From Candidatus Liptonbacteria bacterium (GTDB taxonomy: Bacteria; Patescibacteriota; Minisyncoccia; UBA6257; 2-01-FULL-56-20), in the NCBI GenBank assembly GCA_016204335.1, contig JACQKU010000021.1, positions 1 through 55,524 on the forward strand: a stretch of DNA of 55,524 nucleotides, in the 5' to 3' direction. Position numbers and translations under genes: made by a program. The first letter of the stretch is position 1, and each line of letters starts with the position of its first letter. Positions 1 to 55,524 of the stretch are shown here, piece by piece. Below the pieces are notes generated by a model that made no database searches, was not told the origin of the DNA, and saw only the letters and a program-made list of their open reading frames with translations.

Positions 1-186
1 AAAAATCAAAAATCAAAATGACCCATTCAATGCAATTCAGGGTCATTCTGAGCAGAGTCGAACGGATGACAATGTAAAATTAAAAAATGAATTCAAGTGT
101 ACTTTTTTCCGCCAGAGGCGGATCCGCCCCTGGCGGAAAGTTTTTATTTGCCATTTTCCATTTTTACCTTTAAACTTTGAACTACT
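1..186. mobile_element. MITE-like palindromic element, cut by the window edge (A/T-word arms plus GC core, TCCGCCnnnGGCGGA twice)
   Basis: aaaatcaaaa-type arm at the 5' end. Core ttccgccagaggcggatccgcccctggcggaa at 107-138. T-rich partner arm runs to ~183. Same architecture at 18924-19056, 50008-50163, 54232-54406 and 55401-55524. Confidence 0.65.
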
Positions 187-187
187 T

Positions 188-805
188 ATGATGGGTCCAA
201 AAGAAAAAAAGGAACGCGCGCTTGGAGAACATCTCCATTTGAAAGCGCGCCGCTGTTTGTCCGCCAAGTGCGCTTTGGTGCGCCGGCCGCAGAAGCCGGG
301 CGTGCACGCAAAGAGCAAGAGAAGGCGGATGCTTTCCGATTTCGGCAGGCAGATTCGGGAAAAGCAGAAGTTCAAATTGATATACGGCATTGATGAGAGA
401 AGTTTAAGCAGAGTATTCAATCAGGCCCGGCAGAGCTCCGGTTCGACAGTCGATAAGCTTATTGAATTGGTCGGACGCCGACTCGACAATGCGATTTTTA
501 AATTGGGGTTCGGAGGTTCGCGTTCCGAAGCGCGCCAGCTTGTCGTGCACGGCCACATTATGGTAAATCAGAGGCGGGTGCGCTCCCCGGGTTTTCTGGT
601 TAAAACGAACGATATTGTCACTGTCCGGCCCGAATCGAAATCAAAAACAACGTTTCGGGCATTGAGCGAGTCCCTGAAAAATTATGAGCCGCCGGCGTGG
701 ATTCATCTTGATAAAGAAAAATTGGAAGGCAAAATCCTCGGGCTTCCGGAAGAGGAGCGGTTGCCGGTCGAAATGAATCTTTTGGTTGAATCATTAAACA
801 AGTAA
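188..805 (+). CDS. rpsD: 30S ribosomal protein S4
   Basis: Translation has the S4 N-terminal region and the S4 RNA-binding domain (RLDNAIFKLGFGGSRSEARQLVVHGHIMVN). Sits upstream of rpoA as in the alpha operon. Confidence 0.95.
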   Translation: MMGPKEKKERALGEHLHLKARRCLSAKCALVRRPQKPGVHAKSKRRRMLSDFGRQIREKQKFKLIYGIDERSLSRVFNQARQSSGSTVDKLIELVGRRLDNAIFKLGFGGSRSEARQLVVHGHIMVNQRRVRSPGFLVKTNDIVTVRPESKSKTTFRALSESLKNYEPPAWIHLDKEKLEGKILGLPEEERLPVEMNLLVESLNK

Positions 806-930
806 ACATAAGGTCAAAAATAAAATATCAAAATGCAAAATGAAAATGTAAAATGCAAAAAGAGTTGGAACTTTTTGAATTTTTATTTGTCATTTTGATT
901 TTTGACTTTTGCATTTTAAATTAAAATCAC
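806..930. repeat. Intergenic long hairpin built from aaaatg/caaaat words (no GC core)
   Basis: Left arm atcaaaatgcaaaatgaaaatgtaaaatgcaaaaag is complementary to right arm tttatttgtcattttgatttttgacttttgcatttt. Confidence 0.6.
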
Positions 931-1713
931 ATGGAATACACTCATCTTAGCGAAACAGTAACCGTCAAAACAGTATCCGAAGAGGCGAATAAAGGAGTAT
1001 TTGAGATTGAAGGCCTCTATTCCGGCTACGGAATGACTATCGGCAACGCCCTCCGCCGGACTCTTCTTTCATCGTTGCCGGGCGCGGCCGTCACATATCT
1101 CAAAATCAAAAACGCGTCCCACGAATTTTCAACATTGCCTGGAGTCAAAGAGGATTTGGTGGAGTTAATCTTAAATTTCAAACGATTACGGTTTCGGATG
1201 CATACCGATGAGCCGCAAATTCTCACGCTCAAAGCGAAAGGAGAGCAAATGGTAACGGCGGGAGACATCAAGCCGAGCGCGCTTGCCGAAATTGTCAATC
1301 CGAAGGAAGTTCTCGCGACCTTGACTTCGAAAAGCGCGGAACTGGATATGGAAATAACCGTGGAGCGAGGCCTCGGATATTCTCCGGCGGAAGACCGCGG
1401 AGACAAAAAACTTACCGTGGGTTTAATTGCCGTTGACGCGTTTTTTTCCCCGGTCAGAAAAGTGAATTACGGCGTGGAAAATATGCGTGTGGGCGAGCGA
1501 ACCGATTACAGCCGGCTCAAGCTTGAAATAGAGACGGACGGCACAATCAGCCCTTCGTCGGCGCTTCACAAATCGGCGAATATTTTGAACGATCACTTTC
1601 AGAAAGTGGGCGCGGTGCCGGTTCAGGAATTCGAAACCGTTGCGGCAAAAACATCGAAAACCGCCAAAAAGGAAGAAGGAGCCGGCAAGAAGAAAGGCAA
1701 GTCGAAAAAATAA
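931..1713 (+). CDS. rpoA: DNA-directed RNA polymerase alpha subunit, N-terminal domain only with a Lys-rich tail
   Basis: GYGMTIGNALRRTLLSSLPGAAV and VDAFFSPVRKVNY motifs of the alpha NTD. The 260-aa ORF ends in AKKEEGAGKKKGKSKK and has no alpha-CTD-like segment. Confidence 0.9.
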   Translation: MEYTHLSETVTVKTVSEEANKGVFEIEGLYSGYGMTIGNALRRTLLSSLPGAAVTYLKIKNASHEFSTLPGVKEDLVELILNFKRLRFRMHTDEPQILTLKAKGEQMVTAGDIKPSALAEIVNPKEVLATLTSKSAELDMEITVERGLGYSPAEDRGDKKLTVGLIAVDAFFSPVRKVNYGVENMRVGERTDYSRLKLEIETDGTISPSSALHKSANILNDHFQKVGAVPVQEFETVAAKTSKTAKKEEGAGKKKGKSKK

Positions 1714-1808
1714 GGTAATGCTACGAAATACGAAATAGTACGAATATATGAAAAGGATTTGAATACATTCGTATATTCGTAAAAAATTCGTAATTCGTAG
1801 AGAATTTC
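1714..1808. repeat. Intergenic hairpin built from tacgaa(a/t) words
   Basis: ctacgaaatacgaaatagtacgaatata pairs with tatattcgtaaaaaattcgtaattcgtag. Related copies at 17280-17369, 48664-48786, 49609-49688 and 54773-54857. Confidence 0.7.
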
Positions 1809-2162
1809 ATGAGACACCGCAAGAAAGGAAAAAAGTTCGGAATGGTAACCGGAAAGCGCCGGGCATTTCTTCGGATTCTGGCCGGCAATCTTATCCGCGA
1901 CGAGCGGATTGAGACCACTGAAGCGCGGGCGAAAGCAATCAGGCCGCTTATGGAAAAACTGGTTACCATCGGAAAGAAGCAGGACCTTGCGGCAAGGCGT
2001 TTGCTTCTCAAGCGTCTTCATAATAAGGACATCGTTGAGAAACTCTATGGCGAACTGGCTCCGCGGTACAGTGAGCGCGCAGGAGGGTATCTCCGGGTCG
2101 TGAAATCCGCGAAAGCGAGGAAAAGGGACGGCGTGAGAACGGCTGTGATAGAGTTTGTATAA
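1809..2162 (+). CDS. rplQ: 50S ribosomal protein L17
   Basis: MRHRKKGKKFG...RRAFLRILAGNLI...GGYLRVVK is typical L17. Follows rpoA. Confidence 0.95.
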   Translation: MRHRKKGKKFGMVTGKRRAFLRILAGNLIRDERIETTEARAKAIRPLMEKLVTIGKKQDLAARRLLLKRLHNKDIVEKLYGELAPRYSERAGGYLRVVKSAKARKRDGVRTAVIEFV

Positions 2163-2284
2163 ACAAAATCAAACATCAAAATGCAAAATGAAAATGTAAA
2201 ATGCAAAAAGAATTCATGCGTTAACATTTTTTAATTTTGATTTGTCATTTTTATTTTTGATATTTGCATTTTGAATTTATTATT
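2163..2284. repeat. Intergenic hairpin of the aaaatcaaa/aaaatgcaaaatg family
   Basis: atcaaaatgcaaaatgaaaatgtaaaatgcaaaaag pairs with ttttgatttgtcatttttatttttgatatttgcatttt around a central gaattcatgcgttaac. Confidence 0.6.
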
Positions 2285-2662
2285 ATGGATTACAAAATTG
2301 ACGGAAAAAATAAAATACTGGGAAGATTGGCTTCCGAAATCGCCCTGATACTTCAAGGGAAAAAATCTCCGAAATACGAGCCGAGGAATGTTGGGAGCGA
2401 CAGAGTGCTTCTCAAGAACTTTCGCGACGTAGCCGTAAGCGGCAAAAAATTCAAGGAAAAAATCTATTATCGCCATACTGGTTATGTCGGGCATTTGAAA
2501 AAACAGACGTATGAAGAAATAGTCAAAAAAGACCCAAGGCAGGCCGTGCGCGAAGCGGTGCGGAGAATGCTCCCCAAGAATTTTTTGAACGCCAAACGGC
2601 TGAAAAATTTAATTTTTATTGAAAACGACAATGGTTCGACAAGCTCACCACAAAATGGTTAA
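2285..2662 (+). CDS. rplM: 50S ribosomal protein L13
   Basis: ILGRLASEIALILQGK...YYRHTGYVGHLK is L13-like. Start placed at the ATG for MDYKIDG; the ORF track's TTG at 2264 lies inside the hairpin repeat. Confidence 0.9.
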   Translation: MDYKIDGKNKILGRLASEIALILQGKKSPKYEPRNVGSDRVLLKNFRDVAVSGKKFKEKIYYRHTGYVGHLKKQTYEEIVKKDPRQAVREAVRRMLPKNFLNAKRLKNLIFIENDNGSTSSPQNG

Positions 2663-3128
2663 AAAAATCGATTCCCCGCAACCGAAAAAAGCGGATGGTT
2701 CGACACGGCTCACCACAAGTGGTTCGGCACACGCACCACGAGAGCGGTATTTCGAGGGAATCGGCAGGCGGAAAACCGCCGTCGCGCGCGTGCGCATCGT
2801 GTCCGGCAAAGGCGGGATTTTGGTGAACAACAAGGAAGCGAAAGCGTACTTTCCAATGCCGGCGCTTCAGCAGATTATTTCTTCTCCTCTCGAGAACCTT
2901 AAAATGGCGGACAAATTCGACATCAGCGCGAAATTGAGCGGCGGCGGCATCCACGCGCAGGCGGAAGCGCTTCGCCTGGGGCTTTCGCGGGCGTTGGTGC
3001 TTTTAAACCCTGATTTTAAAAAGAAGCTCCGCGGGCTCGGATTCATGACCCGCGATTCGAGAATGGTGGAGCGCAAAAAATATGGGCTTAAGAAAGCAAG
3101 GAGAGCGCCTCAGTGGCAGAAACGTTAA
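2655..3128 (+). CDS. rpsI: 30S ribosomal protein S9 with an N-terminal extension
   Basis: GRRKTAVARVRI...GGGIHAQAEALRLGLSRAL...TRDSRMVERKKYGLKKARRAPQWQKR. Start uncertain (2619, 2631 or 2655). The 2655 ATG overlaps the L13 stop as ATGGTTAA. Confidence 0.85.
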   Translation: MVKKIDSPQPKKADGSTRLTTSGSAHAPRERYFEGIGRRKTAVARVRIVSGKGGILVNNKEAKAYFPMPALQQIISSPLENLKMADKFDISAKLSGGGIHAQAEALRLGLSRALVLLNPDFKKKLRGLGFMTRDSRMVERKKYGLKKARRAPQWQKR

Positions 3129-3177
3129 TCATCTTTAGCGCTATGACGCGTCATAGCGCCGGGCTTTGTTCATATCT

Positions 3178-4515
3178 TCAATCCCGCGCAAACTCCAAAC
3201 TCCAAAGCCCGTTATTTTTTACAAAGTAGAGCTTATTCGACTGTTCGTCGTAGAGGGCAGGTTTTCCGGAAGCGATTATCGGAAAGTTCTCGAGCGCCTT
3301 ATCGTTCAAGTCGAGGAATCGGACTGTTTCGGGATAAATCACGAAAAGATGGTTTGCATCCTTGTACCATTCGAGCCGTTCGATTTTTTCGTTATCAGGC
3401 AGGCGGAACCGCCAGTAGTCGTTTTCGGAACCGAACGAAAAAATTTCCACACTGTTATGTTCCAGCGCCGCGACTAAATCCTTGTTTTTCGAAAAAGAAA
3501 AATCTTTGACGTCGCTTGCCGTTTTTTGGGCAGGATTTTCTCCGGTTCGTTCGACGTAAAAACCGCCGTCGTCCTGCAGTATGCCGAGTTTGTTGCCGTT
3601 CCGGAAATCCAGTTTTACCGTTTTTCCCGCGAATGTTTTACCGTTCAGCCGCGTTTGAGAAGCGCGATTGTAGAGAGTTAAATCGGACGTATTGCCTCTT
3701 GCGTTAAACGTCGTCCACGCGAACCAATAAGCGGAAGCCGTGAATTGAATTATCGTTGAGCTCGATTTTTCAGTCGCAGACAGTTTGTTATTCGAGATAT
3801 CGAAAACAGAGACCGAATCAGAGGTTTGAAGAAGCAAGTTTTTGTCATTGCCGGGGTCAATTAAAACTTTTTGAAATCCCGGCGAACGGATACCGAGATT
3901 TTTTCCTCCTTGTACGGAAAACGAGGGATTGAAATTTGTGCTCGTCGGCGCGCCGCCTGAAACATCGTTAATGAAATACGCTTTATTTTTTTTGTCTTCC
4001 GTCAGGATTTTTTTGAAGTCCGCTGTCCAGCCGATAACTTCGTTGCCGCTCAATTTTGAGCCATCCCACAGAAGTTCGCCGCGTTCATTTTGAATAAGAG
4101 GTTTTTGGTTCACGAGCCAAAAATTTTTAACGGAACTTGTGGCGACCCTTTCCGCAGTTTTTGGAATTAAAACCGCGTATTTGATTTCTGAAACAAGAGA
4201 CGGCTTCACTGCGATATGTTCTTCCCAGTCAAGATACCCTTCGGCATTGAGCGCAAGTTTGTAATTTTTGGGGAACAGACCGTTGATAAACGTGCCGCGC
4301 GTCAGTATGCCGGTTTTATTTTCTATCAGTTTGCCGTTTAGGCGAATATCCGCGGAGGCGGGAAAACTTTTTACGTAGATTGCGCCGACCTTCCGAACCC
4401 GGAACGTTTCCAAGTCAAGCCGCCAGCCCTGGGCGTACAATATGATGGCGCCGCCCAAGAGCGGAAACAGCAGTAAAAGCCCGTAAAATAAAGACCGCCT
4501 TGTTTTTTTAGTCAT
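3178..4515 (-). CDS. Membrane-anchored PEGA-domain protein
   Basis: N-terminal MTKKTRRSLFYGLLLLFPLLGGAIILY signal anchor, followed by a PEGA-like segment (VKSFPASADIRLNGK...NYKLALNAEGYLDWEEHIAV). The ORF extends to 4581, but the internal ATG fits an anchor better. Confidence 0.7.
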   Translation of the reverse strand: MTKKTRRSLFYGLLLLFPLLGGAIILYAQGWRLDLETFRVRKVGAIYVKSFPASADIRLNGKLIENKTGILTRGTFINGLFPKNYKLALNAEGYLDWEEHIAVKPSLVSEIKYAVLIPKTAERVATSSVKNFWLVNQKPLIQNERGELLWDGSKLSGNEVIGWTADFKKILTEDKKNKAYFINDVSGGAPTSTNFNPSFSVQGGKNLGIRSPGFQKVLIDPGNDKNLLLQTSDSVSVFDISNNKLSATEKSSSTIIQFTASAYWFAWTTFNARGNTSDLTLYNRASQTRLNGKTFAGKTVKLDFRNGNKLGILQDDGGFYVERTGENPAQKTASDVKDFSFSKNKDLVAALEHNSVEIFSFGSENDYWRFRLPDNEKIERLEWYKDANHLFVIYPETVRFLDLNDKALENFPIIASGKPALYDEQSNKLYFVKNNGLWSLEFARD

Positions 4516-4619
4516 TGTTGAAGGTGATATGCCAGGCAGTAGAAATGCGATATGTCTTGCAACCGGCCGCAATGCGACCATCGCATTTTCACTGCCTGTT
4601 ATGGTATACTTATCATACT

Positions 4620-4855
4620 CCCGCTTTAGAAGTTCGGATTAAATAATTTTTTAAGGGAGGACGATATCTCTTCGGCCTTTGGGTCGGAGTTGAGTCCACC
4701 CACCTGGCTTTACACCGGGCATTTCTAGGCGGGATTGCAAAGACGTTCGCGTGAGCTAGGCAGTAGAGTTTCGAGAAGTCGCGCAAGGCGCGCCGAGACG
4801 TGAGGCCTCGTACTCGAAACTTCACTGCCTGGTGAGGCGGACGTTTTTGATTTTT
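4620..4855. ncRNA. Candidate structured RNA or long structured leader, family unknown
   Basis: GC-rich 345-nt non-coding gap. Long imperfect stem: aggcagtagagtttcgag pairs with ctcgaaacttcactgcct. A T-run follows on +. Promoter-like boxes occur on both strands (tggtatact on +, ttaata-N17-taatac on -). Confidence 0.3.
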
Positions 4856-4926
4856 TAGAGTTTATAGCCCGCAGTATTACAGTATACAGTATACAGTATT
4901 AACATTTTATACGATCGTAGAAAATG

Positions 4927-5232
4927 TTAATATTTTCGCCACCAGACTGAAAGCAAGATAAGCTTCCCGAGTACGAGCGTTTTTGGTATGAGGCCGAACT
5001 CTCGACTTGAATTTGCCCACGGGACGATTCCGGAGACTTCATATGAGTCGGCAATGATTTTCTTCACTTTTTTGACGAAAATCTCTTTCCGGTTTTTCGG
5101 ATTTTTGAAAATAACATAATCGCCGGCGTTCGGCTTGAACAGCGAGGTCGCAAGATAGCGTTTGCCCGGAATCAGTTCCGGCCATAAACTTTCACCTTCC
5201 ACTTTAACCAAAAATAACATAAATGTATTCAA
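4927..5232 (-). CDS. sodX: S26-family peptidase, Ni-SOD maturation protease-like
   Basis: GESLWPEL (Ser motif) and KKVKKI (Lys) of signal-peptidase-like enzymes. About 100 aa. Immediately downstream of sodN. Confidence 0.7.
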   Translation of the reverse strand: MNTFMLFLVKVEGESLWPELIPGKRYLATSLFKPNAGDYVIFKNPKNRKEIFVKKVKKIIADSYEVSGIVPWANSSREFGLIPKTLVLGKLILLSVWWRKY

Positions 5233-5312
5233 ACTCTAAATCCGAAATTCTAAATCCTAAACAAATCTCAATACCAAATAGGACTTGGTGCTTAGAATTT
5301 AGAATTTTTTAC
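5233..5312. repeat. Intergenic hairpin built from ctaaat/tctaaa words
   Basis: ctaaatccgaaattctaaatcctaaac is partly complementary to cttagaatttagaatttt. Confidence 0.45.
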
Positions 5313-5801
5313 CTAGTAGAGCTTGTCGGTAAGTATTTTATATGCATCGAAGCGTTCGGGAACGTTTTTGACTTCGTAAAAAATTTTCGCGATTTCATCC
5401 ACGGCGCCGACCAGTTTTTTCGCGGCTTCTTCGTCAACGTCCTGTTTTACTTTCGAGCAGAGTTTTTCCGCGTTCCAGAACAATTCGTGCAGGTTCGGTT
5501 GCTTTGCAAGATGCTCGGGCTTGAAGAAATCGGACCAGAGAATCGCCAACTCTCTTTTGCATATCTCCGCGTGCGTTTCTTTGACCGCTATGCGGCGATT
5601 GACGCCGTTGAGATAATGGAGCCGTTCGTGCGCGTCATCCCAGTTTTTCGTGAGCTCGAACGCATTCAGTTGTTCGGTCATCCGCAAGGCGGTTTTCGCC
5701 GCGATTTTCGCAGGCGTGGGCTCGTAAATGCCGCAAGGAATGTCGCAGTGGGCCTGCGCCGAAATCACCGGAAGAATTTTGTAAATGTATTTTTTAAGCA
5801 T
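5313..5801 (-). CDS. sodN: Nickel superoxide dismutase precursor
   Basis: A 17-aa leader (MLKKYIYKILPVISAQA) is followed by HCDIPCGIY, which matches the Ni-hook HCxxPCGxY. Confidence 0.9.
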   Translation of the reverse strand: MLKKYIYKILPVISAQAHCDIPCGIYEPTPAKIAAKTALRMTEQLNAFELTKNWDDAHERLHYLNGVNRRIAVKETHAEICKRELAILWSDFFKPEHLAKQPNLHELFWNAEKLCSKVKQDVDEEAAKKLVGAVDEIAKIFYEVKNVPERFDAYKILTDKLY

Positions 5802-5900
5802 TGTATTTTGAGTTTGTTATTGATTTTCGACTTTTTTGCCCCGCCGTTGGCGGGGTACAAGAAACGCTAAGCTCGTATACTCGCTAAGCGATTTCCAATG

Positions 5901-5971
5901 TCGGGCCGCCGGGAATCGAACCCGGTCTAAACGCACCCCATGCGCTCGTACTGCCGGTATACTACGGCCCG
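5901..5971 (-). tRNA. tRNA-Pro (anticodon GGG)
   Basis: Reverse complement is CGGGCCGTAGTATACCGGCAGTACGAGCGCATGGGGTGCGTTTAGACCGGGTTCGATTCCCGGCGGCCCGA. Hand-folded cloverleaf with a 7-bp acceptor, GGTTCGATTCC T-arm and anticodon loop AUGGGGU. CCA is not encoded. Confidence 0.85.
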
Positions 5972-6028
5972 TTCGGAGATATCGGAGATACAGATTTAAT
6001 ATACTGTAGTTGCCCAATAAAACCAAGT

Positions 6029-6826
6029 TCAGTTTCCCTGTTTCAATCCTTCAATAATCTTTTTGAAACCCAAAAGCCTTTCCTTTAGTTTTGGATTTAG
6101 GCTTGTCAACCTATCTTCCAGTTCTAATCCTTGAATTTGAGCCGAAATAGATTCTATGAAATAGCCGAAGATTTGTTTTTCAAAATCTGACTGTTCGCCA
6201 TGCGCATCTTTAAATTTTCTGACACCTTCTCTGATAATATTTGAGGAAAGCGCGATATAGAATAACGGGATATGCTCTGCCCCCGCAGGGGTAACTACTT
6301 TTTTGTCACCTATATCTTTCAGCCGTAGAGCGTATTTAACGTTGGAACCCCCTCTCGTATTTCGATCCATCACCGCCTTTTGTTTTTCTGAATAGAATCG
6401 GTCGTTTATGTCGCTTACTTCATCGAAAGCGCATATGAGATGCCCATTTTCTTTGTCGAGTAGCATCGTATCAACGTGATTTACTGCATCATCGTGGTGT
6501 GATGTACGGGCGACTATAAATTGTTTTCCCAAGTTCTTCAAAAAAAGAGCGTATGCTAAACGTTCAAGCATTTCGCCGTCTAGATTCGCTTTTTGCTTCT
6601 CAGTAGTTCCTTCGATTCTTGATGCTTCTTGCCTGATGTCTTCATCAACGCTTTCGCCATAGAGCAGTTTATACCCTTCCATTCTTATTCTGCCATCTTC
6701 TCCGATTGGAAGTCCTTGCTTTCTGTAATCAGCCGTGGCCGATTCTATGAATCTTGCCAACGCAGGCACTCTTTCTTCTGTTTCCGCTTCGGATAAGTCC
6801 CTCCGAATTTTCCCGAAATCTTTCAT
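6029..6826 (-). CDS. Hypothetical protein (265 aa), no family recognised
   Basis: Long ORF with native-like composition. Its start overlaps the rpmB stop (ATGA at 6823-6826). Confidence 0.65.
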   Translation of the reverse strand: MKDFGKIRRDLSEAETEERVPALARFIESATADYRKQGLPIGEDGRIRMEGYKLLYGESVDEDIRQEASRIEGTTEKQKANLDGEMLERLAYALFLKNLGKQFIVARTSHHDDAVNHVDTMLLDKENGHLICAFDEVSDINDRFYSEKQKAVMDRNTRGGSNVKYALRLKDIGDKKVVTPAGAEHIPLFYIALSSNIIREGVRKFKDAHGEQSDFEKQIFGYFIESISAQIQGLELEDRLTSLNPKLKERLLGFKKIIEGLKQGN

Positions 6827-7014
6827 TTACTCGTTGTGGTTTTATTCAACGTTTTCAGGCAGTTCGTGCAGATGAGTTTCCGTATGCCTTTCACCTTTGC
6901 AAACTGGAGATTGGGATATTTTCTCGACGTTGATGTGGGGTTGTAATGCCCGCGCAAGAGTTTCCGCTTGCCGCCGATTTTAGAGCCTTTGTCGCAGAGT
7001 GTGCAGTGTCGCAT
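6823..7014 (-). CDS. rpmB: 50S ribosomal protein L28
   Basis: MRHCTLCDKGSKIGGKRKLLRGHYNPTSTSRKYPNLQ... is L28-like. Start placed at the second ATG. Confidence 0.8.
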   Translation of the reverse strand: MRHCTLCDKGSKIGGKRKLLRGHYNPTSTSRKYPNLQFAKVKGIRKLICTNCLKTLNKTTTSK

Positions 7015-7116
7015 GGTAGTAGGTGTCAAGTATCATGTGTCATATATCAAGAGAGGTTGAACAAAAATCAGTTTGGATTTCTATCCTGATACTTGATACC
7101 TGATACGTGACACTTT

Positions 7117-7593
7117 TTACTCTATTTTCACATTTAACTTCTTCGACTTTTTTCGGTTGAGTTTCGGAAGCCGGACGGTCAAAATGCCGTTTTTGAAATT
7201 AACAGTCGCGCGGTCCGGGTCGATTTCTTCCGGCAGAATAACCGAGCGTGAAAATCTGCCCCAGTAGCATTCCTGATAGAAATAATCCCCGTCTTTTATT
7301 TTTTCGTCCCTGCGGCGTTCGCCTTTGATGGTAATCGAGTCGGTTGAAACGTTCACATCCAAATCCTCGGGCTTGATGCCCGCGATTGCCGATTCAACGA
7401 CTATTTCCGAAGGCGTTTTATAGACATCTATAGTCAGCTTGCCCTCGGTTTCAATCTCGTCGTCAGCCCATTTTTTCGCGGGCGTTTTTTCTTCCGTCTC
7501 GGAAGAATCCTCGCCGGCATCGACTTTGTAGTGATGGTTATCGGGTCCGCCTTTCGCGAGCGATTCAAAAAATTTTTCTTCGGAAGTAGCCAT
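7117..7593 (-). CDS. Hsp20/alpha-crystallin small heat-shock protein
   Basis: An alpha-crystallin domain is evident: LTIDVYKTPSEIVVESAIAGIKPEDLDVNV...GRFSRSVILPEEIDPDRATVNFKNGILTVRLPK. Confidence 0.9.
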   Translation of the reverse strand: MATSEEKFFESLAKGGPDNHHYKVDAGEDSSETEEKTPAKKWADDEIETEGKLTIDVYKTPSEIVVESAIAGIKPEDLDVNVSTDSITIKGERRRDEKIKDGDYFYQECYWGRFSRSVILPEEIDPDRATVNFKNGILTVRLPKLNRKKSKKLNVKIE

Positions 7594-7667
7594 TGTAGTA
7601 TTCGCGAATAATGCTAATTGTTATTAATAATGCGAATGGTTATGATTCGCGTTATTCGCGATTACTT
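7594..7667. repeat. Intergenic hairpin built from gcgaat/attcgc words
   Basis: gtattcgcgaataatgc...aataatgcgaatgg...gattcgcgttattcgcgattac contains inverted gcgaata words. Confidence 0.45.
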
Positions 7668-8369
7668 TTATACCCTTTCTCCTCTCAATTTTTGGAAATC
7701 GGTCAGCGTAAAGAAGCCGATGATGATTACAAAAATGACGGAATACAGGAGGTTGCCGTAGTTAAGTATAAGATAGTTGAAGACGGCGTGCAAGCACGTC
7801 GCGAAGACAATCCCGACAACCAGGAGTTTTTTGTCAAGGAAATGCCTTATATCCAGCGCCCAGTAGTATCCGAGGAGCGATGAGGTGAGTGTGTGAAGAA
7901 GCGTGGCGCCGACGAATCGGAATGAGGCGATTTCAAATACCGTGTCTAACATGTTGGCTTGGCTTCCTCCGCCAGAAAGCGCCGCAAGGTTTTCAACGGT
8001 TGCGAATCCGAGCGCCGCCACCGCCATATATACCATAGCGTCAACCGGTTCGTCAAAAAATTTGCTTTTGTGGATGGAAAAATACGCGGCTCCGAATTTA
8101 GAAATTTCTTCGACGAATGCGAAAATAAGAACAAGAAGCGGCGTAAGTTCAGCGCGGATGAAAAATTTTTCCTGACAGCCGACAAAATAATACGCAATCC
8201 CGCAGTTTACAAAAAGCTGGACTATCAAAGCGAAAATCGCAGAACCCATTCCCGCTAAAAATACGAGAGCTATCAGCCGTTTTGGTTCGGGATGCAGGTC
8301 CTCACGAAGATAAAAAAAGAGCCACGCGAAACCGGGAAGCAAGCCAAGAATTATTATGAGGGCAATCAT
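7668..8369 (-). CDS. prsW: PrsW-family intramembrane protease
   Basis: Multi-pass membrane protein with the FVEEISKFGAAYF (EExxK) motif and later His motifs (LLHTLTS, CLHAVFN). Confidence 0.75.
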   Translation of the reverse strand: MIALIIILGLLPGFAWLFFYLREDLHPEPKRLIALVFLAGMGSAIFALIVQLFVNCGIAYYFVGCQEKFFIRAELTPLLVLIFAFVEEISKFGAAYFSIHKSKFFDEPVDAMVYMAVAALGFATVENLAALSGGGSQANMLDTVFEIASFRFVGATLLHTLTSSLLGYYWALDIRHFLDKKLLVVGIVFATCLHAVFNYLILNYGNLLYSVIFVIIIGFFTLTDFQKLRGERV

Positions 8370-8525
8370 GATTGGTTATCAACGAATAACGAATACGATT
8401 TCTCCTCCGAAGGCGGATCCCCGCCTGCGTCCGACTTCGGACGGGCAGGCGCCTCTGGCGGAGAATTTACGAATCTACTTTTTATTTGTTCATTCGTATT
8501 TAATTCGTTATTCGTTGATGGATTT
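8370..8525. mobile_element. Palindromic element with a nested GC hairpin core and cgaataacgaat arms
   Basis: The core ggcggatccccgcctgcgtccgacttcggacgggcaggcgcctctggcggaga (8411-8465) recurs inverted at 22727-22800 with one mismatch by eye. Arms caacgaataacgaatacga and tcgtatttaattcgttattcgttg. Confidence 0.7.
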
Positions 8526-11441
8526 TCACCATTTTTCGACCATCAACATTTTTTCCGGTTCGAATTTCCGATAAATCTCTTCCGTGACGAACGGCATAAA
8601 AGGGTGGAGCATTTTGAGCGATTCAAGTAGAAGCGTTTCGAGCGTTTGGTAAGCGGCTTCGCGATCATTTTCATCAGCGCTGTTCAGCCGCGCCTTGGCA
8701 TCTTCAATTATTTTGTCCGCAAGCGTGTGCCAAATATAATGGTACACGGTTTCGGCGGCCAGGTGGAATTCGAACTTTTCGATATGCGTTGCCACCTTGG
8801 CTTTGATTTTTCGGACTTGTTCTATGTTTTTGCGGTCTTCTTGTGAAAGCGCAGATTTGCGCTGATTACTACGCACCTGCCCGTCCGAAGCCTGGCGAAG
8901 GCGGGGATTTACGCTGATATTTTTTCCGCGTTGGTCCGCGTGCAGTCCGCGTAGTTCCGCGGGTTTGTGCAATTGCACAAACCGCGCGATGTTCCAAATT
9001 TTAGTCGCGAAATTGCGGTACCCGCGGATTTTTTCCTCTGAAATGACAATATCGCGGCCTGCGGTATTGCCGGCAACGAGCGCCATTCGAAGCGCGTCGG
9101 CGCCGTAGAGCTCGGCGACTCCGAGCGGGTCAATCACGTTTCCTTTCGATTTCGACATTTTCTGGCGGTCCTTGTCGAGCACCAGGCCGTGCAGGTACAC
9201 GGTTTTGAAGGGAACTTCGCCGGTCCGGTAGAGCCCGAGCATTATCATCCGCGCGACCCAAAGAAAAAGAATGTCGTATCCTGTTTCCATAACGTCTGTC
9301 GGGTAAAATGTTTTGAAGCCGTTCTTCCTTGTCGCTTGTCGCTTGTCGCTTGTCGCCATTAATGTGGCGAACGGCCATTGCCCCGAAGAAAACCATGTGT
9401 CGAACACATCGGGGTCTTGCTCGTAAAGGTCGCCGCCGCATGTCGAACAAGGGTCGCTTATTGTCAACTCAACTATTTTTGCGTTTTCGATTGCATCGCG
9501 CTCTAGCATTTCCTCGATAGTCCATTTTTTTATGTTTTTAATAATTGTTCTAATCGGACCGCCGTGCGTGACAATGAGAATATTTTTATGGTGATGCGAT
9601 TTCTTGTGATGTTTGAAACTTTCCCATACGCGTTCCTCCAGTTCCTTAAAGCTTTCGCCGCCCGGCGGTTTTCCTTCGTGGGTGTAAAGAATGTCGCCGT
9701 ACATTGCATTGCGGTCGTCCCTCGCCATTCCTTGCGTGATGCCGAGGTGCCGTTCCCTAAGGTTTTTGTCGAAGATTACTTCGGCGCCGGTCGCTTCCCG
9801 GATAATTTCCGCGGTTTCGCGGCAACGGCCCAAGTCGGAACTGATAATAAGGTCGATTCCTCTATGTTTGAGAGTTTCCGCCGCTTTTTTTGCCTGTTGC
9901 CTGCCTTCTCCGTTTAATGGAACATCGGCCTGTCCTTGTGTTCTTCCTTCCTTGTTCCAGTCGGTTTCTCCGTGGCGTATTAAAAACCAGTTGGCTTTTA
10001 TTTTCGGATTGACTGCTGTTTTGCCGCACGTTATGCAGTACCACGCAGGAATTCTTATGCCCCACGTAATCTGCCGCGAGATGTTCCAGTCGCGGAGATT
10101 TTTCATCCAGTTGAAGAATGTTTTTTCAGTTCTCCGCGGTATCAGTTTTATTTTTTTGCTTTTCACCGCTTCCACGCCGAGGTCGCGAAGCGATTTTCCT
10201 CCATTTTGATTTTTGATTTTTCCTGCCCGCCGAAGCATCGGCGCAGGCGGGGATTTTTGATTTTGAGCATGCGGCTCCGCCGTCATGCGAATGAACCACT
10301 GGCTTTTTATCTGCGGTTCTATCGCCGTATTGCATTTGTAGCACACGCGGACGCTGTGTTTGTAATGCTCATCTGTTTTTACAAGCAATCCTTTTGACAC
10401 CAATTTTTCTATAATAAGCAGCCGGGCGTTTTTGATGTGCATGCCGGCGAATTCGCCCGCGACTGGAAGCAATTTACCCCGGAAATCGATAATCTGCTCT
10501 TTTTCGAGTTTGTGCCGCTCGGCGATTTCAAAGTCGGTCGCATCATGCCACGGCGTAATCGTCATCACGCCCGTGCCGAACTTCATATCAATCGCTTTGT
10601 CTTTGACGATTGTCGCCGTAATCGTGCCGTTTATCCATTCCACTTCGATTTTTTGCCCCTGCGCGTATTCCTTGTAGCGCTTGTCGTCAGGGTGCATCAC
10701 CACATATTTGTCGCCGAATTTGGTTTCCGGGCGCGCTGTCGCGATGGTGAACGGTCCGTATTTGAGATAGTAAAACGGGTCTTCCTGTTCGCGGAATTGA
10801 TTCTCGATGTCCGAGAGCGATGTCTGATGTTTCGGGCACCAGTTCACGATGCGCTCGCCCCGGTAAATCAAACCGTCTTTGTAAAGTTTTTCGAATGTTT
10901 CATAAACTATTTTTACGATGTCGGAGTCAAGCGTGAATTTTTCGCGCGACCAGTCGCAGGACGCGCCGAGCCGGCGAAGCTGGTCCTCCATCGTTTTTTT
11001 ATTGTTCTGCGTGAAATCCCAAATTTCTTTGAAAAGTTGTTCGCGGTCGATTTCATATTTATTCCGCCCTTCTTTTTCGAGTTTCTTGTCGAACACCACC
11101 CAAGTTTCGAATCCCGCGTGGTCGGCGCCGGGGAGCCAGAGCGCCTTTTTCCCGCGCATGCGCGCAAAGCGCGTCATAATGTCCTGGAGCGTGACAAACA
11201 CCGCGTGGCCGATGTGGAGCGAGCCGTTCGCGTTCGGCGGCGGCATTATTATTGTAAACGCTGATTTATGCTGATTGACGGGCTGATTTATGCTGATATT
11301 TTTTCGCGTTGATTCGCGTTTAGATTCGCGGAGATTCGCTCCAACCGGCGGCAGCCGGTCGGGATTGAAGTAGCCAGATTTTTCCCAGAGTTTGTAAATC
11401 CGTTCCTCGGTTTTCTGATGGTCGTAGCGCGGTTCGAGCAT
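8526..11441 (-). CDS. valS: Valyl-tRNA synthetase carrying a nested histidine-phosphatase domain and several repeat-derived inserts
   Basis: PPPNANGSLHIGHA (HIGH) and KMSKSKGN (KMSKS) motifs, ValRS-like editing and anticodon-binding regions. Residues ~485-660 read WFLIRHGETDW...ERHLG...IVTHGGPI. Confidence 0.95.
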   Translation of the reverse strand: MLEPRYDHQKTEERIYKLWEKSGYFNPDRLPPVGANLRESKRESTRKNISINQPVNQHKSAFTIIMPPPNANGSLHIGHAVFVTLQDIMTRFARMRGKKALWLPGADHAGFETWVVFDKKLEKEGRNKYEIDREQLFKEIWDFTQNNKKTMEDQLRRLGASCDWSREKFTLDSDIVKIVYETFEKLYKDGLIYRGERIVNWCPKHQTSLSDIENQFREQEDPFYYLKYGPFTIATARPETKFGDKYVVMHPDDKRYKEYAQGQKIEVEWINGTITATIVKDKAIDMKFGTGVMTITPWHDATDFEIAERHKLEKEQIIDFRGKLLPVAGEFAGMHIKNARLLIIEKLVSKGLLVKTDEHYKHSVRVCYKCNTAIEPQIKSQWFIRMTAEPHAQNQKSPPAPMLRRAGKIKNQNGGKSLRDLGVEAVKSKKIKLIPRRTEKTFFNWMKNLRDWNISRQITWGIRIPAWYCITCGKTAVNPKIKANWFLIRHGETDWNKEGRTQGQADVPLNGEGRQQAKKAAETLKHRGIDLIISSDLGRCRETAEIIREATGAEVIFDKNLRERHLGITQGMARDDRNAMYGDILYTHEGKPPGGESFKELEERVWESFKHHKKSHHHKNILIVTHGGPIRTIIKNIKKWTIEEMLERDAIENAKIVELTISDPCSTCGGDLYEQDPDVFDTWFSSGQWPFATLMATSDKRQATRKNGFKTFYPTDVMETGYDILFLWVARMIMLGLYRTGEVPFKTVYLHGLVLDKDRQKMSKSKGNVIDPLGVAELYGADALRMALVAGNTAGRDIVISEEKIRGYRNFATKIWNIARFVQLHKPAELRGLHADQRGKNISVNPRLRQASDGQVRSNQRKSALSQEDRKNIEQVRKIKAKVATHIEKFEFHLAAETVYHYIWHTLADKIIEDAKARLNSADENDREAAYQTLETLLLESLKMLHPFMPFVTEEIYRKFEPEKMLMVEKW

Positions 11442-11478
11442 TGTTCAATTTTACCACAAAAGCGTCTATCTACTTTTT

Positions 11479-11556
11479 CTATATCCCCAAGTCGCCGTTC
11501 GCCACCAACGGTAATTTTTTATTCTTGAGATGCGCGAAATATCCCGTGGTCGCAAT
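11479..11556 (-). pseudogene. Decayed duplicate of the last ~25 codons of tsaD
   Basis: Reverse complement translates to IATTGYFAHLKNKKLPLVANGDLGI*. The real TsaD C-terminus is IAAAGYFAHLKNKKLPAVANGDLGI*. DNA is about 85% identical by eye to 11711-11790. Confidence 0.75.
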
Positions 11557-11595
11557 TTAGCGGATTTATCTCCGCCGAATAAATTAATCTCCCAA

Positions 11596-11634
11596 GTGCT
11601 ATGCTACAGCATAGCACTATGCCGCGGCATAGTG
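11596..11634. repeat. Overlapping perfect palindromes (REP-like), family member 1
   Basis: agtgctatgct-ac-agcatagcact overlaps cactatgccgcggcatagtg. The latter recurs at 21878-21907 and 22564-22597. Confidence 0.75.
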
Positions 11635-11710
11635 GTCTGACTCGAGTGCTAGAAGAATCTAACGATGCAGTTTTTGTCATATATTTGTCTATGCGTCCGC
11701 AACGAAGTAG

Positions 11711-12880
11711 TCAAATTCCAAGATCGCCGTTTGCGACCGCTGGTAATTTTTTATTCTTGAGATGCGCGAAATATCCCGCGGCCGCAATCATCGCGGCGTT
11801 GTCACCGTTGTATTCGTTATGCGGAATGTAAAATGTTAAATGGGACATGTCGCATTCCGCTTTTAACATTTTCCTCAAAGATTTATTCGCCGCCACGCCG
11901 CCGCAGAGAATGATTGAGCGCGCGCCATATTCTCTCGCGGCGCGGAGGGTTTTTGAAACGAGGACGTCGACGACGGCTTGCTGGAATGATGCCGCTATGT
12001 CGGCAGTAGAAGCGAATCCGTGCGAATCTATTTGCGAATTGGTGCGAATTTTTACTTTTCGCGGATTTTCGCGAACATTTTCGCGTGTTTTCGCTTCTAT
12101 ATCCCTTAGGTAATAAAAAACAGAGGTTTTAAGGCCCGAAAAGCTGAAATCGTAATCCTTCGTGTTAATCATCGGGCGGGGAAAGTTAATAGATGGTTTT
12201 TCTCCCTTCGACAGGGGCTTCGAGTGAGCCTCAGCCGAACTCCTCAGGGCGAGACGCTCGATCTCCGGCCCGCCGGGGTAGGGAAGTTTCAGCATTCGCG
12301 CCACTTTGTCGAACGCTTCGCCGGCGGCGTCGTCTCTCGTCTCTCCGAGTTTTTTCCATTTTGTCAGTGAGTCCATTTTCAAAAGAATCGTATGCCCGCC
12401 GCTTACCAGCAACGCGATTGCCGGGAACATTCGGGGCGAGGGGAAAGCGGCACGCGGCACGGATTTTTGAGGTAGCAGGAAACTATACAAATGGCCGTTA
12501 AGGTGGTTCGCGCCGATGAGCGGTTTCTTATATTTTTTCGCGAGTTCTTTAGCGAATGTTATTCCGGCCCACAGCGCAGGCTCAAGCCCAGGCCCCGTTG
12601 TTACTGCTATTAAATCGACATTTTTTATTCGCGCCGCTTTCGCGTTTTGTTTCGCAGTTGCTTCGCCAAAAATCTTCCGATATAGTATCGGAAGATTTTT
12701 AAGGTGTTCCCTTTTCGCGAGATTCGGCACCACGCCGCCGAACGGCCGGTGTATTTTTATCTGCGAGGAGATGAGGTTTTTTAGAACCTTAAAACGAGGA
12801 TGTTTTAAACCGCCGCTCGCCTCGACGAGCGCAATGCCGGTTTCGTCGCAACTGGTCTCTATGGAAAGTATTTTCACCAA
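11711..12880 (-). CDS. tsaD: tRNA N6-adenosine threonylcarbamoyltransferase TsaD (Kae1/Gcp family)
   Basis: ILSIETSCDETGIALV and GANHLNGHLYS (HxxxH metal site) motifs with family-wide similarity. Contains a repeat-word insert (RENVRENPRKVKIRTNSQIDSHGFAS). TTG or GTG start. Confidence 0.9.
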   Translation of the reverse strand: MVKILSIETSCDETGIALVEASGGLKHPRFKVLKNLISSQIKIHRPFGGVVPNLAKREHLKNLPILYRKIFGEATAKQNAKAARIKNVDLIAVTTGPGLEPALWAGITFAKELAKKYKKPLIGANHLNGHLYSFLLPQKSVPRAAFPSPRMFPAIALLVSGGHTILLKMDSLTKWKKLGETRDDAAGEAFDKVARMLKLPYPGGPEIERLALRSSAEAHSKPLSKGEKPSINFPRPMINTKDYDFSFSGLKTSVFYYLRDIEAKTRENVRENPRKVKIRTNSQIDSHGFASTADIAASFQQAVVDVLVSKTLRAAREYGARSIILCGGVAANKSLRKMLKAECDMSHLTFYIPHNEYNGDNAAMIAAAGYFAHLKNKKLPAVANGDLGI

Positions 12881-12881
12881 A

Positions 12882-13301
12882 TTACAGCGGAAGAATATTT
12901 ATTTTTCCCGAGTCCTCGGTATCGGCGAGCAAAGTGCGCACTCGGAGTTCCGGATATTTCCCTTTCACAATTTCAGCGGCTTTCATTAAATGGTCGGAGT
13001 GTTTTTTTCTTTCTTCATCGCGAGATGAAAAAGCGTTTCTTCCTCCGTACGCTCCGCAGTCTGTGTGATTTTTTAAAATGAGGTCGGTGATGCCGTGTAG
13101 CCGCTTTGAGGTTTCAATCTGCTTCATAATAAATTCCCGCTCGGATTCATGTTCCGGAGCCGCGATGTTTTTCGCCGCGCCGGCAACCGAAACAATGTCG
13201 CAATCGTCCAAAAGATTGTTTTCTTCGAGATAGCGTTTCACCGTGCCGCCGAGCCGGAAATCCATGCAGTGAATCATGAGAGTTTTACATTGGTGCGTCA
13301 T
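12882..13301 (-). CDS. Small protein with beta-carbonic-anhydrase-like motifs (CxDxR ... HxxCG)
   Basis: IHCMDFRLGG and NHTDCGAYGG are spaced as the Zn-ligand motifs of beta-CA. 139 aa, native-like composition, no SD. Confidence 0.45.
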   Translation of the reverse strand: MTHQCKTLMIHCMDFRLGGTVKRYLEENNLLDDCDIVSVAGAAKNIAAPEHESEREFIMKQIETSKRLHGITDLILKNHTDCGAYGGRNAFSSRDEERKKHSDHLMKAAEIVKGKYPELRVRTLLADTEDSGKINILPL

Positions 13302-13446
13302 ATATTCACGAAGATAGTTAGTATTCTTACAAAGTTAAAGTTTTTAGGCAAGATGTCGTATGTATCAGTGTATTAAATTGGTTCGAGCCCCGGATGTTCT
13401 GGGGCTCGTTGGTGCTATGTGCTATGTAGAGGTTTGGGGGGGCAGG

Positions 13447-14016
13447 TCAATGAAGGGCGGTGTGCCGGTGGGTGACCCATTTCTCCGGAGGAACGAGATA
13501 GTTCCTCATCTTTGCTTCTCCGGTCAGCGGGCGGTAGTCCACGTGGAGGAGCGTGAGCACCTCCAGTTGCGGGTTGAACTCCACGAGGCGAGTGCGGGCG
13601 GTCACGAGGTCTCCGACGACTTCTTCCGGCTCCATGCCGGTATCCAGTGCCCATCCGCAAGGCAGATGAGCTCGGAGCTTGAAGTAGTTTATCCCAGTTA
13701 ACCTCGGCGCCTGAACGACATCCGAGAAAAACACCTCGTGAGCATTTGGCGAGTTTCGGTTTGACTTTGACTCCGGAACCAGCCGAGGAGCTCCTCCATG
13801 CCATCGGAACAGATGGCTTTGCGGGTCCTCGTGGGGCTCGTAGCCACGGAGACCGGCGAGATGTTTCATCCCTTCATCGACTCGCCGATAATCCCCGCAG
13901 CAGATATCGACGGCCGGCATCCGGTGTTTCAGATGCCGCGACTCGATATCTTCGAGCAACCCGTTTGCTATTCCGTCCCTGACGAATTCGAGTATCCTTG
14001 GCTCGTGAGCGGTCAC
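13447..14016 (-). CDS. G+C-rich hypothetical protein, divergent relative of the neighbour (CCGDYR ... HLPCGWA)
   Basis: GTG start preceded by aagggggcgtt. Hand count of line 13561-13620 gives 40/60 G+C. Motif pair resembles 12882-13301. Confidence 0.5.
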   Translation of the reverse strand: MTAHEPRILEFVRDGIANGLLEDIESRHLKHRMPAVDICCGDYRRVDEGMKHLAGLRGYEPHEDPQSHLFRWHGGAPRLVPESKSNRNSPNAHEVFFSDVVQAPRLTGINYFKLRAHLPCGWALDTGMEPEEVVGDLVTARTRLVEFNPQLEVLTLLHVDYRPLTGEAKMRNYLVPPEKWVTHRHTALH

Positions 14017-14053
14017 AACGCCCCCTTTCGCTGAAAATAATAGTGAATTGCGC

Positions 14054-16300
<2,247 letters not shown>

Positions 16301-16307
16301 GATAAAA

Positions 16308-17279
16308 TTATCTCAATGATTCCACTCCAGATGTTATCTCAATTATTTCTCTTGTAATCGACGCCTGGCGGGATTTATTGTATTCGAGGTTCAGTTTCGA
16401 GCCGAGGTCGTCCGCGTTGTCCGATGCGTTTTTCATCGCGAGCCGGCGCGCCGCGTGTTCGGATGCGTTCGCTTCGAGAATCAGATGGTAAATCTGCATG
16501 GTCACAAGATGGGGGACGAGTTCGTTCAGAACCGCTTCCGGCGACGGCTCGATGAGATAATCAACTGATGACTGATGACTTATGACTGATGACTGTTTGA
16601 ACTCGGAGAACCGGCCGGTTTGAGGAATAATTTCTTCCGCGGTTTTTTTGATGCTTTCGAAATCAACCGGAAGTGCGACACGGCGGAGCGGTTCCTGCCG
16701 GAGCGCGCTGCGGAAATGGGTCGAGAACACGATAACGCTGTCCCATTTTTTTTCAAGATAGCCGGAAACCAAAAGCTCGGCAATCGGCTTTACTTCTTCA
16801 ATGGTCGTGAAATCGCCGGCGCGCAGGAATTTATGCGCCAAAGTAAATCTTTTTTGCAAATAATTAGCCGCTTTTTGACCAACGGAAATGAAAACAGGGT
16901 TTAGGGTAGAGGGATTAGGGCTTAGAGTTTTTTCTTGTTTTAGGAACTTTTCAAAGTCGCGAATCACAGCGCTGTTGAACGAACCGGCAAGGCCTTTGTC
17001 CGACGTGACGAGCACGAGCGCGGTTTTTCGAATTTCTCTTTTTTGGAGGAGTGGAGGTATCTCTATATCTCCAAGACGGGCCTGCCCGCCGTAATTTTGA
17101 TGAAGGCGGGCGAGGTTCGCGAGAAAATCCAAACTCGCGAACGCGTATGGGCGCGAAGCGAGCGCGATTTCCTGCGAACGGCGCATTTTGGTCGCCGCGA
17201 CCAGTTCCATCGCTTTTGTGATTTGCCCGATATTTTTGACGCTCTTCGCGCGCCGTTTTATGTTTTGAAGCGATTCCAT
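16308..17279 (-). CDS. atpG: F1 ATP synthase gamma subunit
   Basis: MESLQNIKRRAKSVKNIGQITKAMELVAATKMRR at the N-terminus and ASITREIIEITSG at the C-terminus. Contains repeat-word inserts. Confidence 0.92.
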   Translation of the reverse strand: MESLQNIKRRAKSVKNIGQITKAMELVAATKMRRSQEIALASRPYAFASLDFLANLARLHQNYGGQARLGDIEIPPLLQKREIRKTALVLVTSDKGLAGSFNSAVIRDFEKFLKQEKTLSPNPSTLNPVFISVGQKAANYLQKRFTLAHKFLRAGDFTTIEEVKPIAELLVSGYLEKKWDSVIVFSTHFRSALRQEPLRRVALPVDFESIKKTAEEIIPQTGRFSEFKQSSVISHQSSVDYLIEPSPEAVLNELVPHLVTMQIYHLILEANASEHAARRLAMKNASDNADDLGSKLNLEYNKSRQASITREIIEITSGVESLR

Positions 17280-17369
17280 GGTTTTCTCTACGAATTACGA
17301 ATTTTTTACGAATATACGAATAAACTTAAGTCCTTTTCGTATATTCGTACATTTTCGTATTTCGTAGCA
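17280..17369. repeat. Intergenic tacgaa-word hairpin
   Basis: ctacgaattacgaattttttacgaatatacgaa pairs with ttcgtatattcgtacattttcgtatttcgtag. Confidence 0.7.
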
Positions 17370-18902
17370 TTATTCTAAAAATTTTTGTATTGCCGCCTTC
17401 AATTTTTCCTCGGTTTCGGCCGAGAGCTCTCCGCTTTCCCTGATGGGTTTCAAAATGTCGGCTTCGTGGAATTTTTCGACGTATTCGACGAAAGAGTTTT
17501 CTTTTTCTTTCACCGAGGCGATTTCGAGGTTGTCGAAATAATCGTTGAGCGCCGCGTATAAAATAACAACCTCTTTTTCAAAAGGCATCGGCGCAAGGTC
17601 ATTTTGTTTGAGAACTTCGGTGATTACCTGACCGTGCTTGATTCTTTTTTTGGTGGTTTCGTCCACGTCGGCTGCGAATTGGATGAATGCCTGGAGTTCG
17701 CGGAACTGCGCGAGCGCGAGCCGGAGGCGGCCGGCGACTTTTTTCATCGCTTTCGTCTGCGCCGCGGAGCCGACACGCGAGACAGAAAGCCCGACGTTGA
17801 TGGCCGGCCTGATGCCCTGGTAAAAAAGTTCGCTTTCAAGATAAATCTGGCCGTCTGTGATTGAGATTACGTTGGTCGGGATGTACGCCGTGACATCGCC
17901 GAGCTGTGTTTCGACGATGGGGAGGGCGGTCAGCGAGCCGCCGCCTTTCTCTTTCGAGAGTTTTGCCGCGCGTTCGAGCAGGCGCGAGTGGAGATAAAAA
18001 ATATCCCCGGGATACGCTTCGCGGCCCGGCGGCCGGCGAAGCAAAAGCGAAATTTGCCGGTATGCCCAGGCGTGTTTCGAAAGGTCGTCGTAAATTACGA
18101 GCGCGTCCTGTCCTTTGTCGCGGAAGTATTCTCCGATGGCGCAGCCCGCTAGCGGAGCAAGATACCACAGCGCGGCAGGGGACGAAGCGGGCGCAGAAAC
18201 AACGACTGTGTGCTTTAAGGCGTCGAAATTTTTTAGAGTTTCGACGATTTTCGCGATTTTCGATTCTTTTTGCCCAATCGCTACATAGATGCAAATAACT
18301 TGTCGCTTGTCGCTTGTCGCTTGTCGCTGGTTAATTATCGTGTCCAGAACCACCGCGGTTTTGCCGGTTTGCCGGTCGCCGATGATGAGTTCTCGCTGGC
18401 CTCTGCCGATAGGTATCATCGCGTCTATGCTTTTTATGCCTGTGTGAACGGGCGTGTTGACGGGTTCGCGGTCCATAACCGAAGGCGCTTTATTTTCCAA
18501 AAAGTAGCGTTCGGATTTTTGAGCCGTCTTGGCGGAGAATATCGGGCCTTTGCCGTCCGAAGGATTTCCCAGCGGGTCAATAACTCTGCCTGCGAGTTCG
18601 GGTCCGACTTCGATTGAAAGAACCTGACCGGTATTCCGCACGAGGTCGCCGCTTTTGATATGCTGGTACTCTCCGAGGACGAGCGCGCCGATAGTTTCTT
18701 CTTCAAGGTTAAGAGCCACGGCTCGCACAACTTCTTCCGATGTTTCGATGTCGAGGAGCTCCTGGCTCAAAGTTTTTCCGAGGCCGGAAATTTTCACGAT
18801 GCCGTCGCTTACTTCGATTACTTTCCCGACATCCTCCCATTTCTTCTCGTCTTTGTATCCCTCGATTTCCTTTTTCAGTTTTTCTATTATTTCGTAGCTC
18901 AT
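17370..18902 (-). CDS. atpA: F1 ATP synthase alpha subunit
   Basis: [10 protein letters not shown] Walker A and full-length alpha similarity. Start placed at MSYEIIEK. Contains the QATSDKRQ insert from a (cttgtcg)4 tract. Confidence 0.97.
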
Positions 18903-18923
18903 AGTGTTTAATTTAAAAATCAA

Positions 18924-19056
18924 ATCTCAAAAATCAAAATGACAAATCAAAATTTTCCGCCAAAGGCGGATCCGCCTCGGGCGGAAAAAAGACAAAGCAT
19001 GAATTCTTTTTACATTTTACACTTTCATTTTGCATTTTGATATTTGCACTTTGCAT
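18924..19056. mobile_element. MITE-like element with GC double-hairpin core (divergent copy)
   Basis: caaaatgacaaatcaaaattttccgccaaaggcggatccgcctcgggcggaaaaaaga...ttacattttacactttcattttgcattttgatatttg. Confidence 0.7.
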
Positions 19057-19434
19057 TTAGGAAAATAGCTTATCTATTTTCCGCTTGAGCGACCCGTCGA
19101 ACTGGGTTTCATCGTTGACGGTAATTTTTACTCCCGCCAACAGTTCCGGATTTATTTTTTCTTCAACGACATCGGTCTTTATGAGGAAATGTCCAAATTT
19201 TGTTTTAAGATTCGCTACTTCTCGCGCGGTTTCGATTGTCACGCTCCGCCGCCCTGTTTTCACCCTCAAAATTTTTTCCGTTTCCTCAAAAATTTTTTTA
19301 AGCTGATGCGTGTCGTTATTTTTTTCGATAACTTCAAAAAAATTTTTGACGAGACGGGTTTCTTCGGTCTTGTTCAAATCGCCGGCGGCGAGTTCGCCGA
19401 ATGCCTGCGCGTATAGTTTCGAAGGATATTTCAT
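19057..19434 (-). CDS. atpH: F1 ATP synthase delta (OSCP) subunit, short form (125 aa)
   Basis: YAQAFGELA at the N-terminus and LLAGVKITVNDETQFDGSLKRKIDKL at the C-terminus are delta-like. Lies between atpF and atpA. Confidence 0.75.
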   Translation of the reverse strand: MKYPSKLYAQAFGELAAGDLNKTEETRLVKNFFEVIEKNNDTHQLKKIFEETEKILRVKTGRRSVTIETAREVANLKTKFGHFLIKTDVVEEKINPELLAGVKITVNDETQFDGSLKRKIDKLFS

Positions 19435-19943
19435 GCTGTCTGTTTCGCGCTTTTTAATTCTCCAATCGCCTTTTTAATCAAAACTTCGTCGATTGTTTCC
19501 GGCGACAATTCCACGGTTTTCGCTATCGCTTCCCTGACGAGTCCGACCGCTTCTTTCCTGACAAGTTCCCGCGCTTCCTGATTTTTCGTCTCTATAATCA
19601 GCTCGGCGTTTTTCAGAATTGCGTTTTCTTTTTCTTTCGCCTGCGACAGAAGAGCCGATTCCAAAGTTTTCGCTTTTTGTTCGGTTTCCCTAAGCATTGC
19701 AAGGGCGTCCTGCTCGGCTTCCTTCAGTTTTTCTTTTTTAAGGAGATTCGCTTCACTGAGTCGGGTTTCGGCCTCTTCGGATTTTCTGACGCCGTCCTCG
19801 ATTTTTTCCTTTCGTTCTTTCAAAATTTTCAATACCGGCTTGTAGACCAGGAAAGTGAGAAGGGTGACGAGAATCAAAAAATTGACTGCTTGCGAAGTAA
19901 GCAGTCGCCAGTCGATGCCGAGTTGTTGGAAAAGTTCTTGCAT
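19431..19943 (-). CDS. atpF: Fo ATP synthase subunit b
   Basis: Single N-terminal TM (LTSQAVNFLILVTLLTFLVYKPV) followed by a long charged helix. Operon position fits. Confidence 0.8.
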   Translation of the reverse strand: MQELFQQLGIDWRLLTSQAVNFLILVTLLTFLVYKPVLKILKERKEKIEDGVRKSEEAETRLSEANLLKKEKLKEAEQDALAMLRETEQKAKTLESALLSQAKEKENAILKNAELIIETKNQEARELVRKEAVGLVREAIAKTVELSPETIDEVLIKKAIGELKSAKQTA

Positions 19944-20035
19944 AGAAGCGAAAAAGTGCGAATCAACCTGCGAATCAGTGCGAAATTTTTTCGCGTCATT
20001 TCGCCCAACTTTCGCGGTGATTCGCTTCTAGTTCG
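19944..20035. repeat. Intergenic gcgaa-word hairpin
   Basis: agcgaaaaagtgcgaatcaacctgcgaatcagtgcgaaatttttt pairs with cgcgtcatttcgcccaactttcgcggtgattcgcttc. Confidence 0.5.
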
Positions 20036-20505
<470 letters not shown>

Positions 20506-21243
20506 TTAGTGTGCCTCTTCATGCTCAGCAGTGGCTATAGCGGTGAAGACGAGCGATAGCATCGCGAAAATAAACGCCTGGATGAATCCCACGAATAATT
20601 CAAGAAAGAGAAACGGCAGAGGAATGACATACGGAATCAAAAACGCGGCAACCACAAGAAGCACTTCGCCGGCGAACACATTGCCGAACAGCCGGAACGA
20701 AAAAGAAACGATTTTTGCGAACTCGGAAACCAATTCGAGGGTTCCAATGAAAAAACCGACGGGGCTCTTGAAGTTGAAAAATTTGGAAAGATGCGCGCGC
20801 GCGCCTATGGCAAGAATACCCAGGATATTCGCGCAAATGACGGTTATGAGCGCGAGCGCGAGCGTGAAGTTGAGGTCGCTTGCCGGCGAGCGGAAGAGTG
20901 GAATAAACTCTTTGTGTTCTTGAAGGCCGATTGAACCGATGCCGGGCATCAGGCCGAGCCAGTTCGAAAACAGGATAAAAACAAAAATAGTCGCGACCAG
21001 CGGCAGATATTTTTCCGATTTTTTCCGCTCGCCGAGCACAGAGTCCATAAGGCGCAGGAGTTCCTCTATGACAAACTCGATTACATTTTGGAGCATGCCG
21101 GGAATAATCCTGATGCTTCTCCGCGAGAGAATCGCGATGGCCGCTATGATAACCGCAGCCGTCACGGAGAGAAGAAGCGTATTTGTGACTGAAAGACCTC
21201 CTAAACGGAAAATTTCTTCGGCTTTGAGAGAGATGTGTACCAT
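20506..21243 (-). CDS. atpB: Fo ATP synthase subunit a
   Basis: Multi-pass membrane protein with the conserved SFSFRLFGNVFAGE motif. First gene of the atp operon here. Confidence 0.9.
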   Translation of the reverse strand: MVHISLKAEEIFRLGGLSVTNTLLLSVTAAVIIAAIAILSRRSIRIIPGMLQNVIEFVIEELLRLMDSVLGERKKSEKYLPLVATIFVFILFSNWLGLMPGIGSIGLQEHKEFIPLFRSPASDLNFTLALALITVICANILGILAIGARAHLSKFFNFKSPVGFFIGTLELVSEFAKIVSFSFRLFGNVFAGEVLLVVAAFLIPYVIPLPFLFLELFVGFIQAFIFAMLSLVFTAIATAEHEEAH

Positions 21244-21315
21244 AATACTGGAATTATATGATAAAAAAAGAGGTAGAATCAACCCCGCAAAATGGAATTA
21301 TGAGCAGATATAAGC

Positions 21316-21356
21316 GAACGGCTCATTTCTTCCCATTTGAGCCGTTCAACGGCTCA
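21316..21356. promoter_or_regulatory. Three copies of a 9-10-mer (GAACGGCTCA) in alternating orientation upstream of atpB
   Basis: gaacggctca (21316-25), tgagccgttc (21338-47) and aacggctca (21348-56). The last two form the palindrome TGAGCCGTTcAACGGCTCA. Confidence 0.4.
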
Positions 21357-21425
21357 AATGATATTATATTTATAGATATCAGCAACTTTTCAGCTTAATG
21401 CTTAGCGAAATATAAATTTCGTTTG

Positions 21426-21455
21426 TCAGATGTTATGACATGTCATAACATCTGA
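21426..21455. promoter_or_regulatory. Perfect 30-bp palindrome upstream of the atp operon
   Basis: In tcagatgttatgacatgtcataacatctga, the first 15 nt are the exact reverse complement of the last 15. Confidence 0.6.
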
Positions 21456-21552
21456 TTTCGTTCATACTTTATTATTTCATTCACATTTTGCCTTTGTGCG
21501 CGTGAGAGAGATTCTCGCCGGGTAGGGCAAAGGCGGAGTAAAAAAGAAATTT

Positions 21553-21573
21553 CCGCTCAAGAGAGCGGTTTTT
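21553..21573 (+). terminator. Intrinsic-terminator-like hairpin plus T-run
   Basis: ccgctc-aaga-gagcgg followed by ttttt. A weaker T-rich tract on the other strand could make it bidirectional. Confidence 0.45.
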
Positions 21574-21585
21574 GAATTGCGAACG

Positions 21586-21760
21586 GAAAAAAATATGAGG
21601 GGCGGCGCGAGATGTGAATCCTCGCGCCACCGCCTTGCTACCCCGCCGAAGCGGTACTCATCACGCCTGGGCGGGTACTCTTCTGTTGGCTAGATCTGTG
21701 CCTGCGCGAACTGGCGTGCCTTCATGCGTAGTCACCCCCTCCCACTCGGCGGATTTACTA
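21586..21760 (-). ncRNA. Candidate ~175-nt GC-rich small RNA, bounded by a promoter and a terminator, family unknown
   Basis: On the - strand: TTGACA-N16-TATAGT (21794-21767), then a GC-rich segment, then the hairpin ggcggtggcgcgag...ctcgcgccgcc followed by ctcatattttttt. No convincing ORF. Confidence 0.4.
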
Positions 21761-21766
21761 CCTATC

Positions 21767-21794
21767 ACTATAAACCCTTCCCGATTTATGTCAA
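21767..21794 (-). promoter_or_regulatory. Sigma70-like promoter TTGACA-N16-TATAGT
   Basis: + strand shows actata at 21767-72 and tgtcaa at 21789-94, with a 16-nt spacer. Confidence 0.4.
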
Positions 21795-21877
21795 AAAAAT
21801 TTATCCACAATATGATTTTCCACCAAGCAAGAACTTTTCTTTTATGGAAACTGGCGCAACTTCGCCGGGCTTGGTTT

Positions 21878-21907
21878 CCTGCCACTATGCCGCGGCATAG
21901 TGGCAGG
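21878..21907. repeat. REP-like 30-bp perfect palindrome, family member 2, plus a ~100-nt conserved flank
   Basis: cctgccactatgccgcggcatagtggcagg. Flank aggagcgttggagcgagcggcggcgaaacatttt parallels 22591-22640. Confidence 0.75.
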
Positions 21908-22128
21908 AGCGTTGGAGCGAGCGGCGGCGAAACATTTTCCTGTCTGCAGCCTGCCTGTCGGCAGACATGGCTGGCAGGCGCCGGCGAAATGTTATCGCGG
22001 TTCACGAAAGGAAAATGTCCGAGAGAAATTTATCCGCAAGACAACCGCTGAAATTCAAAAAAAGAGTAAACCCTCGCATCAAAAATGAAGTATTAAACCA
22101 AACGCCGCGAACGACTGAACATGGGATT

Positions 22129-22165
22129 AAAAAAACAACTTCCCGCCTAGAGCTTCCTAGGCGGG
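22129..22165 (-). terminator. Intrinsic terminator on the - strand
   Basis: Stem cccgcctag-agcttc-ctaggcggg (22142-65). On the - strand it is followed by aagttgttttttt (A-run 22129-35 on +). Confidence 0.5.
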
Positions 22166-22401
22166 GTGAAACGGATGGACATCTGGCCCATCCCACTTCT
22201 TACGGCGGTTCTTCTCTGCACGGCCTTACGGGCCGCACCCCTTTTCCCGAGGCGGCTGCATATCTCGCTTCGAAGGGTCTCGCGGAGGAAAGGATCGTAG
22301 ATGTCGTATCGATCCAGCGTCCGGTTAACGGCATCTGGAAACTTTACCCCGCCGCGATAGAGAACTGCCGCGTACTCGGTCATACTTCTGATGTCTGCCA
22401 A
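22147..22401 (-). CDS. Possible small G+C-rich ORF (84 aa), TTG start with a strong SD
   Basis: gagaggagggtcaagcgTTG: GGAGG lies 8 nt upstream. The ORF ends inside the terminator hairpin. No family recognised, so it could be non-coding. Confidence 0.3.
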   Translation of the reverse strand: MADIRSMTEYAAVLYRGGVKFPDAVNRTLDRYDIYDPFLRETLRSEICSRLGKRGAARKAVQRRTAVRSGMGQMSIRFTPPRKL

Positions 22402-22563
22402 CGCTTGACCCTCCTCTCGAGTTTTGACATCGCGCTACTAATTCCTTTCTAATATATTTTTCGGAAAAAGTCAAACTAATTTCCAAAACATAGATTTTCT
22501 TTCTTATCCAAAAGCGGAGATTTCTCATTTGAGAGAAGCTATCGGAGTCCCGACGGGTTTGGT

Positions 22564-22597
22564 CTCCTACCACTATGCCGTGGCATAGTGGTAGGAG
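22564..22597. repeat. REP-like palindrome, family member 3
   Basis: ctcctaccactatgccgtggcatagtggtaggag, 34 bp with one central mismatch. Confidence 0.75.
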
Positions 22598-22726
22598 CGT
22601 CGGAGCGAGTAGTAGCGAAAAATTTCCCTGCCTGCCCTGCCCGCCGGCAGGCAAGCGCGTCCCGATCGCAGGAATCGGGACGACACCGGTTCTATCAAAT
22701 GAGAAATTGTAGCCCGTAGCCCCAAG

Positions 22727-22800
22727 GAGAATCTCCGCCAGAGGCGCCTGCCCATCCGAAGTCGGACGCAGGCGGGGATCCGCCTTTGGCGGAGAACTCC
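22727..22800. mobile_element. GC nested-hairpin core element, inverted copy of 8401-8466
   Basis: Reverse complement matches ggcggatccccgcctgcgtccgacttcgga(c/t)gggcaggcgcctctggcggaga. Flanked by ttgtagccc/gtagcccca (22707-24) and ttgtagcccca (22836-46). Confidence 0.7.
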
Positions 22801-22838
22801 TAATTTTATTTACGCCGCGTGCCCCCACACCAAAGTTG

Positions 22839-22910
22839 TAGCCCCACGGGGAGTCGAACCCCGGTTACCGGCTTGAAAAGCCGATGTCCTAACCGCTAGA
22901 CGATAGGGCC
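22839..22910 (-). tRNA. tRNA-Glu (anticodon UUC)
   Basis: Reverse complement is GGCCCTATCGTCTAGCGGTTAGGACATCGGCTTTTCAAGCCGGTAACCGGGGTTCGACTCCCCGTGGGGCTA. Hand-folded cloverleaf has G-U pairs at 1-72 and 6-67. Confidence 0.85.
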
Positions 22911-22927
22911 ATGTTGTTTTGGTGTGT

Positions 22928-22969
22928 GGGTGAAAAAGGGCGTCGTCCTGACCATTAGACGATGAGGCC
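22928..22969 (-). pseudogene. 5'-half fragment of a tRNA-Glu-like gene
   Basis: Reverse complement is GGCCTCATCGTCTAATGGTCAGGACGACGCCCTTTTTCACCC. It has an acceptor 5' strand, D-arm and half an anticodon arm, but no 3' partner or T-arm. Confidence 0.6.
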
Positions 22970-23183
22970 TCTACTACGCTCCGATTTACATCGGAGCTTC
23001 AAAGAGCAAGTAATAACGATTATTTAACTACTTGTCCTTCCGAAGCCCTGAAGCAAACCAATGGCGAAGGAGGAGACGATGAGGCCGAGGTAGGTATGGT
23101 ATAATCAAATCTGGTTTTTTTCAAGCGATTAGTTTGCGGTAAAAGGTCGTTAGTCGTAAGTTGTCAGTCATCAGTCAATTATT

Positions 23184-23588
23184 ATGTTTGATTTTTCTTT
23201 TTATTACGGCGATTGGGCGCTGGCGTTGCTCCGAATAATTTTGGGCATCCTGCTTGTCGTCCACGGTTTGCCTAAATTAAAAGACCTCAAAGCAACCTCG
23301 GCGGGTTTCGATTCCATGGGATTCAAGCCCGGCGCGTTTTGGGGGCCGCTGGTCGCGTTCGCTGAATTTTTCGGCGGACTCGCGCTTGTTCTCGGAATCG
23401 GGACGGAATTTGCCGCGGCGGTGTTCGTCATTCAATTCGCCGTCATCACAATCTGGAAAATAATCAGTCGCCAGCCGTTTGCCGGAGGATTCGAGATTGA
23501 CCTTTTGATTTTGGGAGCGGCCGCGATTCTTTTGACCCAAGGCGCCGGAGTGTTTTCAGTCGATAAGTTTTTCTACGGCGGATTTTAG
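23184..23588 (+). CDS. DoxX-family membrane protein
   Basis: Four TM segments and LLRIILGILLVVHGLPKL...FAEFFGGLALVLG, typical of DoxX. Confidence 0.8.
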   Translation: MFDFSFYYGDWALALLRIILGILLVVHGLPKLKDLKATSAGFDSMGFKPGAFWGPLVAFAEFFGGLALVLGIGTEFAAAVFVIQFAVITIWKIISRQPFAGGFEIDLLILGAAAILLTQGAGVFSVDKFFYGGF

Positions 23589-23638
23589 AAGCGAGTATTC
23601 GCAAAACTTCGCGAAAACATTCGCGGTGATTCGCTTCT

Positions 23639-25333
23639 ATGTCTATGCACAGATTTTTTGAAATTCTTCCGGGGACGCTGGCGTGGCTCACGCTTATTTT
23701 GATAGTTATTTTTTCCCGGTGGTTGCCGGTTTTTACTTCTGTTTTTATCATTCTTTTCGATATCTACTGGCTTTTGAAAACGGTTTATCTTTCTCTTCAT
23801 CTCCGCTCTACATTCTCGGCGATGAAAAAGAATCTCAAAGTGAACTGGCTTTCGAAGCTTGAAGAACTTGAAAATAATGCGAATGTTACGAATAACGGCA
23901 CGAATGCAACGAATAAAATTCGTAGCATTCGCACTCCATTCGTAGATTCGAATTATGGTATGTCTTGGAGAGACATATATCACCTTGTGATACTTCCTAT
24001 GTATCGCGAGCCGTATGAAGTCGTGCGGGAAAGTTTTGAAAGTTTGGTCAACGCGAATTATCCGAAAGAAAAATTTATCGTAGTTCTCGCAACGGAAGAG
24101 CGCGGGGGCAGGGCCGCGGAGGAAACCGCGCGAAAAATCGAGCGGGAATTCGGTTCGCAATTTTTCAAATTTTTGCTTACGAAGCATCCCTGGGATATTT
24201 CGGGTGAAATTCCCGGCAAGGGCTCGAACGAAACGTGGGCGGCCAAAGAGGCGAAGCGGTTAATCATAGATCCCTTGCTTGAAGCCCAGTCAAAGTCCGT
24301 GCCGGAATTAACATTAGAAGCGAAACTTTGCGAAAATCAGGCGAAACAACGCGAAAACTTTCGCAAGGATTCGCGCATGGATTCGCATAGTTTCGCATAC
24401 GGAAACGTCTTAGTTTCCGTTTTCGACATCGACACCCAGATTTTTCCCGAATATTTCGGCCGGCTGACATACGTATTTTTGAACGCGCCAAACCGGCTCC
24501 GCGCCATTTATCAGCCGATTCCTCTTTTTACGAACAACATTTACAAGGCTCCCGCGCTCGCGCGCGTCATTGCGTTTTCAAGCACATTCTGGCAGATGAT
24601 GCAGCAGGCGCGGGCCGAACGGCTCACTTCTTTTTCTTCGCAGTCGCTGCCATTCCCCGTATTGCTCGACATCGGCTTTTGGCACACCGATGTCGTTTCC
24701 GAGGATTCAAGAATTTTCTGGCAGGGGTATCTCCGGTATCACGGCGATTTCCGCGTTGAGCCGCTTCTGTATCCGGTTTCGATGGACGCGAATGTCGCTC
24801 CGGGGTTTTGGGAAACGATGAAAAATAACTATCGCCAGCACCGGCGCTGGGCATGGGGCTGTGAAAATATTCCCTATATGCTCGATGGATTCCGGAAAGA
24901 CCCGCTCATACCAAAAATAAAAAAGTGGTACTGGTCGTTCAACGCCATCGAGGGATTTCATTCCTGGGCGACCAATGCGCTGATGATTTTCGCTTTGGGC
25001 TGGTTGCCGGTGCTTCTCGGCGGCAAACACTTTAACGCTTCGCTCCTTTCTTACAGCTTGCCGCAGATTACAAAATTCATAATCCAGCTTTCGATGCTCG
25101 GCGTCGCGAGCTCGGCAATCGTCAGCATTCTTCTTTTGCCGCCACGGCCGAAATGGTTCCGCTGGCATCATTACTTTCTCTATTTTTTACAGTGGATTTT
25201 TATTCCGGCGACGCTCATCGTTTTCGGCGCGTTTCCCGCGCTTGAGGCGCAGACGCGGCTCGCGCTCGGCGGTAAATGGCGTTTGGGATTTTGGCCTACT
25301 CCTAAGAGTAGGAGCGAAATTATGCGAAAATAA
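23639..25333 (+). CDS. Membrane-embedded family-2 glycosyltransferase (processive type)
   Basis: N- and C-terminal TM bundles. PMYREPYEVV...NYPKEKFIVVLATEE, FDIDTQ and RQHRRW (QxxRW-like). Two repeat-word inserts (NANVTNNGTNATNKIRSIR, CENQAKQRENFRKDSRMDSH). Confidence 0.8.
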   Translation: MSMHRFFEILPGTLAWLTLILIVIFSRWLPVFTSVFIILFDIYWLLKTVYLSLHLRSTFSAMKKNLKVNWLSKLEELENNANVTNNGTNATNKIRSIRTPFVDSNYGMSWRDIYHLVILPMYREPYEVVRESFESLVNANYPKEKFIVVLATEERGGRAAEETARKIEREFGSQFFKFLLTKHPWDISGEIPGKGSNETWAAKEAKRLIIDPLLEAQSKSVPELTLEAKLCENQAKQRENFRKDSRMDSHSFAYGNVLVSVFDIDTQIFPEYFGRLTYVFLNAPNRLRAIYQPIPLFTNNIYKAPALARVIAFSSTFWQMMQQARAERLTSFSSQSLPFPVLLDIGFWHTDVVSEDSRIFWQGYLRYHGDFRVEPLLYPVSMDANVAPGFWETMKNNYRQHRRWAWGCENIPYMLDGFRKDPLIPKIKKWYWSFNAIEGFHSWATNALMIFALGWLPVLLGGKHFNASLLSYSLPQITKFIIQLSMLGVASSAIVSILLLPPRPKWFRWHHYFLYFLQWIFIPATLIVFGAFPALEAQTRLALGGKWRLGFWPTPKSRSEIMRK

Positions 25334-25388
25334 ATTTATGCGAAACAGTGCGAAAATATAGAGGCGAATCAATTGCGAAATAGAAAAA

Positions 25389-25814
25389 ATGCGAAATAAC
25401 GCGAAAATTACAAATCAAGACCTGCTTTATCCCGAATTAAGTTACGAGGCGACAGGAGCTATTTTTGAAGTTTGGAAAAAGCTCAGTCCTGCATTTAAAG
25501 AGAGCGCGTATCAAAAAGCGCTCGCGGAAGAATTCAAATCTCGAAACATTCCATTCGAAAGCCAAAAAGCAATCCCGATTTACTATAATGACAAAAAAGT
25601 TGGCAGTTATGTTCCGGATTTTTTGCTTGACGGCAAAATCCTCATCGAAATCAAACATCTTCCTCGTTTGACTTTTAAAGAAAACAAGCAAGTGTGGTAT
25701 TATTTGAAAGGTACGGAATACAAACTTTTGCTTTTGGTCAATTTTGGAGGGAACAATATTGAAATTAAAAGGCGTATCTATGACAAGGCGCGTATTCAGA
25801 AAAATTCAAAATAA
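25389..25814 (+). CDS. GxxExxY-family protein (PD-(D/E)XK fold)
   Basis: ESAYQKALAEEFKSRNIPFESQKAIPIYYNDKKVGSYVPDFLLDGKILIEIK matches the family pattern. Confidence 0.8.
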   Translation: MRNNAKITNQDLLYPELSYEATGAIFEVWKKLSPAFKESAYQKALAEEFKSRNIPFESQKAIPIYYNDKKVGSYVPDFLLDGKILIEIKHLPRLTFKENKQVWYYLKGTEYKLLLLVNFGGNNIEIKRRIYDKARIQKNSK

Positions 25815-26673
25815 CTTTCGCAAACTTTCGCATACTATTTCGCGAGGTTTCGCTTCCTGCCGTCTTCGACGGCAGGGTTTCACCGTCATCGAACTCCTTA
25901 TTTTTTCCGCGATTTTTTCCATCATCGCCATATCGTTTTTCGGCGTGCTTGTTTCCGTCATCCAGATTCAGACGCGGCAGACCGCGGTTGTCGAGGTGAA
26001 TCAGCAAAGCCAGTTTCTTCTGGAAACAATCCAACGTTCCGTCGAACGTTCGAGTTTGGTCGAGTTGCCGCCGGATGCCGCCACGACTACTCTCAAATTG
26101 CGGATGGCTTCCTCGACTGTCGACCCGACGTACATTTATTTGAACGGCAACTCCGTTTATTACAAGGAGACCGACGGCGGCGCCGTCCAGCCGCTGACCT
26201 CCGATAAAGTAAATGTTTCGAATCTCGTTTTTACAAAGCGCGCGAATCCTCCCGGGCATGATTCTGTAAGCGTGGCATTCACAATCGCGTATAACACATC
26301 GAATATAAAACGGGCGTTTCTCCAGAATCTTCAGATTTCCGTTGCGCGGGTGAGCGCCGCGACATTTGATTCTAATGTGATTCCATCTGCAAACAGCACT
26401 TACAATCTCGGCGTTACTTCCCAGGCCTGGCAATCCGTGAACAATCTGATTTATTTCAGCGGTTCGAATGTCGGTATCGGCGTTTCAAGTCCGGGACAGA
26501 CGCTCGAAGTGAACGGCGGCGTGCGGCTGAATACCACAACGGTCAAACCGGCATGCGATTCCGCCCAACGAGGCACGTTCTGGGTTGTTGAATCCGGCTC
26601 CGGCGTCAAAGACAGCGTTCAAGTGTGCGTAAAAAACGCTTCTGATACATACATGTGGTCAGTTATTTATTAA
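25780..26673 (+). CDS. Prepilin-type N-terminal methylation-domain protein (type IV pilin-like)
   Basis: QGFTVIELLIFSAIFSIIAISFFGVLV matches the G/FTxIE prepilin motif. C-terminus has SNVGIGVSSPGQTLEVNGGVRLN, the motif repeated in the 1374-aa protein. Start uncertain (25744 or 25780) with an unusually long leader. Confidence 0.75.
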   Translation: MTRRVFRKIQNNFRKLSHTISRGFASCRLRRQGFTVIELLIFSAIFSIIAISFFGVLVSVIQIQTRQTAVVEVNQQSQFLLETIQRSVERSSLVELPPDAATTTLKLRMASSTVDPTYIYLNGNSVYYKETDGGAVQPLTSDKVNVSNLVFTKRANPPGHDSVSVAFTIAYNTSNIKRAFLQNLQISVARVSAATFDSNVIPSANSTYNLGVTSQAWQSVNNLIYFSGSNVGIGVSSPGQTLEVNGGVRLNTTTVKPACDSAQRGTFWVVESGSGVKDSVQVCVKNASDTYMWSVIY

Positions 26674-26845
26674 TTCTTCCTGTGGATAACGGAGCATTTT
26701 GCTTATTAAGAGAAATGGTTGTAGAATAAGCAGTGTCATCGAATAACAGCAGTATCACCGAATAACGAATCTGATTACACGATTACGAATGAACGAATAT
26801 TCGTAAATTAGAAACAAAATTCGCTATTCGTTGATGACATAATCT

Positions 26846-27418
26846 ATGGCAGGAAACAAAAATTGGAAAATTATAATCGCGGTCATTGCGGCCGTGCTGC
26901 TCGTTTTAGCCGGTTGGTGGTTGTATAAAAAACAAGGTGTTTCGCCGTCGGGTTCTTCGGACGGCGCAGGCGCTCTTGACAGCGCGGGCGGCGCAGGGGA
27001 CACAACCGTTCCTTCCCAATCCGCCACTCGCCTGCCCGCGTCATCTGGAATTTCCGTGCCCAATGCGACATCTTCAAACGTGCCAGCGAACGTCGCCAAA
27101 CCCAGTATTGTGACTTCGGCCGCGCCGAACAGCTCCGCGAGCTTCCGGAAATTTTCCATAAGCGCCGGCGGCGGCCAATTTATTCCGAATACGGTGATTG
27201 TAAATATCGGCGATACGGTTCATCTCGATATCACAGCGGTTGACGCGGGATACGACTTCACGCAGCCGGATTACGGATTTAACATAATTCTTCCCAAAGG
27301 GCAGGCGAAGGTGGTTGAGTTCCAGGCAACCGCCGAAGGCAAATACACTTTCTTCTGCAAAGCGTGCGGAGGCCCCGCGAAAGGGCCGGTCGGGTATGTC
27401 GTTGTTGCCCCGAAGTAA
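26846..27418 (+). CDS. Membrane-anchored protein with a possible cupredoxin-like beta-sandwich domain
   Basis: TM anchor and Ser/Ala-rich linker, then FIPNTVIVNIGDTVHLDITAVD...KVVEFQATAEGKYTFFCKACGG resembles Cupredoxin_1-type domains. Canonical Cu ligands are not evident. Confidence 0.4.
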   Translation: MAGNKNWKIIIAVIAAVLLVLAGWWLYKKQGVSPSGSSDGAGALDSAGGAGDTTVPSQSATRLPASSGISVPNATSSNVPANVAKPSIVTSAAPNSSASFRKFSISAGGGQFIPNTVIVNIGDTVHLDITAVDAGYDFTQPDYGFNIILPKGQAKVVEFQATAEGKYTFFCKACGGPAKGPVGYVVVAPK

Positions 27419-27592
27419 GAATTTAGTTATTAGAAACTAGAAACTAGAAACTAGTAATAGAAAATGGAGAATATTATAAAGTAGTCGCTCTTCCAATTTC
27501 CAGCTTCAAATTTCCATTACCATTTTCCAATTTCCAAAAACTATTTTCAGTTTTTATTTTGTGTTTAAGATTTAGAATTTAATAAAAATAAT

Positions 27593-28042
27593 ATGCTTTC
27601 AAAAAAATTTATCATCGCATTATTGGCGGTTATCATTGTCGCATTCATCGGCTTCGGTATCTGGCTTGGTTCTTATTTGAGCTCTCGCCAGCCGAATCCC
27701 GCGAGCGCGTCTGAATATTCGGCGGTCTATCTTTCAACCGGCGACATCTATTACGGCATTCTTTCATGGTTTCCTTTGCCGCGCCTTACGAATGTGTGGT
27801 CTTTGCAGAGAAGCGGCGACCAAAACAATCCGCAAATAGCCCTTGTGGCGTTCAAGAATTCATTGTGGGGGCCCGTTGATGAGATACGGCTCAATCCGAA
27901 GCAAATCATTTTCTGGACCCGTCTCCGTAACGACAGCCAGGTCCTGAAAGCGATTCGGAATCCGGATTCGCTCCAGCCGCAAGCGCAACAGCCGGCGGCT
28001 TCTCCCGCGCCGACAAGCACGCTGCGCGCTCCTGTCCGCTGA
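27593..28042 (+). CDS. Hypothetical membrane-anchored protein
   Basis: N-terminal TM (FIIALLAVIIVAFIGFGIWLG) and a Pro/Gln/Ala-rich tail. Same strand as its neighbours with tight spacing. Confidence 0.6.
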   Translation: MLSKKFIIALLAVIIVAFIGFGIWLGSYLSSRQPNPASASEYSAVYLSTGDIYYGILSWFPLPRLTNVWSLQRSGDQNNPQIALVAFKNSLWGPVDEIRLNPKQIIFWTRLRNDSQVLKAIRNPDSLQPQAQQPAASPAPTSTLRAPVR

Positions 28043-28101
28043 TGCTTTCGCGGCGATGGCAGGCGGGCATTCTGCTTAACCGCTAAAATAAAGATGTCCT
28101 A

Positions 28102-31100
28102 ATGTCTTCTTTTAAAAATCCCCAATCCGGTTTTCGAGCAAAGTTTCTCCCGTGCGCTATCTGCGCGCTTGTCATTCTTTTAATTTCCGCCTTTTCGTAT
28201 TATTTCTTTTCTCATATTAATTCCACCTTCGCTTTCACCGGCCCATCGACTTCCGTAGGCATCGGCGGCGGCGCCATCGGCGTTGATTCCTCCAACAACT
28301 TGAGCATCGGCACTTCCGCGACCCAGCCGGACACCAAACTTCTGATTGTCGTTTCCTCCACGGACGCATCCAATTTCGGGTTCAAGATACTGCAACCCGG
28401 CCAGAATCCGATATTTGTCGTCAGAAACGACGGCAGTATAGGAATCGGGACTGCGAATCCAACAAGCACATTGACTGTTGTAGGCGCCGTTAAAAGCACA
28501 AATGGCGGTTTCATTTTTCCCGACGCCACAATTCAAACAACAGCTTATCTGGGCGGGTCCCAGGCGATTAACGCTTCAAATATTACCGCCGGCGTATTCG
28601 GCGCGGGCAACTTCGCCTTTCCTTCGTCGCTCGGAATCGCGACATCAACGCAGGTAGGTCTTCCTCAATCGCTCTCAATCTACGGCGGAGGGTATTTCAG
28701 CGGCAACGTCGGCATCGGGACGGCGGGACCGAATGCCAAGTTATCCATTGGAAATAATGTCGCGACGGGATTTCTCGATAATTATAGTGAATACCAGATA
28801 ATGCTCTACGACGCCGGTACAGCCGCCGGTTCGTATGGAATTGGCATTAAGTCAGGCACAATGGTCTTTAATGCCGGCGCCGCCGCCTATAGTTTTGATC
28901 GTAGCGGAAATGCCACCACGATGACCCTTGATGGCTCCGGCAACGTCGGCATCGGGACGACGAATCCGAGCAATTTACTGCATGTCAGTGGATCAAACCA
29001 GGGCATCCGATTAACCGAAACAGGGGCTTCGAAGAGTTGGCTTCTCCAGAACTCTGGTTCAGATCTTCTCCTTACAGAAGTTGGTTCTGGAAATCGTGTT
29101 GTATTTCAAGCGGGCGGCAACGTCGGCATCGGTATGACTGCGCCGAGCACCAAACTCGAAGTCGCCGGAAACGTGAGCTCGACAGCGTTGTGTCTCGGCG
29201 GAACTTGCAATACGACATGGCCGTCCGGCGGCGGGGGAGGATCGATTTCAACTTCGTCTGCCATCACTGCCGGATACTTCCCGTATTGGGCGAACACGAC
29301 CGGCGGTCTGAACGGCACATCAAATATTTTTCAATCTGGCGGCAACGTCGGCATCGGGACGGCTGCGCCGGCAGGCAAGCTTGATGTATCAAGCGGCGGA
29401 GCCGGCATTTCCGCCGGCGATTTGGTTGTTGATACTGCCAATAAAACGGTATATGTCGGGCGGCAGAGCGGAAACATTGGCGACAGCAGTTTGTTTATCA
29501 CCAGAAATAGATTTGGAACAAAACTCCTCGTTGTTGATACGAACAATCAAATCTCATATTTTGAAAGCGGCAACGTCGGCATCGCCACCACTACTCCTTC
29601 TTTTCCTCTGACGGTCCAAGGCAATGCGTATGTTAGCGGCACGCTTACTGCCGGCAGCATATCCGGTTCATACGCCGGCACAGTCTCCGCGGCGAACGTC
29701 ACCGCCGGCGTATTCGGCGCGGGCAACTTCGCCTTTCCTTCGTCGCTCGGAATCGCGACATCAACGCAGGTAGGTCTTCCCCAATCGCTCTCAATCTACG
29801 GCGGAGGGTTCTTCAGTGGCAACGTCGGCATCGGGACGGCGGCGCCCGGCCAAAAACTCGAAGTCGCAGGCAACGTATCTTCAACCGGCCTTTGTCTCGG
29901 CGGAACTTGCAATACGACATGGCCTGCGAGTGGAGGCGGAGTTACATCGGTTTTTGCCAGAACCGGAGCAGTAATTGCGACAACCGGAGATTATGCGGTG
30001 GCGCAAGTTACGGGAGCCGCCCCTCTGGCGAGCCCGACATTTACCGGCATTCCGGCGGCGCCCACCGCCGCAGGAGGAACTAATACAACGCAACTGGCTA
30101 CAACGGCATTCGTAACTACTGCCGTAAGCGGCGCGACTATCACCGCCGGCAATGTTTCTTCCGGTTCTTTCGGTTCAAACACCGGCGGCGGGAATTACAC
30201 CTTTCCCGCGAGCGTTAACTTCGCCGGTTCGGGCATTTGGAATTCATCCGGCAATGTCGGCATAGGGACGGCGGCGCCGGGAGCGAAGTTGGAAGTAGTC
30301 GGAAATACGCTTCTGAACGCTAATAAACTTGGCTTTACAAACACAGGCGGGATAATGTTCAACGGTTTGTCTGATTGGAATTGGCAATTAAGAACAACAA
30401 GCGGTTGGAATTATGTATGGACAGGCGCCAGTTCCGGAGAGAGAAGTTGGATTTTTGCCGACAAGACCAATAGTACAAACGATGACACTTGGACTGAGCG
30501 GTTCAAAGTTAGAATGAGCGATGGACAAACATATATGGCGGGCAACGTCGGCATCGGGACGGCGGCGCCGGGAGCGAAGTTGGACATACGACCTATTTCT
30601 TTTGCCGGCAGCCAAAGCGGCGGCATAAAGCTTGATACGCTCACTGGGAATTGGCCGTCAGGAATGTATTTACGGAGCGATGTCGGCGGTACGCCAAGAT
30701 TGGCGCTTGATATTGTTTCTACGGAAGCGTTGTCTATCGTAAACGGCGGCAACGTCGGCATCGGGACGGCGAGTCCGCTCGCTAAGTTACATATTTCTGG
30801 TAGCAGTTCGGGAGCCTCAAATATACGGCTGACGAGCACAATCGTCGGCGGGCGGTCGTGGGAACTGAACCCATATGCTATAGGTGTTAGCGATACCCCG
30901 TTTACGATCCGAGACGTTACCGCAGGGGCAGATAGGATTACAATTGACTCTTCCGGCAACGTCGGCATCGGAACGGCAAATCCGGGAGCACGACTCCAGG
31001 CAATCGGAGCGGATAGTTTGGGCACTTCGTTCGCGTTTTACGCCGGCGGAACAACTGGAACGGGACTGACCATGACCAACGCGAACAACGTCGGCATCGG

Positions 31101-32226
31101 GACGACGGCGCCGGGGACTTCGTTACATGTAAATTTGCCAACTCAAACCACAGCAACCGTAAATTCATTACTTATCTCAAGATGGACAAGACCACAGACA
31201 GGAGGTGTTAAATGGGGAAATTCTATGGATATGCTTTTGGGCAGTTATGGAACTTCGATGAATTCTCAATCTCGCGTTGATTTCAAATTAGCAGACGGCG
31301 GCACTGATTTACCAGACACTACAGTAATGACACTCCAGGGTAACGGCAATGTCGGCATAGGAACGAGCAACCCAAACAGGAAACTTGACGTAAGCGAAAG
31401 CGGTGATGGAATAGCTTTTGGTCGGCAGTCGGATAATATCTTGTCGATCCAGTCCTATATCGATGGCCACTGGGCGGACCGAACCACATACGCGGACGGA
31501 TGCTGCAATAATCTTGTTCTCCAGCCGGATGTGGGTGGTGTCGGCATCGGGATACAGGAAGCGCCAAACGCGAAGCTGGAGATTGGCGGTTCCAACGCTG
31601 CCGGTGAAACCCGCATGATTTTTTCCACGAACAGTTCTCCAAAGTCGAATAGATTTTTTATTAAGACAGATCTTGATGTCAGTTCAAACAATGATATCCT
31701 CGAGTTCAGTTCAACAAATGTAGGCAATATTATTGTCTTAAAAGGAGACGGCAAAGTTGGTATCGGGGCGGCGCCGTCCAGCTATCAATTGCAACTTTCC
31801 ACAGATTCTGCCGGAAAACCGAACGGTGGTTCATGGGCTAACTCTTCCGATGAAAGGCTGAAAACAAACATCAAGCCCGTTAAAGACGCACTTGCCAAAA
31901 TAACCAAACTTCAACCGATACTGTTTGATTGGCGAAATCCATTGCTACATGGCAACGCGGTTTCGAGTGGCGGTTTCGCGGCACAGCAAATCGCCGAGGT
32001 ATTCCCAGAGTTTGTAACAGATGTCCCTTGCGCCGGCGCCGATTGTTCGCTTACCGATAACGGAAAAGTGAAATCGCTCACCTTGCCGTTCACGTTTGAC
32101 GCTTATCTTGTGGGCGCCGTCAAGGAACAGCAGACCGAAATTGACGCGTTGAAATCCGAAAACGCCGGATTAAAAATAGAAATAAATTCTTTGAAAGCCC
32201 GCATAGACGCGCTGGAGAAAAAATAG
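28102..32226 (+). CDS. Giant (1374 aa) membrane-anchored fibre-like protein with GNVGIGT-xxP-xxKLEV repeats and a C-terminal S74 intramolecular-chaperone domain
   Basis: About 15 copies of ggcaacgtcggcatcgggacg (GNVGIGT). C-terminus is NSSDERLKTNIKPV...LQPILFDWRN...GGFAAQQIAEVFPEFV plus a coiled coil, as in endosialidase/tail-fibre chaperone domains. Confidence 0.85.
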   Translation: MSSFKNPQSGFRAKFLPCAICALVILLISAFSYYFFSHINSTFAFTGPSTSVGIGGGAIGVDSSNNLSIGTSATQPDTKLLIVVSSTDASNFGFKILQPGQNPIFVVRNDGSIGIGTANPTSTLTVVGAVKSTNGGFIFPDATIQTTAYLGGSQAINASNITAGVFGAGNFAFPSSLGIATSTQVGLPQSLSIYGGGYFSGNVGIGTAGPNAKLSIGNNVATGFLDNYSEYQIMLYDAGTAAGSYGIGIKSGTMVFNAGAAAYSFDRSGNATTMTLDGSGNVGIGTTNPSNLLHVSGSNQGIRLTETGASKSWLLQNSGSDLLLTEVGSGNRVVFQAGGNVGIGMTAPSTKLEVAGNVSSTALCLGGTCNTTWPSGGGGGSISTSSAITAGYFPYWANTTGGLNGTSNIFQSGGNVGIGTAAPAGKLDVSSGGAGISAGDLVVDTANKTVYVGRQSGNIGDSSLFITRNRFGTKLLVVDTNNQISYFESGNVGIATTTPSFPLTVQGNAYVSGTLTAGSISGSYAGTVSAANVTAGVFGAGNFAFPSSLGIATSTQVGLPQSLSIYGGGFFSGNVGIGTAAPGQKLEVAGNVSSTGLCLGGTCNTTWPASGGGVTSVFARTGAVIATTGDYAVAQVTGAAPLASPTFTGIPAAPTAAGGTNTTQLATTAFVTTAVSGATITAGNVSSGSFGSNTGGGNYTFPASVNFAGSGIWNSSGNVGIGTAAPGAKLEVVGNTLLNANKLGFTNTGGIMFNGLSDWNWQLRTTSGWNYVWTGASSGERSWIFADKTNSTNDDTWTERFKVRMSDGQTYMAGNVGIGTAAPGAKLDIRPISFAGSQSGGIKLDTLTGNWPSGMYLRSDVGGTPRLALDIVSTEALSIVNGGNVGIGTASPLAKLHISGSSSGASNIRLTSTIVGGRSWELNPYAIGVSDTPFTIRDVTAGADRITIDSSGNVGIGTANPGARLQAIGADSLGTSFAFYAGGTTGTGLTMTNANNVGIGTTAPGTSLHVNLPTQTTATVNSLLISRWTRPQTGGVKWGNSMDMLLGSYGTSMNSQSRVDFKLADGGTDLPDTTVMTLQGNGNVGIGTSNPNRKLDVSESGDGIAFGRQSDNILSIQSYIDGHWADRTTYADGCCNNLVLQPDVGGVGIGIQEAPNAKLEIGGSNAAGETRMIFSTNSSPKSNRFFIKTDLDVSSNNDILEFSSTNVGNIIVLKGDGKVGIGAAPSSYQLQLSTDSAGKPNGGSWANSSDERLKTNIKPVKDALAKITKLQPILFDWRNPLLHGNAVSSGGFAAQQIAEVFPEFVTDVPCAGADCSLTDNGKVKSLTLPFTFDAYLVGAVKEQQTEIDALKSENAGLKIEINSLKARIDALEKK

Positions 32227-32269
32227 TTTCCTCCATATTTCGGTCTTGCGATGGCCTAAATATAAAAAA

Positions 32270-33136
32270 ATGCGACTAGAAATTATAAAAGAAACATTCG
32301 CCGATTATTCCAAAAGGTACTGGAAGTTCTGGGCCGTTCTTTATGTGTTCACGGTTCTCGCGGAAGTTATGCGGGAAATTTATCTTGAGCGAGTCGCGAT
32401 TTATTTGTCAGGGATAACTTACAATCCGGTTATTTTATTCAATTTGCTCATCCGCGAAATGCTCGCCTCGCCGGTGGTTTTTTTGGCAGTGGCAGGAGGG
32501 GTTTTGTTTAATCTCTGGGGGTTTGCATCGCTTTATTTTTTATTTTCCGGAGCATCATTCATAAAATCGGCATCAGAAGGATTGAAGCATATTTTGTCTT
32601 ACTTTGGTTTGGTGGTTGCCGGAGGCATTATTGTTTTCGCTGGATTTCTCGTTCTTGCAATGCCGATTCTTCTCCTTCTCAACGCGTTTTTGGGCGATTC
32701 GCTCAATCCGAACGTCGCTATGGCGATTTTTCTCGCGTTCGGGATTCCCGGCTGGTGGCTCCTCGTTTCGTTTTCAGTAGCGCCATTCATTCTGCTTCTT
32801 GAAAAAAGAAAGATATTCAACGCGCTTCGGGAAAGTTATCGCCGTGTTTCGTTCGCGCTCTGGCAAACCATTCAGACGCTTATTGTCGCGTTCGTTATGT
32901 CTGCGGCCGCCTATTATGCTTTAAGCTGGATAATTTTCTCTTTGAAACTTATTTTTATTCAAGACCTTTCTTTCCGCGGAGAAACATCGCTTAGAATTTT
33001 TGTTTACTCGATTCCCTGGGTGGTTGTCGCGAGTTTTTTCGATTTGGCGGTTTACAGAATATATCTCCGCCTTAAACCGCTTTCGGATTCTCTGCCTTCC
33101 GAAAATGAAGCAATCCGCAAGGATTTTTTAGGATAG
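32270..33136 (+). CDS. Hypothetical multi-pass membrane protein
   Basis: At least 6 hydrophobic segments. Start placed at the ATG for MRLEIIKE; the ORF track's TTG is at 32246. Confidence 0.6.
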   Translation: MRLEIIKETFADYSKRYWKFWAVLYVFTVLAEVMREIYLERVAIYLSGITYNPVILFNLLIREMLASPVVFLAVAGGVLFNLWGFASLYFLFSGASFIKSASEGLKHILSYFGLVVAGGIIVFAGFLVLAMPILLLLNAFLGDSLNPNVAMAIFLAFGIPGWWLLVSFSVAPFILLLEKRKIFNALRESYRRVSFALWQTIQTLIVAFVMSAAAYYALSWIIFSLKLIFIQDLSFRGETSLRIFVYSIPWVVVASFFDLAVYRIYLRLKPLSDSLPSENEAIRKDFLG

Positions 33137-33147
33137 AGATCGAATAT

Positions 33148-34257
33148 ATGAATATGAATAAAATACCGACCAAAATAGCGACAGGCATATTGATTATGGC
33201 GGTCATTGCCCTGGCGATTACTCCGATACCGGCGTACGCGGGAGGGAACGGGCTGTCGATAATCGGTATTGTCTTGGGAATCATCGTTGCCATACTTTGT
33301 TATGGCACATGCATACCACTTATCGTGGGCGCCCTCGGAATAACCGGAGCGGCGCTCGCAACTACGGTTGTCGTGCTGACCTATGTGTCGTATGGGATAA
33401 CCGCGGCAGGCCTTGGATTTCAGTCATACGCTACTTCTTCCTGCTCCGGAAATTACGATCCGGTTTTTGGAACCTGTACGACATCAAAAAGATTAAGCCA
33501 GCAGATTTTTACATCAACAAACGCCAAGTTTACCGGAATTGATGTGAACGGCGCGCCGTCGCCGGAGGAATTTGAAGGTAATCCGAATGTCACGGCAACG
33601 ATTAAATGGGAGGCAGACGCGCACCCCGGCTTGGTAAATTACCTCGTCGTTTCCGACAAAAACGGCGGCACAGGCATACCCGCTTCCGCCGGACCAAACG
33701 GCAATGTTTGTAGTGCCGGCCCGCAAGGCAATGTTTTTAATTCTCTTTCTTACGGCAAGACATATGTTGCGGAAATTTGGTTTGCTTCCTGTTTTCAGAT
33801 TAGAGGAGGAAATCTGACCAAAAATGCGGTTCCCACTTGTAGCGGCTGCGGTTACGATGCCGTGGGCGCAAAAATAGAATTCACGACACCGATGCTCCCG
33901 CCGCTCGGTATTGATATTAAAGCCAACGGGAAGGACGGAGGATTCGCTTTTGTCCCGGGCACCCCAATTGTTCTTTCTTGGACGTCGCAATACGCGACTT
34001 CCTGTTCCGCCGAGGGCAGTTGGAGCGGTTCAAAGCCGACTTCAGGGACGGAGACGGTTACTCCTAAAAAAGGAAACGAGGTTTACACGATAGCGTGTAC
34101 GCGGCCTGACGGCGGCATGGCGCAGGATTCGGTTTCCGCGGCGGTGTCGTCGCCGGGATTCAAAATCAGCGCTCCTCCTCCAAACGGCAAATCGCCGGAT
34201 AATGCGGATAATGCGGAGAATGGCAAAAAACCGTTTTTTAAAGAAGTTGTTCCTTAA
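33148..34257 (+). CDS. Hypothetical membrane protein with a Cys-containing extracellular Ig-like region
   Basis: Several N-terminal TM segments, then IVLSWTSQYATSCSAEGSWSGSKPTSGTETVTPKKGNEVYTIACT, a pattern typical of beta-sandwich surface domains. Confidence 0.6.
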   Translation: MNMNKIPTKIATGILIMAVIALAITPIPAYAGGNGLSIIGIVLGIIVAILCYGTCIPLIVGALGITGAALATTVVVLTYVSYGITAAGLGFQSYATSSCSGNYDPVFGTCTTSKRLSQQIFTSTNAKFTGIDVNGAPSPEEFEGNPNVTATIKWEADAHPGLVNYLVVSDKNGGTGIPASAGPNGNVCSAGPQGNVFNSLSYGKTYVAEIWFASCFQIRGGNLTKNAVPTCSGCGYDAVGAKIEFTTPMLPPLGIDIKANGKDGGFAFVPGTPIVLSWTSQYATSCSAEGSWSGSKPTSGTETVTPKKGNEVYTIACTRPDGGMAQDSVSAAVSSPGFKISAPPPNGKSPDNADNAENGKKPFFKEVVP

Positions 34258-34342
34258 CCCTCGAGAATTTTTTAATTGAGTATTAAAAGCGGAAAGCGGG
34301 AGCGGCAAGGTTCGAAGAACCCATACCGTCCCGCTTTTTGCT

Positions 34343-34894
34343 TCACTTGGCGTTCGCCTCCTTCCTGAGCTCCGCGAGGTTCGTACGGCGGAGCGCGGCA
34401 TTATAGATGTACTCGCTGCCGGCGAACGGATGTCGGATGTCGGCGACGAGCCCTTCGGGGCTCATCGTATACTTTCCGACCCACTGGCCGGAATGTACGA
34501 TGAGTTTGCCGTTTTCGAAGCGGGCTTCGACCCGCTCCGAGCGCGACTTGCCCCATTCGTGTCCCCAAATGTTCGGGATTCCGCCGATGCCGAACACCAC
34601 AGTCACGTCGTCGGGCGACGCGATTCGTTCGACGATAAGGACATGTCCTCGGGAATCACCCGTGAACCGATGTCCAACCCGGGCCTGCCATAGTCCGGCG
34701 AAGGCCGCCATGTCTGCGGGGATTTCTTGAGCAGGAGCCACTATGGCTACCTGCTCCGGCAGGAGAGCGTCAGAATCAGACACCGCAGAGATGCCGAGCA
34801 TCATCCCTTGGCCAGCGAGGTAGCCAGCGCAGTTGGCGCTCCCGACCAGAATCCCAAACAGCAAAGCCACCAAACCGACCACGTTCCTTTTCAT
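34343..34894 (-). CDS. G+C-rich secreted hypothetical protein with a strong SD
   Basis: Signal peptide MKRNVVGLVALLFGILVGSANCAG. ggaggaagcgATG upstream. Hand count of line 34561-34620 gives 38/60 G+C. Confidence 0.6.
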   Translation of the reverse strand: MKRNVVGLVALLFGILVGSANCAGYLAGQGMMLGISAVSDSDALLPEQVAIVAPAQEIPADMAAFAGLWQARVGHRFTGDSRGHVLIVERIASPDDVTVVFGIGGIPNIWGHEWGKSRSERVEARFENGKLIVHSGQWVGKYTMSPEGLVADIRHPFAGSEYIYNAALRRTNLAELRKEANAK

Positions 34895-35054
34895 CGCTTC
34901 CTCCGGTTGTAGGGGTTGGTCGAAGGTTAATCGCCAAATTTAATGGTACTTGGTATTTTCTGTAGTGTTGTTTATGGGAAAGTCCTAATTATGATATACC
35001 ATACTTTAAAAGTTTTGTTAAAGAAAATTTTCTTACCGGATTTATTACTCTCAA

Positions 35055-35237
35055 AACTTAATACCCCGCGCGCCACGCCACGCCGTAGGCAAGCCCCGCT
35101 AAAGCGGGACCATGGGTAAGCGTGTGGTATTAAGTTTTTCCTATTCCGCCGAAGGCGGAATAGGGCTTCGTCGTTCGCCTGAGCGAACGACGAAGAAGAG
35201 GGAGAAGATACCACGGCTGTAAAGCCGTGGTATCTTC
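35055..35237 (-). terminator. Array of four consecutive strong hairpins immediately downstream of recG
   Basis: Stems aaacttaatacc/ggtattaagttt, cctattccgcc/ggcggaatagg, cttcgtcgttcgc/gcgaacgacgaag and gaagataccacggc/gccgtggtatcttc. The last three are perfect, 11-14 bp. Confidence 0.6.
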
Positions 35238-35241
35238 ATAG

Positions 35242-37566
35242 TTACTCCGGATGAATTTTTTGTTTGAATTCATCGAGCCGTTCGATAAGCAATGGATATT
35301 TTTTCAAATTTCCGCCGTTTTGGATAACCTTAAGCGCGGCGGCTCTCGATTGCTTGATGAGTTCTATGTCCTGCAGTCCGCGCATCGCAATGTCGGGCAG
35401 GCCGGTTTGTTTTTGTCCGATGAATTCGCCGGGACCGCGCAGTTTCAAATCCTTTTCCGCCAGCTCAAATCCGTTTTTTGCTTCAAGAATCGCTTTCAGA
35501 CGCTCGCTTGTCGCTTTTGAATCCGAATCGGTGAACAGAAAACAAAACGACTGGTGCCCGCCCCTGCCCACTCTGCCGCGGAGCTGGTAGAGTTGCGCGA
35601 GTCCGAATCGCTCGCTTCCCTCTATCATCATTATGCTTGCGTTCGGCACGTCCACGCCTACCTCGATAACCGAAGTTGAAACGAGAATATCGGACTTGCC
35701 TGCCGCGAAGGAGGACATAATTTTTTCTTTTTCTTTTGACCGCATCCTGCCGTGAAGCATCGCCACTCGAAGGTCCGGAAAAATTTTCCGCGAAAGTTTT
35801 TCGTACTCTTCCTTTACTGCCTTGGTTTCCCAAGGCACCGCTGATTTATGCCGATTAAGCTGATTGATGCGGATGTCGTCATCAGCATAAATCCGCTTAT
35901 CATCAGCATTGATCAGCGTGTCCCCGTTAATACGGGGACAGATGACGAATGCCTGCCGCCCCTTTTTAATTTGCTCGCGGATAAACTGATACGCTTTATG
36001 GCGGTTTTCCGGCGCCACGATTTTGGTGGTAATCGGCTTTCTTCCCAAAGGAAGTTCGGTGATAGTTGAAATATCGAGGTCGCCGAAAACAGTGAGCATA
36101 AGCGTGCGGGGTATCGGCGTGGCTGACATACTTAATAGGTGAGGAATCAGAGAACGATTTTTTAATAATTCAGCTCTCTGTTTTACTCCAAATCGATGTT
36201 GTTCATCAATGACCACCAAAGCCAAACTGTTAAACGTTGCGTCTTTCTGAATAAGCGCGTGAGTGCCGACAATTATTTTTATTTCGCCGGCTCCCGCTTT
36301 CTTTTTAAAATCAGTCTTTGAAATTTTCGCTTCAAGGTCATTTTCGTACAGCACTTCTGCGAAAGATGATGTCAGAATGCCGACAGCGGGCTGGTCAGCC
36401 GCGCTGATTCCGTGAAAAAGTTTTTTCAACGTTTCGAAATGCTGGCGCGCGAGTATTTCGGTCGGAGCCATGAAAACGCTTTGAAATCCGTTTTGGCTCG
36501 CGAGCAGAGCCGCGAGCGCGGCGATGACGGTTTTTCCGGAGCCGACATCGCCCTGGAGCAGGCGATTCATCGGCATGGGTTTTTCGATGTCCTGGATAAT
36601 TTCCCAAAGCGATTTTTTTTGCGAAGGAGTGAGCGTGAAAGGCAAACCCTTAAGAATCTCTTTCAGTTTTTCAATGTCAGTTCGTATTGCCGGAGCTTTT
36701 TCCAGCGCGAGTTTCAACTTCTGTTGAGTGTTGAGAATCTGAAGCAGAAACAATTCTTCGAACGCAAACCGTTTTTTTGCCAGAAGCGCCGCGTCAATGG
36801 TGTCCGGAAAATGGACTGCGGCAAGCGCGCGGTTGATGTCGGGAATGCCTGCTGTTGCGAGAACTTCTTTTGGCAGCCAGTCCGTGGGCGGCTCAAGGTT
36901 TTTCAAAATCGGCTGGACAAGAAATCTGATGCCCTTTGATGTCAGTCCGCGGGTTTCGGGGTATATGGGCACCAAACGCGCCGTATGGCGCGTTTCGCTG
37001 ACTGACGCGCCTGCCCGTCCGAAGCTAGGCGCCCGGCCTTCGTAGCCGAAGCTACTTCGGCGGAGTAGGCAAGGCGGGGACTTGACGCTGACTGACGCTG
37101 AATTCTGGGAGATAGAATTTTCCGCGTAGTTCTGCGTATAGTCTGCGTGATTCCGCGCTGGGATGAGTTCGTAGATAGGATGCGAAAGAGCGAGATTATC
37201 TTCGCTTAATGTGATTTTGCCGGAAAAATTCGCCCATCGGCCCGGCCTCAATACATTGAGAAGATACGGTTGATTGAACCAAGTCGCCTTGATGTCGCCT
37301 GATTCGTCCCGGATAATTGCTTCAACAATGACGAACCTCCGCCTGAAGCTTCGTCTGATTTTTATACTCTGAATTACTCCCTGGATTGTTCCGTGCCGGC
37401 CCGGTTCGAGTTCGGCGATTGGAATAATTTCCGAAAAGTCCTCGTAACGGAACGGAAAATGCCAAAGCAGGTCTTTGACGGTGAGAATGTTCAGCTTCGC
37501 GAAATTCCGCAAAAAGCGTGGAGCGATACCGTTTATTTCCGAAAGAAGCGTTTGGAGTTTCAACAC
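35242..37566 (-). CDS. recG: ATP-dependent DNA helicase RecG
   Basis: OB/wedge N-terminal region, GDVGSGKT, DEQHRFG, and RGRVGRG in the C-terminal helicase motifs. Two repeat-derived inserts. GTG or TTG start. Confidence 0.92.
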   Translation of the reverse strand: MLKLQTLLSEINGIAPRFLRNFAKLNILTVKDLLWHFPFRYEDFSEIIPIAELEPGRHGTIQGVIQSIKIRRSFRRRFVIVEAIIRDESGDIKATWFNQPYLLNVLRPGRWANFSGKITLSEDNLALSHPIYELIPARNHADYTQNYAENSISQNSASVSVKSPPCLLRRSSFGYEGRAPSFGRAGASVSETRHTARLVPIYPETRGLTSKGIRFLVQPILKNLEPPTDWLPKEVLATAGIPDINRALAAVHFPDTIDAALLAKKRFAFEELFLLQILNTQQKLKLALEKAPAIRTDIEKLKEILKGLPFTLTPSQKKSLWEIIQDIEKPMPMNRLLQGDVGSGKTVIAALAALLASQNGFQSVFMAPTEILARQHFETLKKLFHGISAADQPAVGILTSSFAEVLYENDLEAKISKTDFKKKAGAGEIKIIVGTHALIQKDATFNSLALVVIDEQHRFGVKQRAELLKNRSLIPHLLSMSATPIPRTLMLTVFGDLDISTITELPLGRKPITTKIVAPENRHKAYQFIREQIKKGRQAFVICPRINGDTLINADDKRIYADDDIRINQLNRHKSAVPWETKAVKEEYEKLSRKIFPDLRVAMLHGRMRSKEKEKIMSSFAAGKSDILVSTSVIEVGVDVPNASIMMIEGSERFGLAQLYQLRGRVGRGGHQSFCFLFTDSDSKATSERLKAILEAKNGFELAEKDLKLRGPGEFIGQKQTGLPDIAMRGLQDIELIKQSRAAALKVIQNGGNLKKYPLLIERLDEFKQKIHPE

Positions 37567-37683
37567 GTCGCCATATTCTAGCCGATTTTTGAGTAAAATT
37601 CAATGAAAATTTTGTTGATAAGCCGCATTTGATATTTTTCACGCCTGCGCTTTAATAAAATCAGCCATTTGAAATTTTTTGCC

Positions 37684-37738
37684 GGAACCCATCTCAAAAA
37701 TATTTTCCCGCCGCCAAGATGTTTTTGAGATGGGTTCC
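37684..37738. promoter_or_regulatory. Perfect 17-bp-stem hairpin upstream of the small ORF
   Basis: ggaacccatctcaaaaa (37684-700), a 21-nt loop, then tttttgagatgggttcc (37722-38). Confidence 0.5.
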
Positions 37739-37798
37739 ATAAAACGTTTCTCACAATCGACAAACCGGCATTTCAACTCCGCCGAATAGGAGGAAATC

Positions 37799-38047
37799 AT
37801 GGCCGAAAAAGCGGTTTTCACTTCAACCGTTACCGAGCGGAACGGGGAGTGCCATATCGACATCGACGAACTTGGTGTCGGAGTCAGCGCGCGCAGTCGC
37901 GATGTTGCCGTCTGGGCTATCACGGAATCAATCAAGAGATTCTGTGCCGAGCTCGTCAGTCGCGGTGAGAACGGTTCTATCGCCCAGACGCAAAGAACCC
38001 AACTCGCCCGCCGCGCGATTGAGAACGGGTTTTGTATCCGGCTATAA
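37799..38047 (+). CDS. Small G+C-rich hypothetical protein (82 aa), possibly of the HicB/UPF0150 fold
   Basis: aataggaggaaatcATG is a canonical SD. The sequence FTSTVTERNGECHIDIDELGVGVSARSRDVAVWAITESIKRF is only loosely antitoxin-like, so function is not established. Confidence 0.55.
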   Translation: MAEKAVFTSTVTERNGECHIDIDELGVGVSARSRDVAVWAITESIKRFCAELVSRGENGSIAQTQRTQLARRAIENGFCIRL

Positions 38048-38156
38048 AGCAACGGCCGTCGAATGCACGACTGAAGGGTCGCGGCAGTAGGCGGCTTTTT
38101 CAGTTTTAAAAGTTTTTTATGGCTTGTCGAATTGCTTGCAATGAGCAACAGTCGAA

Positions 38157-38230
38157 TGGTCCCCTCACTAGGAATCGAACCTAGATCAACGGATTAAGAG
38201 TCCGCAGCTTTACCATTAAGCTATGAGGGG
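38157..38230 (-). tRNA. tRNA-Lys (anticodon CUU), CCA encoded
   Basis: Reverse complement is CCCCTCATAGCTTAATGGTAAAGCTGCGGACTCTTAATCCGTTGATCTAGGTTCGATTCCTAGTGAGGGGACCA. Clean hand-folded cloverleaf. Confidence 0.9.
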
Positions 38231-38911
38231 TTACTGATATGCCTTACTCAACTCATAAATTTTTTCCGCCCAAGAAAAAATTTTATGCCTTAAATCCGAG
38301 GTACCCGGGCCAGTAACCCCGATTCTAATAATTCCGTTGGGAAGGATATTCGTTCTGTGGCCGGTTCCCTTAGGTTTTATAAAGGTTTTTCCAAAATTTT
38401 TCAATGGTATGTTGGTCAACTGCGACCAAAATTTTATAATTTTCTTTTCGTCATTCCCATAATGGATGTGCAAATATGCTTTGAGCTGGCTTGGAGGGAC
38501 GCCGCATATTTCTTTGAACCACGCGACTGCGAATTCGATAATGCGAGGGTCTGAGTTAACAACCGCCGTATTTTGATTTTTGGTGCCCTCGCACCAATAG
38601 AGAATCGCTCCCAACATTTTGAACGCATCTCGATTTAAAATAGTAATTTCTTTTCCGCCGATTTCTTTGATTGCAAAAATTTCTTTTTTTCGCTTTTCAT
38701 GATTTGCTATTGCGCCGAGCTTGAAAACTGCAGCTGAACGGTCTCTGAGTCTCGCATTTTGCTTGTTTGAAAGTTTAATGTCTCTGCACCAAAGACTTAC
38801 TGAACTTTTAGAAACTCCAAGCTTAGCTTTGATTTCATTATAACTAAGCCCCCTCCTTCGTAGGAGGCGGGCCTTTTCGTACGCAAATCGTTTCTGTGGA
38901 TTTTGTACCAC
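38231..38911 (-). CDS. HTH-containing protein with a possible LAGLIDADG-like endonuclease core
   Basis: N-terminal LSYNEIKAKLGVSKSSVSLWCRDI (HTH). LGAILYWCEGTK...VVNSDPRIIEFAVAWF resembles degenerate LAGLIDADG blocks. The stop codon abuts the first base of tRNA-Lys. GTG start. Confidence 0.4.
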   Translation of the reverse strand: MVQNPQKRFAYEKARLLRRRGLSYNEIKAKLGVSKSSVSLWCRDIKLSNKQNARLRDRSAAVFKLGAIANHEKRKKEIFAIKEIGGKEITILNRDAFKMLGAILYWCEGTKNQNTAVVNSDPRIIEFAVAWFKEICGVPPSQLKAYLHIHYGNDEKKIIKFWSQLTNIPLKNFGKTFIKPKGTGHRTNILPNGIIRIGVTGPGTSDLRHKIFSWAEKIYELSKAYQ

Positions 38912-38983
38912 GACTATATTCTATGTGAAAACTTTATAAGAGTACAGATATAGTTATCAACAAGGCATTAAGAAAATTACAAA

Positions 38984-39010
38984 CTGCTCTGCCAGTTGAG
39001 CCATGGGCGC
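38984..39010 (-). pseudogene. tRNA 5' fragment (acceptor strand plus D-arm only)
   Basis: Reverse complement is GCGCCCATGGCTCAACTGGCAGAGCAG. No matching anticodon, T-arm or 3' acceptor follows. Lies 3 nt after the tRNA-Arg 3' end. Confidence 0.55.
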
Positions 39011-39013
39011 ATG

Positions 39014-39087
39014 TGTCCCGGAGAGGACTCGAACCTCTAACCCTCTGCTTCGAAGGCAGATACTCTGTCCAGTTGAGCTACCGGGAC
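39014..39087 (-). tRNA. tRNA-Arg (anticodon UCG)
   Basis: Reverse complement is GTCCCGGTAGCTCAACTGGACAGAGTATCTGCCTTCGAAGCAGAGGGTTAGAGGTTCGAGTCCTCTCCGGGACA. Hand-folded cloverleaf. Confidence 0.9.
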
Positions 39088-39173
39088 TCTTTTACCCATA
39101 ATACAATAAGCGATTCAGGCCATATTTTCAAATTTGATTTTCAAAATGGCCGCTCCCGGTGTAGAATCAAGAA

Positions 39174-39845
39174 ATGGACACCACTGCGATTCTCGTATTC
39201 CAGCTAATCGTTCTGATTTTTTCCGTGATGATTCATGAGATTTCACACGGCTATATCGCCGAATATCTGGGAGACCCGACTGCGCGGCTCGCGGGGCGGC
39301 TGACGCTAAATCCCTTGAAGCACCTCGATTTTTTCGGCACGGTTATTTTGCCCGTTCTGACGTATTTTGCATGGGGGTTTCCGTTGGGTAGCGCCAAGCC
39401 GGTCCCGTATAACCCCAATAATCTTAAAAACCCCCTGCGCGGCGGGGCGTTTATAGCCGCCTCGGGCCCTTTAAGCAACATAGCAATCGCGGTTATTTTC
39501 GGAATTTTATTCAGAATTTTTCCTCCCATAGGCGACGGAATGCCGATACAGGTTCTTTTTACGCAAATTATTTTTATTAATCTTGTTCTGGCGATTTTCA
39601 ACCTTGTTCCAATACCGCCGCTCGACGGTTCGAAAGTTCTGAATTTTTTTCTGCCGGCAACATGGCAACTGCGTCTGGATAGTTTCTGGAATAATGCTTT
39701 TAACCTTATTCGGACTCAATGGCTCTTGTCCCTGATAATTTTCATTTTCTTTTTCCAATATGTGCTTACCGCCATTTTCTTTCTTATCGAGCCGGTTATC
39801 AAATTTTTATATTTCGTCGTGGCGGGGAATCCGGCGGGGTTTTAA
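39174..39845 (+). CDS. M50-family (site-2 protease-like) zinc metalloprotease
   Basis: MIHEISHGY (HExxH) in TM1, followed by NLVLAIFNLVPIPPLDGSK (NxxPxxxLDG). Confidence 0.85.
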   Translation: MDTTAILVFQLIVLIFSVMIHEISHGYIAEYLGDPTARLAGRLTLNPLKHLDFFGTVILPVLTYFAWGFPLGSAKPVPYNPNNLKNPLRGGAFIAASGPLSNIAIAVIFGILFRIFPPIGDGMPIQVLFTQIIFINLVLAIFNLVPIPPLDGSKVLNFFLPATWQLRLDSFWNNAFNLIRTQWLLSLIIFIFFFQYVLTAIFFLIEPVIKFLYFVVAGNPAGF

Positions 39846-39914
39846 GGGCATCCGAATAGCGCTCGCTCGCACTCCGCACTCGCGAAATCCGAATGCGCCC
39901 ATCCGAATTTTGAT

Positions 39915-39944
39915 TTGACATTATTGAGGTTTCCGTTTTACAAT
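39915..39944 (+). promoter_or_regulatory. Sigma70-like promoter TTGACA-N18-TACAAT upstream of rpsL
   Basis: ttgaca at 39915-20 and tacaat at 39939-44, about 90 nt upstream of the rpsL start. Confidence 0.45.
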
Positions 39945-40034
39945 CTCCCTTACTGCGAACTCCGCAGTTCATTTTATATTCCGTGTCTATAACCATAATA
40001 AACTAATCAGCTAATAAGCTAAAAAGCTAATCTA

Positions 40035-40445
40035 ATGCCCACCATCAGCCAGCTTATTAAACGAGGCAGGGATAAAACGAAGACGAAAACGAAATCGCCC
40101 GCGCTGTCTTTTTATTTCAATACGCTCAAAAACCGGCCCGTCGATTCTTCATCGCCGTTCAAACGCGGAGTATGCCTCAAGGTTTTTACCGTCACGCCTA
40201 AAAAGCCGAACTCGGCGCTTCGGAAGGTTTGCCGCGTGCGTCTGACGAACGGGATGGAAGTAAGCGCGTATATTCCGGGCGAAGGCCACACATTGCAGGA
40301 GCACTCGATTGTGATGTTGCGTGGAGGCCGCGTCAAAGACCTTCCGGGCATCAGGTATCACGTGGTCCGTGGAATTCTCGACACCACGGGTGTCGCGAAC
40401 AGGAAACAACAGAGGTCGAAATATGGAGCGAAACGTCCCAAGTGA
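40035..40445 (+). CDS. rpsL: 30S ribosomal protein S12
   Basis: [12 protein letters not shown]...[19 protein letters not shown]...[17 protein letters not shown]. Confidence 0.97.
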
Positions 40446-40541
40446 GATACCAATATACGAATGCATGCGAATGATACAAATAAATACTAATTCGTATTAT
40501 TTGTATCATTAGTACAATTGGTATATTTGTATCATAATTTT
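40446..40541. repeat. Intergenic hairpin built from atacgaat/gatacaaat words
   Basis: accaatatacgaatgcatgcgaatgatacaaataaatac pairs with gtattatttgtatcattagtacaattggtatatttg. Confidence 0.55.
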
Positions 40542-41009
40542 ATGAGAAAGAACCGCGTCTACAAAAAATATCATAAGGCAGACCCGCAATATAACAGGAT
40601 TGATTTGGGGAGGTTCATTAACTGCGTGATGAACGACGGAAAGAAATCAATTGCCCAACACATAGTGTATTCGGCATTTGAGAAAATAAAAAAAGAAACC
40701 AAACAGGAACCAGTTGAAGTGTTCGAAAAAGCCATAGCGAACGCTTCTCCGCTTCTCGAGGTTTCCTCGCGGCGTGTCGGCGGCGCGAATTATCAGGTGC
40801 CGCGGGAAGTCCGACCCGAGCGGAAATTCATCCTCGCAACCCGTTGGATTGTCCAGGTCGCGCGGAAAAAGAAAGGAAAGCCGTTTGCCGAGAAACTCGC
40901 GCAGGAGCTCATCGCCGCTTCAAAAAACGAAGGCGACGCCATCAAGAAAAAACAGGATATGCACAGAATGGCGGAAGCGAACCGGGCGTTCGCGCACTTT
41001 GCAAGGTGA
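40542..41009 (+). CDS. rpsG: 30S ribosomal protein S7
   Basis: DGKKSIAQHIVYSAFEKI...EVSSRRVGGANYQVP...MAEANRAFAHFA. Confidence 0.95.
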   Translation: MRKNRVYKKYHKADPQYNRIDLGRFINCVMNDGKKSIAQHIVYSAFEKIKKETKQEPVEVFEKAIANASPLLEVSSRRVGGANYQVPREVRPERKFILATRWIVQVARKKKGKPFAEKLAQELIAASKNEGDAIKKKQDMHRMAEANRAFAHFAR

Positions 41010-41028
41010 TTGAGTAATAAATTCACAC

Positions 41029-41328
41029 ATGGAAGACGCGGGACAGTTTTCTAAAGAGCCGCCGCCGGTTCCAAAAGATATCAGTAGGGAATTTTCTGAT
41101 ATGGACGTTTTTGGTTTTATAGAATTTTTGCACACACAAAGGAGAGAACCCGCGCTTTCCATAGAAGTTGATTGGAAGAATCCAGATAACGCAAAACGAC
41201 TTAAGGCGTTCTTGGAGTCCAAATCGACGGGCCAAAAAAGGTTTGCTGCAATACGCGCAACAAAAGAGCAGTACAACCAAGCGTTCAATGTATTTGCATC
41301 AGGAGTGAAGTGGATTGAGGTTAAGTAG
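41029..41328 (+). CDS. Hypothetical protein (99 aa) between rpsG and fusA
   Basis: Intact ORF, ATG 19 nt after the S7 stop. No family recognised. Confidence 0.5.
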
Positions 41329-41335
41329 AAATTTT

Positions 41336-41419
41336 ATGTCAAGACAATACCCAATCGAAAAAACCCGCAACACCCGCCTTCGCAAACGCTTCGGCGGGCA
41401 GGTCGACATCATCTTATAG
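41336..41419 (+). pseudogene. Duplicated fusA 5' end forming a 27-codon mini-ORF
   Basis: [12 protein letters not shown]..., compared with [15 protein letters not shown]. tagaaattttatg occurs at both 41326 and 41417. The copy then runs into a GC hairpin (cccgccttcgcaaacgcttcggcggg). Confidence 0.65.
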
Positions 41420-41426
41420 AAATTTT

Positions 41427-43562
41427 ATGCCTAGACAATATCCTATCGAGAAAACCAGAAACATAGGAATTATAGCCCACATTGATGCCGGAAAAACCAC
41501 GGTCAGCGAGCGCGTTCTTTTTTACACCGGCGTTTCGCACAAAATCGGAGAAGTTCACGAAGGCGATACGGTGATGGACTGGATGGAACAGGAACGCGAG
41601 CGTGGAATTACGATTACTTCCGCGGCAACGACCGCGTTTTGGACTCCCACTTACGTGGCGCGGACTCACGCGGACTTGAACGCAGACCAACGCAGAAAAG
41701 AGCATGAATATCGCATTAACCTTATCGATACGCCGGGACACATTGATTTTACCGTCGAGGTGAAGCGTTCGCTCCGCGTGCTCGACGGCGCGGTAGTCGT
41801 GTTTGACGGCGTGGCGGGCGTGGAGCCGCAATCCGAAACAAACTGGCATTACGCCGACGAATATCACGTGCCGCGCGTCTGTTTTATCAATAAGCTCGAC
41901 CGCATGGGCGCGAGTTTCGAGCGGAGCTTTGCTTCCATCAAAGAACGTCTGACCAAAAACGCGATGCCCGTTCAACTTCCCATCGGCATCGAGTCAACAT
42001 TCAGCGGATTGATTGACCTGCTCGAGATGAAGGCGTTCGAATTCCAGGGCGAGCACGGCGAACGGATTGTCGAAATTCCCATTCCGGAAAATATGAAATC
42101 CGAAGCCGAAATAGCCCGGCATAATTTGGTTGAAGCGATTGCCGACAGCGACGATTCGCTGATGACAAAATATCTTGCCGGAGAAGAAATAAAACTCGAT
42201 GAACTTAGGCGCGCGCTCCGGAAAGCGACCATCGAAAATAAAATCGTGCCGGTGTTTTGCGGTTCGGCTTTGAAAAACAAAGGCGTCCAGTTTGTTCTTG
42301 ACGCCGTGGTTGATTATTTGCCTTCGCCGCTCGATGTGCCGCCCGTAAAGGGAATAGACCCGAAAACAGGCGGAGAAATTATCCGCAAGCCGGATGACGG
42401 CGAGCCGTTCACCGCGCTCGCGTTTAAGATTGCGACCGACCCGTATGTCGGCACTCTTACTTATTTCCGGAATTACGGCGGCATTTTAAAACGCGGTTCG
42501 TATATTTTGAACGCGAGCAAAGGCGACCAGGAACGCATCGGCAGAATCGTCCGCATGCACGCGAATCAGCGGGAAGAAGTCGAGGAGGTGTACGCGGGCG
42601 AAATCGCGGCGATTGTAGGTTTGAAAAATACAACCACGGGCGACACGCTTTCGACGCCGGACACGCCTCTGATTCTTGAAAAAATAACTTTCCCCGAACC
42701 GGTCATCGGCATCCGCATCGAGCCGAAAACAAAAGCCGACCAGGAAAAAATGGGAACCGCGCTTCATCGTCTGGCTGAAGAGGACCCGACGTTCCGAGTC
42801 GCGGGCGACCCCGATACGGGAGAAACGATTATTTCGGGAATGGGAGAACTGCACCTTGAAATTATCGTGGACAGGATGAAACGGGAATTCAGCGTGGAAG
42901 CGAACGTGGGCAGGCCGCAGGTCGCGTACAAAGAAACGATTACTGCCGAAGCCGAAGCCGAAGGGAAATATATCAGGCAATCCGGCGGCCGCGGCCAGTA
43001 CGGCCATGTCTGGATGACGGTAAAGCCGCTTGAGCGCGGGAAAGGGTTTGAATTCGTGAGTAAAATCAGGGGAGGCGTCATTCCGAACGAGTTTATTCCT
43101 GCCGTCGAAAAAGGCGTCCGCGAGGCGAAAGACAAAGGCGTCGTCGCGCATTATCCCATGGTTGATATCGAGGCGACGCTCTATGACGGTTCGTTCCATG
43201 AAGTCGATTCTTCGGAAGCCGCGTTCAAAATCGCCGGCTCGATGGCGTTTCAGGAAGCGGCGCGGCGCGCGAAACCGGTCATTCTTGAGCCGATTATGAA
43301 AGTGCAGGTAATCGTGCCGCCTGATTTTTTGGGCGAAGTCACGGGCGATTTGAATTCGCGGCGCGGGAAAATCGAAACCATAGACGACCGGCTCAACATC
43401 AAAGTGATTGAGGTAAAAGTTCCGCTTTCCGAAATGTTCGGTTATGCGACAATAGTTCGTTCGCTCACGCAGGGCAGAGCGTCGTTCACGATGGAGTTTG
43501 ACAGATATGAGACGACGCCGAATAATGTAGCGCAGCTGATTATTGAAGGAAAGAAGAAATAG
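41427..43562 (+). CDS. fusA: Translation elongation factor G
   Basis: [22 protein letters not shown] and NKLDR G-motifs with full-length EF-G similarity. Contains a short repeat-like insert, [15 protein letters not shown]. Confidence 0.97.
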
Positions 43563-43634
43563 TTTTTGTTACACTTGCTTTTTATCTTTGTGTAAGGTAT
43601 TGTTTTTAGCAACTTGGTCGACAAGGAGGGCGTT

Positions 43635-43811
43635 ATGCTGATGTCGAATGGCAGTGAACGAGTTTTGGTTTGTTTCGGATTTGAGGAGTATGGGAGTCGC
43701 GAGGAGGCTCTCGAGAGGGCCAAGAGGATTAATCTCAGCGGGGATGACGAGAGAAGAATCTTCGTCGTCACCGAGGAGATTGCCTGGCCCCACTCCTCAC
43801 GCGCGGACTAG
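43635..43811 (+). CDS. Small G+C-rich hypothetical protein (58 aa) between fusA and tuf
   Basis: aaggagggcgttATG is a canonical SD. Followed by a 10-bp GC stem (ggggggcgcg...cgcgcccccc at 43843-74). Confidence 0.5.
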   Translation: MLMSNGSERVLVCFGFEEYGSREEALERAKRINLSGDDERRIFVVTEEIAWPHSSRAD

Positions 43812-43907
43812 AGGTTCGCGCCCAAGTTTTGAGTTAGGAGACGGGGGGCGCGCCGGGAACCGGTCGCGCCCCCCTCTCACAAATTCATCTCTGGGCAAGT
43901 CTGGGGA

Positions 43908-43935
43908 TTGACAATCAGAAACGTTCCGCTACAAT
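43908..43935 (+). promoter_or_regulatory. Sigma70-like promoter TTGACA-N16-TACAAT upstream of tuf
   Basis: ttgaca at 43908-13 and tacaat at 43930-35. Confidence 0.45.
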
Positions 43936-44067
43936 AAACAGCTGTTGATTATATTAACCAAAACAGGTCGAGAGTAATATCAGCTTTTAGGTATTAGCTG
44001 TTAGCTTATTAGGAAATAATCCGAATGGCGGCTAAAAGCTAAAACCTCAAAGCTAAAAGCTAAAAAT

Positions 44068-45267
44068 ATGGCAGAAAAAGAAAAGTTTTCGCGGGAGAAA
44101 CCGCACGTAAACGTCGGAACCATCGGACACGTTGACCACGGCAAGACAACTTTGACCGCGGCCATCACGCACGTCCTGTTTCTTAAGGGCTTGATAAAAA
44201 AAGAGGAAAGCGTTTCGCAGATTGACAACGCGCCCGAAGAAAAAGCGCGCGGGATTACCATCGCGCTCCATCATTCCGAATACGAGTCGGACAAACGGCA
44301 CTATGCCCACATTGACGCTCCGGGCCACGCCGACTACATAAAAAATATGATTACCGGCGCCGCCCAGATGGATGGAGCGGTTCTCGTTGTCGCCGCCACC
44401 GACGGTCCGATGCCTCAGACGCGGGAGCACATTCTTCTCGCGCGCCAGGTTGGCGTGCCGGCCGTCATCGTTTTTTTGAATAAAGTCGATATGGTGGATG
44501 ACCCCGAGCTTGTCGATTTGGTTGAATCGGAAGTCCGCGAGCTTCTCAAAAAATACGAATTCCCCGGCGACGAAGTCCCGATAATCCGGGGTTCCGCGCT
44601 CAAGGCGTTGAACGCGAAATCAGCCGACGACCCGGACGCTAAACCGATTCTCGATTTGGTGAAAGCGCTCGACGAATATATTCCCCAGCCGGTGCGCGAA
44701 CTCGACAAACCGTTCCTGATGCCCGTTGAAGACATTTTTTCGATTGAAGGGCGCGGCACCGTGGTGACGGGCAGAGTGGAGCGCGGCAAGGTGAAAGTGA
44801 ACGAGGAAATCGAAATTATCGGATTGCGCCCCACGCAGAAAACCGTGGTGACAGGAATCGAAATGTTCAACAAACTTTTGGACGAAGGCCTTGCTGGAGA
44901 CAACGTCGGCATTCTCCTTCGCGGTTCCAAGAAAGAGGATGTGGAGCGCGGCCAGGTTATCGCGAAACCCGGAAGCGTGACGCCCCACACCGAATTTGAA
45001 GCCGAAGTGTACGTGCTTTCAAAAGAAGAGGGCGGACGGCATACGCCGTTTTTCACCGGCTACAAACCCCAGTTTTACATCCGGACGACCGATGTGACCG
45101 GAGAAGCGACTCTACCCGCGGGCACGGAAATGGTTATGCCTGGAGACACGGTTAAAGTCAGCGTGAAACTCATTTCGCCGGTCGCGCTCGAGGAAAAACA
45201 AAGATTCGCTATTCGCGAGGGAGGGAAGACGGTTGGAGCGGGAGTGGTGACGAAAATACTGAAGTAA
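44068..45267 (+). CDS. tuf: Translation elongation factor Tu
   Basis: [32 protein letters not shown] and NKVDMV motifs. 399 aa. Confidence 0.98.
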
Positions 45268-45360
45268 ATCTCCAATCGACCGCGAATATAATCTCTAACA
45301 TTCTAGAATATCCCGGTTTAGAGATTATTCGAGATAAAATTGGAGATTGATTAGAGATAT
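45268..45360. repeat. Intergenic hairpin built from tctc(c/t)aat words
   Basis: atctccaatcgaccgcgaatataatctctaac pairs with gtttagagattattcgagataaaattggagat. Confidence 0.55.
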
Positions 45361-45696
45361 ATGGCTTCAAAGAAAAAAGAACAGTCGGCTTCGCAGAAAC
45401 TCCGTCTTCGGTTGAAGGGATACGACCACAAATTGATTGACAATTCGGCGCGCCAGATAATCGAGACCGCGGAGCGGAACGACGCCAAAATTATCGGTCC
45501 CATTCCTTTGCCCACGGAAATCAAGCGTTATACGGTCAACCGTTCGACATTCGTCCACAAGGACTCGCGCGAGCAGTTCGAGTTGCGGATTCACAAACGA
45601 CTGGTTGATATTATGAATCCGAACCAGAAAATCGTTGAATCGTTGAGAAATCTCAATCTGCCGGCTGGTGTCGATATAGAGATCAAAATGGTTTAA
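45361..45696 (+). CDS. rpsJ: 30S ribosomal protein S10
   Basis: [24 protein letters not shown]...GPIPLPT...[12 protein letters not shown]. Confidence 0.97.
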
Positions 45697-45719
45697 GCTA
45701 CCAGTGTATTCAAAACATT

Positions 45720-45980
45720 ATGGCAAAGAAAACCGTTACAAACGAAGAGCTTGCGGCAATGGTCCAGCGCGGTTTTGCCGAGACAGCAACAAAGAAAGAT
45801 GTCCAAGAGGTTGAAAAGCGGGTTAGTGAAACCGAAAAACGCCTCGTACGACATATTCAGGGGCTCGAGTTGAATATCTCGGCATATGCGTCGCGATGGA
45901 GCCAGGATTTCGAGCGCTTGCAGGACTGGATGAAAGAGCTTGATGCGCGGGTGAGTGTGATTGAGGGCAAAAAGAGATAA
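45720..45980 (+). CDS. Hypothetical coiled-coil protein (86 aa) between rpsJ and rplC
   Basis: Heptad-like charged sequence (KKDVQEVEKRVSETEKRLVRHIQ...LQDWMKELDARVSVIEGKK). No family recognised. Confidence 0.5.
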   Translation: MAKKTVTNEELAAMVQRGFAETATKKDVQEVEKRVSETEKRLVRHIQGLELNISAYASRWSQDFERLQDWMKELDARVSVIEGKKR

Positions 45981-45999
45981 CAACTTCGTAATTAATATC

Positions 46000-46782
46000 A
46001 TGAAAGAAAGTTATTTCAACCCTGGTCAGCCCGAGTACAAAGAGCTTGCCGATCTTCCAGAAGATCAGAGGGCAAATTACGTTGAAGTGGAAGGAGGGGG
46101 ACTTATAAAGAAAGGATTTGTAGAGAAATCAGCTGCAGATAACGATAAAAAGACGGCAATCGCGGCTCGTTTCGCGAAGAACTCTGAAGAATATATTCTC
46201 CGTGGAGAAGCCGATAAATTCGATAAAGTTCGCGACAGAGCTTTAAAAGAATTAGATTATGCCCTGACATCGGAAAAAATTAAAAGCCCTTTCACACAAG
46301 TTCGCAATGATGTAGCGTTGCCTGCACGGAATGCAGTTGAGTTCTCTCCATATCGCAAAGAACTTTTTGATAGCGAGGAAGTAGTACGTAAGTATGCGGG
46401 CGTAATAGGAGCACATTTAGTTTTTGGTGAAATGTCCGAACGGCTTAAAAATAACAAACAATTCGTTTTAGAGCTTCTAAATACGACTGGGGAAGGATTC
46501 AAATATGTTGGAGGAGGAATTTCTGAGTTGCCGGGAAATATGTCTTCAGATAAAGATATTATCATGGCCGCTATGAGGACAGATCCTATTGCCGCCTTTA
46601 GTCATGCTTCAGAAACAGAGCGTAATGATCTTGATTTCATCGCGACCACGCTTGATGTTATTGACGAACAAAAATATTCACCACATACGGGTTTTAATGC
46701 ATTGAATGAGATATTACGGATGGCAGATCCAGCACTCGCGAAAGATATATTGGAAAAGCGGGAGTTGGGAAACCAAAAGTGA
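46000..46782 (+). CDS. Hypothetical protein (260 aa), possibly with DUF4116-like repeats
   Basis: NKQFVLELLNTTGEGFKYV and DKDIIMAAMRTDPIAAFSHAS resemble the DUF4116 repeat pattern. This assignment is tentative. Confidence 0.5.
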   Translation: MKESYFNPGQPEYKELADLPEDQRANYVEVEGGGLIKKGFVEKSAADNDKKTAIAARFAKNSEEYILRGEADKFDKVRDRALKELDYALTSEKIKSPFTQVRNDVALPARNAVEFSPYRKELFDSEEVVRKYAGVIGAHLVFGEMSERLKNNKQFVLELLNTTGEGFKYVGGGISELPGNMSSDKDIIMAAMRTDPIAAFSHASETERNDLDFIATTLDVIDEQKYSPHTGFNALNEILRMADPALAKDILEKRELGNQK

Positions 46783-47029
46783 AAGTTGACATTTCTCGTG
46801 TCTTGCTCTACCATACCTCTATCTCTTTAATGGACGCCCGAAACATCATTAGTTGAGAGCGTTTCACAAGGATAGCCGATCGCCATGGCTGTGCCTTGGC
46901 GGTTTTTTTAGCGCCTGCGGCAATATGATGCCAATTATGCGAATTCAATGCCAATCTACCAATCGCAAATAAGATTTATTCGCAATTCGAAATATTGGCA
47001 TAAGATTCGTAGATTTGCATCGCAATAAA

Positions 47030-47638
47030 ATGAGTTTCATTTTAGGCAAAAAACTGAATATGACCCAGATTTGGAAAGGCGATGCCGTTGTTCCGGTTAC
47101 GCTTATTCAGGCGTTGCCGAATAAGGTCTCGCTCATCAAGAACAAAGAGAGAGACGGCTACGAAGCCGTGCAAGTAGCGCTTGGGAAAAAGAAGCGAGAA
47201 TTTCGCGACAAGCAACCCTCCTTCGCTAAAGCTATGGAGGGCGAGCAAGCGACAAACGACAAGGTTCAATACAAAGCAGGAGACATGATTGACGTTTCGG
47301 TTTTCAGCGAAGGGGATTTGGTGAAAATAAGCGGTTTATCCAAAGGCAGAGGATTTCAGGGAGTGGTAAAGCGGCACGGGTTCGCGGGAGGGCCTAAAAC
47401 ACACGGACAGAAAAACCGGTTGCGCGCGCCCGGCTCCATCGGTTCCACTGCGCCTCAAAGGGTGTATCCCGGACGGCGGATGGCTGGCAGAATGGGCAAC
47501 GAGCGCGTAAGTATAAAAAATCTCCTGATCGCGGGCGTCGATAAAGAAAAAAATATGCTGATGGTAAGAGGCGCGGTTCCCGGGGCGAGGGGAGGACTGT
47601 TGGAAATATCAAAAATCAAATCTCAAAATGCAAAATGA
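47030..47638 (+). CDS. rplC: 50S ribosomal protein L3
   Basis: [10 protein letters not shown]...VTLIQ...[22 protein letters not shown]...[10 protein letters not shown]. Contains the insert [17 protein letters not shown]. Confidence 0.95.
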   Translation: [202 protein letters not shown]

Positions 47639-47733
47639 AAAAGAAAACAGGTCAAAAGAATCTAGATTGTAGCTTTTTGCATTTGAATCTTTCATTTTGA
47701 TTTTTGCACTTTGAATTTTGAATTAACTTCACC
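47605..47733. repeat. Hairpin of the aaaatcaaa/aaaatgcaaaatg family whose left arm overlaps the rplC 3' end
   Basis: aaaaatcaaatctcaaaatgcaaaatgaaaaag pairs with ctttcattttgatttttgcactttgaattttgaatt. The left arm encodes the L3 C-terminus, KIKSQNAK. Confidence 0.6.
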
Positions 47734-48378
47734 ATGAAAACAGATCTCTACAACTTAAAAAACGAAAAAGTTGACACGATTGAAGTGCCCGATTCCGTGT
47801 TCGGCGTCGCATGGAAGCCGGCTTTGGTTCAGCAGGTGGTTAATGCCCAGCTCGCGAATCTTCGGCGTCCATGGGCTCACGCCAAGGGCAGGAGCGAAGT
47901 GCGTGGCGGAGGCCGCAAGCCCTGGCGCCAGAAGGGCACCGGCCGGTCCCGGCAGGGTTCGATTCGTTCTCCGTTGTGGAGGAGCGGCGGCAAGGCGCAC
48001 GGACCGAGCAAAGAACGCGATTATTCCCAGAAAGTAAACAAGAAAATGAAGCGGGTCGCTCTTTTCAGCGTTCTTTCAAAAAAATTGAAAGACAACGAGG
48101 TTAAATTTTTTAATAATCTTGAAATTGAATCGCCAAAGACAAATATTCTTTCCCGGATATTGAGAGGACTTCTTGCGCTCAAGAAAAATTCAAAAAAATA
48201 CGACGTTCTTTTGATACCGGCTCTCGAAAGCAAAAACGTGTTCCGCGCGGCCGCCAATCTCGGGAAAACCGCGGCTCTGCGTCCCGAATCGCTGAACGTC
48301 TACGATATTCTCCGCCACAAAAATATTTTCATCGCTCAAGAAGCGGCTGAGGCAATCAGCAAACACTTTAAAGTATAG
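47734..48378 (+). CDS. rplD: 50S ribosomal protein L4
   Basis: GGGRKPWRQKGTGRSRQGSIRSPLWRSGGKAHGP. Confidence 0.95.
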   Translation: MKTDLYNLKNEKVDTIEVPDSVFGVAWKPALVQQVVNAQLANLRRPWAHAKGRSEVRGGGRKPWRQKGTGRSRQGSIRSPLWRSGGKAHGPSKERDYSQKVNKKMKRVALFSVLSKKLKDNEVKFFNNLEIESPKTNILSRILRGLLALKKNSKKYDVLLIPALESKNVFRAAANLGKTAALRPESLNVYDILRHKNIFIAQEAAEAISKHFKV

Positions 48379-48390
48379 TAAAGTATAATC

Positions 48391-48663
48391 ATGACTGAAT
48401 TTATAATAAAAAAACCGCATATCACGGAAAAGGCGACTGAGTTGAATAAAATCGGCAAGTATGTTTTCATTGTGGAGTCCTCGGCGACCAAAAATGAAAT
48501 CAAAAAAACGCTTAAAAAAATATACGGCGTTGAGGCGGTGAAAATCCGGACGGTGAGCGGGCATCCGAAACAAAAGCGTTTCAAGAATGCGCGGAGCGTC
48601 CAGACGGGTTATAAAAAAGCCATCGTGACGCTGAAAAAGGGACAGAAAATAGACATCGAGTAA
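48391..48663 (+). CDS. rplW: 50S ribosomal protein L23
   Basis: IIKKPHITEKAT...YVFIVESSATKNEIKKTLKKIYGVEAVKIRT. Confidence 0.95.
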   Translation: MTEFIIKKPHITEKATELNKIGKYVFIVESSATKNEIKKTLKKIYGVEAVKIRTVSGHPKQKRFKNARSVQTGYKKAIVTLKKGQKIDIE

Positions 48664-48786
48664 ATAGCTACGAAATACGAATCAGTACGAATATACGAAA
48701 TTAGTACACACGATGACAATGACGATAACAACAAAAAACTATTTTTCGTATATTCGTAAAACATTCGTACTTTCGTAGAGAACACC
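48664..48786. repeat. Intergenic tacgaa-word hairpin
   Basis: ctacgaaatacgaatcagtacgaatatacgaa pairs with ttcgtatattcgtaaaacattcgtactttcgtag. Confidence 0.7.
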
Positions 48787-49608
48787 ATGAAGACCTATTT
48801 ACCTACAACACCGTCGCGCCGCGCTTTGACCGGCGCGGATTATTCCGGGCTTACAGGCGTAAAACCGTATAAACCGCTTCTCAAGCGGTTGAAAACCCAC
48901 GCCGGCAGAAACGCGGACGGGAGAATTACGGTTCGGCATCAATCTGGAGGAAATAAAAAATTGTATCGGCTCGTTGACTTCAGGCAGGATAAACTGAATC
49001 AGCCGGCGAGGGTTGAGGCATTGGAGTATGACCCGTATAGGACCGCGTTTATTGCCCGACTCTCGTACGCCGACGGTGAACACCGCTATATTTTAGCGCC
49101 CCATAATCTTGAAGTCGGCGCGGAAGTTATTGTTTCCGAAAGCGCGCCGCTAAAAGTCGGCAACCGAATGAAACTGAAAAATATTCCGGTCGGATACCAG
49201 GTGCATAATATTGAGTTGACCCCCGGGCGCGGAGGACAACTAGCCCGTTCGGCCGGTTCGTACGTGGAAGTGCTTGCGAACGCAATCGGATACACGGACT
49301 TAAAACTTTCATCGGGCGAGGTCCGGCGCGCGCTTTGGGAAGGATATGCTTCCCTTGGCCAGGTTTCCAATCCCGAGCATAACCTTATTACCATCGGAAA
49401 AGCCGGGCGTTCGCGCTGGCTCGGCATCAGGCCGACGGTTCGCGGCACGGCTATGAATCCCGTGGACCATCCGTACGGCGGCGGCGAGGGCAGAACCCAG
49501 CGGGGAACCCGGAGGCCTAAAACCGCATGGGGTAAAATCACCGGCGGCAGAAAAACAAGAAACAGAAAGAAGTGGTCGAATAAGATGATTTTGAAAAGAA
49601 GAAAATAA
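48787..49608 (+). CDS. rplB: 50S ribosomal protein L2
   Basis: GRNADGRITVRHQSGGNKK...IRPTVRGTAMNPVDHPYGGGEG. Confidence 0.97.
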   Translation: MKTYLPTTPSRRALTGADYSGLTGVKPYKPLLKRLKTHAGRNADGRITVRHQSGGNKKLYRLVDFRQDKLNQPARVEALEYDPYRTAFIARLSYADGEHRYILAPHNLEVGAEVIVSESAPLKVGNRMKLKNIPVGYQVHNIELTPGRGGQLARSAGSYVEVLANAIGYTDLKLSSGEVRRALWEGYASLGQVSNPEHNLITIGKAGRSRWLGIRPTVRGTAMNPVDHPYGGGEGRTQRGTRRPKTAWGKITGGRKTRNRKKWSNKMILKRRK

Positions 49609-49688
49609 CTTAATGGCTACGAAATACGAAAAAGTACGAATATACGAATTCGTATATTCGTAAAAATTCGTAATTCGTAGAGATCACC
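49609..49688. repeat. Intergenic tacgaa-word hairpin (~32-bp arms around gaattc)
   Basis: ctacgaaatacgaaaaagtacgaatatacgaa and ttcgtatattcgtaaaaattcgtaattcgtag. The arms are complementary except for one 4-5-nt internal loop. Confidence 0.75.
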
Positions 49689-50009
49689 ATGTCACGTTCT
49701 TCAAAAAAAGGGCCGTATATCGCCCCGGATATTCTGAAAAAAATTTCCCGCGTGAGAGCCGATGCAAATCAGGTGCTCAAAACCTGGTCGCGGGCATCCG
49801 AGATTTCACCGGAGATGGTCGGCTACATATTCGGAGTGCATAACGGCAAAAGTTTCATTGAAGTAAAAATCGCCGAAGATATGGTCGGACATCGCCTCGG
49901 CGAGTTTTCGCCCACAAGGAAGTTCATCAAGCACGGCGGGAAAATACAGAAAGATATCGAGCAGAAAGAGCAGGTCGCGGCGAAAACCGAACCGGCAGTA
50001 AAGAAGTAA
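49689..50009 (+). CDS. rpsS: 30S ribosomal protein S19
   Basis: SRSSKKGPYIAPDILKKI...VHNGKSFIEVKIAEDMVGHRLGEFSPTRKFIKHGG. Confidence 0.95.
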   Translation: MSRSSKKGPYIAPDILKKISRVRADANQVLKTWSRASEISPEMVGYIFGVHNGKSFIEVKIAEDMVGHRLGEFSPTRKFIKHGGKIQKDIEQKEQVAAKTEPAVKK

Positions 50010-50163
50010 AATCAAAAATCAAACATCAAAATGCAAAATGACAATGTAAAATGTAAAAGGAATTCAAGCACATTCTTTTTTCCGCCCGAGGCGGATCCGC
50101 CTTCGGCGGAGAATTTTGATTTGTCATTTTTATTTTTGATTTTTGCAGTTTGAATTTACTATC
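50008..50163. mobile_element. MITE-like element, near-identical copy A
   Basis: 119 nt (50008-50126) differ at one position from 55406-55524. Inverted copy at ~54266-54380. The GC core is ttccgcccgaggcggatccgccttcggcggagaa. The right arm runs to 50163. Confidence 0.85.
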
Positions 50164-50706
50164 ATGGCAGAACACAATCACAACACAACCAATACGGCGG
50201 CAGTTCCGCGAAGGCAAACGGCGCAACTCAACTATCTCCGGATAGCTCCGAGAAAAGTCCGCATGCTCGCGAATCTTTTGAAGGGTTTGCCGGTCAACGA
50301 AGCCGAAGCGCAGCTTCTTTTGCAGAGACGCAGGCCGGCAAGGCCCCTGCTCAAGCTTCTTCGTTCCGCCGCGGCGAACGCGGCGCATAACAGCCGCCTT
50401 AATTCGGAAAAGCTTTATGTCGAGAGCGTGCTCGTTGACCAGGGGCCGATGCTCAAAAGAGTCCTGCCGAGAGCCCGAGGCATGGCTACGCCGATTCAAA
50501 AGAAGATGAGCCACGTGACGCTGGTTCTTGCCGAAAACCCCAACCTTAAGCCGGTGCGCTTCAAAATCGCGGTTTCCAAAAAGACAAAAAAAGCGGGTCG
50601 AGAAACAAGAAAAGAAAAAAGGGTTCCGGACAAAAAGCAAGCGGAAATGATTCAGCAGAAAAACCCCGGGTTCTTCAAGAAAATATTCAGAAGAAAAAGC
50701 GTATGA
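50164..50706 (+). CDS. rplV: 50S ribosomal protein L22 with a long basic C-terminal extension
   Basis: LRIAPRKVRMLANLLKGLPVNEAEAQL...VDQGPMLKRVLPRARGMATPIQKKMSHVT. Confidence 0.93.
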   Translation: MAEHNHNTTNTAAVPRRQTAQLNYLRIAPRKVRMLANLLKGLPVNEAEAQLLLQRRRPARPLLKLLRSAAANAAHNSRLNSEKLYVESVLVDQGPMLKRVLPRARGMATPIQKKMSHVTLVLAENPNLKPVRFKIAVSKKTKKAGRETRKEKRVPDKKQAEMIQQKNPGFFKKIFRRKSV

Positions 50707-50788
50707 CTATCAACGAATATCGAATCCATTGCGAATTTACGAATTCGTTCATTCGAGAAAAGATTCGTTATTCGCTGATATAACCATC
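50707..50788. repeat. Intergenic cgaat-word hairpin
   Basis: atcaacgaatatcgaatccattgcgaatttacgaa pairs with ttcgttcattcgagaaaagattcgttattcgctgat. Confidence 0.55.
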
Positions 50789-51481
50789 ATGGGACAAAAA
50801 ATCAATCCAAAATCGTTCCGGTTAGGCATCATTAAAAATTGGCCGGTGCGCTGGTTCTTTTCGGCAAAAGGCGGACGGTCATTGTACCCGATGTATCTGG
50901 CCGAAGACGAGGCAATCAGGAAATTGATTGAAGACAAACTGAATCAGGCAGGGATAGCGAGCGTCGAAATCGAGAGGACACTCAACAGTTTGCGGATATT
51001 CATCAAAGCCGCCCGCCCCGGATTTATTATCGGTCGGGGGGGCAAAGGCATCGAGGAGTTTACGAAATCCCTTGAAACCGAGCTTAAAAAAATGAGAGAA
51101 ACAAAAACTCAGGTCAGCATCAGTTTGAACGTGGAAGAATTGAAACGCTCCGAAATCGCGGCTCAATATATCGCCCAGCAGATTGCATGGGATTTGGAGA
51201 AGCGCATGCCGTTCCGCCGGACAATGAAAAAGTACCTCGAACAGATTATGCAGAACAAAGAGGCGCAGGGAGCGAAGATTTTGCTTTCAGGACGGCTTGA
51301 CGGGGGCGAAATCGCAAGAAGCGAGTCCTTAAAAAAAGGCGCGTTGCCGCTTCAAAATCTTCGCGCCGATATCGACTATGGGCAAGCAACCGCGTTCACC
51401 ACTTACGGAACCATCGGGGTAAAAATCTGGATATACAAAGGCGAAGTGTTTCAAAAAGTAATCGCGAATAGCGCGAATTAA
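50789..51481 (+). CDS. rpsC: 30S ribosomal protein S3
   Basis: MGQKINPKSFRLGI...RPGFIIGRGGKGIEE...GRLDGGEIARSE. Confidence 0.96.
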   Translation: MGQKINPKSFRLGIIKNWPVRWFFSAKGGRSLYPMYLAEDEAIRKLIEDKLNQAGIASVEIERTLNSLRIFIKAARPGFIIGRGGKGIEEFTKSLETELKKMRETKTQVSISLNVEELKRSEIAAQYIAQQIAWDLEKRMPFRRTMKKYLEQIMQNKEAQGAKILLSGRLDGGEIARSESLKKGALPLQNLRADIDYGQATAFTTYGTIGVKIWIYKGEVFQKVIANSAN

Positions 51482-51502
51482 AGAGGTAATAACGCGAATA
51501 TA

Positions 51503-51922
51503 ATGTTAATCCCCAAAAAAGTAAAACACCGCAAGTGGCATAAGGGCCGTTCACGGAGGCGTTTAGTCGAAACCAGGGGTCTTCTCCTGAGTTATGGCCA
51601 GCATGGTTTGAAAGCGACAGAGGCGGCTTGGCTGACTTCCAAACAGATTGAGGCGGCGCGCCGGGCTGTCACGAATTTTTTGAAACGCGAGGGAAGGTTG
51701 TGGATAAGAGTGTTTCCCGACAAGCCGGTTACAATGCGTCCTCCGGAAACGACTATGGGAGGAGGCAAGGGCGCCGTCGACCATTATGTGTTTCCGGTTA
51801 GGCCCGGCCGGATAATTCTCGAGGTGGACGGCGTGGATAAAAAAACCGCGACCGAGGCGTTGCGCCGGGCGGGCCATAAACTGCCGTTTAAGAGCCGGGT
51901 TGTAAGCAAAGATGAAAAGTAA
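51503..51922 (+). CDS. rplP: 50S ribosomal protein L16
   Basis: MLIPKKVKHRKWHKGR...IRVFPDKPVTMRPPETTMGGGKGAVDHYV. Confidence 0.97.
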   Translation: MLIPKKVKHRKWHKGRSRRRLVETRGLLLSYGQHGLKATEAAWLTSKQIEAARRAVTNFLKREGRLWIRVFPDKPVTMRPPETTMGGGKGAVDHYVFPVRPGRIILEVDGVDKKTATEALRRAGHKLPFKSRVVSKDEK

Positions 51923-52027
51923 AGTATCGATGCGAATATACTAATTTACTAATGATACGAATCAAAAACTATCTTCATTAGTATAATTAGTACCATTCGT
52001 ATATTGGCATCGATACACGCTAAAAAT
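51923..52027. repeat. Intergenic hairpin (atacgaat/actaat words)
   Basis: gtatcgatgcgaatatactaatttactaatgatacgaa pairs with tcattagtataattagtaccattcgtatattggcatcgatac. Confidence 0.6.
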
Positions 52028-52240
52028 ATGAAGAAAAGAGAAATCCAGGAATTAAAAAATAAACCCGTCGCAGAACTTCAAAAGCTTGCCACGGAAGCGA
52101 GAGAACGACTCCGCGTTTTGAAATTCGACCTTGCGGCCGGCAAAGTTAAAAACGTCAAAGATTTGCGGATAGTCCGAAAAAACATCGCCCGTTTTTTGAC
52201 TCTTCAAAATCAAAAAAATATTTCTCAGAGTCAATCCTGA
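52028..52240 (+). CDS. rpmC: 50S ribosomal protein L29
   Basis: MKKREIQELKNKPVAELQKLATEARERLRVLKFDLAAGKVKN. Confidence 0.9.
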   Translation: MKKREIQELKNKPVAELQKLATEARERLRVLKFDLAAGKVKNVKDLRIVRKNIARFLTLQNQKNISQSQS

Positions 52241-52344
52241 GCGAGTCGCCCTTCGAATTCCTCAGGGCGACCCTGAGCCTGTCGAATGGGTCGAATGGAT
52301 TGACTTTTATGGCTCAAAAAGGCGATAATGCATAACCCACGACA
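52241..52344. repeat. GC hairpin element of the ctgagc...gtcgaa type
   Basis: gagtcgccc-ttcgaattcctca-gggcgac followed by cctgagcctgtcgaatgggtcgaatgg. Related words occur at 40-70 and inside tsaD (12200-12260). Confidence 0.5.
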
Positions 52345-52626
52345 ATGACCGAAGAAAAGAAACAATCAAAAAATAGGAAACTGACCGGCGTAGTTGTATC
52401 GGACCGGATGCAGAAAACCAGGGTCATAGCGGTGACCCGTCTGAAAAAGCATCCGAAATACCTGAAGTACTACAAGGAAACCGGCAAGTTCAAAGCCCAC
52501 GATGAAAAGAACGAGTACAAAACCGGCGATAACGTAATCATCGAAGAAACCAGGCCGCTTTCAAAAGAAAAAAGATGGCGAATCGTCGAGAGAGTAATCG
52601 CTAATAACGCGAATGAAAGCAAATAA
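52345..52626 (+). CDS. rpsQ: 30S ribosomal protein S17
   Basis: [31 protein letters not shown]...[29 protein letters not shown]. Confidence 0.95.
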
Positions 52627-52680
52627 TGCGAATGTGATTCGCGATATTAATCGAAATTCGCATTATTCGCGAATACTATC
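52627..52680. repeat. Intergenic gcgaat-word hairpin
   Basis: aatgcgaatgtgattcgcgatattaatcgaaattcgcattattcgcgaata contains inverted gcgaat/attcgc words. Confidence 0.5.
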
Positions 52681-53049
52681 ATGATACAGGAACGTTCAAT
52701 ATTAAAAGTCGCCGACAATTCAGGCGCGAAAATCATCCGTTGTTTCCGCATTCTGGGCGGTACGGGCCGGCGCTACGCGCGAATCGGAGACATTTTTGTC
52801 GCTTCCGTTCAGACGGCGGAGCCGAGAAAAAATATCAAAAAGAAAGACATTGTAAGAGCTGTGTTGGTGCGGAGCCGCCAGCCGTTTCGGCGCGCCGACG
52901 GTTCGTATGTCCGTTTCGATGAAAATGCCGCGGTTATAACGGATGCCAAAAAAGAACCGGTCGGTACAAGAATTTTCGGGCCGTTGCCGCGCGAATTGAA
53001 ATCAAGGGGTTTTGAAAAACTGATGACGATGGCGGAAGAGATTGTTTAG
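52681..53049 (+). CDS. rplN: 50S ribosomal protein L14
   Basis: MIQERSILKVADNSGAKIIRCFRILGG...VRFDENAAVI. Confidence 0.97.
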   Translation: MIQERSILKVADNSGAKIIRCFRILGGTGRRYARIGDIFVASVQTAEPRKNIKKKDIVRAVLVRSRQPFRRADGSYVRFDENAAVITDAKKEPVGTRIFGPLPRELKSRGFEKLMTMAEEIV

Positions 53050-53095
53050 CGACAAGCAAAATGATACAGGCGACATGGCGCATTAAACATTTAAC

Positions 53096-53404
53096 ATGAA
53101 ACTAAAGAAAGGAGACCAGGTGAAAATAATCGCAGGCAAAGACCGCGGCAAAATAGCGACGGTGACGCGCGCGTTCCCGAAAGAAAATAAAATTGCCGCG
53201 GAAGGAGTCAATTTGTATAAAAAACGCGTTAAGCCGCGAAAAGCCGGCCAGAAAGGGGAAATAGTGATTGTTGCAAGACCTCTTCCGTCCTCGAACGCGA
53301 TGATTATCTGTCCCAACTGTAAAATTCCGAGCCGGGTTGGATATCGTTTTGAATCTGCCCTGAAAATTCGTTTCTGCAAAAAATGTAAAGCCCGAATAAC
53401 TTGA
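53096..53404 (+). CDS. rplX: 50S ribosomal protein L24 with a C-terminal CxxC...CxxC extension
   Basis: KOW motif MKLKKGDQVKIIAGKDRGK. The tail is CPNCKIPSRVGYRFESALKIRFCKKCKARIT. Confidence 0.93.
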   Translation: MKLKKGDQVKIIAGKDRGKIATVTRAFPKENKIAAEGVNLYKKRVKPRKAGQKGEIVIVARPLPSSNAMIICPNCKIPSRVGYRFESALKIRFCKKCKARIT

Positions 53405-53405
53405 T

Positions 53406-53921
53406 ATGAAAATCGATAAAACAAAAAAAACCGACATATCTGCGGAAGCGAAAAAGTTCCTAGAAAAAATTGTTTTGAACGCGGGCATCGGAAAATTAAG
53501 CCAACAGCCGAATTTTGAGCAAAAAATACTGCCTCAGCTCATGAATAATCTTTCTGCAATGACGGGACAAAAGCCGGAGTTGAGAAAAGCCAAAAAATCA
53601 ATTTCCGGTTTCAAAATGCGGGAAGGTCAGATTGTTGGGTTGCGCGTAACGCTTCGCCGGCGCAAAATGGTTGATTTTTTCGAGCGGCTGATTAGAATAG
53701 TACTGCCCCGCGTGCGTGATTTTCGGGGCCTCGAAATTCTTTCCATTGATGCGGGCGGCGCCTTGAATATCGGCGTTCGCGAGCAATTGGTGTTTCCGGA
53801 GATTAATCCCGAGGAATCGCCGGTCCTTTTTCCGTTTGGAATCAATATTGTTCCAAGAATCAAAAACCGCGAAGAGGCGATAAAAGAGTATCGGCGCTTG
53901 GGGGTGCCGTTGAAGAAATAA
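53406..53921 (+). CDS. rplE: 50S ribosomal protein L5
   Basis: IVLNAGIGK...MTGQKPELRKAKKSISGFKMREGQIVGLRVTLRRRKM. Confidence 0.95.
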   Translation: MKIDKTKKTDISAEAKKFLEKIVLNAGIGKLSQQPNFEQKILPQLMNNLSAMTGQKPELRKAKKSISGFKMREGQIVGLRVTLRRRKMVDFFERLIRIVLPRVRDFRGLEILSIDAGGALNIGVREQLVFPEINPEESPVLFPFGINIVPRIKNREEAIKEYRRLGVPLKK

Positions 53922-54045
53922 TGAGAATAAATCTCTAAACCCTAATCTCTAAATCCTAAACAATATCAAAATACAAATCTCAAAAACGTTTTGAATTTTG
54001 AAATTCGAGATTGTTTAGAGATTAGAAATTAGAGATTAATATATC
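53922..54045. repeat. Long intergenic hairpin built from tctctaa words (~50-nt arms)
   Basis: aatctctaaaccctaatctctaaatcctaaacaat...caaaaacg pairs with cgttttg...attgtttagagattagaaattagagatt. Confidence 0.7.
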
Positions 54046-54231
54046 ATGTCCAAACTTTCAGTTATAATGCGCGGCAAGAAAACGCCGAAATTTTCCACAA
54101 GGATAGTCCGGCGCTGTTTTCGTTGCGGGCGCAAACGGGCGTATATCCGCGATTTCGGTCTCTGCAGAATTTGTTTCAGGGAAATGGCGAGCAGCGGTGA
54201 AATTCCCGGAGTAAAAAAAGCGTCATGGTGA
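54046..54231 (+). CDS. rpsN: 30S ribosomal protein S14, zinc-binding Z type (61 aa)
   Basis: [23 protein letters not shown]...VKKASW. Confidence 0.93.
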
Positions 54232-54406
54232 AAATAAATGCAAACTGTAAAAATCAAAAATAAAAATGGCAAATCAAAGTTCTCCGCCGAAGGCGGATCC
54301 GCCTCGGGCGGAAAAAAGAATGTGCTTGAATTCCTTTTACATTTTACATTGTCATTTTGCATTTTGATATTTGATTTTTAAATTTGTTGCTATGTATTAA
54401 GATTTA
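54232..54406. mobile_element. MITE-like element, near-identical copy B (inverted relative to A and C)
   Basis: By eye, the reverse complement of ~54266-54380 matches copies A and C with 2-3 mismatches. Confidence 0.85.
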
Positions 54407-54772
54407 TTGGCTAAAATTAAAAACGCCGTTCTGGTAAAAAAAGAAAGTTTTTTGACTTCATTTTCGAATTTCGATTTTGAGGTCGCGAAAATTCTGGTCG
54501 AGCGGAAGTATTTGAAAGACGTTCAGAAAAAAACCATAAGCAATAAAAAATTTCTGGAGATAACGCCGAATTATAAAAATAAAATGCCGGTTATCACCGA
54601 TTTTAAAATCATAAGCAAGCCGAGCCGCCATATTTACGCGAATTGCCGCGATATCAGGCGGGTGAGACAGGGGTATGGCACAGGCGTTTTTTCCACGTCC
54701 AAAGGTGTAATGACCGACCGCGATGCCAGAAGGAAAAAAGTCGGCGGGGAATATTTGTTCGAAATATGGTAA
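54407..54772 (+). CDS. rpsH: 30S ribosomal protein S8
   Basis: ...RRVRQGYGTGVFSTSKGVMTDRDARRKKVGGEYLFEIW. TTG start as in the ORF track. Confidence 0.9.
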   Translation: MAKIKNAVLVKKESFLTSFSNFDFEVAKILVERKYLKDVQKKTISNKKFLEITPNYKNKMPVITDFKIISKPSRHIYANCRDIRRVRQGYGTGVFSTSKGVMTDRDARRKKVGGEYLFEIW

Positions 54773-54857
54773 TCTCTACGAAAGTACGAATTTTTTACGA
54801 ATATACGAAAACGTTTATTCGTATATTAGTACCTTTTCGTATTTCGTAGCTAAAATT
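54773..54857. repeat. Intergenic tacgaa-word hairpin
   Basis: ctacgaaagtacgaattttttacgaatatacgaa pairs with ttcgtatattagtaccttttcgtatttcgtag. Confidence 0.7.
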
Positions 54858-55400
54858 ATGAGCAGATTAGCAAAAAAACCAATACGGTTGCAGGAATCGG
54901 TTACGGTGAAAGAAGAATCCGGGATGTTGCTTATCAAAGGGCCAAAAGGGGAATTAGGGGTTCGCGTTCTGCCGTTCTTGTCCTTTGGAATTAAAGACGG
55001 TTCAGTCGACGTGTCCCCGGTCAACCAAATCAGGCAGAGCAGGGCGAACGCGGGCACCATGTGGTCGCTGATTAAAAACGCGGCGGAAGGAGTCGCAGCC
55101 GGTTTTTCGAAGACGCTTGAGATTGAAGGTATCGGGTATCGCGCCAGCGTGGAGGGAAACGCGCTGATTCTTGCGTTGGGTTATGTTCAGCCGGTGCGGG
55201 TTGAAATTCCCGAGGGTATTGCCATAAAGACGGAGAAAAATATGATTCATATATCGGGCATTGACAAGCGTTTGGTCGGGGAAACGGCGGCAAGAATCAG
55301 GCGGCTCAAAAAACCCGAACCCTATAAAGGCAAAGGCATTCGATATCAGGGCGAGGTCGTCAGAAGGAAAGCCGGCAAGAAAGCGGCCGCGGCGGCGTAA
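54858..55400 (+). CDS. rplF: 50S ribosomal protein L6
   Basis: MSRLAKKPIRLQESVTV...IEGIGYRA...KKPEPYKGKGIRYQGE. The ORF track's upstream extension lies inside the hairpin repeat. Confidence 0.95.
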   Translation: MSRLAKKPIRLQESVTVKEESGMLLIKGPKGELGVRVLPFLSFGIKDGSVDVSPVNQIRQSRANAGTMWSLIKNAAEGVAAGFSKTLEIEGIGYRASVEGNALILALGYVQPVRVEIPEGIAIKTEKNMIHISGIDKRLVGETAARIRRLKKPEPYKGKGIRYQGEVVRRKAGKKAAAAA

Positions 55401-55524
55401 AAATAAAATCAAAAATCAAATATCAAAATGCAAAATGACAATGTAAAATGTAAAAGGAATTCAAGCACATTCTTTTTTCCGCCCGAGGCGGATCCGCCTT
55501 CGGCGGAGAATTTTGATTTGTCAT
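55401..55524. mobile_element. MITE-like element, near-identical copy C, cut by the window edge
   Basis: 55406-55524 matches 50008-50126 with one mismatch. Confidence 0.85.

Follow-up and report, generated by a model that had tools for sequence, protein, structure and literature searches.

Gene content of the locus

The window, i.e., the whole stretch of 55,524 nucleotides that was analyzed, belongs to Candidatus Liptonbacteria bacterium, an ultra-small groundwater bacterium with a 0.7-Mb genome, which is represented by a metagenome-assembled draft of 23 contigs. On the forward (+) strand it carries the translation genes rpsL, rpsG, fusA, tuf, rpsJ and rplC in this order, and four additional ORFs are located at three of the junctions: ORF99 (41029-41328) between rpsG and fusA, ORF58 (43635-43811) between fusA and tuf, and ORF86 (45720-45980) together with the gene of a DUF4116 protein (46000-46782) between rpsJ and rplC. 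A sequence-only reading had placed extra ORFs at these junctions, and all four were recovered there as coding ORFs. Logan contigs bridge each junction with zero mismatches in three other samples that come from the same study, so that the arrangement is not the result of a misassembly.

The four ORFs are real coding genes, with homologues elsewhere for each of them. Pfam and family searches gave no translation-related annotation for any of the four, in agreement with the earlier statement that none has a recognizable translation function, and a search of a defence library gave no match. Relative to their own genome three of the four are atypical in composition, with ORF58 being G+C-rich (GC3 0.68, 98th percentile) and ORF99 (GC3 0.44, 11th percentile) and the DUF4116 gene (GC3 0.34, 3rd percentile) being A+T-rich. 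This composition suggests a horizontal origin, and the opposite directions of the deviations argue for separate acquisitions. The CYTH gene reported inside the atp operon is indeed found between atpG and atpD (15701-16300, minus strand).

The rpsG-fusA junction

ORF99 (41029-41328, + strand) encodes a member of a conserved family of alpha/beta proteins of about 100 residues that occurs in Patescibacteria without a fixed neighborhood. At least 22 homologues share 16 invariant residues, and the structure predicted by AlphaFold2 (pLDDT 84.7) has no significant fold match. The gene follows rpsG in the same orientation, separated from its stop codon by 19 nt that contain no terminator-like site, and of the four genes it is the only one that is truly intra-operon, i.e., inside the rpsL-rpsG-fusA unit. 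Seven nucleotides behind its TAG stop codon begins an ORF of 27 codons (41336-41419, + strand) that copies the start of fusA (EF-G; 41427-43562, + strand). The duplicated fusA start lying upstream (41326-41372, + strand) comprises TAG-N7-ATG plus 12 codons and is 85% identical over 47 nt to 41417-41463, the copy that contains the working start of fusA. The spacing of the copies is 91 nt with 44 nt enclosed, and no further copy of the 47-nt repeat was found elsewhere in the assembly. The first triplet of the repeat is the ORF99 stop codon; as this stop codon lies inside the repeat, ORF99 predates the insertion that separates the two copies.

Between the two fusA starts lies a G+C-rich palindrome of 30 nt (41373-41402, + strand), a dispersed repeat for which the assembly search returned about 15 copies on 9 contigs. 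Other copies are found inside duplicated 5' ends of typA-like and CobO-like P-loop genes, where they are in frame within the pseudo-starts. The palindrome thus resembles REP/RPE elements in being short, dispersed, present in many copies and in part located inside reading frames. The direct repeat of more than 30 bp on both sides of the insert, derived from an otherwise unique target, is as described for long target duplications, and palindrome and fusA-start copy together would represent an insertion scar of this type. A more far-reaching reading, to which we give a rather low probability, is that the palindromes constitute a family of micro-elements entering essential P-loop NTPase genes within their first codons, each entry being accompanied by a start duplication of 40-55 nt, so that the old start would turn into a coupled mini-ORF and the gene would be rebuilt behind the insert. 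It is based on the copies in fusA and in the typA-like and CobO-like genes and on another element in fusA of a sister species. If insertion and duplication were one mechanistic step, this would be an undescribed, self-repairing route for selfish DNA into operons; if the micro-element reading were true, it would, together with anchoring on conserved genes, supply a physical basis for "landing pads" at operon junctions.

Among 20 genomes, a gap of at least 350 nt between rpsG and fusA is found in one only, G001, which is of the same genus and the closest genome compared. It carries a different gene there, encoding a DUF3830 protein, along with its own pseudo-fusA start, and its intergenic DNA at this junction does not align with that of the host. 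ORF99 and the DUF3830 gene of G001 show that inserts also enter a junction without a downstream promoter.

The fusA-tuf and rpsJ-rplC junctions

ORF58 was described as G+C-rich with a canonical SD and a GC stem, which is borne out by its GC3 and by the features on both of its sides. The SD AAGGAGG (43623-43629) lies 5 nt before the ATG of the gene (SD and ORF together 43623-43811, + strand), and a 14-bp G+C stem without a U-run follows (43843-43874, + strand; -52.6 kcal/mol, z -5.25). Inside the 3' end of fusA a promoter-like site (43498-43526, + strand; TTGACA-17-AATAAT), recognized as a consensus match, is placed such that it might drive ORF58. The encoded protein belongs to a rare family of about 55-60 residues, of which three small homologues with 43-47% identity are found in addition to a copy in genome G304. 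The latter is likewise equipped with a promoter-like site, AAGGAGG and a terminator; next to it lie a nuclease gene and the gene of an Xer-like (tyrosine) recombinase. The adjacency of fusA and ORF58 is retained in a strain of about 92% identity from another study. As it brings a promoter-like site, an SD and a hairpin of its own, ORF58 is the only one of the four that looks like a self-contained cassette. It is followed by the promoter-like site of tuf (43908-43935, + strand; TTGACA-16-TACAAT) and a structured leader of about 130 nt (z -4.4).

The genes tuf and rpsJ (44068-45696, + strand) would form one unit, and a spacer of 23 nt, again free of terminator-like sites, separates the rpsJ stop codon from ORF86 (45720-45980, + strand), which has the same orientation. 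Its product is small and helical and belongs to a group restricted to the family; full-length relatives share 92 and 71% identity with it, and distant ones are encoded in two genomes, just upstream of rpsL (G010) or as two copies beside a transketolase gene (G002). The following A+T-rich gene (46000-46782, + strand) encodes a protein of 260 aa that had been regarded as possibly DUF4116-like. This assignment is substantiated by Pfam PF13475 (37.1 bits against a gathering cut-off of 24.9, E 2.3e-9) with two repeat stretches, and the nearest Atlas clusters are all DUF4116. Full-length relatives show 56 and 46% identity, the former being encoded between gyrB and secE-nusG-rplK. Compared with a related strain the gene differs at 12 positions, of which 6 are synonymous and 6 non-synonymous.

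Directly behind the DUF4116 gene a promoter-like site (TTGACA-17-TACCAT) and a structured leader (46786-46922, + strand) with a terminal hairpin and U-run (about 46879-46912) precede rplC (47030-47638, + strand), whose start is most likely the ATG at 47030 rather than the TTG at 47015. In 10 genera a covariance model detects this leader immediately 5' of rplC. Compensatory changes are seen at 15 of 26 pairs and 92% of the cells are paired compared to 42-52% in slid controls, figures that lean towards the structure, as the alignment was fitted to the covariance model. No match to the leader was found in Rfam. A conserved, covarying 5' structure that ends in a terminator is typical of r-protein leaders, and the rplC leader would accordingly be of the attenuator type.

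Predicted transcription units and gene gain in related genomes

Promoter-like sites were defined as consensus matches scoring at least 10/12 within 250 nt upstream of a gene, and terminator-like sites as a hairpin with a T-run located no more than 120 nt behind the stop codon; promoters and terminators are thus consensus matches only. In the window such a site (39915-39944, + strand; TTGACA-18-TACAAT) precedes the unit rpsL-rpsG-(ORF99)-fusA. Across the genomes promoter-like sites lie upstream of rpsL in 18 of 21 and of tuf in 30 of 34 cases, and none was detected by this definition upstream of rpsG (0/20), fusA (0/21), rpsJ (0/37), rplD (0/29) or rplW (0/29). For rplC the site is present in only 16 of 26 genomes, which is a counterpoint to a boundary at this gene. 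The tuf site, where found, is always 65-207 nt from the start codon and always downstream of any insert; taken together, the sites of tuf and rplC lie 65-245 nt from their gene and are thus gene-proximal even in those listed genomes that have kilobase inserts. A hairpin with T-run follows rpsJ in 25 of 38 genomes and is rare or absent after the other genes (rpsL 0/19, rpsG 0/21, fusA 2/24, tuf 0/37, rplC 1/29, rplD 4/29). As it is rare after fusA, only a second promoter makes the fusA-tuf junction a boundary.

Because promoter-like sites precede rpsL, tuf and rplC only and a terminator-like hairpin follows rpsJ, the gene string in this order would consist of three co-directional units, i.e., rpsL-rpsG-fusA, tuf-rpsJ and rplC onwards, instead of one operon; transcription as such units is what we infer from these matches. 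The view that an operon is interrupted at three junctions hence holds for ORF99, inside the rpsL unit, and not for the other two junctions, which would be boundaries of promoter-defined units.

A census of 37 relative loci showed gaps of at least 350 nt in 9 of 23 cases between fusA and tuf and in 11 of 29 between rpsJ and rplC, i.e., both are widened by unrelated genes in about 40% of the relatives, fractions that overstate the number of events as the relatives are non-independent samples. Seven further genomes lack fusA in the 3-5 kb examined, and in five further ones rpsJ and rplC are unlinked. Gaps of this size are absent between rpsL and rpsG (0/20), rplC and rplD (0/28) and rplD and rplW (0/28) and occur once between tuf and rpsJ (1/36), where the gap is below 300 nt in 35 of 36 genomes. 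The suggested comparison of synteny with relatives was carried out as well: none of the four ORFs was found at these junctions in 40 relatives, the same genus included, and their homologues are few, scattered and in unrelated neighborhoods. The inserts of the relatives vary widely in size, gene number and strand and encode DinB and YggU, an ABC1 kinase, a TylF-type methyltransferase, a trypsin-like peptidase, an RsmC-like methyltransferase (Pfam MTS) with an AdoMetDC-like protein, TSCPD and DUF3830 proteins; many have no Pfam match, and just one insert family is common to two genomes. These data support the junctions as recurrent sites of gene gain, the direction of gain and loss being derived from the non-homology of the inserts and not from a rooted reconstruction.

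Origin of the inserted genes

The explanation that we consider probable is a fast turnover of genes at tolerant spacers between the units of the three-unit layout, with ORF99 as the exception. A gene inserted behind one unit and ahead of the promoter of the next would leave the essential genes joined to their promoters, and such insertions would be tolerated. These spacers would gain and lose accessory genes quickly, so that different genomes hold different, unrelated genes. In the window, ORF58 might be a self-contained unit parked between fusA and the tuf promoter, whereas ORF86 and the DUF4116 gene would have been appended to the 3' end of tuf-rpsJ, read-through probably extending up to the hairpin of the rplC leader. 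ORF99 would have had the tight spacing of an operon gene, 19 nt from rpsG and, in the original state, 7 nt from fusA; later the dispersed GC palindrome would have inserted between ORF99 and fusA, duplicating 47 nt of its target and leaving the old fusA start as the upstream ORF of 27 codons.

It is also conceivable, although unlikely, that the conserved genes fusA, tuf and rpsJ act as entry points by a one-sided homology anchor and an illegitimate join (homology-facilitated illegitimate recombination or long target duplication), whereby neighbors from the donor would be carried in and duplicated fusA starts would remain as scars. The duplicated fusA start around the 44-nt insert, the pseudo-fusA start beside a different gene at the same junction in G001 of the same genus and the fact that the hot junctions adjoin those three genes of the string that are most conserved are in line with this, as are duplications of about 46 bp around inserts in mostly naturally competent species (Furuta et al., 2010, PMC2853133). 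However, the duplication encloses only the 44 nt with the palindromic repeat and not ORF99, duplicated gene ends were not found at fusA-tuf or rpsJ-rplC in the window, and a screen of 37 relative loci at an identity of at least 27/39 detected no duplications ahead of seven marker genes. Moreover, tuf-rpsJ, two highly conserved genes, is almost never widened, and the hot junctions are already accounted for by the promoter map. A role of the ORFs as lineage-specific partners of ribosome or elongation factors, residing in the cluster for co-expression, is quite improbable. It would fit the operon-style packing of ORF99, the frequent proximity of ORF99-family genes to tRNAs, lysS/serS, infB, fmt and prfA (read from ORF translations), the ORF86 relative just upstream of rpsL and the DUF4116 homologue just upstream of secE-nusG-rplK. 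Nevertheless, none of the four is retained at the junctions in the 40 relatives, no family, fold or defence-library match points to such a role, and about 10 of 22 ORF99 contexts, as read from translations, touch a translation gene. In such gene-poor genomes a translation-gene neighbor is expected by chance in roughly a third of cases, a value that is an estimate and not computed.

That small cassettes are placed at operon junctions by a site-specific system dedicated to their capture, of the integron or integrase type, seems very improbable. The compact promoter-gene-hairpin organization of ORF58 and the tyrosine recombinase gene next to its homologue in G304 would agree with it, but the assembly encodes a single Phage_integrase-family (Xer-like) protein, on another contig, and none is found on this one. 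Neither att- or TSD-like direct or inverted repeats around ORF58 or the ORF86-DUF4116 pair nor border repeats common to the inserts were found; apart from the 30-nt palindrome nothing in the three gap sequences recurs elsewhere in the genome, and the inserts of the relatives vary widely in size, gene number and strand. An artefact, i.e., chimeric assembly or the spurious calling of ORFs in spacers that do not code, might be suspected in view of the draft state and the shortness of ORF58 and ORF86 and has next to no probability given the bridging contigs, the homologues of all four ORFs, which conserve residues and differ in length in frame, and the equal numbers of synonymous and non-synonymous differences in the DUF4116 gene. 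Under turnover at tolerant spacers, the proposal that operon junctions act as landing pads is retained as far as recurrent gene gain is concerned, not in the sense of a cassette-capture device: the junctions are tolerant sites of fast turnover, which would mostly be gaps between separately promoted transcription units. Likewise, "small cassettes" describes ORF58 and neither the pair appended to tuf-rpsJ nor the embedded ORF99.

Comparison with known systems

The leader of the E. coli S10 operon is an L4-dependent attenuator (for a review, see PMC3616713). The region 46786-46922 is similar in combining a promoter-like site, a conserved structured leader and an intrinsic terminator before the L3-L4-L23 genes; it differs in preceding rplC, not rpsJ, and shares no sequence or Rfam similarity. 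Phage "morons" are autonomous promoter-gene-terminator units, and ORF58 with its promoter-like site, strong SD and trailing hairpin between two unrelated genes resembles them, although it has neither a phage context nor a PHROG match.

For E. coli and B. subtilis, modification of operons by insertion and native-ORFan operon pairs were described in "The Life-Cycle of Operons" (Price, Arkin and Alm, 2006, PMC1480536), with sdhCDAB-b0725-sucABCD as an example of an orphan between two old operons. Genes of narrow distribution beside native genes are likewise seen for ORF86 and the DUF4116 gene after tuf-rpsJ and for ORF99 in rpsL-fusA, all being patchy and absent from their position in the 40 relatives; in contrast to the earlier cases, the genes affected here belong to the core translation cluster, in a genome of 0.7 Mb, and the same slots are reused across the order. 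Small sets of unrelated genes were also reported at joints between operons, e.g., bfd-bfr or ilv-leu between str and S10, an insertion often followed by further separation (PMC6735719, 2019). In those Gammaproteobacteria and Bacilli the joint is tuf/rpsJ, whereas here tuf-rpsJ is tight and the joints are fusA-tuf and rpsJ-rplC. In Archaea, uS10 is always apart from uL3-uL4-uL23 (PMC10833476), so that the S10-L3 junction is a natural breakpoint in that other domain too, but here rpsJ and rplC are mostly neighbors with a promoter-attenuator module in between. Finally, the fusA duplication resembles the case of Furuta et al. (2010, PMC2853133), in which a direct repeat of about 46-47 bp from a unique target flanks the insert without a transposase or integrase. 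What is inserted there are restriction-modification genes in the kilobase range, compared to 44 nt with a dispersed 30-nt palindrome in the host, and since the duplicated target contains the start codon, fusA survives.

Extra genes in the rpsL-to-rplC string

The string on the forward strand proceeds from rpsL (40035-40445) and rpsG (ending at 41009) via fusA (41427-43562), tuf (44068-45267) and rpsJ (45361-45696) to rplC (from approximately 47030), and it carries additional open reading frames (ORFs) of the same orientation at three junctions: ORF99 (41029-41328) between rpsG and fusA, ORF58 (43635-43811) between fusA and tuf, and ORF86 (45720-45980) followed by a 260-aa ORF (46000-46782) between rpsJ and rplC. 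These ORFs had been described in a sequence-only reading, and their coordinates and descriptions were correct on re-check, as were the canonical Shine-Dalgarno (SD) sequence of ORF58 (AAGGAGG, 5 nt 5' of the ATG), the very stable GC stem 3' of it (-52.6 kcal/mol, z -5.25) and the DUF4116-like identity of the 260-aa protein, which scores above the Pfam DUF4116 threshold. Searches for tRNAs and Rfam families were negative in the gaps of the string, and Rfam gave zero matches across 39800-47100 even at an E-value of 1.

The assembly that contains the window has a size of 0.70 Mb in 23 contigs and is 93% complete; the DNA is present in groundwater metagenomes, and homologues of its small genes are found in records of Patescibacteria (candidate phyla radiation). 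Each of the three junctions is crossed with 0 mismatches by independently assembled contigs from three more samples within the same study, which excludes misassembly as far as the data allow. For run X5, the bins 41028-41284 and 45911-46167 are without cover, which carries no information on an absence of ORF99 or ORF86 there. The GC3 values are 0.44 for ORF99, 0.34 for the DUF4116 gene and 0.68 for ORF58 at a gene mean of 0.54, i.e., the composition is atypical in three of the four ORFs and in opposite directions, suggesting separate acquisitions rather than one mechanism or one source. Elsewhere on the contig, the CYTH-domain gene (15701-16300, reverse strand), which had been noted within the atp operon, sits tightly between atpG and atpD (7-nt and 4-nt gaps) and is a true intra-operon insert.

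Coding status and families of the four ORFs

Judged from their homologues, all four ORFs are coding. ORF99 belongs to a family of at least 22 proteins of about 100 aa that share 16 invariant residues; of the four families, it alone is widely conserved. AlphaFold2 modeled ORF99 with confidence (pLDDT 84.7); Foldseek returned zero matches at E <=0.001, VIA-align only generic Rossmann- or CheY-like matches (Z <=6.2) and the Atlas no usable result, so that the modeled fold is a generic alpha/beta sandwich for which these searches give no closer assignment. ORF58 has three homologues of 53-62 aa with 43-47% identity and a common residue pattern, and a search of 300 genomes of the class added one copy, in genome G304; AlphaFold2 yielded an unusable model (pLDDT 47) and the PDB sequence search was empty. 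For ORF86, full-length relatives exist at 92 and 71% identity, one of them with an in-frame 3-residue insertion, in addition to more remote ones from two further genera. For the DUF4116 protein, two relatives of full length were found (56 and 46% identity), and the 12 differences between its gene and that of a related strain from another study are split into six synonymous and six non-synonymous ones, which is weakly consistent with constraint. PHROGs, PADLOC and NCBIfam gave no credible match for any of the four ORFs, and none of the libraries searched, Pfam included, provided a function, in agreement with the earlier view that a recognizable role in translation is missing.

Homologues are found in scattered positions

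In 40 relatives, 24 from the same family and 16 from other families of the order, none of the four ORFs is kept at these junctions. ORF99 occurs once among them (G035), located after ftsH and tRNA-Ile and far from the str genes, and the DUF4116 protein is absent from all 40. The homologues of ORF99 in 22 species genomes have different neighbors every time; from their translations we take these to be atp genes, aminoacyl-tRNA synthetases, tRNAs, fmt, folD and others. An enrichment of translation genes among these neighbors was considered and judged to be not clearly above expectation. A DUF4116 homologue (56% identity) resides between gyrB and secE-nusG-rplK, and the relatives of ORF86 are found beside a transketolase gene in G002 and directly upstream of rpsL in G010. 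The one copy of ORF58 in the genomes searched, that of G304, has a Xer-like recombinase gene on one side and on the other a gene presumably encoding a PD-(D/E)XK-type nuclease, as read from its translation. By these scattered contexts, all four are "nomadic" single genes.

The G304 homologue of ORF58 (locus L094, 1420-1720) also has a promoter-like site, an AAGGAGG SD sequence and a terminator. The strong SD is hence a family trait; the G+C richness is not, the G304 genome being A+T-rich. In G010, where the ORF86-like gene is placed 63 nt 5' of rpsL (L099, 1480-3178), the cluster is highly fragmented (L099, L039), with an unrelated 141-aa ORF after rpsG, a tuf-rpsJ gap of 2.4 kb containing 419-aa and 162-aa ORFs, and no rplC within 3.5 kb of rpsJ.

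Two junctions turn over across the order

A census of the gaps in the cluster from 37 relatives, in which gaps of at least 350 nt were counted as widened, showed that the interval fusA-tuf is widened in 9 of 23 cases, up to 4.0 kb, and rpsJ-rplC in 11 of 29, up to 1.9 kb. Seven further loci lack fusA within 3-5.3 kb upstream of tuf, and in five further loci rplC is missing within 3.5 kb of rpsJ. Widening of rpsG-fusA is confined to the same-genus relative G001 and that of tuf-rpsJ to G010, and zero widened gaps were found at rpsL-rpsG, rplC-rplD and rplD-rplW. The inserts in the relatives encode a DinB polymerase together with a YggU-like gene, an ABC1 kinase, a TylF-type methyltransferase, a trypsin-like peptidase, an RsmC-like methyltransferase (Pfam MTS) with an AdoMetDC-like gene, a TSCPD protein, a DUF3830 protein and many ORFs without Pfam match; a TPR-like protein is the single insert family common to two genomes at the same junction.

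The recurrent widening with mixed contents supports the idea of the sequence-only reading that junctions are reused. However, its image of "landing pads" holds for the recurrence of the slots, while a special device is not indicated: there is no integrase on the contig of the window and a single Xer-like gene in the whole assembly, and neither att- nor target-site-duplication-like repeats were found around ORF58 and ORF86-DUF4116, nor do other repeats flank these inserts. The intergenic DNA of the window's own assembly (G000) does not align with that of G001, so that exact insert borders are not definable by comparison.

Promoter-like sites and a proposed division of the string into three units

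All loci were scanned for TTGACA-N16-18-TAnnnT at a score of at least 10/12 within 250 nt 5' of each gene. Promoter-like sites are present upstream of rpsL in 18 of 21, of tuf in 30 of 34 and of rplC in 16 of 26 cases, and upstream of rpsG (0/20), fusA (0/21), rpsJ (0/37), rplD (0/29) and rplW (0/29) in none. Where found, the sites are always 65-245 nt from tuf or rplC, and are thus gene-proximal also in the listed genomes with kilobase inserts. Moreover, 25 of 38 genomes have a hairpin followed by a T-run in the 120 nt downstream of rpsJ, and the other genes are rarely or never followed by one. Taken together, the promoter-like sites and the rpsJ hairpin suggest that the string in this lineage is organized in three units, namely rpsL-rpsG-fusA, tuf-rpsJ and the genes from rplC on; the spaces before the second and third putative promoters then correspond to the two hot junctions. 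An insertion in front of the tuf or rplC promoter would leave the essential gene joined to its promoter, which would be reason enough for inserts to be tolerated there.

The window itself has consensus matches on the forward strand for tuf at 43908-43935, with ORF58 between the fusA stop and the site, and for rplC at 46786-46814, with ORF86 and the DUF4116 gene between the rpsJ stop and the site; ORF58 has a promoter-like match of its own (43498-43526, forward strand). Of the three interruptions initially described, that by ORF99 is placed inside a unit, whereas the promoter and hairpin map makes the other two spacers between units. In three compact relatives (L041, L034, L044), the -35 hexamer of rplC is located inside the last rpsJ codons (GTT GAC ATA, encoding V-D-I), and its -10 element spans or comes after the rpsJ stop codon.

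Leaders of rplC and tuf

The rplC promoter-like site is followed by a conserved RNA (46812-46922), which forms a two-helix domain around CUUUAAUGGAC...GUUU(U)CACAAGGA and then a GC hairpin with a U-run. The consensus fold from six genera contains 10 compensatory pairs, and a covariance model added four genera, always directly 5' of rplC, giving 10 genera of the family in total. In the alignment, which is model-fitted and favors structure, 92% of cells are paired compared to 42-52% with partners slid by 1-3 columns, and double changes are present in 15 of 26 pairs. Site and leader together (46786-46922) constitute a candidate attenuator of the L3-L4 operon. Since no terminator-like site exists between rpsJ and this leader in the window, read-through from tuf-rpsJ probably covers ORF86 and the DUF4116 gene and extends as far as the leader hairpin. 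In the tuf leader (43940-44068), AGCTAAAAGCT-type words build a long hairpin (z -4.4) extending to the start codon of tuf, and similar words are also found before rpsL (40016-40035). The unit boundaries hence carry candidate regulatory RNAs absent from Rfam, i.e., the rplC leader and the structured tuf leader.

ORF99 and a duplicated fusA start

Located in a unit lacking internal promoter-like sites and packed like an operon gene, ORF99 appears as the one true intra-operon insert among the four orphans of the string. A repeat of 47 nt (41326-41372 and 41417-41463, 85% identical) has the TAG stop of ORF99 as its first triplet and includes TAG-N7-ATG together with the initial 12 codons of fusA. 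From the upstream copy, an ORF of 27 codons runs to a TAG 7 nt 5' of the real fusA ATG. The 44 nt between the copies start with a 30-nt GC palindrome, which is dispersed with about 15 copies on nine contigs. The position of the ORF99 stop inside the repeat implies that, by the time of the palindrome's arrival, ORF99 was already located 7 nt 5' of fusA. The ends of rpsG and ORF99 resemble each other over 12 nt (10/12), which was estimated to be at chance level, and the residues concerned belong natively to the ORF99 family.

Two further instances of this design are found in G000, in a typA-like GTPase gene (contig C1, approximately 7200-7330, reverse strand) and a CobO-like P-loop gene (contig C17, approximately 15363-15440, forward strand), both typed by N-terminal motif only. 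The former reads MEIRNIAIIAHVD, palindrome, HGKNL and stop, then the real start MNIRNIAIIAHVDHGK; the latter reads MIIVFTGNG and palindrome, then MIIVFTGNGKGKT. Both mini-ORFs have a stop that overlaps the real start codon (ATGA), and in both the palindrome is in-frame directly before the P-loop GK(S/T) codons. Furthermore, the rpsG-fusA junction of G001 (L044, 2155-2852) contains the DUF3830 gene and then, about 220 nt 5' of the real start, its own pseudo-fusA start, which runs into GC-rich sequence and, being diverged, is recognized only through its ORF. This pseudo-start is closer to the fusA start of G000 than the real start of G001 is. Duplicated starts 5' of seven marker genes were not found in 37 relative loci at an identity of at least 27/39. 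Another palindrome copy (contig C1, 59883-59912) is apparently in-frame within a pseudouridine synthase-like ORF, adding 10 codons, and resembles the Rickettsia palindromic elements.

Meaning and comparison with known systems

Binning and phylogeny rely on the rpsL-to-rplC string as a fixed marker block, and it is taken as one or two operons. In this order of the candidate phyla radiation, it would rather be three promoter-defined units with two fast-turnover slots. A position in the "ribosomal operon" is thus not evidence for a function in translation, and annotating these orphans by guilt-by-association would be wrong. The slots might moreover be a convenient place to follow gene gain and loss in genomes with almost no spare DNA.

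The overall pattern of the orphans is that described by Price et al. (2006; PMC1480536), in which native operons gain new genes of narrow distribution through insertion, frequently at the downstream side, and the newcomers borrow the native promoter. In contrast to the tuf-rpsJ joint of the str/S10 cluster in Gammaproteobacteria and Bacilli (PMC6735719), the joints here are fusA-tuf and rpsJ-rplC. The latter break parallels Archaea, in which uS10 is consistently separate from uL3-uL4-uL23 (PMC10833476). Less usual are the uncatalogued rplC leader and the start-duplicating palindrome. The duplicated fusA start might be a further case of a recurring, little-described kind of hairpin insertion by which gene starts are duplicated, and it matches in form the "insertion with long target duplication" (Furuta et al., 2010; PMC2853133).
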